The translations under genes were made by a program, and so were the position numbers. The notes beneath the pieces are model-generated. The model worked only from the letters and a program-made list of their open reading frames with translations, made no database searches and had not been told where the DNA came from. DNA of 51,274 nucleotides, the filler included, from Squatina squatina (lineage: Eukaryota): the NCBI GenBank assembly GCA_031763465.1. It is 3 parts of 2 records of this genome, joined end to end, with 100 filler letters (N's around TTAATTAATTAA, not from the genome) between each part and the next. Parts side by side here need not be neighbours in the genome. Positions count along the whole stretch, not along the records: positions 15,889 to 35,195 come from JARFOE010000189.1; 2 more parts are not named here. One strand, given 5' to 3'. Position 1 is the first letter of the stretch. Every line of letters starts with the position of its first letter. Below, in pieces: positions 1 through 51,274 of this stretch.

Positions 1-1091
1 AATAAGAAGGAATTTCTGCAAATTGATTCATCCTTGTCTTCACCCCTGAAATTGCTGTTAACTTTATTGCAGCAATCAAATCCATCCCAGTGACTAGATC
101 CCCACAGCACGGAGGGCACCACATTACTGAACTGATATCACACAGGGGTTGATCTGAAGATTGAACCCTGAGACAGTAGCAACACCCTGCCACTAAAATC
201 TCTGGGATGTGCTGGAAATGGTGCATACACCTTGCTGCAGAGTATTTATAACTTGAAATAAAGTATTCATAAAATATGAAATCCGTGCCCAGACTGAGCT
301 AGATTTTATGATTTTGCAATTATATTTCAATCGCTTTTTTTAGGGAGCAACACGCCCCACAAACATTTTTAAAAAGTGAGGGCAACAATGCACCTCAACG
401 GCAATCCGGATTCAGAGCAAATATCGTATACAGCACAGTGACTGGTTGGGAATTCAAATTACAAGGGAGAATTTAAATTGACAAGTTGATTAATAAAAAG
501 GGGCAGCGTAATTTCCCCCATCTGAGAAAAAAATGGAAAATTCTGACCCTTGTAAAATGTTTCAATGTGCCACACAATACCAATGCAGGCCTCGCTCGGC
601 CGACACAAAGGCCTGCCTGTTCCTTTCTAATAATTACATTAGGTACATTGCACATCATGGAAGGAGTTGGGATTATTTTCATATAATTGTCTAAATGAAT
701 CGCGCAGTTGTGTGAAAGAAAACGGCATTGAAAACACCGAAATGAACAAAACATTGCCCGAATGGCAAGTCGCTAAATTAGTTCAGAACGGGTGAAAAAC
801 AAAAGGCAAATACAATGTGTAACACTGTGTAGCAGGAGGGGTGAGTTATTCGGTACTTTGACCCACTCGTGGGGTTTTCTCAACGTGAACATTGGTAATG
901 GACGGGAGCTGAGAGAATTTTTGGACCTCGTTTTTAGAGCTTTGAAACAATCTCTCAACTTTCAAAGCGACTGAACTCTGTAGAGGACAGACTGTGGGTC
1001 ACCTGTTCAGATACCTGACCACTGCACCGCAGCGCTTCATGTGATCTGCTTTAGCGATTTACTGAAAGGGCCCGTTTAAGAGCACAAACCC

Positions 1092-1353
1092 TCACACNNN
1101 NNNNNNNNNNNNNNNNNNNNNNNNNNNNNNNNNNNNNNNNNNNNNNNNNNNNNNNNNNNNNNNNNNNNNNNNNNNNNNNNNNNNNNNNNNNNNNNNNCAC
1201 ACACACACAACCCTCTCCCACACACACACACAACCCCCTCTCTCCCGTACACACACATATACCCCAAACACTCACAGACCCCCTTCTCTCCCACACACAC
1301 ACAACCCCCTCCCTCCCACACACACACACAGAACCCGCCACACACACACACAC
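1092..1353. repeat. Interrupted (CA)n-rich low-complexity tract spanning an assembly gap
   Basis: Runs of cacacaca alternate with C-rich spacers; they explain the VCVC-type ORFs at 1051-1377. Confidence 0.9.
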
Positions 1354-1625
1354 ATTACAATTACATGCTGACATCAATCAATTTTTAATTTTTTTTTACA
1401 ACTTTGTTGAAAGTTCGGTATAATAAAGATCTAGTAATTCATAAAATGCGACCCTTAACTGTGCTTTAAAAGGTTGGCTGTGAAATATCAAGAGGCCAGC
1501 TCCAAACATTTCACTCTGAAGCGCGCTTCACATTGCTTTTTCAACATCCTGACGTACTGTAAGAGTCTTTGGCAAACGGGAATGAAAACAACGGTGCAGA
1601 TTCCCAACGGGATGAAGGTCCTCAC

Positions 1626-1747
1626 CTGAAATAATCCACTTTGCAGAAGATTTCTTTGTTTTTAATGTAACAGCTGGTATGTCTGCGTAGGGAGGTCCTG
1701 CAGACTGAACACGCCAAGCAACGAACGTGCCAGATCAGATTATTCAC
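1626..1747 (-). CDS. LHX6: LHX6 coding exon 4 (second half of LIM domain 1)
   Basis: Reverse strand ttgcag|GTG AAT AAT...TTC AG|gtgag, 122 nt, phase 0 in and phase 2 out. Encodes [40 protein letters not shown], versus human LHX6 [40 protein letters not shown] (recalled). Later exons were not found in the window. Confidence 0.95.
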
Positions 1748-3810
1748 CTGCAATTTAATGCAGAAAATCCATCAACTGTCACCTAGTCAGATTAAGCACT
1801 TCAGTCACTTAACCTGAACACATCAAATGCGCAGAAAGTGCGAATTGAGGCCAAAAGGTCCATACATTCGTTATTAACCTGCTTAGGATTTATTTCAGGT
1901 AGTACTTGTGCATTTTATCTCATCTATTTTACAAGCAGGACACATTACAATGTTATTGGAACATCATACAGAGATGAATGTGTAAAACTCACTGAAAATA
2001 CTTCGCGAGATATTAAATGCGAATATTTGTATTAATTTCTGATTGTATTTTTAGATATATCATGCATATAATTTTATTTGATAATTCCTTATTCAGCATC
2101 AGAGGTTTGTCGCGTACATTGAAAGCGCAAACCAAAGTAATCAGGCTTACTTTTCATTATATTTAGATATTAAATATGACGCAAATTTATTCTAATTTAA
2201 TTGTAACATTTAATGGTAAATAACGAGATCGCCTTGGTGCCGTCATCTTCCCACCTCAGGTATAAAAAAGATTTGATAAGGTTCAGAATATCCGAGGAAA
2301 GGGAGAAGGTTTAATTAAGTGAGTTACTTGAACATTTAATGTTGCTCATTCTGATCAATGAGTGCGCCACCTAAGATGGGCAATGTGGCCACTGTGTGCA
2401 AAATAGAACTAGAATCTCAACTATTTATTGGTGAAAATAATGAGGTTTGGGTTCTCGGAGTCACAATCCTAATATATGGACTCATGTGGTTTTGCCTAAT
2501 ATATTTTTTAAGAAACCTGCAAGAGTTCCATGCAAAATAGATGTGGATATTCATATAATGCGTTCTGGACAATTTGTTTCAAAAGGAATTCGGCAGAGTT
2601 TGTCACAGAATCCGTCGTTCTTTCCCCCGCCCCCGTCCCTTGTCAAATAGTCTAAAATAGTAAATTAGACAATGATTTTGAATTCAGAGAATTTTGAAGT
2701 TTAGCAAGAACTGCAGTTATCACTGTTCCAAGCAACACACGATTGATGGTAGCTGCACCACAAACATTAATTAAATACCAGTGTCTATAGAAAACCAACT
2801 AGAAAGTCATAAGGTCAAGATTTAGAAATCGGAATACTTCCCTTTTAAATAAATGGGGGTCCCATTCCCCGAACAGTTCGGGTGAATCCACATTCCGCAA
2901 CATTATAAGCATCTCTGAAACAGCGAATGTAAATGCATGTGTAGATTACAGTCAGTGAACTCTTCTGTCTTTCGTTCGAATTCATGTATTTAAAATAGTA
3001 TTTCATTTTACAAAAGGTAGCTCGATTCAGTCAATATTTTTGTCTACAGTGATTAGTATTTCCACTTAGAAAGAGTTAAAAACCAACAGTTAACAAACCA
3101 CACTTCCTACATCGTCAATTCTGTAGTATTATTTCCTTATTCCCATTTACTTTAAACCAACTCCGATTTATTTTCCAGAAGCCTCTATCTACCCAGCATG
3201 CATAACGCCTCCTCTATCAACAGAAGGGATATTGGGACTTTTCCAACAACATTCTAACTTGGATGCTGATGGCGTGTTCAGTGACAGCTTATGCAGTGGC
3301 CTTTTCTGCATTATGTTGACACGTTAACACGGTGCTTTGAAACATATTTTAGGTGCTACATTTAAAGTTTGGGAATGGTGGTAACATCCCTCACTATGCT
3401 TGTACATTGAAATAAACCAATGCATCTGAATACCGCAGTTTCACATTGATCAGGGTTGGAGAGTTCGAAAATCTACTGCATTGCTGAACAGTAGATTCCA
3501 AGTACATACATATTTTTCTTGCAAAAGTATCTATATAACATATATCAAAGTAAATATATACAATTGGAATTGACGCAGTGATTAATCTGAATCAGCGAGA
3601 CCTATTTCCATTAACCACGCTTATCAGAGATCAGCACTTAAAGACACGCTTTCTCCTCTTTCTGCCCAATATCTATTTTACTTTTGTAATTCAATTGAGA
3701 TTTGCTTATTAAATGAGCGCGCCTTGTTTGAATTGCATGCAACCGATTACTCTCCATGGAGGTGTTACGCTGGCGCTGGTCTCGTTGTGACCTTCAATTA
3801 AAATCCTCAC

Positions 3811-3993
3811 CTTTAACAGATATTTGTCTAGGATTTCTAAGCCACAGCTGGCACAGATGTTTTTGTCGGCAGAGGCGATGGAGTAAGATGATGAAGGCGG
3901 GGATGAAATAGAAGGAGTGGATGGAGGGCTGGGGGAAGATCGAATCTCGTCCTTCTCCACGTTCGTTCCCAACGTGTCGCCATCAGAGTGGGA
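3811..3993 (-). CDS. LHX6: LHX6 coding exon 3 (Ser/Pro-rich region and start of LIM1)
   Basis: ctacag|TCC CAC...TTA AAG|gtgagg, 183 nt, phase 0/0. Encodes [61 protein letters not shown], collinear with human LHX6 [61 protein letters not shown]. Confidence 0.95.
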
Positions 3994-6659
3994 CTGTAGA
4001 AAAGGACAAAATGAAAAATTAATACATTTCATCCAACCAAGTATCTGTTAAAAGTATTATGTCCGTTCTAAAGTCCTTTCACAAGCTTGTAAAAACACTG
4101 CCGTCCCCACTTTAGATTTAGGAAATGCCATTGAATATCATTTTAAAATTATACATGGTTTTTGTCAGTAACTATTTGTTTTCAGTACTAGTCCTGTAAT
4201 TAGACCAAATATAAGATTGGATTGCAAATGTTTAATTTATGAAACTAACTTTTCACGTTGAGAAATAAAGTACACCAGATAAATACAGATGGTCTGTCTA
4301 TTTCCAGTTAAATAAATCATTATCCAATACACGTATTTCAGACTCAACCAGCTGCACACCTCTCTAAACAAGGGTTGATGTTATTTGTCTGCTTTTATAG
4401 ACTCGTCCTATCATAGCATTGACTATAACATTTAAAATGCGCCTAACAAAATTATTGCTGATCGATTTTGGATTTTGTTAACCCTCAGAAATCATTTGAA
4501 AATGGCTGTTATTGTTTTAAGTAAAGAGGGGCCGGAGAATTTACCAATACGCACTCGATCAGTGTGCGGCACTGCACTATATGACCAACATTTCACCTGT
4601 CTATAACCAGGAGGTTTCACTTTCATAAACCAACATGGTTTCCTCGCTATTCCAACTGTGTTTTCCATCGATGGAGTCAAATGTTGTCCACATTTTACAC
4701 TTAGCGTCGTGCAACGATCAATGTATGGGTTTATTAGGGTCGATTTTGAACTAGATTATGCATCACCAGTAACACTGCAGTCCAGGCTGATAGTTTTGTT
4801 TTGCACTGAGGAGTTCGAAGGGAAACGCATTCTGTGACACGGGTTGTTACAAAGGATCTAAATATTATGAGTTTAGCCAACAATATGCACTTCATCGTGA
4901 CAGCTGGGCTGACTTGTATCTGGAGAGCATGCTTTGATCCTGGTCATTTAAAAATACAAGTATATTCGGGCTCCTGTGCTATACACCGACACCGCTGAAG
5001 CGCCCTAACAGTTAATAATTACCAGCCACACATGTATCTCCATCCTATAAAATATAACACACAGCAACAGGGCTAAAAACAAATGGATTTTTAAAAATGA
5101 TGTTGGAGGGGGTATTTTCATGTTTCGGCGGACCATTAAAATGACAATTTCATATGGGTAAACAATGGTCAGCTTTAAGAGTGATTAAGTACAAAGATTC
5201 TTAACATTAAATGATGTATTTCTTAGCAGCGACATAAAGCCGTATTGAATAAAGAGAACACAACAAAGTGATTCCGTTAACATAGTCTGTTATTCACCAT
5301 TACTTGTTCTTTTCAAACTTTGATTGTTCTACTGTGACGGCCCCGCTTGTAAAAGNNNNNNNNNNNNNNNNNNNNNNNNNNNNNNNNNNNNNNNNNNNNN
5401 NNNNNNNNNNNNNNNNNNNNNNNNNNNNNNNNNNNNNNNNNNNNNNNNNNNNNNNTCAAACAAAATGACTATTCAGATTCTGTAAAGTGACACGGGAGAG
5501 AACTACCAGGGCATTAAGCTATTACAGAAGCAGTCAATCAGCATTTAGCTCGCTGTGCCATATGCTGCCACACATTTAAAATTGATGATCTTCCCAAATA
5601 CAAAAAAAACTTAAACTATTCGGAAAGAATCTTGTTGATAATAGGAAACCTGGGTTTCAGAAAATGACAAATGAATTGGCATGTTGAGCAATGAGAATTT
5701 AGCAATCGTTCGTAAATATTTTTTGAAAATGCAGAAGTCAGGAGCAGGATAAAATGTATCACTTGACATTGGTTACCGAAAGGACACGCTGGTAATTTTA
5801 TTACTGTAGGAAGCAAGTGTGATAAATGTAAGTTAATATTTAACAGCTGCTCTGAATTAGCCAAACACAGATGATCTCCCTTCAGAACCAACCAGCAATA
5901 TTTATTGTTGCCTCTGGCTCTGTCTTAGTTTGAAGACTGGATTTGCTATTTGTGGGGAAAAATAGAGGGAATACAGTGTTTCTGACTAATCTAATAGCAT
6001 CAGGCAAAAGAAACTGTTTGTGATCCTGGGGAATGAGAAAGTGGTCTTTACAGAGCAAGAACTGGCTCCTGGAGTCTTTTTGTGGATTTGAAGTCGCAGT
6101 TTGCTTTGCAGCAGAAGTCACTTTGTACTGATGTGTTCAGCTATGGATCAGTTTGACAGTGGTTTAGATCAGCTTCCCATCTTGGTTGGGTTATCACCTG
6201 GGGGAGGCACATCAAGTCCCCCCACAGGAGAAACAAACAAAAACAGAGCAGGTACTGCAGGTTGCCCCACACAGCCCTTAGCACTTAATTAGGAAGCAGC
6301 ATTGGCAGAAGCCTTAGAGGTGGCTGCTTGTCTGATCCATTGGGAATGGCACAGAGTAAGCAAAATGGATGAAAAAATGGGGGAAGAGAGGAGAATTGAA
6401 TCAATGGACCTGCAGTGCATATTGGAAGGGGTGAAGCTCCGTCTACTAAAAATATTAATGAAAAGCATGAGTACAAAACAGGAATTCCAGTTCTGTATTC
6501 CAACTTTTGATAAAATAATCAACAGGAGGAATTTTATTTCCACAAGAGACAGCGACGATACAGGTCATAAATGAGAATAAATATCACAACCCAGTAACCT
6601 TGATCATGTATTCTGTTTTTTCTGTCTGTCTCCCCCACCCCACCCACTCGGCACAATTT

Positions 6660-6945
6660 TCTACCTGCCTCACTTGGGGCTGAACAGGATAGAGCTTTGC
6701 TATGATGTTCTCCCCCACTCCCATGGTTTCATAGCCTGACATTCACTGTCTAGGCTCAAACATGAAGAATGAGGTACCAAAGGGTGGCCTGCAGCTATGA
6801 AACTATAGAACACATGCATTCCACTATAGCCCTATCTACAACTTGTACTCTCATTAGCAGAGCTCCACTGGGGGTGGGGACCACAGTTTCACTGAATTTG
6901 CACTTGAATATGAGTCAGCACCTCAGGAGAGGAGTGGAAAAAAGG
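6660..6945 (+). mobile_element. Old SINE fragment, AmnSINE2-like (tentative family), in LHX6 intron 2
   Basis: The segment atagcctgacattcactgtctaggctcaaacatgaagaat...gagtcagcacctcaggagaggag recurs in diverged form near 23150-23240, so it is an interspersed repeat. The family name is from recall. Confidence 0.45.
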
Positions 6946-7631
6946 AAACGTAAGTGGGTAAAAGCTATTTTTAAAAAGTCTTTGAGAGAAAATGGAAGGC
7001 TTGATAAGAGTGTGTACGTCATATACAGATGTTGTGCATATGTCTGCAGTCTAGTTAGATTAAACAATATTCAGCTGAATTATGTGCTTATGTGGTTTTC
7101 ACTGATAAAACTCCAGAATTAATCCTAGCCTGACTTTGGAGTTAGTAAACTATAGTTCTTGCCAATCCCCACCCATCTGCTCGGAGCTTTAGTAACTAAG
7201 GTGTATCCCTACAGAAGGGGAGGGTGCCCTCTAGGTCAGGCAATCAAAAAACACTAGGCCCGGATTTTGCAGTGCATATGATGGCATACTCTCAGAGAAC
7301 ATCATCATATCGCCTTTGAAATCCACCGCTATTGGGATTCGTGGGCCATTACGCTGCCCTCACTGTGTCAGAGAACAAGTCTACGAAGGAGGGCCACCAT
7401 CAGATAGGTGCGTATTCTTTTCGCAGTTCTGCAGCGCGTTCTGGAGCTATGCCATGCCATAGAATGCAATACTTGGGCCAATGTAGCTTAGTTTGGATAC
7501 ATTTCAGTGTAGTGACTGGTTCCTGCACATGTCAGTCATGAAAAAATAAAATCTATAGCTACAGAGTCAACCTTGAGTGAATGAAGCAAGTTCTGACTAA
7601 TCATGTTCATCTTAAATGTTCTCTTACTCAC

Positions 7632-7703
7632 CATGATCTGAGAAATTTTGCTTTCCACACACCGCGATGTGCCTTGTTTATGCTGACTGTCCTGTGACAT
7701 TAC
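7632..7703 (-). CDS. LHX6: LHX6 coding exon 2 (contains the downstream ATG of the short isoform)
   Basis: ttaaag|GTA ATG TCA...ATC ATG|gtgagt, 72 nt, phase 0/0. Encodes VMSQDSQHKQGTSRCVESKISQIM, same length and anchor residues as human [24 protein letters not shown]. Confidence 0.9.
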
Positions 7704-7889
7704 CTTTAAGAAAGATTTTGAACCAGAAACATGAATGCAATGCTTGCTGCAGCAGTCTCATAAAGGTCTTTAAAGAACTGGACGTTTATATATGCGCCTA
7801 AAATAATAAATAATATTTTTCTAGTGGGCATTTAAATCTATGCAACAATACGGCATTTAATGAAGCAATTTTAATTTTGATTCGATCTT

Positions 7890-8095
7890 TTCTCCACTTA
7901 ACCCTGGGCTCTTGAAGTAATCGCTCACTTTCTGTGCAATCCAAGGCAGAGAAATAAACTACCTGCAATTAGAAACTGGATGAAATCCGGAAGATAAGTG
8001 CCAGCCAGGGTGTCAATTACAGCTGTCAATCAATAAGGCATCCGGGCACCACAGAATTGGAAATTTGATTTCCTAAATGGCAGTAATTAAAAATC
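7890..8095. promoter_or_regulatory. Candidate conserved LHX6 regulatory module (NKX2, DLX-type and PBX-MEIS sites)
   Basis: CCACTTAA at about 7894-7901, GCTCTTGAAGTA at 7908-7919, CAATTA at 7966-7971 and 8014-8019, and CTGTCAATCA (reverse complement TGATTGACAG) at 8023-8032. All lie about 200-330 bp upstream of the exon 2 ATG. Confidence 0.65.
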
Positions 8096-9142
8096 TAATA
8101 TTTTTTGAACGAACGACTGGGAGATGAGAATGTGAAGTGGACAGCTTGAAAGCTTTTTTCTATTCAGAAGACCTCTTTTTTCCTCCTTTTAATTTCAGAT
8201 CGAGATTTACAATTGCAAATGCTCCTTTTTAACCAGCTAATACTGAGGAGGAAGGTAGTAATTTTTGGATCTATAGTGCTGAGTTAAATGGAAACGGGGC
8301 ACGTTTTCGATTATTAGTTGCATTTAAGGAGACGGCGCAACTTGCATTAAGTCTGGGACTGCAGTAATATCTAAGAGCTTTTTTCTGGCACACGCACAAT
8401 ATCTTGACGTTGCATCATACATTTTACAATACGTTTTGTTCCCATATGGCCTTATAAACAGAATAAATACTTGTTTGATTATATTCTCCAAACTGAAATG
8501 GTCACGGACGCGATTACAATTTAAACAGTTAATTTGAATTGGTTTTTATGGTATAATATACTACAAAAATCCAACTAATATTAAATAATTCATAGGGAGT
8601 ACTAAAAANNNNNNNNNNNNNNNNNNNNNNNNNNNNNNNNNNNNNNNNNNNNNNNNNNNNNNNNNNNNNNNNNNNNNNNNNNNNNNNNNNNNNNNNNNNN
8701 NNNNNNNNCTGCAATGCTCTGTCGTGTCCAGCTTCCTTGTTGAACAATCTCACTGATGTTACTCCGGCCCATTGGTTATTATACGTTCCCCCTACCACTC
8801 CTAACACAGATTTTTGAAGGGCCGATCTATTTTCAATTCAGTTTTAATGTTTGAGACGTTCATCCTCCGAGTTCGCCTTTTAGCTATATTTAGAAATCTG
8901 TAATGACTCCCACAATAAGCTCACAGGAGACACTTGGACACACTTTAAACCAATTTAAATGAATTCCAAGCCATTCGTATCCAACAAGGTTTTGCAGCCG
9001 GCTGCTTTTCTCTACTCAACATGCAAGGGAGACACACACGGACTGGCCAGAAAGTCACTAAAACTCCCAGTTAACACTGCACCCAGAATTGTCCAAAGTA
9101 ACAGTTCTCGCTCTCCCTCTCTGCAAAAGCGAAGTGTTTTAC

Positions 9143-9220
9143 CTTTTCGGCTGGAATTCCTTCAGATAGAACCTTGTTGGCCTCTGGCAGAGGAGCCAAA
9201 GCTTCACTTTTCCAGTACAT
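9143..9220 (-). CDS. LHX6: LHX6 coding exon 1 (long-isoform start)
   Basis: ATG TAC TGG AAA...GAA AAG|gtaaa, 78 nt, phase 0. Encodes MYWKSEALAPLPEANKVLSEGIPAEK; the human LHX6 long isoform begins MYWKHENAAPALPEG (recalled). Confidence 0.92.
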
Positions 9221-9547
9221 GGGGAACGTCGAGTCTTAAAAGAACTGGTTCCGCAACACCCAGGAAACTGCTCGAGAACTTTCAGTGTCGATCAAAAGAT
9301 TCCCTCTTTTTTTCTCTCTCTCTCTCTCCTCTTCCCCCTTGCTAGATAAAAGTATAAAATCCACTTGTGGACAGCTCCAGCAGCAGCCCCTGTGTTTCGG
9401 GAGCACTGCACGGTTAGACAGCATCAGCATTTATCAGAGGCGTACCAGAAAATCCTGTTTGCGCTGAGGTATGAGGGGGCATTCAGTGTGATTACGTTTC
9501 GAGACTGGACATCAACGCAGCGCTTACGATTTTTTTTAAAGCTGTGT

Positions 9548-9583
9548 GGAGAGAGAGAGAAACACACACACACACACACACAC
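9548..9583. repeat. (GA)n(CA)n microsatellite upstream of the LHX6 ATG
   Basis: ggagagagagagaaacacacacacacacacacacacacac. Confidence 0.9.
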
Positions 9584-10821
9584 CAACTGGCATGGAAGTT
9601 TCAGATCCTCGACTTCAGAGATCTGATCGCAGACAGCGGGGCTTTTTCAAGAGCTAAATGTTTACTGGACTTTGTAAGCGGAAAAAAAAATTCTTCCTTC
9701 CACTTTTCCGTTCGGAGATGGAGTTGCTGGAAGCCAGGAAGTGAAGTGACTCGATCATGTAGGGCACGTCTGATCTGTCAGCGTCCAGAGAAAGTCCATG
9801 TGGAAGTACGAGGGGTTTAGGGATCTGTTTAATCTAACCGTGTAATCAGGATTGACCGGAGGTGACTGGGGGAGAAAGTTTACCTACCTCTCCTTCACTT
9901 TAACTGGAGTGAGTTCAGCTTGAGCCAGAAGCGCCCACAGGGTTATCAGTGGGTTAGCAGGCGTTTCAAGATCTGTGCATCTGTGTTCCAATAATTTGGC
10001 CCTTGTTGAAATGCATAATCATGTAGTTAAGTTCCTACGACAGTTTATTTTTAATCATGGAAATTCATTGCGGTCATCTATATATTAATGACTCATCTCC
10101 TAAATCAGGTCAAATAAGCACTTTGTCCGGTATGTGCAAAACTGAACCCGGGATTAATAACCCTGCCGCCTTAAATGTGTCCTTTAGCCAAAAAATGCAA
10201 TTTAGGGAGTTGGTTAGTTACTGCTCTGTGAAACGAAAGGCACACCCTCTGGTTGACTGGCACTGTATAGGTGAGATGATTAGGTACGTGATTAAACGTT
10301 TCTGCCCGTGCCTGGGCTGGTACAGTCATCTTTGCACATGGCACTGTTACTCTCATCTCCTCCTCACTCCACACCCAGAACGCAGTCTGGACCGATGATT
10401 TTTTTAAATGCGAATTGTTCGCATTATTTTCGCTCAGCTCAAACTCCATACGATATGTGACAAATCATTTAGATTTGATGTCCTTGTTCTTTTTTTCCTT
10501 GGATCCATTGCGTTGCTATGATAAAACAGAAATGCTTCAGTGGAGCATTATAAACGTATTTACAGCAAGGCACCTATTTTATAAACGCCAATGTATACCT
10601 AAGAATGTGTATATTTCTGTGTGCGGCTGCANNNNNNNNNNNNNNNNNNNNNNNNNNNNNNNNNNNNNNNNNNNNNNNNNNNNNNNNNNNNNNNNNNNNN
10701 NNNNNNNNNNNNNNNNNNNNNNNNNNNNNNNCAGCGGAGAGCGGGAAAGCTCGGAAACGTTTAAGAAGGTTAACGATTCGAGTTCCACGATTCATGCAAC
10801 CCGCTATCGTGTCTGACTGAA

Positions 10822-11020
10822 ACTTTCCAAAGGGCTTTACATGCAACCAAAGTGCAGTGATTGCTGTTACGAAGGGCAATCATTTTTGTGCACAGCAAGA
10901 TCCCACCACTAGCAATGTGATGAACGGCCAGTTAATTTGTTTCCTAACTGCTGGATGTTGCCCAGGGCCCTGGGAGTAATCCTTGCCACTCTTCAAATCG
11001 TGCCTTGGGATCTTCAGTGT
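10822..11020 (-). mobile_element. Old Deu-domain SINE, 3' half (interrupted by a second copy)
   Basis: Reverse complement aligns to the 3' half of the SINEs at 11023-11414 and 36925-37350 (gatcccaaggcacg..., gtgggatcttgctgtgcacaaa, gtaaagccctttgga). Confidence 0.7.
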
Positions 11021-11022
11021 CT

Positions 11023-11414
11023 AGAGATTTGAGCAGAAAAATCTAGGCTGACACTCCACTCCAGTGCTGAAGGAGTGCTGCACTGTCAGAGGTGCCGTCT
11101 TTCCGATGAGACGTTAAACCGAGGCCCCGTCTGCCCTCTCAGCTGGATGTAAAGGATCCCATGGTACTGTTTTGAAGAAGAGCGGGGGAGTTATCCCCGG
11201 TGTCCTGGCCAGCATTTACACCTCAGCCAAAATAACAAAAACCGATTATCTGGTCATTAACACATTGCAGTTTGTGGGAGCTTGCTGTGCGTAAATTGGC
11301 TGCCGTGTTTCCTGCATTACAACAGTGACTGCACTTCAAAAGTTCTTTATTGGCTGTAAAGCACTTTGGGATATCCGATGAAGGGTGCTATAGAAATGCA
11401 AATCTTTCTTTCTT
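11023..11414 (+). mobile_element. Deu-domain SINE (SacSINE1/AmnSINE1 superfamily), 5'-truncated
   Basis: Deu-domain core gaggtgccgtctttccgatgagacgttaaaccgaggcccc...gatcccatgg...ccccggtgtcctggcc; LINE-derived tail ggctgtaaagcactttggga...tatagaaatgcaa followed by (tctt)n. Confidence 0.85.
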
Positions 11415-11525
11415 GGGTGGGTGTGTGGGGTGGGTGGGGTGTGGGGGGGGGAGGTGGTGAAGAGGTGTGGTGAGAGAGGGAAGAGGGGGTGATTTATCGC
11501 TAGCTGTCTCTGAGTNNNNNNNNNN

Positions 11526-11627
11526 GCAGCATATCCTCCATGTTAGACTAGATTATTCGCTTAAGTCTGGGAGTCGAGCTTGAACCCACATCCTTCTTAC
11601 TAAAGTAATGAGTGCTTCCAGTTGAGT
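11526..11627 (-). mobile_element. tRNA-derived head of the interrupted minus-strand SINE
   Basis: Reverse complement ctcaactggaagcactc...agaaggatgtgggttcaagctcgactcccagacttaagcgaataatctag matches the head of the full copy at 36925. Confidence 0.65.
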
Positions 11628-12142
11628 TTAGTTTTAATATTACAATAATCTTGATATTTGCGTACCACAGTAATGTTTTACTTCAGTATGTGAGCTGAAT
11701 GCACACTGAACTATTGGTCCAGGGAGACGGGCATTTCCCTGACAACTGCTGGTAGTCAATGGATTTAATACACTTGGCTAGAGAGTGCCTGTCTGTATTA
11801 CATGAGCTAACTCTGAATCTGGCCTCTGTTAAACGGAGAACTCCACTTGACTCGGTGTGCGATTGTGGTTGCGGTGCTCAGTTAAGGAATGTCTTAGCGT
11901 GCAGCGTTGTCGAGACATAACGGAGTGGTCTTCAAATCGCCTCCTCCAGCAGCAGCATGGTGTCACCACGTTCTTCAGCTGGCCCAGTTGACTCGGAAAA
12001 TCTTCTGCGATTGATTGCGCAGAAGAGGCTTCTTTTGGAAGTCGAGGTTGTGAATCACGCTATATAAATCTTTCCTTCTTTTAAAAAAAATGATTCCTAG
12101 AACGAAAGCAAGTTATTTTCCTGATTTGAATGTAGCAATGTA

Positions 12143-12148
12143 TTTATT
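12143..12148 (-). promoter_or_regulatory. Possible RBM18 polyadenylation signal
   Basis: AATAAA on the minus strand at the end of the AT-rich stretch downstream of the RBM18 stop. Other sites, including any inside the gap, cannot be excluded. Confidence 0.3.
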
Positions 12149-14532
12149 GAAATCTCTCTAATGTAAACCAGAGGGGCAGCGGTTTACAAATAAAAACAGC
12201 AAACATTTTTCTTGTTCAGGAGAATTTAGACAAGAAAAACTGAAAATTAACTATTATTTCTTTCCTAATATGTATTTACATTTTTAAAAAATTACAAAAA
12301 TGGCAGCCTGAATCACTGTAATGTAGCTCTAATATCATGGCATAATCATGACACTAAAATGATTTAGGCTGCCATTTTGCTTGTAAAATATTTCAAATTT
12401 AGTTGGGAAGGAAAGTGATTTTGCAAATGAACACACAAATGAACTCAGACCAACTATTTTTAAGTACATTCATTTTTAATGATCATTTTCAAAAAGATAA
12501 AATGGGCATTACAGAAAAGGAAACCGGTCACAAAATCTAGAAAAAAAACATATCCTCCATTCTCCAATGTTGATGATTTGAAAGTCTAATATTTTTACCT
12601 AAAAATGTTTAATTGCAAGTCATAAATAACAAATTTTACACAAGGAATGACATTAACATTTTACCATTATTAGCACGGACTAACAAAGTCTTTAAAAGGG
12701 ATTCAGTCATAAAATATACACAAAATACAGTTTCTAATTGAAATCATGATCTGTTCTCGGGATGACTTGTCAATGTACAAATACAAACCCAAGATTAAGC
12801 ATGGGCCCCTTCTCTAAGTCACAAGATTCAACCCATTGTGAATGGGAATTATCCAGTCACTTTGGCCTGATTTGTGTACCAAGGATTGGAAAAAAATAGG
12901 AAGCAGTCTTACCACTTTAGGTGGTTTACATACAAAAAGGCCAGTCAGTTCCTGAGATTGAGTTAGTGGCTTGGCTAAAGCAAGAAAGGCTCACTCTTCA
13001 AAAAGTTGGGTCATAGTGCTCAAGACATCTGGCTAGCTACAACATAAAACCCGCATAACATTAACCAATTTAACTCTAAAGGCTGCTTAGAGTAACAGTA
13101 TCAGTTTTTGTAAATATTTACAAATCCATGTTCACACATTTTATNNNNNNNNNNNNNNNNNNNNNNNNNNNNNNNNNNNNNNNNNNNNNNNNNNNNNNNN
13201 NNNNNNNNNNNNNNNNNNNNNNNNNNNNNNNNNNNNNNNNNNNNNNNNNNNNNNNNNNNNNNNNNNNNNNNNNNNNNNNNNNNNNNNNNNNNNNNNNNNN
13301 NNNNNNNNNNNNNNNNNNNNNNNNNNNNNNNNNNNNNNNNNNNNNNNNNNNNNNNNNNNNNNNNNNNNNNNNNNNNNNNNNNNNNNNNNNNNNNNNNNNN
13401 NNNNNNNNNNNNNNNNNNNNNNNNNNNNNNNNNNNNNNNNNNNNNNNNNNNNNNNNNNNNNNNNNNNNNNNNNNNNNNNNNNNNNNNNNNNNNNNNNNNN
13501 NNNNNNNNNNNNNNNNNNNNNNNNNNNNNNNNNNNNNNNNNNNNNNNNNNNNNNNNNNNNNNNNNNNNNNNNNNNNNNNNNNNNNNNNNNNNNNNNNNNN
13601 NNNNNNNNNNNNNNNNNNNNNNNNNNNNNNNNNNNNNNNNNNNNNNNNNNNNNNNNNNNNNNNNNNNNNNNNNNNNNNNNNNNNNNNNNNNNNNNNNNNN
13701 NNNNNNNNNNNNNNNNNNNNNNNNNNNNNNNNNNNNNNNNNNNNNNNNNNNNNNNNNNNNNNNNNNNNNNNNNNNNNNNNNNNNNNNNNNNNNNNNNNNN
13801 NNNNNNNNNNNNNNNNNNNNNNNNNNNNNNNNNNNNNNNNNNNNNNNNNNNNNNNNNNNNNNNNNNNNNNNNNNNNNNNNNNNTGGAAAAGAATACATAC
13901 TATTTTACAAATATCATTTTGTGATCTAACAAGCTCTCAGTTCAGTTTGAACAGTCAAAATAAAACTTCTGTATCATCACCAGACTCTCCATGATGTTCT
14001 TTGCTTGTGAAATCTGCAACTGTATTTGCGTTGCAATTCTAAATTTGCAAAGAAATTTGGAAAGGTGAAATATCATCATAGAAGCCAGGGCCTTTTTTGT
14101 CAAACTTACAACCTTAGTTACATCGAAAATTGCCATCCTACATGATAAACCACAGCAGAAAATCCCTGCACCACAAATTGCAAGAAGCTGTTAAGTGACA
14201 TTAGTCAAGTAACAGACGTATTTCAGTCGTACTGACACCACCCAAAGTCATGGGCACAGAGCCTTAAACAGCATGGCCAAAACAGACGCCCAGATTAGGG
14301 AATCAGATTTCTCGGGTGAAGAGTAGTAGTTAGCACTACTAATGACCCTGCTGGAATAGATTTGAACCGCGTGCTATAAAGACAAACAGCTTAAACTTGT
14401 TTCCTTAGAAAAATAAATTATATCATATCAAGTCACTGTACAGGAGTTGTTAGGTTTTACAGTGTCACTAAATATCGTGTGAAGAAATCTGATGAAAAAG
14501 ATATGACTGAAATGAAGCTCTCGTGGTCTCAG

Positions 14533-14707
14533 TCATCGCTTGGATTTACGAGCGAGTCTAGAATAGGGAGCAGTTCGTGACTTGTTACCCGGTACTTTGT
14601 CTGTGGGCTTATTGTACGAGTAAGCTGGGGGCCCTGTATATTCAGCATCTGGGTTTTCAGCCATCATTTTAAGCTTGGTTTCGATTGCTTTTATTTTTGC
14701 GCTAATG
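14533..14707 (-). CDS. RBM18: RBM18 last coding exon
   Basis: ctttttatttgcag|C ATT AGC...CGA TGA, 175 nt. Encodes [57 protein letters not shown], versus human [55 protein letters not shown]18 is also the 5' neighbour of LHX6 in human. Confidence 0.95.
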
Positions 14708-15256
14708 CTGCAAATAAAAAGAGAAGGCCATTAGAACAAGATTAAAGCGCTTTAATCTGCATTATATCCTGTGGCTTTGATAAGTCAATAGCAAAGTGAC
14801 TTTCAAAATCAAGTAGTTGGCTATTAACATAATAGCTTAACATATAATTTGCCAGACTTCAGTAAATGCAGATATCTAATGTAAAGCACCAAAATGAAAG
14901 CTTTCCTAAAGTGTTTGAAGTTTTCAATTGAATAATACAAAAAATGTTTTTTTTTTTAAATTCAAAAAAGGAATAATCTTGTTGGCAGAATGGGTTACAT
15001 TTTATCAGAAGAGCAATATCTAGAATTTTATTCAACCAAAACTATATGGTAAGATCTTTTAGTAATTGTTTTATATCCTGAAATAACACGCATCAAAAAG
15101 TAGTGTGGTCAGATGATCAAACTGTATTCAGTAAATGGCACCCATTTTGTTTCCTTTTTCTTCTGTGGAACACACTTCAAATTATACACTGGGCCCCCGC
15201 TATAACCCACGGAGTCCATATCGTGGGACTGCGTTAAAGGTGGACCGTGTTATGAC

Positions 15257-15683
15257 GCGGTCGGGCACTAGGACTGCGGTGAAACCACTATTGCCGAGGT
15301 CGGGCACTGGGACCGCAGTGAAACCTCTACTGTCAAGTTGGGCACCGAGACCGTGGTGAAACCACTATTGCCGAGGTCGGGCACTGGGACCAGTGAAACC
15401 ACTACTGCCGAAGTCGGGCACTGGGACCACAGTGAAACCACTACTGCCGAAGTCGGGCACTGGGACCGCGGTGAAACCTCTACTGCGAGGTCGGGCACTG
15501 GGACCGCAGTGAAACCACTATTGCCGAGGTCGGGTGCTGGGATCGCAGTGAAACCACCATTGCCGAAGTCGGGCGCTGGGACCGAGGTGTAACCACGATT
15601 GCCGAGGTCGGGCGCTGGGACCGAGGTGTAACCACGATTGCCGAGGTCGGGCGCTGGGACCGCGGTGAAACCACTATTGCCGA
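15257..15683. repeat. GC/CpG-rich minisatellite, ~39-bp unit, ~11 copies
   Basis: Unit gcggtgaaaccactattgccgaggtcgggcactgggacc with point variants and small indels. It lies in the RBM18 intron and produces the 13-aa periodic ORFs. Confidence 0.95.
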
Positions 15684-15788
15684 TTAAAGGATCAGACTCC
15701 AGGCTGCATTGATCTGTTATGATCAGTTTTTCAGTGTGGCATGTACCTGTAGTCAATTATTCTAAAAATCCACAATTTTCTTAAAATA

Positions 15789-15888
15789 NNNNNNNNNNNN
15801 NNNNNNNNNNNNNNNNNNNNNNNNNNNNNNNNTTAATTAATTAANNNNNNNNNNNNNNNNNNNNNNNNNNNNNNNNNNNNNNNNNNNN
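15789..15888. other. Artificial scaffold-joining linker
   Basis: Exactly 44 N + TTAATTAATTAA + 44 N. The 12-mer has stop codons in all six frames, and the same structure recurs at 35196-35295. Confidence 0.92.
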
Positions 15889-17527
15889 TCCAGTTGTAGT
15901 CCCCCTAGTGCTGCAATATGACATAGAGATGGAGCAGAGGCAGCAAAGGGGAGAAGCTGCTCACAGAGGGAGGAGGAGGAGGGGGAAGAGGAACAAGCAG
16001 AAGAGGAAAAAGCAGAGGAGGAGGAAGTGGAGGAAGGAGGCAACCCAGACCGCCCCTTTCTGGAGGGATATCTGGGATCCAGTGAACACAACCCTAATTC
16101 TTCTTTCAACATTTGTCTGACACATTACCTTCCCTCAGTTACTGACCAACAGCATCATCTTGGCCACAATGCTGAAATAAAAGCCACCACAAAGCAAACT
16201 TTCCAATCCAAATTTATCCATATATGTATCCAATATTACACAAAAAAAAATCAACTAACCACCCTTGTGCATTCCCTTAGTAACTGTCTTGTGTGTGCCT
16301 TTGCCTATCCTAGTGCTCCTACGCAGTGCTACCCCAGTGGCTGCAGCATGGCTGGTGGAAGCCTGCTGACTTTCAGTGGAGGAGACTGCAGATGGTCTTG
16401 GAGGACAACCTTGAGCTGCTTTGGGCCTAGAAGGCAAAAGCAAGTACATTGGCGGAGTGGCAGTAGTGGGAGGACAAACGCTGTCATCCTGAGAGAGGAC
16501 AGCAGGTTTATGCTTGATGAAGCCACTGTCACTGCCCCGGTGCTGCACCTAAGCAATCCTAGTAATCTGTTTGAGGACAGATTGCTGCACTGCTGTGACG
16601 TCCTGCAAGCCCTTTTGAACACTAGAATCCACAGCCATGATGAGAGCAGTCTGAACTTCCACTGCAGTACTCAGAAATTGGGTGGGTTCTGACACTGCAT
16701 CATGATTGGGTCGACAAGTAAGCTAATGGAGTTGGCCACCACTTCCATTGCTGGAAATATTGGGCTCCGAGCACTAAACAAAGCCCTGTGCCCAGTTGGT
16801 GCTGGACTCCTCCATGCGCAGGCTTTCTTGCATTTAATCGTGCATAACCATTGGCCTTTCTTCTATAGCCTGCCCCATCGAAGTCATCATCCGAATCCTC
16901 TGCAGCAGAACTCAACCTCCGGAAAGCTGGCAACATTGCTATCCTGGTCCCCTACCCTGGCTGCAGGCCACTCATGCCTGGTGTCTTACCATGTGCAGAT
17001 CCCATCTCCTGCCCCCTAAATTACGCGCAATGTCAGTGAGTGTGAAATTGAGTGACAGTGTGCCTTCATCTTCACTATTTTACAGCTCTTTCACCACTGC
17101 CTGACCAGGTGGCAGTTCTTGGGTATCTGACAGGAGAAAGGCACAATGGTAAGGTTGGGCTGAGAGTAGAGGGAACAGCAGGAAGTGCATGCTTACACCA
17201 TCTGCAACTTGTAAATCAAAAGAGATTGTGATGAGTGGGATGTGAGAAGAAGGATTAGGTATAAGGATTTTGTCATCTTCTATGGTTTCAGCCCGGCTGC
17301 TGGCCGCTGGCCATGGCCTCAGCAACAGCTGTCCCAACAATGGCCCGCACCGTCTCCACCAGGGGAGTTAGGAGATGCAGGTATACCTGTCCCCTGCCAG
17401 TTAGCTCCTGTTGTCTCCTGTTGTGCGCCACCTTGTCCTGCAAGAGAGATGGAAGTGTGCCAGTGAGTGTGGTGCAGTCTGTTTGGGTGATGTGGATTTC
17501 ATGGTAGAATCGCTGGCAGGGTGTGCA
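15889..17527. mobile_element. Degenerate PIF/Harbinger transposon internal region (Myb/SANT partner gene on the minus strand; probable acidic transposase C-terminus on the plus strand)
   Basis: Minus strand ttgcag|DKVAHNRRQQELTGRGQVYLHLLTPLVETVRAIVG from 17437 resembles the K.AHNRR...TGGG...LTPLEE segment of Harbinger Myb/SANT proteins. A GAG/GAA-rich poly-Glu tract lies at about 15965-16040 on the plus strand. Frameshifted. Confidence 0.65.
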
Positions 17528-19722
17528 NNNNNNNNNNNNNNNNNNNNNNNNNNNNNNNNNNNNNNNNNNNNNNNNNNNNNNNNNNNNNNNNNNNNNNNNN
17601 NNNNNNNNNNNNNNNNNNNNNNNNNNNTTTTAGCCGCACCTAAACATGAGATTCTCACTGGTGAATTTTGGAGTCACCAGGGCCTTCTGATGTTCTCAAA
17701 AATATTACATCGAATTTAATTGTTAAAAATTGGGCATTGATTTGACAATGAAATATAGCTTGAACCAGCCCTCCTCCTTTATTGTTGCTAAAATAAAATA
17801 CAATCAACATTGGTGAATACAGCGTTTTTAAAAATAGGGTATCTTGCCCTGCACTGTTCACCTCCTTGACAATCAGATGTAATATTTACTTGGGAATATA
17901 TGATTAAACAATATTATACAATAATTTGTATTGTTCTTAAATAATTCATGCCCAACATTGGTTTAGGGAACCTTAGTACATTTTAGGTATGAGCTCTGTG
18001 GGCTCAGCTTCACTGCCTGAATGTGAATTGAAAGTCAGTGATGCAACCTGTGAAAATGTACATTTATATTGCTAAACTGATGAATAAAATAGTGATTTTT
18101 GTAGTCAGCCTTCTAAGCTAGTGGGACCTAGTGACATTGGTAATTTACCTCCCAGACACTCCTAAAAAAAAAGTAGCTACTGAATATCGTTGTTGCTCCA
18201 GTCAATGAGTGTATAGGTTGAGTTGTCCGATAGGGCAGAATCTGCCTGACTTTACATTCAGCCTTTGAAGTCTATTGTTTACACCAGTGCATGTTTTTAT
18301 TTATTATTACGATTGTGTATTCCATTGAACAATACAAAACTTCCGAAAACCAGCTATGGCATTTGATCATTGGTCGTAATAGTGAAGACACTGAAAATTA
18401 TGCTTTTTTGCTAATAATTTCTGATGTTCAGCTAAAGAGAGGATTTAGTTGACCTGAAAACCTGAAGATTACTGTTGGCTAAGATGGTGGACAAGCACTT
18501 CCACGCGTTCATATGGCATTCTTTTGTCTGCTATTTTAATAGTTAACCGATTTAAAATAAGTGGAATGATGCCTGTATAAAAAATAATTGATAAGTAATN
18601 NNNNNNNNNNNNNNNNNNNNNNNNNNNNNNNNNNNNNNNNNNNNNNNNNNNNNNNNNNNNNNNNNNNNNNNNNNNNNNNNNNNNNNNNNNNNNNNNNNNN
18701 NNNNNNNNNNNNNNNNNNNNNNNNNNNNNNNNNNNNNNNNNNNNNNNNNNNNNNNNNNNNNNNNNNNNNNNNNNNNNNNNNNNNNNNNNNNNNNNNNNNN
18801 NNNNNNNNNNNNNCATTGTAATATCATCAAACCAGTGCAGTTCAGTGTCATTTTAATAGTGTTACTTTCTTTTTATGCCCCTTATAAAGTTTCCTGAACT
18901 TTCCAAATATTTTTGCAATGCACTCTAAAATACTACGCTGAAAAACTCCATTTAAAACAGAATTTTGTTGTGGTTGTAAAATGAGTCCAAGAAACATTTA
19001 ATTTTAAATGAATAATTAACTTGAAGGCCATTACAAATGACTAAATCCTGCTATTAAAATGTAAATATTTTTGTAAACAAAACCAATTGTAAATGTTTGC
19101 AATACTGATGTTAATAGTATTTTATGTTTTGCAAAAAACTGTTTCGAGAAACAGTTCTATTTTTTAATAGTTTAATCATACCGAGTTTTCTGTCCAGTCT
19201 GATTAGTTTATCCCAATATTGGCCCTGTTATGTTCTTGTTGGTCAGTCTCCTTCCTGGCTGATGATCGATCTATCTGCAGACACATTTCCCAATGTTATT
19301 TTAAGTTGCGTGAAGTGATTGCATCCTTGTTTGTAACGCAGTCCTTGCGATATCGCACCCAAACTGAGCATTCTGTCCTGGGAAAATCACCAGACAACGT
19401 TGGCCCAGAATCGGACCCACAATATTAAACGCAGAAAGTGCTGTAAGACTGCCAGGAACTTCTGAATAGGGAATATTTACAAGGGAGCCACTGCAACAAA
19501 TATGCCCTGTTCGTTATGAAACTCTCTTGCTTTGATGAATTACTGCAGTGTTTCAAACCCCACTATCCTGGGTCTTGTAGACACAAGGGAATTATTCACT
19601 AAGGGTTTGGTCTGTTAGCANNNNNNNNNNNNNNNNNNNNNNNNNNNNNNNNNNNNNNNNNNNNNNNNNNNNNNNNNNNNNNNNNNNNNNNNNNNNNNNN
19701 NNNNNNNNNNNNNNNNNNNNAC

Positions 19723-19797
19723 GATCACGCCCGGGTGTCCCTGGAGATGGAGCACGCGGTGTCCACCAGCTCGCCTGAGGCCTTGCGCAACCAGTGA
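19723..19797 (+). CDS. Candidate coding exon fragment, product unknown
   Basis: CpG-rich frame DHARVSLEMEHAVSTSSPEALRNQ* emerging from a gap; 22 of 24 codons end in G/C in an AT-rich background. AATAAA at 19924-19929; alternatively a CA|GTGAGC splice donor. Confidence 0.35.
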   Translation, partial: DHARVSLEMEHAVSTSSPEALRNQ

Positions 19798-20313
19798 GCA
19801 CCGGAGGGACTGGAATCCTTCATCACCCCTCCCCAAAACAGAAGTTTATTTTAAATTTGAAACTGATATATTAACCAGTATATTTTTATTTGTTTTGTTC
19901 ACTTAGTTTGTTCGTATATGGTTAATAAAAGTGTAAGTAAGTTGATACAGAATGATGTGTAGAGATCTGAATGTGCTCTGTTCATATTCTGACTTGCGGT
20001 TTGGTTTGTGATTCACTGGTGGCTCTTGGTTTTATCCACTCACCAGTAATTTGAGTTTAATCAATTCCCACTCATGATGCTAGCTATAGTGTCTTACTAT
20101 TGCTAAAAAGGGACTTGCTTTTGCCCAAGGGATACATAGCATTTTATCGACCAGTCCAGTCAGAATTAGCGCTGGGAGTTATGAAAAGGTTTCAGCTGTC
20201 TCTCCCACATGAAAGGGTGGAAGAGATTCCCACAGCTCTCAGCAGCTCCGATGGGAAATAAAAAATCTCAATAAGAACACAATGAAATGAAACCTATAAA
20301 GGCAATCAGCAGT

Positions 20314-20655
20314 TGGGGACTGGGGCAGTGCAGTGGGTTAGCACTTCTGCACTGATGACATGAAGATGTTCCTGTGTAGCTGTAAGGTTCCTCAGCAAAA
20401 TGGGTTTGGGCAGTGTTAACCCAGTTCCTAGTGATTACAGGGCAACAGCACAATCTGCCCATAAATTGGCAATCTCCCTCAAAAAAGGTATTAAGGATGG
20501 TTTATGAGGGAAATGGAAAAGTTCACACTCCTGCAGTAGTTAGTGCTTTTTTTGAGGTTGGATGTGAAGCACCTGTTGGGTAGATTAAAGAAAGCTTCAC
20601 TTTCTATCTGGGCTTGGCACACTGAATCCAAGAGTGTTTCATGTTGACACTGGAT
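20314..20655 (+). mobile_element. LF-SINE-like element
   Basis: tRNA-like head ggggactggggcagtgcagtgggttagcac; aaatgggtttgggcagtgttaacccagttcctagtg and aattggcaatctc resemble the LF-SINE consensus as recalled. Confidence 0.55.
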
Positions 20656-20801
20656 GACTTCAGATGACGGTGACTCTCACTTCCAATTCTTGATGTGTTC
20701 CNNNNNNNNNNNNNNNNNNNNNNNNNNNNNNNNNNNNNNNNNNNNNNNNNNNNNNNNNNNNNNNNNNNNNNNNNNNNNNNNNNNNNNNNNNNNNNNNNNN
20801 N

Positions 20802-22050
20802 AAAAATCTATCAATCTCCGTTTTGAAATTTTCAATTGACCCCCAGCCTCGACAGTTTTTTGGGAAAGAATTCCAGATTTCCACTACTCTTTATGCTTTC
20901 TGACATCACCCCTGAACAGCCCAGCTCTCATTTTAAGGTTACGCTCCCTTGTTCTCGACTCTCCCACCAGAGAAAATAGTTTCTCTCTATCAACTCCTTT
21001 GTTCATCTTAAACATCTCGATTAGACCGCCTCAAGAGAATACAAGCTTAGTCTATGGAACCTGTCTTCATAATTTAACCCTTTTACCCCCGGTATAATGA
21101 TGAATCTGTGTCGCACCCCCTCCAAGACCAAGATATTCTTGCTGAGGTGCGGTGTCCAGAACTGAATGCACGACCCCAGATGGGGTCTAACCAGAGCTCT
21201 ATCCAGCTGTACCATAGCTTCCACCTCTTTGTATTCCAGTCCTCTTGAGATAAAGGCCAATATTGCATTAGAGTTTTAATTATGTTTTTGTACCTGTCCA
21301 CTAATTTTTCATTATTTTGGCGCTTCGATTCCTAATCCCTAGCTCATCCACAGTTCCTCGCTTCTCACCATTTAGAAAATACTTTGATTTATCTTTCTTG
21401 GGTCCAAAGTGGATGGCATCACACTCTTCTACATTGAACTGCACCTGGCTCAGCTTTGCTCACTCACCTAATCTATCAGTGACCCATTGCAACTTTCAGC
21501 TTCCATCTACACTATTTACTGTGCCAGCTAATTTACTGCCATCAGCAAACTTGGACATACAGCTCCCTATTCCTTCGTACAAGTCCTTTATAAATATAAT
21601 GACAAGCAAAAGCCCCAGGACAGATCTATGGGGGACATCATTAGTCACATCCTGCCAATTGGAATACATACCCATTATCCCGACTCTCTGTCTCCCTACC
21701 TCCTAACCAATTCCCTATCCAAGCCTCCAATTCCATGCAATTTTGTAAACAGTCTCTTTTGTGGAACCTTGTTGAATCCCTTCTGGAAGTACAAATAAAT
21801 AACATGCACAGACACTCCCTTATCAACCACGTTTGTTACCTCCTCAGAAAATTCACTCGGTTCGTCAGACATGACTTACCGTTTATAAATCCATGCTGGC
21901 TCTCTCTGATCAGCTCATATTTGTCCAAGTGCTCAGTCACGGTGTCCCTATTAACAGATTCTAGTAACTTCCCCACAACTGACGTTAGACTAATAGGCCT
22001 ATAATTTCCTAGTTTATCTCCTATTCTTAAATAATGGAGTGACATTCTCA
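20802..22050 (-). mobile_element. CR1-clade LINE ORF2 (reverse transcriptase) fragment, degenerate
   Basis: Translations NYRPISLTSVVGKLLES...IRESQHGFINGKSCLTN and AFISRGLEYK...RALVRPHL...QFWTPH, with stops and frameshifts. Confidence 0.92.
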
Positions 22051-23429
22051 ATCTCAGTGCAGTTATTTAGAATAATATTGTATAAAATTNNNNNNNNNNN
22101 NNNNNNNNNNNNNNNNNNNNNNNNNNNNNNNNNNNNNNNNNNNNNNNNNNNNNNNNNNNNNNNNNNNNNNNNNNNNNNNNNNNNNNNNNAACTTTGCCAA
22201 GGAAATTGTTAACGGCAATTAATCATTTTGTTTGTGCAGTTCTTGAAGTCACTGTTCTGGTTCTGGTCCTGTTTGGCGTGGAACTTGGCCCACTAACCTC
22301 CAATGTTTTGCACAATTCGTTCCGAATAGTAATCGATGTTGCAATTGTCAATATTATTCTGCAAGCTGTTTGCTCTTTCTGTAGTCGTCCCAATTTCGGG
22401 ATCATTCTCCTCGCAGACTTGAATCTGTAGAAATACTTTTCTGATCATCTCATTTCTTCAGGCACAATGCCACTTAGCTTGGATTCTGAATTTTGGATGC
22501 ATGCCTATTAGCGTTGCATTAAAAAAAGGTTATTTGTTTAGTGATCAGCACTGGTTAGAAGAGTTGCTTTGAAGCTGTATCATGATTTATCGCTTAATTT
22601 GTTACAACAGGTGCAGCTTGCTAATATAAATCAACATGCAGCACTGTTCGTCATCAATTGTGCAGGCATAATTGATCTATCTCACTATGGAACGATGCAT
22701 TACTGTCAGATCTGAGCCTTGTAGTGTGTTGATATCCTGGCTACAACTGAACTCCGATTCACAGACTTTGAAACTAATCTTGTTTTCCTTCTGCTTGAAG
22801 GATTTAAACAAGAGTAGTTATTGAAACATTTGCTGTGCTTNNNNNNNNNNNNNNNNNNNNNNNNNNNNNNNNNNNNNNNNNNNNNNNNNNNNNNNNNNNN
22901 NNNNNNNNNNNNNNNNNNNNNNNNNNNNNNNNNNNNNNNNGTATCTCCAGTGGTTTACGGACTAGAACATAACGTCTCTCCCCCTCTTCAGAGAGTCAAT
23001 TACTACCAGACATTTTGTCATTTAAAATTTTTAAATAATTATTTTTGTTGATTCAGTTAACTGGGGTGATGGTAGGGGTGCGACATTTAGCCTGAATATC
23101 AGCTGTGACTCTGAGTCAGAAGGTTGTGGATTTGTTTGTAAATCAGGTAAGGGCAGGATAAGACTTGTGACTCTCCCCATAGTCAAATAGCCTCACTGCC
23201 TCAGCTCAAACATGAAGAGTAGCCACTTGGGTTTGGGAAGCGAAGGCAATGCCAAGCTACGTACTACTTTAGGATGGAAATAAATGCCCCTTTGTAATTG
23301 TTAACCAATGGGGTGGACAAGCTCATGCTGGGCTGGATTACTCTTTTTAATATTGATTCAAATAAAACTGGATAAACTGGCGAAGAAGAAGGGATGATTA
23401 TGATAGAGACTATTGTGGGTGGAGGGGAG

Positions 23430-23620
23430 AGGAAGATAAAGGAGAGATGCATGTGAATCAATATGGCCACTCCTCTGCTCTTGGTGGGGTTGGAGACTAC
23501 CATTGTTTGGCTCGTTGAGTCCCATGTGAGTTTGATGTGTTCTGGAGGAAAGAGGTGTGTTTCCTGACATGAATGCCTATTCTGTTTTGAGTTGGGGGGG
23601 CATCTCCCCTGGCTAGGGTC
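23430..23620 (-). mobile_element. L1-clade LINE endonuclease fragment
   Basis: CQETHL...EHIKL.W...SNPTKSRGVAILIH..LSF matches the APE endonuclease motifs of L1 ORF2. Confidence 0.75.
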
Positions 23621-24639
23621 CCTCACCATTTGCTTCTCATCATACTGTGCCCCATACGCAGAGGAAGTGTTTCCCTTGGGGGTCTGCCACAATGTTGTCG
23701 ACCATGTGAAACTGGACTTAACTTTTCCTTAGTAGTGTGTTTGAGAGAGGCTCCCTCTGTCTCCCCACCACACCCTCTTCCAGATTCTAGTTTCACTCCA
23801 GAAGGGTAACTCCCTGGTTGAAAGCTGGATGGGGTTGACCTTTGCCTGACCCCACTTCTGTGGCCCATCTTGCGCAGCTAGTCAGTTGCAATGTGCATAG
23901 CTTTTCTGGCTGAATACCCTACTTTTCTTATTGATGAAAGGAATCAATGTGGTTCTATGCAGTTTGCAGCATAATATAGGTGAAATGGTTATGCAGCTAA
24001 TTGTGATGTTCAACCTGAAGACATATGGAACCATATAAGCGATATTGTAATTCTGCAGGTTTTCCAACTGCAGATAATGGGGAAACAAACTATCCAGCAT
24101 TCTTAAATCATTCTTGGAGCTGAGTTCATATCATTACCTGTATGTGAAGAAATGGTATTTATTGCATCCATTCCTGAAACAAATCCCAGTTTAAAAAAAA
24201 AATTCCATTGCTTTTACAGGTCATTGCTGTCTCTGTCCTTGAACAACATGTGCTGCAACTGAATGCTGCAACCACCTCCGACCGAGGATGCTTTTGTGAA
24301 ACTCCAGCTGCCGAAATACAGATGATGTCACACTGAAAAGCAACCAGCTACAAAAAATTTTCAAGCTGTCAGACAGCTATTTATCATGATTTACTTAACA
24401 TACAGAAAAGAAATACTGGAATAGATTTAAGCTCATTTTGTCAACACACTAAGGCCATATTTCAATAAACTAAAATCTAATTTAGGTACAGAAGTATTAT
24501 TATTTTACGACCTATTGAGTTGCATTACCAGGACTTGACAGGTCTCCAGCTATTTCAAATCACGGTGAATTTTTAGGAAGAGTTTTTCAGCCGCACAATA
24601 TGTTAATATGCTTTTCTCTACTACCAACTGTTTTTTATT

Positions 24640-24813
24640 CATTCATGGGATATTGCTGGCAAGGCCTGTTCCCACTAAACTGCTGACTACCCAACTTCCT
24701 TTATTGGTCTCCATGCTAGTTGATATTGTAAATTGTTCCCTCGCCTCCGGTATCGTGTCCCTGCCTTTCACAACCACCATCATTGGCCCCCTCCTAAAAA
24801 AAAAAACACCTCT
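24640..24813 (+). mobile_element. L2/CR1-group LINE ORF2 fragment
   Basis: PTKLLTTQLPLLVSMLVDIVNCSLASGIVSLPFTTTIIGPLLKK is the typical segment preceding RT domain 1. Confidence 0.75.
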
Positions 24814-24939
24814 NNNNNNNNNNNNNNNNNNNNNNNNNNNNNNNNNNNNNNNNNNNNNNNNNNNNNNNNNNNNNNNNNNNNNNNNNNNNNNNNNNNNNNN
24901 NNNNNNNNNNNNNAAGAACATCTTACATCTCTAACTTTT

Positions 24940-25040
24940 TCCAGTTCTGACGACGGGTCATCGAACTGAAAGGTTAACTCTGTTTCTCTTTCCATAGATG
25001 TTGCCTGGCCTGCTGAGTATTTCCAGCATTTTCTGTTGTG
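24940..25040 (+). mobile_element. Penelope-like terminal repeat fragment with a degenerate minimal hammerhead motif
   Basis: agttCTGACGAcgggtcatcgaactGAAAggttaactctgtttctct...cctgctgagtatttccagcattttctg. The 3' part recurs in reverse at 37760-37836. Confidence 0.55.
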
Positions 25041-25225
25041 TATACCATGCATGTCATGTACAATGGTTAATTGATATAATTAACTTATTCAGTAAGGAAG
25101 GAGAAGTTTTGTAGAGCCACCTAGTAGACTACTGATGTAATAATAATAAAGCCATGTGCTGCATCAGTTCTCACCTGGGAGCCATGTTGTGCAGTTCTCT
25201 GTGTTTACTGTGTCTCAAGATACCA

Positions 25226-25443
25226 CAGCAGCGAGTGGTTATGGTCTGGAATGCACTGCTTGAGGCAAATTCAATCATGGCTTTCAAAAGGGAATTAGAT
25301 AAGTACCTGAAAGAACAAAAATTGCAGGGCTACGGAGAAAGGACGGGGGATTGCGACTAGCTGAAGTGCACTTGCAGAGAGCTGGCACAGGCTCAACGGG
25401 CCGAATGGCCTCCGGCTGTGCTGTAACGATTCTATGATTCTAT
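25226..25443 (+). mobile_element. CR1 LINE 3' end
   Basis: RVVMVWNAL...FKRELDKYL, then gggccgaatggcctcc..tgtgctgtaa and an (attctatg)n tail. Confidence 0.9.
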
Positions 25444-28134
25444 CAAATATTTCTGTTATGGTTGGGGAATTCCAGCAATATTGGTATTAAACAATAATAT
25501 TAAAAGTTTCAAGTATTTTTTGAAGCTATATCCCTATTTCTCCAGCAGAGGTGTATGTGTGAGTATATGTAAATATATTCCACTAAACATCAAGGTATTG
25601 AAGACCAAAACATGAATTTGTAAAGCAGGTTTTGGTCAATTGAAAAATTTGTAATGATGTAGCATGTTCTGTATTTGTAATATCCGCTAACGTTAATCTT
25701 GTTGTGTCTGGCTGGATTTTGAATCTAATGCAATATTAACAGTGACAATATAAACTTAAAAGATGCACAAAGGTTGTTTTAAAACTGACCCGCTATTGCA
25801 AAAAATATTTTACTACTTACATTACTAGTTTAAATTAAGGTTAAGCACCAAGGCAACAAGCCTTTGGATTAAGTTTAGGTAGCATGTTCCTATTCAGATT
25901 TAGTGCACGATCCCTTTAAGAGTTTGCCCTCCTTTCTGGACATCACTGAGCTAATGTGAACTCAGACTAGACAGTGCACAGTCCACTGATCTCCTCAAGA
26001 TAATCTGTTCTGTTTTTTCTCAAAAGTGTTTAGATTCCTTTCTAAATAAATAATAGTCATAAAATTAACTGCAACAGATTCATTAACATTAAGTTCAATC
26101 AAATTGTCTGAAAATCACAGTACACAGTTTAAATCACAAGTAAAAAAGCAACAAATTACATAATTGATGAGATGAGGGTTAATAATTATGTAATCAAACT
26201 TCAATATGGAGCAAATGGAGCATAATCAGGAATGAGTGGGGATGAAATATTAGTGAGTGCGACNNNNNNNNNNNNNNNNNNNNNNNNNNNNNNNNNNNNN
26301 NNNNNNNNNNNNNNNNNNNNNNNNNNNNNNNNNNNNNNNNNNNNNNNNNNNNNNNNNNNNNNNATTCCTGCAGTAGTTATTTGATTGGTTGAATCTTCCA
26401 GTAGGTTCAACTCTGTGTTATATATCATTATCCAATATAGAAACACTCAATGCTGTCAAAGCTTCCTTAGCACAGCATTATTAGTAATCTTAGCAAAGCA
26501 CAGCTACATTATTACTGATGGAAAAATGTAAGAAAAATACATTTAAGGAGGTAATAAAATTTGAGGCATAAAAGTAAAAAATGAAAAGAGATGTCTCAAT
26601 ACTGCAGTGCTGATGTCAAAGTAACTTCAGGTGTCAAGGCTATCTGAGCAGAGACACATATGGGCTAAAAGTCCCAGGGACCCAATCCCACCAGAGTTTG
26701 CAGCAGCCGTTAGAGGGTACTTTATTAACATGAAATAGGTTGTGGCAAGCACAACTTCAAGTCTTTCTCTGGCACCTACCTGCCCCATATGCCTCGAAAC
26801 CAGCCTTCACCCACCACTGGGGATGGATTGCCCAGGTCCACCCAATTTCCCAACCCAGGTCACGTTCCCCTTGAACACATACTGTATGACTTCTGGCATA
26901 GAACGTCTCAGAGGAATTTCAGGACTATATATTTCTGTGATTACTGCTCAAGTATGAAGCAGATAGAAGCGATTATTCTGAGGCCAGTTAACCATAGGTC
27001 AGCTAAGGTGTGTGTCTTTGCTGTGCTATGTATCTTGTAACATTTCAATCTACAAAAGTACTTCCTTACTGGAAATCCAACCAACTTCACAGCAGAGCCA
27101 TATATACTACATGTTAAAAGACCAAGAATTGAGCTTTACTGACCATTTTTAAATGGCATAATTAAAAAGAAACAAATTATCAGGAATTACCAAATGTAAC
27201 ATGAACCACTGAAGTATGTTTATTTGAAAAATATAAATACGAATGTATCAAAACCTGCTGAATACAAGATGACACCCTGTAAACATCCTATCTCATAGCA
27301 TGCCCGGACACATGGAGCACACATATTCTTGTCAGACTGTCTGAAAATGAGGCATGGCTTTGTTAATAAGATACTTCATCCGCTGTTGTCTTAGGGATAT
27401 GAGAAGCTGGCAACATGAAGTACTTCAATTTGCGTCATTGCTGCTGTGTCTTTTGTGGACTGTTTGATAAGTATCCTTTGTAGCTATGACACAATATGTT
27501 GATTTAGCTTTCCAGAATCCTATTTAAAACAGCCTTTCTTGCAATTTTTCTCTCTAACCTATTTCACTTCTACCATTTGAGAAAATATCCAACAGTGTAG
27601 GAAAGCCACTTCTGATAGTGTATGAAAGTTATTATGCTCTCAAAGCTACCTATTTGGAATAATGTTTTTCACCATTAGCACTGCCAGACAAACAAAAAAA
27701 TATCTCTTCAATCCACCTTTACCTTATATTACATTAAAGGAGAAGCTGTATGACATTGGGAAGGAATGGCCCTGGAATTCCTGGGAGAGTTGTGGCACTG
27801 TAATGACGCATCAACATTGCAGAGCCCAATTTACGGNNNNNNNNNNNNNNNNNNNNNNNNNNNNNNNNNNNNNNNNNNNNNNNNNNNNNNNNNNNNNNNN
27901 NNNNNNNNNNNNNNNNNNNNNNNNNNNNNNNNNNNNACTTGATTGCCTTATATAATCAGGTGGGGGGATTTCCTAATTTCCCAATATTTCCAGAAATAAG
28001 CAACAGGCTTTTTAGCTCCCTCTGCTTTTATTGCCTTACACTGAATGTACCATTACCAACAGTTGTGGATAGGGGAGTCTTGATGGGTCTATTCTCATGA
28101 TTGGTTTCAAATGCCCAATGTAGTGTGGTTGCAG

Positions 28135-28264
28135 GGAGGAGAAAGAGGACTCAAAGTCCAGTTTCCAACTTTTAGCAGTTTCATCTCCACCATTAACCAG
28201 AAGCAGGAAGCCATTGGTGGTATCAGTTCTCCTGCAAAACCTGTCTTACCTAATGCCAAACATG
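28135..28264 (+). CDS. HECTD2: HECTD2 exon (N-terminal region, equivalent to human exon 2)
   Basis: ttgcag|GGA GGA...CAT G|gtaatc, 130 nt, phase 0/1. Encodes GGERGLKVQFPTFSSFISTINQKQEAIGGISSPAKPVLPNAKH, versus human GLDRGAKGQISTFSSFISAVSPKKEAAENRSSPAHLVFPNIKN. Confidence 0.85.
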
Positions 28265-28547
28265 GTAATCGAATGTGTGCTCTCAAGAGTAATGTTGACT
28301 ACTGCTTGTTGTGAGGTTGTGTTCAAATATGCTTTTGTCTGTTTGGCAGCATTTTGTAAATAATTGTAGCTAAGTTTTGAAATGTGTTTCTTTTTAAATT
28401 TTTCAAATTATATAGCTTTTCTTTTGGGACCTTATTTATACTTCACACTGTTCCCCCAGACAGGGAGGTCAGATGATACGTTCTCAACCTCTGTCCATAC
28501 CACTCTTGAGCTTGCTGCCAGAAGTTGTATGACCGCCCCATTCAGAA

Positions 28548-28820
28548 GCCTTAAAATTAGGGCTTGGCTGTTCAGAGGTGATGTCGGAAAGCACATCTTT
28601 GCACAAAGTGTGGTGGAAATCTGGAACTCCCTGCCCCCAAAAGCTGTTGAAGCTATGTCAATTTGAAAATTTTAGAACTGAGATTGCTAGCTTTTTGTTG
28701 GGTAAGGATATTAAGGCTTATGGAACTAAGGCAGGCAGATGGAGTTAAGATACAGATCAGCAATGATCTAATTGAATAGCAGAACAGGCTCGCATGGCCT
28801 CCTCCTGTTCCTCTGTTCCT
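28548..28820 (+). mobile_element. CR1 LINE 3' end
   Basis: SLKIRAWLFRGDVGKHIFAQSVVEIWNSLPPKAVEA followed by the 3' UTR ...tggcctcctcctgttcct. Confidence 0.85.
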
Positions 28821-29223
28821 AATATTGAGAAGTCATATGGAATTGTAATGGATCAGACTTACCTTAGTGTAGTGTAGTGCATTAGTATCCCTACCTTTCT
28901 GAACTGCAATTATTTAACTTGCTTTATTTGTAAAGTGAAATTCTACCGATTGCTCCAAGAAAGAATTGCCCAAGGTAGTGGGAGAGGGCATTAGCAGTTT
29001 CCATTCTAAATATGGACAGAGGGATAAATAAAATGGGAGAAAAATGGACATCAATTGTGTGCAGATGTAAGATTTTTACTATTAGTATTCAATTCCCAGT
29101 GGCTTTGCAATGCCGAGTCAAGNNNNNNNNNNNNNNNNNNNNNNNNNNNNNNNNNNNNNNNNNNNNNNNNNNNNNNNNNNNNNNNNNNNNNNNNNNNNNN
29201 NNNNNNNNNNNNNNNNNNNNNNC

Positions 29224-29828
29224 TTAACTGGACCAGCCACATAAACACTGTGGCAACAAGAGTAGGTCAGAGGATGGGTATTCTGCGGCAAGTGACTCAC
29301 CTCTGACCTCCCAAAGCCTTTCCACCATCTACAAGGCACAAGTCAGGAGTGTGGTGGAATACCCTCCACTTGCCTGGATGAGTGCAGTTCCAACAACACT
29401 CAAGAAGCTCGACACCATCCAGAACAAAGCAGCCTGCTTGATTGGCACCCCATCACCACCTTCAACATTCACTCCCTCCACCACCGGCGCACCGTGACTG
29501 CAGTGTGCACCATCTACAAGATGCACTGCAGCACCTCCCAAACCCGTGACCTCTACCACCTAGGACAAGGGCAGTAGGTGTATGGGAGCACGATCACCTG
29601 CAAGTTTCCTTCCAAGTTACGCACCATCCTGACTTGGAGGGACATCGTCGTTCCTTCATCGTCGCTGGGTCAAAATCCTGGAACAGCACTGTGGGAGTAC
29701 CTTCACCACAAGGACTGCAGTGGTTCAAGAATGCGTCTCATCACCACCTCCTCAAGGGCAATTAGGGATGGACAATAAATACTGGTCTTGCCAGCGACAC
29801 CCACATCCCAGAACAAATAAAAAAAAAC
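29224..29828 (+). mobile_element. LINE (CR1/L2 group) ORF2 C-terminus and 3' UTR
   Basis: LNWTSHINTVATR...IYKAQVRSVVEY...LKKLDTIQNKAACLIG; 3' end aagggcaattagggatggacaataaat...cacatcccagaacaaataaaaa, shared with copies at 35296-35482 and 45201-45335. Confidence 0.88.
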
Positions 29829-30236
29829 TGTAAGGATAGATTGTTCATCCTGCAACATGTTATCCCAAATATTTCTAACATAGGCTTTAGCTCATAGCAA
29901 ATTGAATCTTGCTGATGGACATTCATTTTTATGGTAAACATGGACAGACTTTTGGGAAGAAACCTCAATTATGGTAGCCTGCATTAGTGTACTGAAATCC
30001 TCACTAAATTAAACAACAGATATGGAAGAAATGTGTCCATTTCATTTCCTTTTAACAATTTAGTTACTTTGTGTCACACAATGATTAATCTAAACACTTT
30101 TGTNNNNNNNNNNTGTACATCATACAACTATAGATGAAAACTAGTTCTAAACCTGTCTTATAAGCCCATCCTCCATCCCAATAGTAAGGTCAGAGTTGCC
30201 AGTATGGTACGGGTGCAGATGGTCAGAATGACTCAC

Positions 30237-30376
30237 CCTGGCAGATCACTGCCGCACGTTCACGGGTTGTACATTTGCCAGACCTTCTCATATCACAGTC
30301 CTGCAGTGTCACCTCATCTCCTTTGCATTTAATGTAAGAAACTGCTTGTGGAATATCTTGCTGACTCACATCAACC
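30237..30376 (-). CDS. Internal exon encoding the C-terminal half of a scavenger receptor cysteine-rich (SRCR) domain; gene unidentified
   Basis: tctgcttttttcag|G GTT GAT...TGC CAG G|gtgagt, 140 nt, open frame, phase 2 in and phase 1 out. Encodes VDVSQQDIPQAVSYIKCKGDEVTLQDCDMRRSGKCTTRERAAVICQ, which fits the SRCR pattern C-x-G-x-E-x-x-L-x-x-C...C...A-x-V-x-C. Confidence 0.8.
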
Positions 30377-30523
30377 CTGAAAAAAGCAGAAACCACAATT
30401 AATTCCCAGTACCATAAAACTGTCCCTCTCAAACTGCTTTAAATCTTCCCTTACTGTGTGTTAATGCTTTCTTTATTTTTGTGTAAACCATGTCTTTATA
30501 TTTTATTTTCCATTAATTCATAG

Positions 30524-30613
30524 TGGGATGCCAATGCACCTTTTAATACAATAGACGATCCAGGCATTAATGTTAAATTTACAAACAGTGTTTATGACGC
30601 TTTGCTGAGCACA
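30524..30613 (+). CDS. HECTD2: HECTD2 exon
   Basis: ttcatag|TGG GAT...AGC ACA|gtgagt, 90 nt, phase 0/0. Encodes WDANAPFNTIDDPGINVKFTNSVYDALLST, versus human KDATASFNTIEDSGINAKFVNAVYDTLLNT. Confidence 0.92.
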
Positions 30614-31308
30614 GTGAGTATATTTTTAGCATCTTTAGCCAAATATAAAAAGTTTAAAACTTCAGTTTATAAATTGAATACTTTTCAGGGAAAGACTCTT
30701 CCAATACCTTTAGAGAATGCCACCTCATAAAGTACAATGACAGCACTGTAATACCATAGCAACCAGTTTGAGACTGATACCTGCTTAGAGTGATCAGTTA
30801 GACTGCTGGCTCCACATTACTGTCTGGCCAGGAAAAAAGTAGCTATACATATATGTGCTGTGATACAAATCTATAAAAGTAAATTGTAAGTTTGAATCAA
30901 TTCTCAAATGTTTGGAATACTGCATAACAACTTACAGTGAGCATTAGTGAAGAAACATTTACAAATGTGTTGCTGTCACATTACAAGACATCAAATGATG
31001 CAACAGGACTTTACTAGTTAAAGTGTTGCACCAAGTTACACACAACAACTTTATGAGCAGAATAATACAATGTGGATTATATAGTATAGTGCTCCTTTCC
31101 TTATGAAGCTTATCAATCTACCATACGCAACACCATGGAAGATCTGCTTTATAAAGCCCTTTGCTAAGCAGTATTGGTTTATAGTGAATACTACTACATT
31201 GTGGATATTAACTAATAAAATATACCGAGATTGATGTGTTGCTCTCTTTTGTACAATTAAAATCGATTGAATATATATGTATCAACCACAGGCTGTTGCT
31301 ATTTTCAG

Positions 31309-31373
31309 CCCCAGGACATCCAGAAAACAGTATTGAAAGGGATTATTAACAGCCTGCTGAGAGAATGGAAAGG
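31309..31373 (+). CDS. HECTD2: HECTD2 exon
   Basis: ttttcag|CCC CAG...AAA GG|gtaaga, 65 nt, phase 0/2. Encodes PQDIQKTVLKGIINSLLREWK(G), versus human PQDVQKTVLKGIINSLLREWKG. Confidence 0.95.
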
Positions 31374-31665
31374 GTAAGATTTAGATGTATCTTTTTAAAT
31401 GAACCTAACAGTTGTTTTGATGTTCAGTCTGTAGATTTGTGCAGTAGCCTGGAAAGTATCTGATTATAACAGATGCACATGGATGGTAGATTCTGTTCTG
31501 ATTTGCTTTGTATAGAGAAAAGCAAGATTATTACTGAACATATTCCCAGTGATTTGATGACAGCATGCAAGGGTGGGAGAAGTTCAAATTTTCACACGTT
31601 CTTCCATGTTCCCATTGGTTTCAGTGGGAGAAGAGGGTGCCACCTCTGCAATCACCAAAGAGTAG

Positions 31666-32810
31666 GGAGGCCCAATGGATCCTGCAGTGCAGGTGCAGAA
31701 TGGGCGTAAGTCATTTCTGGTGCAAAGGTCCAATGCTTCAGAATTCGTCCTCGTCTTGCGCCAGTGTCCAATGGGCACTTGCTGCTGTGCGCTGCTGGTG
31801 TGGTGTCCGCCGGCAGCAGGCTTCCATGGCATCATCACCCTGCGCACCATCCAAAATGGCCACCACGTTCAAAATTGGTATGCGTCCAGAACTTTAAAAA
31901 TCGGCGGGCCCCGTGCCCGGTTTCTCACGGTGACACACTCCATCTTGTGAATTACGGCGCTATTTAAAGGGGTAGAAGGGTGCGCCATTTTGCTTGAAGA
32001 AATCGCATTGCTGAAGGTCCATTCGGATTGAGGCATTGTTTGCGAATCGGGAGCTCTATTCCCAAAGAAACCTTTGCTTTTGGCTGAGCATTTCAGTGCT
32101 CAGGTGAACTTTCAAAATCAGGCATGGGTGCTGCTTTAGCGGTGGATTTNNNNNNNNNNNNNNNNNNNNNNNNNNNNNNNNNNNNNNNNNNNNNNNNNNN
32201 NNNNNNNNNNNNNNNNNNNNNNNNNNNNNNNNNNNNNNNNNNNNNNNNNCTGTGCCAGTCCTCGCCGCCACATCTGAGGCTGACACCGTCATGGCTATAT
32301 CCCTCCACAGACCACGCACAAGCCTGGCAGTGCCTCTTCTGCTGCCGCTACTGAATAGTGTGGCTGTCCTTCTGGATACAGATGAGACAAGAGTCTCAAG
32401 GGCGAGTCTGTGAATTTTGGGGCCCTTGGGCCTCTCCCATGACCTGCCATTCGCAAAGCTTCACACAACAGTTTCTGGCACCGGCAAACAGCTTCCTGTT
32501 CCCCTCTCCAAAGTGATCTGAGCACTGATTTGCTACCTTTCATGAGGCCCTTCAAGGGCTGAGGTGGGCTTACAAGTCATTAAGAGCAGTCGACTAAAAC
32601 AAAGAATTGGGCCCAAGAAGATATTGACGCCCATTTAACACTGCACCTGAACTTCATTGCGCTCATTTCTAGCTCAGTTTTGATCCTATCTCAAATTTTT
32701 TTTCTAAGAGACAAATTTCCGGGCCCAATTTCTGAGCGCAAAACAGACGCAAAAAACACACTTAGTCATCTGCTTAAGTTACCAGCACGACACAAGCCAA
32801 TTGGGCCCCC
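31666..32810. mobile_element. PIF/Harbinger transposon with both ends visible (middle in a gap), in a HECTD2 intron
   Basis: Left end GGAGGCCCAAT and right end (reverse complement) GGGGGCCCAAT, both flanked by TAG (31663-31665 and 32811-32813). A minus-strand Myb/SANT start at 32450 reads MAGHGRGPRAPKFTDS, then after one frameshift LETLVSSVSRRTATLF...LWRDIAMTVSASDVAARTGT. Confidence 0.7.
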
Positions 32811-34598
32811 TAGGAGTTTCTAGCCAGAAGAATAAGAAAAAGCAAATCCCTAAATACCCATGACAGATATTTATGTTCACTACTAACATTCATTAAAATG
32901 TTTTGTGAACTTGACAGTGGTAAGCTGTAGTTTTTGGGAGTCTTTGGCATAATGCAGAAGTACAAAAAAGAAGATTATAGACTATGAAATTCCTGGGTCT
33001 GGGAGGGTGGCACTGGTACATGGGTGGGGGGCAGAATTTGGGGCAGGACTTGGTAATACTGGGTCTCTGCTCCATCCTACCCACAGTAAAAAATGTTGGC
33101 AGGCACTACTTGCTTCCCTTCCATCCTGATGTCATTGAAAGAAGCAGGATTAGCGGGGTGATGTCCCTTGCCATAAATTCCACCTATTGCACCTACATGA
33201 TGCTATCCAATGGCAAATGTTTGGGACTAATGCTCGTTTCCCAATGGCAAACAATCACACAGCATTCAATTGCATTTACGAAAGAGGCCCCCTCAAATTA
33301 ATAGTATTTCTGGACACAGGAAACACTATTTTTCCATTGATTGCTGTTTATTGTAATGTCTCTTGTAATCACTGTGTCACCTAATTAAAATTAAGCCATC
33401 TACAGTGGTTTATAATTGCCATGGAGGGGATTTGTGGAGATGGTACGACACTTTTACATGACGTGTTTATGAACAGTGCATAGTTATCACTATCACATAA
33501 GAATGGTATTGTTTGGTATTCATGTATGGTAACTTAACACAGATAATAATCAATAATCATTGTAAGCAGCTAAATAGGCCTGATTATAAGCTTTTGATCG
33601 CTGAAGATTGTTACATGGTAATACTGATGGGCCAAAACTGAGGAATAAGGCTAATTTGCAAAGAAGATTGAGGAGTCCATGCTTTATAGACTAGGTGGTT
33701 GATCTATTCATGTAAAGGAGAGACAAGCAAATTTTGAGATCTGAGGTCATTCCCCAAGACATGTTGAAGAGAAACTGCAGAACATGAACTTGCAGAAAAG
33801 TGGAACATGAATGGATACCTTAAAAGACTGCAAAGGGTTTATTCAATTAGTTGGTTTGAACAGCCTTGGTTTGGACCTGCCCATGCTGATGGAAGATATA
33901 GAGAGTATTTGCGTAGAATCAGTTGCACCAAAATAATTTCAGTCATATGACTAGGACCAATATAAGCACATTGCACCCAATAACCNNNNNNNNNNNNNNN
34001 NNNNNNNNNNNNNNNNNNNNNNNNNNNNNNNNNNNNNNNNNNNNNNNNNNNNNNNNNNNNNNNNNNNNNNNNNNNNNNNNNNNNNTTTGAACATGTGATG
34101 ATTTATTTTTATTTAAGTGCTGTGAAATGTATTTTTAGGGGATTCGTAATTAAGCTTATAGGGGTTCCATATGTAAATGGAATCCCCATAAGCAAAATGG
34201 GAATCCCCCTTTGTGATTGGTTGGGCCGGTTCACATGATCCCAGGGAAGCTTGCGAACCGTGTGTGCCCCTGGGGTGTGTGGGCCTTTATGCAGGTGTAC
34301 GCCTGCAGGCCCAGGAGCGCGAGTCTTCAAAGACACGGAGGCACCAGGTAGGTGCGGACTTTTCTTGCGGTTCAGAGGCATTCGCCCGTGGGAAGCCTCC
34401 GACAGCAATTTCCAGCCCACTGCTTATTTCTATGGGATAATTGTGATTGTTTTCATTAGTTACTTATAATAATTCTCCAGTTGTATTGTGCCACCACTAT
34501 TGGTGAAGAATCTGCATGTAATTGGAACTTGTACAGAGACTTCACCCTCCTGCTCCTTTATGCTGATTCATATTGAATTCCTGTTGTTGTCTTTTTAG

Positions 34599-34644
34599 AC
34601 CACGGACAAAAGATGACCTTCGAGCTTATTTTTTACTTGTGCAG
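34599..34644 (+). CDS. HECTD2: HECTD2 exon
   Basis: tttttag|A CCA CGG...GTG CAG|gtatga, 46 nt, phase 2/0. Encodes PRTKDDLRAYFLLVQ, versus human PRTKDDLRAYFILLQ. Confidence 0.95.
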
Positions 34645-35019
34645 GTATGAAAATGTTTTCTGTGGTAACAGTTTATTTTTTTTTACAGGACATCTATGTT
34701 ATCAGATACATGAAATAATTTCACAGTGTTCACAGTGAAACAATACAATAGCCACTCACAATCCTCTAGAATATTACTCCTGTATCTATTATTAAACATG
34801 CTACCTTTAAAAGGCTTGTGCAGCGCTGGCATAGACCAGTTGGGCCGAATGGCCTGTTTCTGTGCTGTAGGTTCTACGTAATATGTTTATCATGCTGTTC
34901 CTCATTCTGCGATAAAGTTGTCCATATTGAAACTATTAATTATGATCATTGTCATTTGTTTGGGTCCTAGGTTTCTAATCTGATAATTAATATTAAGTAC
35001 TAATTTTTCTTTCTTGTAG

Positions 35020-35129
35020 AATCCTCAGTTTGCGAGCACATCGACATATGTCATCTACGCCCATTTGTTAAGGCAGACTGCCACTTTGTCTGAAGCGGAT
35101 CACCACTTTCTGGTTCACTGGCTTAAAAA
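35020..35129 (+). CDS. HECTD2: HECTD2 exon
   Basis: cttgtag|AAT CCT...AAA AA|gtaaaa, 110 nt, phase 0/2. Encodes NPQFASTSTYVIYAHLLRQTATLSEADHHFLVHWLK, versus human NPQFNNTSTYVIYAHLLRQIATLVEADHHFLVHWFK. Confidence 0.95.
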
Positions 35130-35195
35130 GTAAAATATTTTCTTTCTTTAGTGGGCCTAAAATATTTGGAGTTGGATACGGTTTATAATTAGCAC

Positions 35196-35295
35196 NNNNN
35201 NNNNNNNNNNNNNNNNNNNNNNNNNNNNNNNNNNNNNNNTTAATTAATTAANNNNNNNNNNNNNNNNNNNNNNNNNNNNNNNNNNNNNNNNNNNN
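35196..35295. other. Artificial scaffold-joining linker
   Basis: 44 N + TTAATTAATTAA (35240-35251) + 44 N, identical in structure to 15789-15888. Confidence 0.92.
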
Positions 35296-35482
35296 ACAAC
35301 CTGAGCTTTTATCGCACTGGTTCCCTCCCCCTCCCTTACTGCTTACCTAACAGAACCTTCGCCGCACGGACTGCAGAGGTTGAAGAACGTAACTCCCCAC
35401 CATCTTCTCAAGGGCAACTAGCGATGGACAATAAATGCCGGATTGCCAGCGATGCCCACATCATGAGAATGAATTTAAAAAA
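35296..35482 (+). mobile_element. LINE 3' end (same family as 29224-29828)
   Basis: ctcaagggcaactagcgatggacaataaatgccggattgccagcgatgcccacatc. Confidence 0.8.
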
Positions 35483-36924
35483 TGTTTTTAAAGGCGGGAC
35501 ACTGACTTGGCTAATTATTCCTGTGGGTGTTTGAAGGTTTCTACTAATAATCAAGCTATTCACTAATTAGTTCTTCCTTAAAGGGCCTTGATTGCAATGC
35601 CCAAATGTCGAGAATGAATATTAAAAAACTGAAATTAATTGAAGGAAATAACATCCTCAAGAGGGAATAGGGTGCTTGTTACTGTTGCTGAAATAATTCA
35701 TTAAATAAAGGCAAACCAGTCCTTTAAGGTGAGCTTGTTTGACATGGGTGCATGAGGTGTGCTATTCATGTTGTGTCATTCAAGTGGAAGTGTTGCAGTC
35801 AATTCTCACTATGAAGTAAGTGGAAAAGGAGATGATCAGAAATGATGATACCATAGGAACGGTAACCTGGTGGGAATTATACAGTCTCCTTTGCAAGTAC
35901 TCTGGATGCTGGTAGCCAAACTGAGTAAATTCAGTACAGTCATCTCGCCTACAAAACGGGCAACCAGCACTTGAAAGTCTGGTTGGAACCCAGCGTGCCC
36001 ATTTGCCCGCCTGAATCAACTTTCAGGCAGACTTTCAAGTGGGTACCCAGCACTCCTGCTCTATCCAAGGGCAAGGCTGTAGGACCCCAGTTGCAAATTT
36101 CAAAGAGAAATAGGTATACCTTAGGGAAAGAAAAATCTGAGGGAGATCAGAAGGTCCACAGGTCCTGGGTGAGAATGATTCAGAGTGGGAGATGGTGTGA
36201 GGAATCTTAATTTTGAACATAATAAAAAAGCAGGGAGGGGGATTTGTGTGTAGCGTTGTGTGTTTAAAGCTTAAGAAGGCAGCAATGAGGATAGCAGTAT
36301 CAACAAAGTAGGGAGAGACAAGAAAGCGGCAATGAAGGCTGCAGAGATGAATTGTTACTTTGACACTGATGCACAGCACTTTCAGCTCTGTCAAAGTGAC
36401 AGCATCATTCCAGAGTCAGATCCTAATTTTGACTGCAAACATGTGGAAGCCAAGTGGTGTGGGACCCGAGCAGGAAGGTTTGGGCTCGACACTGTCCGAA
36501 GCATAATTCCAATGTCATGTCAAGTAGTTTTAAAAATGCATCAAGTATTCCCCTGGACGGACCTCCAGTATACTTTCTAAACTCACTGCATATTCGTTTT
36601 TATGAAGTGAACACTTCTGCTTGAGCTCTCAAAAAATTAAAAATGTACTGGCAGAGAGAATGGAGCTCTGTGCACATGTGAAAGCATCTACAGAGCTTCA
36701 CTCTCCAGGTGGTCAGAGTGCAATTTTCAGTCTGCTGCATAACTTATGTTGTTGGCTGTGCTAACACTAAACAGTTTTCTCTGACTGGTATTGCAATATA
36801 ACCAAAGTTTAGTGATACATAAACATTTCAATCAATTACAGTACATTATTTTGTTTTGAGTATAAATGTAAATATATAAAATGTATATGTAAATGATTTG
36901 TGTGAGATATGGACCTAGTTAGGT

Positions 36925-36941
36925 GTCAGCCTTGGCTCAGT

Positions 36942-36977
<36 letters not shown>

Positions 36978-37350
36978 CTCAAGCTCCAATCCAGAGACTT
37001 GAGCACATAATCCAGCCTAGTACTTCAGTGCAGTATTGAGGAAGTGCTGCACTGGCAGAGGTGCCATCTTTTAATTGAGATGTTAAAGTCAGGTCTTGCA
37101 TGATCCCTCAGGTGAATGTAAAAGATCTAATGACACTGTTCAAAGAAGAGTAGGGGAGATTTCTTTGTGACCTTGCCAATATTTATCTCTGAACCGGCAA
37201 CATCTGAAAAAAAAAAAGATTTTCTGCAGATGCTGTTTATGGGAACTTGCTGTGCAAATTAGCTGCTGAATTTCCCTACATTACAACAATGACTTCAATT
37301 CAAAAGTACTTCATTGGCTGTAAAGCACTTTGGAACCGCCTGAAGTCCTT
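36925..37350 (+). mobile_element. Near full-length tRNA-derived Deu-domain SINE (SacSINE1-like)
   Basis: A-box-like tggctcagtggt, tRNA-like head, Deu core gaggtgccatctttt...gagatgttaaa, tail attggctgtaaagcactttgg. Confidence 0.85.
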
Positions 37351-37759
37351 TCCTTTCCATTTCCTTTTAATTCATTTATCAGATCTTGCACTATATTGTC
37401 TGTCTGTGCACCATCAATTGATCCATGAACTGATCTATACACTCCTGCTTGAGTATTTGCAACCTGATTAAATGAAGAATCAGTGTCAAACATTTATGGT
37501 AATGTAGTATTGCTTATTTATGAGTGAATTTCCATGGAAAGAAAATCACAGAAAATGTTGATTTTGTGCTCATTTTTTTCTGATCAATTTTGTCTATGGT
37601 TTGACAAAAAAACACACATGTATGTTCAATGTGAAAAATAGGAAGAGGGACAACAACAACTTCAATTTATGTAACACGCTTAAAGTTGTAAAAATGTCCC
37701 AAGGCTCTTCACAGGAGCATTATCAAATTTGACACTGAGCCACACAAGGAGCTGTTGGG

Positions 37760-37836
37760 ACAAAAGCGAAATACTGCAGATGCTGGAATCTAGAATACAA
37801 ACAAAAATTGCTGGAAAAACTCAGCAGGTCAGGCAG
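37760..37836 (-). mobile_element. Penelope-like terminal repeat fragment
   Basis: tgctggaaaaactcagcaggtcaggca is the reverse complement of the motif near 25003-25030. Confidence 0.6.
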
Positions 37837-38699
37837 NNNNNNNNNNNNNNNNNNNNNNNNNNNNNNNNNNNNNNNNNNNNNNNNNNNNNNNNNNNNNNNN
37901 NNNNNNNNNNNNNNNNNNNNNNNNNNNNNNNNNNNNCCTTAAATTAAATCAAATCCAATCCCAATATAATAAAATCTTAATATTTTCAATCCTGAATAGA
38001 TTATGGCCAGTTACGTAAAGAAGCACTTTGCCGTGGCTTGATGATTTGGCTAACCTTTTGCTTAGGAGGGAGAAGAGTCACAAGTATTGTGTGATATATC
38101 CATCACGGTGAAATTATACATAAGTTACATAGTGATACATTTTCATAAAATTTACACCATTGCATTGTACATTTGTAAACAAATGAAGGTTTGCCAGACA
38201 CTTTTCTATGAAGTTGACACCCCTTTAAAAGAGGTACACTCACCATCAACACTCCTTTTAAAATGCAATATTTACAAAGAATTAATTTTAAGTCCTTTTT
38301 GTTTCTTTCTGCCTGCTTCAAGTAATGTTTTAAGTATTTCTGTTTATACATGAAATACTGAAGACTTCACTGGTAGATCTGGCTTGGAGCAATTACCAGT
38401 ATTTAGGGAGTAGAATTAATATGAACAGGGATACAATCATCAATCCTGCTTCAGCGATCGTGCCATTTAAACTGTGTTTTAATCCAGCTTCCTTACATTG
38501 CTGGACAGGGTAATTGCTTCTAGCTAGTTCCCTCAACAATCTTATTAGAAATCACTATTTAAACAGAAAAATCTAGAAATAAACAGAAATGGACAGAAAT
38601 AAACTAAAGGATGTTAAGATGAATCCGAGTTCTTTGTAACCATTTTATTTTTTTAAAAGGGATCCTAATGGTTAGACTCCCTCTTTAAATGCCAGTTGC

Positions 38700-39360
38700 C
38701 ATTCATTAGTACAACTGCTGAGGCTCTCCAGATCCTGCTGAACTAATATCTGCCTCTGCTACGCGTTTCCCCCTCCCACGCATACTTATGTCAATGGCAA
38801 ACATTGTAATTTTGCTTCTGATCTCATCAAGGTCACTTGTGCAGATTGTGAACGGTATCAATTAGAGTAGTAATCTCCAGGGAACCCTGTTGCTTCACTA
38901 CAACTCTGTTGATTATCCATTTATAATGATACGGCTTTCTTATTGTCAAGTCATTCTTCTATTCACTTCACCAATTCTGTGAGCCCTCACCTCTCTGCAT
39001 TCAGAACTACTTTGTCAGGTGCCTTTATATAACATTTACTGGACTGCTCCTGTCTACTGACATTTTAACATCCTTAGAAGAATCCAGTAAATTGGTAAGG
39101 TACAATCATCTGCTCGTAAATCCATGTCACCTTTCATGAATCATATTTGTTTTGGCTCAAGTATATGGGTTATGTGTCTTAAAATAATCCCTAGTTTTTT
39201 ATTGCTACTGATGGCTGTCTAACCAGCTCATAATTTCCAAGGTCATGCCTGTGTCATTTCTGAATGAAATATTCAATATTTCTGTTTTTTGGGTATCACC
39301 CCAATTCTTTCTGAGCTGTTAACGACTTCGGTTGTATCTCTGTTACCTTGTCCCTCACTT
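38700..39360 (-). mobile_element. Highly decayed CR1 RT fragment
   Basis: aatccagtaaattggtaaggtacaatcatctgctcgtaaatccatg parallels aaattcactcggttcgtcagacatgacttaccgtttataaatccatg in the CR1 copy near 21850. Confidence 0.5.
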
Positions 39361-39666
39361 TCTAAATGGGAAACTCTAGTAACTTTATTGGTCGACATTA
39401 AACTGACTTACGGGGATCCTGAAATGAAAAGGAAATAGCAAAACGTATGGGTTAAGCATTTTTATTTTCTAACGGCCTTAGCATAATGAAGATGCGATTG
39501 AATATATGCATATATGGGATGAGGGGAAGGGGAGTTTGGCTTGACCTGACTCTGTGATTCATCATTAATAATTCACAATTAATTCTCAACAAACTGGCTG
39601 CTTCCAGCGTAGAAGTGGGGGATAGCTCATTGAGCTGGAATAAAAAGACTTTGTATTGAAAATATT

Positions 39667-39944
39667 GGCCCTGAAATCACGATCTCCCCGGGTGGGAATG
39701 ATGTTCCCACACACCCAGGGAGACATCACAACTGCTGGTTTTGTGGCTGCAATGCGAAAGCCCGCAGAACCGGCATTTGCGATCTGTCAAGATCATACGC
39801 TTAGCCAGGAAAACTGATTTCTAACACTGAGTTTTGCGAGATTTTTGCAAAACTTGCACGGGAAATCTGTTTATACACATGGTAAAACCTAGCGTATATG
39901 CTTGGTTTTACCAGCGTAAGAGTTTTAAAAAAAAATTTAAATCA
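39667..39944. mobile_element. Probable non-autonomous DNA transposon (MITE-like) end
   Basis: Begins ggccctgaaatcacgatc, similar to ggccctgaatttgtgatc at 47351; internal palindrome at 39880-39913; runs into a gap. Confidence 0.4.
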
Positions 39945-40044
39945 NNNNNNNNNNNNNNNNNNNNNNNNNNNNNNNNNNNNNNNNNNNNNNNNNNNNNNNN
40001 NNNNNNNNNNNNNNNNNNNNNNNNNNNNNNNNNNNNNNNNNNNN

Positions 40045-40765
40045 GGACAGACTAAGGACATATCTAGCCATCCAAAACTGAGCCTCCATGAGGCTACCAA
40101 TGCAATTTGTAACCTCATGGCTCAGCACATCCCGATCTCCTCAATCACCAGCAAGCCAAAAAGAAATAATGCTGCTTTCATAGGGAACGTAGAAAGGCAT
40201 GCCAAGACAAACCCCAGGCATGACCCAACTTACTGAAGGTACAACACAGGGCTACCTGCATATTATGCAACAAAAGCAGCAGCTAAAGACAGTGCTAAGC
40301 AGTTCCCCCAACTAATAGATCAGACCAAAGCTCTGCAGCCCTATCAAAATGAGTGGTGGTGGGCAATGAGGCAACCAACAGGAGGAAGAACATCTGTCAT
40401 GCCCCGCAAGTGAGTGCAAGACATAAGATGAAGTATTTATAAGCATCATGAGTCAAAAACCAATGTGAGGCTGTTTGTTGATGATTCCCAAGCATTCAAC
40501 TCTATTCAAAACTCCTCTATTAGTGTACCAGGCCATGGTAGCCTATATCAGGATCTGGATAACATCCAGACTTGGGTTGACATGTGGCAGGTAACATTCA
40601 TATCATACAAGTGGTGGGCAATCACTATCTCCAATAAGAAAAGGCCCAAATACCTACCAAGGATTTTCAAAACACCATCATCTCTGAGTCCCCCATCATT
40701 AACCAGAAGCGTAACTAGGCTAGCCATATCAACAATGTGGCTATGAAAGGTTAGAGGTTGGCTAC
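40045..40765 (+). mobile_element. Decayed LINE ORF2 (RT) fragment
   Basis: RLFVDDS...QDLDNIQTWVDMWQVTF...ITISNK, a [Y/F]ADD-like motif followed by the W...W motif. Confidence 0.75.
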
Positions 40766-43700
40766 NNNNNNNNNNNNNNNNNNNNNNNNNNNNNNNNNNN
40801 NNNNNNNNNNNNNNNNNNNNNNNNNNNNNNNNNNNNNNNNNNNNNNNNNNNNNNNNNNNNNNNNNCCCATGGCCTTATGTGAAAAAGACTGGGGAGCTTT
40901 CCCCTGATGCCTGGCGAATATGTTTCCCACAACTAACATGTCAAAGCAAAGAAGATCAACTGGTCATTCATCTTATTACTGTTTGTGGGACATTGCTGTC
41001 TTCAAACTGGCTGCCACATTTCCTATATAATAGTCACTGCATTTCAAAGTAATTAATTGGAAGGGAAATGACTTAGTTTATCTTGAACGATGTCGTGATC
41101 TGGATTTTCTCCCCAATTTCAACCCGAATCAGTGGAACCTGGGAAAATGGGTGGTGAGGCTTACCACCGGCTCACCGCCCTAACCTATAATTTCCATCCT
41201 TCACCCATTCTGGGTGGTCACCTTCATCCTGCCCGATTTCTTTGCCTTCTACTGCTGCTCTCGGGGACCAGCAGGAAAAAGGTCGCAGTAATCCCTTGGA
41301 CAGCGGTGGAAGGACCCTTGATGCTCCTTCATGTTCATTACGTTTTATTTATTCAACTCATTCGAGACCAAAAGGCCTAAAATCATTCTTTGAGAAAGAA
41401 AATATTAGTAATTTCCAGGACTAAGTATTCAATCCCACTTGAAATGTTTTAATAGAGGTTTCATATAATGTCATGGAGATTAGCAAAAGCCAACTTTAAC
41501 ACTGCCAGTCCAGCCTGATATCCCACCTCCACCAATGGTTCAGGTAGTAATTTCCCACTGGGTTTGGGCGGGAGTCCAAATTGGATCATTTAAATGAGGC
41601 CAAGGAATTAAAATTTTCTGGCTCTCGTCCTGCGAGGGGCTGTGTGGTTTGCCACTTGCCTCTGGCCCTGTACTCCATGCTAACGCCCCAAGTTAAAATC
41701 AGGCCTATGTTTTGTAAAACTGGCTAGATAGTTAAACAATTGAGGAGAAACAGGCTAACTACAGCATTATTCTAGGAAAAGCAGTGAGTGGACAAAGGTT
41801 AAGCCATGATAGTTTTGTTTTCTCTTTCTGTCATTTATCTTTGTTAATGGATCAATAGTCTAAAAGAAGTCTGCTACAATATTGATGTAAATCTTCCAAT
41901 TTGCTTTGCTTCAAGTTGGAAATAACTTAGTGAATTCCTAGTTTTACACTCAGAAACAATTAGATTGATATCACCTTGTTAATTGGTCTTCTGCTACACA
42001 ATATGCACTAACTTACTGGGTCGCTGCACTGCCTCTCAGGGTTTACACCTTTTAACTTTGCAAAAGATTTTTATTATAAAAAAGTTGGGTGATTGATTGG
42101 TGCTGTATATCATTTTACCAACCCACTTCAATATCATGCAAATATGAAGCACGTTTCTTAGAGTTGTAGACACCTCATGTCAGGGCAGTCTGACATCAAC
42201 ATGTGAGCCAACTAAGTCAACCACTCCCACCCCGCCGCCCCCCCACCATCCAGTGGAGTGGGGTGGGGGGAAGGTGGCGGGGTGGGAATGGGTGGCTTTC
42301 ATTCACTTCTTAGCAATTGGTTACAGACTGGCATTGGTAAAGACCTGGGAGCTTGGCCTCTCAGCCAGGAAGTAATACACGACTTAGGGAATCCCACAAG
42401 GACCCAGAACACTTAAATATATGCTGTCCTCATAGAAAAAAATTCTGCTTGACAAACCCATTTTTGGAGTGGGAGATGAAACAGAAGATTGGTTTATCAG
42501 TTTTCTCACAATGACATTGCTTGCAAGCAACCTGATGCATTTTGATGTATCATTACATTGTGCATTTGTAAACAAAAAAAGGGTTTCAAACATGTTTTCA
42601 TTAGGAGGATTTTATAAAATAAAAACAGGAAGAAGCAGAATGAAAGAGAAAGAAACGAAAATTAAAAAACAGTAAAATATTTTTAACAAATTGCTGCTGG
42701 CTGTTACACCAGATGCCATCGTAGACCCTCTCCCAGTACACATGAATAATGTGTGGGTTCTCTAACCCCACACTTCAGTACTGGTGCTGTGTTTACCAAG
42801 TGTAACCTGATGACATATTTCAGTTATGCTGGCATCTGCTTGGCTGCTTGGGATGTCTGTAGTGTGGTTTAGAATTTCGAGGTGTTGAAAATGATATTTA
42901 TTGAAGTAGTTGCTCTAGCTGTAAAAGCTGATGACCTTGCCTGGACTGACGGCAGAGATTCAAGATCAAATTTAAAAATCAGCTCAACTTGGGAAATAAA
43001 ATATTAGTTTGTTCTGCACTTATTTATGTAAGGAATGCACTGCTTAGAAACTTGAGATACAGTGATGCATTATCGCAGCTGTAAAAGGGACATTTACGAC
43101 AGCACATGCAATGCAGATTCCTTAATAACAATCCTGAGAACGAGGGCACCAGACAGCAGCTACTAGTGGAGATGGCAGCTTTATCTTGATGTGGAGATAA
43201 AATGTAGTCTGTTCCCAGAAAGTTGTCCACTTCAGCTTTAGTGAGAAGCCAGCTACCCATACTTTGCTCATTTTGCTTTCTCGGGGCCTGCTGATAAAAG
43301 CTGGAGTGGCTAAAGGCTGCAATAAAAATAAAAGAAAATGCCAGCACTGATGTCTTATCAGACACCATCTGGGTAAATCTACCAGTTCAGCCACTACACA
43401 TTAATTTTATTCTCTTGCACTCTGGCTAACCTCAGAAAATGTCGTATAAACAGCAAAGAGAGTGAAATAGAGGAATTCTGCAAAGAGCTTTCATCTCAGC
43501 ATTTTCTTCATTGCAGATTGANNNNNNNNNNNNNNNNNNNNNNNNNNNNNNNNNNNNNNNNNNNNNNNNNNNNNNNNNNNNNNNNNNNNNNNNNNNNNNN
43601 NNNNNNNNNNNNNNNNNNNNNCCGATGTTTAGCGCTAAAAGTGTCCTAACGCCAGTTTCGCGTCAATTTGACGCCAGAAGTTTGACCACGAATGGGCCGC

Positions 43701-45200
43701 CCCAAATCTTTTTGACTCTTCCCAGCCTCAACCAAAGAAGCAGCCCATCAATTTACAGCAAATTTATGATGTTTCTAAAGGTAAAAAAAATAAATTTGGT
43801 TAATAAATTTCAGAAACTTACTCTGGAAATCGTTCCAAATACTCTTGAAAGGCTACAAGACCTGTGAGACTCCGAAATATCATTTATTTTGATCTCTAAT
43901 ATCACAGTGATCCTTGATCATACAAAGTACTTGTACACTGGTAATATGATACTTATTTAGGGCTTATAATATAAAATTAGATCTGCTACATGGAATGGAA
44001 CAGGAAGTACCCTTAAAACAAAGCAAATAGCTTTGACAGCTGCAAAGGCAAAATGTCACGTACATTATGACACAAATCATACGATTTGCTTGAGCCTGAT
44101 TCTTGTGTGCGCTCTTTCTTTGTAGCCAGCTGCTCTCTCTATGAACAGTGCAAGACTGATGATATCAGCATGGGATCTGAGCTCAAGAAACTGTGTGAAA
44201 GTTTAGGCCACTACAAGAAATTCCCTAAAAGCATGTTTCTCTTTGGGGGAAGGGGCTATCCTTTGTATTAATGACAACCCGAACAGTCCAGCACAAATAC
44301 CTAAAGGCCAGTTTGGGGAGTGGGCTAAATTGCTCTGCTTCATTGCTACGTTTTTATGTTATTCTGCATCATGTTTGTTAGGTGTATGAAGAGGGAGTGC
44401 TACATCACCAAGACGATGGCGACCAAGACAANNNNNNNNNNNNNNNNNNNNNNNNNNNNNNNNNNNNNNNNNNNNNNNNNNNNNNNNNNNNNNNNNNNNN
44501 NNNNNNNNNNNNNNNNNNNNNNNNNNNNNNNTGCTGGTTGTCAAGCTGCTTGTACAATAAGTGGTTAGATTGAATATCCCTGGCTATTCACACAGTCACG
44601 CAGTCAAAGGCAACTCTCCAAATCTGCAAAGAACTGTATTCTAAATAACAGTCACTCCTTCCCTGTACAAATGTTTGAACCAGGTGTGGCTCACAGCAAG
44701 GTTGTCATGTGTCAGAGTGATTGGAATGTCTGTTTCCCTGCCAAAAGAATGGCAACAAGGCTTAAAATAAAACATTTTAAAAAAGAAAACTGGTGAAAAC
44801 AGAACATTTAATTGTCTTTCACATGACTATCAAAGAAATCAACACCAGTGAGAAAGAAGTATCATGAGTATATGATAGTACTATCCACAGTTCATTCTGG
44901 GTTTCTGCTAGATATCTTGTAAAAACCACTTTTAACTGTCACCAGTAAGGTAAAATACCTCCTGAAAATTGGTTCTAGTCACTTACAGCATAAAAGATGC
45001 CACTAATAACCATCACGCATCATACTATATTTCTATTGTAGTAGGATCCAGTTCATGTCTATATTAAGAACACAGTATAAAATGAAATATGTCTTTACAG
45101 NNNNNNNNNNNNNNNNNNNNNNNNNNNNNNNNNNNNNNNNNNNNNNNNNNNNNNNNNNNNNNNNNNNNNNNNNNNNNNNNNNNNNNNNNNNNNNNNNNNN

Positions 45201-45335
45201 GGAGTTCCTTCACCACAAGGACTGCAGCAGTTCAAGAAGGCGGCTCATCACCACCTTCTCAAGGGCAACTAGGGATGAGCAATAAATGCTGGCCTTGCCA
45301 GCGATGCCCACATCCCAGGAACGAATAAAAACAAT
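45201..45335 (+). mobile_element. LINE 3' end (same family as 29224-29828)
   Basis: caccacaaggactgcagcagttcaagaaggcggctcatcaccaccttctcaagggcaactagggatg...aataaatgctggccttgccagcgatgcccacatccc. Confidence 0.85.
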
Positions 45336-47519
45336 CCCCTGGTTCACTCTGACTGACCATAGCAGTGATGTACTCACTGCAAACATGACTTTTAGGAGCT
45401 GAAGTGCGCTGGCAAATGATTGATCCTGATCAGCTGATTTGATGAATTTGTCCCATGGAAACTATCTTGCCCACTTAGTGCTGCACCTGCACCCTGTTAC
45501 GATGATTTTAAGTTCCATTTGGACCCTGCCTGAAAAAAAATGTTGAAGAGCCCAATTCCGCAGTTTAAGCCAGCTGCGCAAAAACGGTACAAAAACCACG
45601 CCTCTTCGGCAACTTACATTGACAGCATGGTGCAATGCAATTGCGCCTTCAAAATGTTTATTCATACATTTTGTTCAAAATACAACAAATGATTGAATTG
45701 TAAGTTAAGGCACAGTTCCACACATCTCCAATTTCTGCAAATTGTCATTTAAATTATTAAAGTACAGGCATGTTTCCTATCTTTTCTTTGTCGGTGGAAC
45801 TGATTTCTTGCTTACCTGGCAAAAGAACAAATTAGTTTAAATGTTCGAGCAGGGGTTTTTAAAGCTAAAACCAATTCCTGACCTTTGACACAGAATTCAC
45901 TTGTCTTGTTTGTATGCTCCTAACTATCAATCCCTTAAGCTAGATAATTTTTTTCAAATACTTTCCATATATATAGCCAAGGTGATTCATGCAACATAAC
46001 TATTTTTATGTAAGGAACTGTATCTTAGTAAAGTTAATCAGCTAAAATAAATAAGATAATATTATCGTTATCACTCGATTGGTCTCACTGTGGTTGGATT
46101 AAAAGTGACCACACTCTTGTGCATGACAGAAATGTTATGGAATTGATATTGGGTTAGCCAACATGATGGTAATCATAAAATCTTCCATAATTTTTTGATA
46201 TATAATGATTATAATTTAAGATATGGAGCTGCAACTTCCTTGGCAGTGTAACTTCATTAGCAAAGCATTACAGCAATGTACAATTTGTCCTTGTATGCAT
46301 TCCTCCTTTAATCATATTGCCAAGTATGGTGAACACATCAATGTTAACACACTTCTGAGATTGTATGGTGTCTTGTCATCTCATCAGAAGTCTTCTTATA
46401 TAAATCTCAAGAGTACAACTAACTCAAACCAGCATGTGTGCTATAGTTTAAATAGATTGAACCACAAGGAGGTCAGCTAAAGGGAACCATTTTTCAGAGC
46501 GTAAATGAGGGCTCGCTGTGAATTTGACAGCTGTCTGTAATACTGCCAAATAAATAAATAAAAGTCAAAATGAATAGTCTGGAGACAAAGAGCGACAAAT
46601 GAAAAGAGAAGAAATGAGCTTGTTAGGGCTGTCTATTTTAAAGTTACTTCCCTTGGCAGTTGTACATTTGTGAAAAAGCACACACAGATTTGCAAAACAT
46701 AAACTCTGCAGACTTCATGTATTTGAATTAGGGGCCCCTTTAGGGGATAAAGCAGATTACTCAGTTTCTGGATGTGAAGACCAATTTGTAATGACAAGCC
46801 AACCAAATGATTCGGACCGAAACCATCCAACCAATACAGAAATCAAAGTGTCACTTATTTGACAGGAAGATGCCTTTGATATAGAGTTTGCAATCTGCCA
46901 GAAAATCCCCATATAGTGAAATGCATTTGCCTTTTTCTCAGTCTAAATTTCCTGGAAGTTATTGTAGATGGGACGGCTTAAATACAATGCTTTCTCTGCC
47001 ATGGTGAAATGGATTATACCATGCAGATATTGACTGAATGATTCAACTATACAATAACCATCTGGACATATTTCAGTTTCCATATAGGGAATACCTTATA
47101 GTTGTCCGTGTGACCTGCCTACATAATACGCTACCAAAAAAGTCACGAGTGAGTTACAAAATACATTTTGTCAGTAAAATCATTTTGTAAAATGCAAGTT
47201 TGAGCATAAATTTTTGCTTTTCGAGAGGCAAAATAATTCCTAAGGCAGGCTATCTACATGGTTTCTGATATTGTAATGTATTGTAAGCTGTTGATGTGAA
47301 TTATTGCAGCTTGATGATTCTGGATAGAGGCAGGGGTGGGAGAACATAATGGCCCTGAATTTGTGATCGGAGGCTTTCTGCGTGNNNNNNNNNNNNNNNN
47401 NNNNNNNNNNNNNNNNNNNNNNNNNNNNNNNNNNNNNNNNNNNNNNNNNNNNNNNNNNNNNNNNNNNNNNNNNNNNNNNNNNNNCCACAATAGTGGCCCT
47501 AGTGTTCTCTGCTGCAGAA

Positions 47520-47712
47520 TATTTTTCTGCCTCATGGTCCTGCAGCCCCCAGACAAAGTCCCAGGTCATGGAACACATCATGTCAACCTGCCCACTATGA
47601 TCTGTTGCGGGACGCACCTCATTTCACCACTCAGCATCTCAGGAGGCCATTAAATGGAGAGCCAAACTAGACATCCCAATAAAAGCTTTTCTCGTATACG
47701 AAACAACAATAA
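47520..47712 (+). mobile_element. RTE-group LINE 3' fragment (tentative)
   Basis: Q.MEHIMSTCPL resembles the C-terminal Cys/His motif of RTE-group ORFs, followed by a ...tacgaaacaacaataat tail. Confidence 0.4.
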
Positions 47713-50700
47713 TATCACTTGTACCTCAAATAGTGCAAGCACTCTTACCTGCCAATGAAGGCATTATGCACCTGCCAGGGTAGAGCTTTTTGACATGCTC
47801 ATGAGAAAACACAAATTGCATGATGAGGTAGTTATATCCATAGGCTTAAGAGTTGTGGGCGTGAGCCTGTTGGGCTACAGTTGTTCCCTCTGTGACTCCC
47901 CTGGCATATGAAAAAAATGCAAATTGCAGCTGTGCTGTTACTGGTTGTCCATGGGGATGGAAATCATTTGGCTGGCTTTTGTGAACAGTCTCGCAATCAC
48001 TTGTATGTAGATCTGTAGACAATAGACTGGCAGATGTGTGTCTGGAAGATACTTACTTGTAAAATTTGAGCTATGTTCACCTTCATTGCCACCGCTAGTG
48101 TGGTACTTGTGCTGGAGCTTGGATGCAAATATGTCTCAAACATGTGGTTCAACTTTGTCACCCTCTCTCTGCCGAAGTGCAGTCTCCTGAGATACTAATC
48201 CCCAAATATACTGAGGTATAATTGCTTTGCTCAATAAATACAGCTTGGGATAAGTTAATGGTGCAGCAGTTGCATCTTTGGTGCAACCTGACCTGCATGC
48301 TCTCTTCTTCCTTCAGATAAGAAAACTACAAGGTTTCTCTAAAGCAGACAAATGAAAAACAACCTGCATATAAACACTTTCCAAATTAGTTCAGACCTGT
48401 CACATTGGGGAATGCAGATTTAAGTCTACAACGCTTCAGATTTTTGGACATCACTTTCAATGGTCATCACTTGCACCCAGCGTATTTCCCATGAAAAACA
48501 CAAGGTATGAGTCCTGCCCCCAACAGCTCATTACACTGCTTATTTTAAAATTTAAATCAACATCTTGACAGATTTTTGGCTGAGCACCAAATTCATGCTT
48601 GACCAGAAGCTGTGTGAAATGGGCACGGAATCAATGTTACTGATCTCTGCCTATGTTTTCATTCATACCCCCCGCTGACTTTATGCTGTCAATGGTGGTG
48701 TAAAACAAAAGATTCCTCTGTCTTAAAATTATGACTAATTCATTATAGATTTATAATTAAGGTTGAGTGGGTAAATAATATAAAGATATCTTAAAGTTCA
48801 TAATATCTTTGCTAAAGAAATTTTTCAATTTCAAATCTTTTTTCAATGAGAACTTTAGATTATATTGCATGGCATTACAAAGTTGCAAATTAATTGGATT
48901 TAAAAACAAACCGGGGTAGATTTTCAACTTCTGCACTCCCCGGTCTGTAATTGGAATGAATAAGCCAAAATTGTGAGCTGGGATGTGCAGAAATGGAAAA
49001 TTCCTAATTAAAGACTTTCATCTGAAGTATATTTTGGAGAATTGGGGCATTATGTTCATTTTTTATATCCTTTGGCTTTGTGGTAACATTGCATTTTGCT
49101 CCACTGGTTGCATGTATTACATTTTCACACTCGATGTATCACATGGCCAATTTCATATGCCACAGCAAGGTGGTGCACCTAACAGTTAATTTAATCCATA
49201 TGTCTGACTTCATACAGCAAGTTATTTAGTTAGTATCAATTACCTGCTGCGTTAAAGATTAATGTTTTACATGGCTGCGTACCCAGGAGCTGCTGTTAAA
49301 TTACAACTGTGTCTGTAAGATAGGTATTTAAAAATAGTTAACGACCTCCTGTTTTCCAACACGAGACTCAGAAAATGAGAACACTCCCAAAGGATCTTCA
49401 AAAAGCAAGTCCATATCGCAAAATAAAATGATACTGAATTGCAGATTGAAATTAAATAAAATAATTCCGTAATATGTACTTGAAGAAGCTAAAAGAAAAT
49501 TTAGTGTGCTATACCCCCAGGAAGACAAAATTCTTGGAGGCATGGCAGTCCAATCCTCTTGAAACGAATAAAACTAGGAGTGCAGAACTCACTTAACTGA
49601 CTGTGAGCTTCGTGTATCTGTTGCATTTGCTGGCATGAATCATGTGGTCTTGACACCAAAAGGAATTATTGCTTAGTACAAGTGCTCTATGCATCACCCT
49701 TCTGTGAGAGTTATGTGCTTGTTATATTCTTTTATACTAGAATGGATTTGGTGCTTTAGTTACCTTTCATGTCAAAGCTCTACTGGCATCAGTCACTCTG
49801 ATCCAGTAAGTAATATCATATGCTGTGTTACTGAGGGAAGTTGATAACTACATCTGCTTCTCTCNNNNNNNNNNNNNNNNNNNNNNNNNNNNNNNNNNNN
49901 NNNNNNNNNNNNNNNNNNNNNNNNNNNNNNNNNNNNNNNNNNNNNNNNNNNNNNNNNNNNNNNNGTCGGACAAGAAAGGGATATTGTTGTCTTTTTAACT
50001 TCTAAAAAAAATCTCCACAGGATTAGGACCTGGCAAACATTGTTCATTTCCACTCTTCAAAAAACCTTTCAAATCCTGGATGTCAAAGAACCCAGCAGAG
50101 TGTGAATGAGTTCAAAAAGCTCCATTTTGGTCCAATAAGAAAATACAGTATTTAGGATAATGGCTCACAATTGTAAACCAAGAGACACATTCAGCCAAGA
50201 AATAAATTACCTAATAGCTGTTAATGGTTGTAAGTAAAATTTCCCTCTAATATGTCTTTACTGTTGAACATTAATTACATATTAATTCAGTGTTGTTTAA
50301 TCACTTTCTTATGTCAGAGTTTGCACTGGCACAATGGGCTAAATATCCTCCTTCTGTACCCGAATTTCTATGACTCCATGATTTTAACATATTTTCAGGA
50401 TAGAATTTCTTTCTGACATTGTACATCAGCTACAGTGGGTCTAGCTAAGGGCTTTTGAACAATGCTCTTTGTTATAAACGTGGTCTAGCTAAGGGCTTCT
50501 TAACCTTTAGATTTCCAGCAGGTTCAGGGAAACTCTTTTTTTCCTAGGCTGACCAATTCCAGTTATTTTCAGTTCATTCACTTTTGATGCAGTAAGAAAT
50601 AATAATATTACATAATATAGCTATTCAAACATTAGGACTAGCTTTACTATTGTAACAATAACTCTAAATTAAATACAATTTTACTTAAAAAATAAAAAAA

Positions 50701-50749
50701 TTAAATTTTAGCTGGCTCATAATGTTGTCCTTTTCTCTTTTCTCTTTTT

Positions 50750-50872
50750 GGTAGCCATACTTTCCTATATAACTACAGTGATTACACTTCATAAGTAATT
50801 CATTGGCTATCAAGTGCATTAGGACATCCTGAGGTTGTGAAAGCACGAAGAAAATGTGAATACTTTCTTTCT
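50750..50872 (+). mobile_element. Deu-SINE 3' tail fragment
   Basis: tttcctatataactacagtgattacacttcataagtaattcattggct...ggacatcctgaggttgtgaaag. A similar fragment lies near 40960-41085. Confidence 0.7.
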
Positions 50873-51274
50873 TCACAATTCTTGTTGTCTTTTTTATTGT
50901 TTTAACTTTATTTTTACTCTTATGCTAACTAACCAGCCATCCTTGGCTGAAAACTGGCTTTACAAGAGTGACTACGGGCACCCACTTGGTCTGCCCTAAA
51001 TTTTAAACGTTAGTGGACCAAAATCTATCATTTTAGCACCCGTTTTGAACCATTCGCAGAATTCGGGTCTTTGACAAATTTTTTTGGGCAGCTTAAAAAC
51101 TGGTGCAGAAATCAGTGCTAATGGGTCCCTAATCAGCACTAATGGAATTTAGCTGCTTTCAGCGGGCCAATTCAGCAACCAATCTCAGGAGCTGCACTCA
51201 TGTGTCAGGCCACCTCAGCCCTTAAAGGGGCTCGTTCTGGAGACACAAGCACTGCTTAGGTCAGTCAAATCATA

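Follow-up and report, generated by a model that had tools for sequence, protein, structure and literature searches.

The lone minus-strand exon at positions 30237 to 30376 of the window (the whole stretch of 51,274 nt of Squatina squatina DNA that was analysed) is, as judged from its sequence, one exon of a gene that is already known as an uncharacterised RefSeq entry, and whose product combines a Link module, a mucin-like region, a CUB domain, an SRCR domain and two COLFI/fibrinogen-like domains. This gene is referred to below as the donor gene. The exon lies antisense within a copy of HECTD2, where it is either an ordinary stray copy or the product of an artefact. It is about an even bet that the exon, together with its intron stubs, is a young DNA-level copy that was inserted into the HECTD2 copy and would be inert there. 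The features on which the argument depends are listed here; the numbers of the HECTD2 exons (2, 3-4 and 5-8) follow the human gene.

15789 to 15888: spacer N44-TTAATTAATTAA-N44 with stops in six frames, at the left end of the 19.3-kb scaffold.
28135 to 28264, plus strand: HECTD2 exon 2, 130 nt, ending in phase 1, with a private Pro to Leu change.
29223 to 29830, plus strand: remnant of a dispersed repeat (from matches within the window), A-rich at its tail and directly after a 100-N gap, probably the 3' end of a LINE.
30114 to 30236, minus strand: intron stub 3' of the SRCR exon, opening with a GTGAGT donor and reaching the 10-N gap; putatively of the donor gene, with its left junction unplaced.
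30237 to 30376, minus strand: orphan SRCR exon, the C-terminal half (four of six cysteines) of the only SRCR domain, one of group A, in the Link-mucin-CUB-SRCR-2xCOLFI-like gene product (from Pfam, ortholog identity and boundary fit).
30377 to 30523: spacer of 147 nt made of two back-to-back intron 3' ends, with a putative junction at about 30420 to 30440.
30524 to 30613, plus strand: HECTD2 exon 5, 90 nt, phase 0-0, opening with the codon TGG.
31309 to 31373, plus strand: HECTD2 exon 6, intact.
34599 to 34644, plus strand: HECTD2 exon 7, intact.
35020 to 35129, plus strand: HECTD2 exon 8, with a private Phe to Leu change; the scaffold ends 66 nt further on.
35196 to 35295: second, identical N44-TTAATTAATTAA-N44 spacer, at the right end of the scaffold.

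The SRCR exon runs from 30376 to 30237 (140 nt), between a 3' splice site that reads ...ttctgcttttttcag/G and a 5' splice site that reads CAGG/gtgagt. When the whole window was scanned strictly for exons it ranked third among ten candidates, and a looser scan gave it the top score. Its 46 open codons include four cysteines, it is entered in phase 2 and left in phase 1, and these phases agree with the Arg that precedes and the Val that follows the same segment in shark orthologs. The peptide matches positions 59-100 of the 100 in Pfam PF00530 (E 3.6e-6), i.e., it starts in the middle of the domain, and its 27.7 bits are above the curated cut-off of 26.1 bits. One gap-free piece, 30114-32149 (2036 nt), carries both this exon and the HECTD2 exon at 30524-30613. 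The sequence thus bears out what an earlier note on this DNA had described, namely an intact internal half-domain exon of 140 nt with a strong acceptor, a GTGAGT donor, four cysteines and an exit at a phase-1 intron, lying 147 bp from a HECTD2 exon with no gap in between; the SRCR HMM search proposed there as a check came out positive as well.

A search among longer proteins with the exon peptide gave two matches among three candidates, both of them Cetorhinus LOC144678793 (80% identity over the full peptide), and Carcharodon LOC121276571 falls in the same cluster. Over all 46 residues the peptide is 76-83% identical to the orthologs of five galeomorph species (80-83% for Cetorhinus, Scyliorhinus torazame and Heterodontus). 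It shares 35-38 of the 46 residues with four galeomorph genera other than carpet sharks, as compared with 34-39 between those genera, and has a single private residue among the orthologs compared, whereas the SRCR domains of other fetched proteins reach at most 38% identity. In a tree of 24 rows and 46 columns the exon falls inside the family clade of 18 rows (support 100/100) on an end branch of ordinary length (0.088). Both its sequence and its boundaries match the family orthologs. With LOC144678793, LOC121276571 and XP_067866191 (Heterodontus) it has in common the identity, the boundary residues and an SRCR domain present in single copy; it differs from them in standing alone and in having HECTD2 as its neighbourhood.

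Other origins of the exon were considered and rejected. Neurotrypsin (PRSS12), to whose first SRCR domain the peptide had been likened with the reservation that the match could be generic, gave E 0.11 for its solved SRCR structure, and a kringle-SRCR-trypsin protein, which is placed outside the family clade (100/100), was 38% identical as compared with 83% for a true ortholog. The best single domain of CD163 scored 17 bits against the peptide. What neurotrypsin and CD163 share with the exon is the generic SRCR cysteine pattern at weak scores, and the earlier reservation was justified. Within the family clade the exon groups with elasmobranch orthologs, which argues against an ancient paralog native to the HECTD2 locus, the fork having a support of only 82/66. 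A scan of metagenomes returned one locus from 233 stretches, with 62% GC, a short run of residues and no cysteine pattern, and this was regarded as chance. Rfam over 28000-32200 returned only one match, at chance level (E 0.13).

Group A SRCR domains lack C1 and C4. In all four donor proteins checked, the SRCR domain has six cysteines, four of which lie within its last 46 residues. Group-A domains are described as having six cysteines and being encoded by two exons in PMC3100851, which also gives the disulfide pattern of group B. The donor domain, likewise with six cysteines and two exons, is a group-A domain, and at the window locus the first of the two exons is absent: no exon for the first half of the domain was found in the window (best match about E 0.14-0.15). 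From the group-B pattern and the lack of C1 and C4 in group A it follows that two of the four cysteines of the exon would pair with the missing exon, and the orphan exon would therefore be unable to yield a folded SRCR domain.

The note had proposed that an SRCR gene and HECTD2 are interleaved in antisense, with at least one HECTD2 exon between this exon and the SRCR exon upstream of it. This arrangement is not found in the three other sharks that could be compared: in each of them the two genes occupy separate chromosome-scale contigs, with the donor gene on a contig of 233 Mb and HECTD2 on one of 122 Mb in Carcharodon, 212 and 97 Mb in Cetorhinus, and 227 and 93 Mb in Heterodontus. The suggested check, whether orthologous exons map inside HECTD2 in chromosome-level shark assemblies, thus turned out against the proposal; as the comparison is one of annotated proteins in three sharks, it excludes a conserved interleaving of whole genes and still allows an unannotated orphan exon in the HECTD2 of other sharks. 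When 36 family proteins were compared with the window, 35 matched (E<0.05), all at this single exon. No other donor-gene exon was found in the 14.3 kb downstream or the 4.8 kb upstream on the scaffold, nor elsewhere in the window, within the limits set by the gaps and the scaffold ends. The same limits apply to the Link, CUB and COLFI-like exons, which are absent from the window as an ordered series. A sensitive exon-by-exon search of the whole window with the first half of the SRCR domain, the end of the CUB domain and the next 120 residues gave a best E of 0.14. Read more simply, the upstream exon lies outside this locus altogether.

The native neighbourhood of the donor gene may be a different one altogether. 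The Polypterus protein KAG2458456.1 has FASTKD3 domains (residues 98-261) joined to the pair of domains with which donor-family proteins end (321-729), and shares one 209-Mb contig with the full ortholog. It is likely an annotation fusion of neighbours, and hints that FASTKD3 is the native neighbour of the donor gene. It is conceivable that a complete, working SRCR gene came to lie antisense with HECTD2 after a lineage-specific move, with its remaining exons beyond the scaffold or in gaps: the exon and both of its splice sites are perfect and undecayed, and a shark intron may be longer than the whole 19.3-kb scaffold. However, such an arrangement requires both the lineage-specific move of a large gene and HECTD2 exons that are concealed at just that site, and we regard it as highly improbable in view of the separate chromosomes in three of three sharks, the different neighbourhood to which the Polypterus fusion model points, the lack of any further donor exon in the window, the absence of HECTD2 exons 3-4 at the very place, and the grouping of the exon with elasmobranch orthologs and not as an old paralog of the HECTD2 locus (fork 82/66). 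A search of the open-access literature found no publication on an SRCR gene within HECTD2.

The five exons of the HECTD2 copy are in the correct order with all frames open and GT-AG sites intact, and the exon at 30524-30613 shares 93% identity with the HECTD2 proteins of two sharks, Heterodontus and Heptranchias. HECTD2 residues about 84-164 (81 codons, exons 3-4) are missing where the SRCR exon sits, and the exons that flank the missing codons are only 2.26 kb apart. As exon 2 ends in phase 1 and exon 5 starts in phase 0, splicing of the one to the other would shift the frame. The first codon of exon 5, 30524-30526, is TGG (Trp) at a position that is Arg in nine of nine aligned shark and ray proteins, which hints at a decaying copy or else reflects a variant or an erroneous base. 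Compared over 145 residues, the HECTD2 of the window shows three changes at positions that are invariant in seven orthologs, within the ortholog range of 0-5. These three private changes (P>L, R>W and F>L) are more radical by BLOSUM62 than the 13 of the orthologs: only 10 of 560 triples score as low, or 37 of 680 when one change at a hand-placed gap is retained, in a test that was post hoc and concerns three changes. This is a mild sign of relaxed selection on the window HECTD2.

The junction between the two genes presumably lies in the 147-nt spacer. The best compositional change point is at 30435, with 30399 and 30420-30421 nearly equal, and its score was reached in 11 of 1000 shuffles; two polypyrimidine tracts at back-to-back intron ends would give such a skew under any model. 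Tn5, TruSeq and Hi-C junction motifs are all absent from the spacer, and the one Arima-type motif in the vicinity lies outside it at 30083 and is one of 17 in the window. The longest exact match of the spacer elsewhere in the window, to which this repeat test was confined, is 12 nt. Around a gene fragment captured by a transposon of the Pack-MULE or Helitron type, terminal inverted repeats, a target-site duplication or element termini would be expected. The repeat search gave 42 families of direct repeats and 58 inverted pairs, and none of the 20 and 25 of these that were listed was conspicuous as a target-site duplication or a terminal inverted repeat; the 13-nt inverted pair at 29924 and 30410 is one of those 58 short, chance-level pairs.

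Two readings of the junction have to be weighed. The first is that a functional donor exon was misjoined to a HECTD2 intron, through a chimeric library molecule or a graph error, and was then scaffolded, so that the locus does not exist in the animal. This is a serious contender, to which we give somewhat less than an even chance. The scaffold consists of 14 pieces of 651-2036 nt (0.65-2 kb) separated by fixed gaps of 10 and 100 N, with a 10-N gap 123 nt from the SRCR exon and a repeat-bounded 100-N gap close by; the exon, as a functional ortholog would, shows no decay; the two genes are on different chromosomes in three of three sharks; and the loss of HECTD2 exons 3-4 is what a broken contig would produce. 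Against a misjoin, the junction lies in contiguous, non-repetitive sequence with no library motif, the HECTD2 exons to the left and to the right of the SRCR piece have the correct order and strand, and the window HECTD2 shows the mild sign of relaxed selection. Repeat-induced misjoins usually show repeats or a signature at the junction, and many chimeras leave no signature.

The second reading, that the exon is a young inert DNA copy, is narrowly favoured over the first, whose only weaknesses are that neither a repeat nor a library signature marks the junction and that HECTD2 gives a mild signal. It draws on the position of the junction within a gap-free, non-repetitive piece of 2036 nt that has no library motif, and is opposed by the composition of the scaffold from 14 small pieces, by the intact splice sites and frames of HECTD2 and by private changes that stay within range. 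As the exon is as conserved as functional orthologs, a misplaced functional exon fits equally well. The presence of intron flanks, acceptor and donor, on both sides of the exon and the lack of a fused neighbouring exon led us to reject a processed retrocopy of an mRNA.

If the copy is real, break repair was plausibly templated on donor-gene DNA, the exon with short intron stubs being thereby copied into HECTD2. The insertion would span about 0.2-0.6 kb provided that it does not reach leftward into the repeat remnant, which ends at 29830; it would not exceed 2.2 kb, and its right junction would fall at about 30420-30440. The host may be a decaying partial duplicate of HECTD2 that lost exons 3-4 in the same event or, alternatively, an intact HECTD2 whose exons 3-4 are hidden in the 100-N gap. 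Being antisense to its host, half a domain and devoid of partner exons, the inserted copy would be inert. The insertion would also be young because the peptide shows no decay; by a rough calculation with assumed rates, at about 1% of neutral drift one amino-acid change would be expected in this exon, and a stop or frameshift would be as likely absent as present. Templated insertions of heterologous sequence by alt-EJ and MM-BIR, in germlines also, are described in PMC7407515. The present case would resemble them as a short piece from another chromosome, here with intron flanks, at a site where host exons are missing; its junction is placed only roughly, from the sequence alone.

Two further possibilities appear remote. 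First, the locus could be part of a larger real rearrangement, a translocation or a segmental-duplication mosaic, to which the left contig with HECTD2 exon 2 was merely scaffolded. Only the right junction can be placed, and the left side crosses two gaps, as this would allow, but no downstream donor exon occurs in the 14.3 kb to the left, where HECTD2 exon 2 is found in the right order and on the right strand; we consider this most improbable. Second, exon shuffling could be in progress, for which we see only a slim chance: a rearrangement in this shark lineage would have carried the SRCR exon, or even the entire donor gene if its introns are very long, into HECTD2, and the exon, with both splice sites intact, would be spliced into a minus-strand antisense transcript.

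Should the junction be real and the copy inert, it would add another short interchromosomal DNA copy to those of vertebrate germlines and be a minor curiosity, with the reservation that copies of intact exons are raw material for exon shuffling. Should it be a misjoin, it cautions against inferring gene order when an assembly is fragmented. Of more lasting value is a side result, the donor gene, whose product is likely secreted and which ranges from chimaera to frogs.

Members of the donor family are LOC144678793, LOC121276571, XP_067866191 and their orthologs, labelled "uncharacterised" in RefSeq, and no publication on the gene was found in a search of the open-access literature. The product has 1200-1800 residues, only one exon of which is in the window, and is ordered from an N-terminal hydrophobic stretch through a Link module, a Ser/Thr-rich region (22-27% Ser/Thr), one CUB and one SRCR domain to a duplicated C-terminal COLFI/neurexin-4-like domain. 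There is no later hydrophobic stretch in the shark family proteins checked. A search of the structure atlas (ESM Atlas) with one C-terminal domain returned COLFI/neurexin-4-like clusters at 0.93-0.94; residues 960-1594 of a family protein gave no usable match there. The best match of the Link module among solved structures is TSG-6 (TNFAIP6; E 1.8e-19, tied with aggrecan), which has Link and CUB domains as the donor protein does. The donor protein has in addition the Ser/Thr-rich spacer, the SRCR domain and the two COLFI/neurexin-4-like domains, and the likeness to TSG-6 is one of domains only.

Residues 615-1245 of the Carcharodon protein, used as query, gave 64 matches among 6250 candidates, 34 of which have Link, CUB and SRCR domains together. 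These 34 are from sharks, skate, chimaera, reedfish, paddlefish, sturgeon, gar, bowfin, three elopomorph teleosts, axolotl and frogs. Neither an amniote protein among the 34 nor any match from the zebrafish lineage was found in this single search, on which the range of the family rests; since it was limited to protein lengths of 689-2195, the absence from amniotes is no proof of loss. The suggestion that the SRCR gene may be an extracellular gene kept in cartilaginous fish is in line with a product that is likely extracellular, with orthologs in sharks, skate and chimaera, and with the lack of an amniote ortholog in this search. Family proteins are 52-96% identical across the C-terminal region, and their automatic names vary (versican-like, neurexin-4-like, DMBT1). 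Judged by its domains, the family may represent a hyaluronan-binding protein of the matrix or the mucosa that has gone unstudied in anamniotes, possibly a TSG-6-like matrix protein that was lost in amniotes.

The two 100-nt spacers are, we infer, artificial joins between scaffolds, and the window has the appearance of three artificially joined scaffolds from a fragmented assembly, so that gene order across 15789-15888 and 35196-35295 is no evidence of synteny. In human, RBM18 lies beside LHX6. To the left of the first spacer, on another scaffold, are two minus-strand LIM-homeobox exons, 1626-1747 (Pfam LIM, E 4.3e-11) and 3811-3993, presumably of LHX6 (or LHX8), and a terminal coding exon at about 14533-14707, also minus, that has no Pfam match and in our view resembles the RBM18 C-terminus. 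True synteny of LHX6/RBM18 with HECTD2 was rejected, the artificial spacer at 15789-15888 lying between them. The dispersed repeat remnant recurs in the window, its segment 29694-29826 matching 45201-45334 (88%) and 35352-35482 (78%). A GC-rich tandem array with 11 copies of 39 nt (86% matches) occupies 15259-15683.
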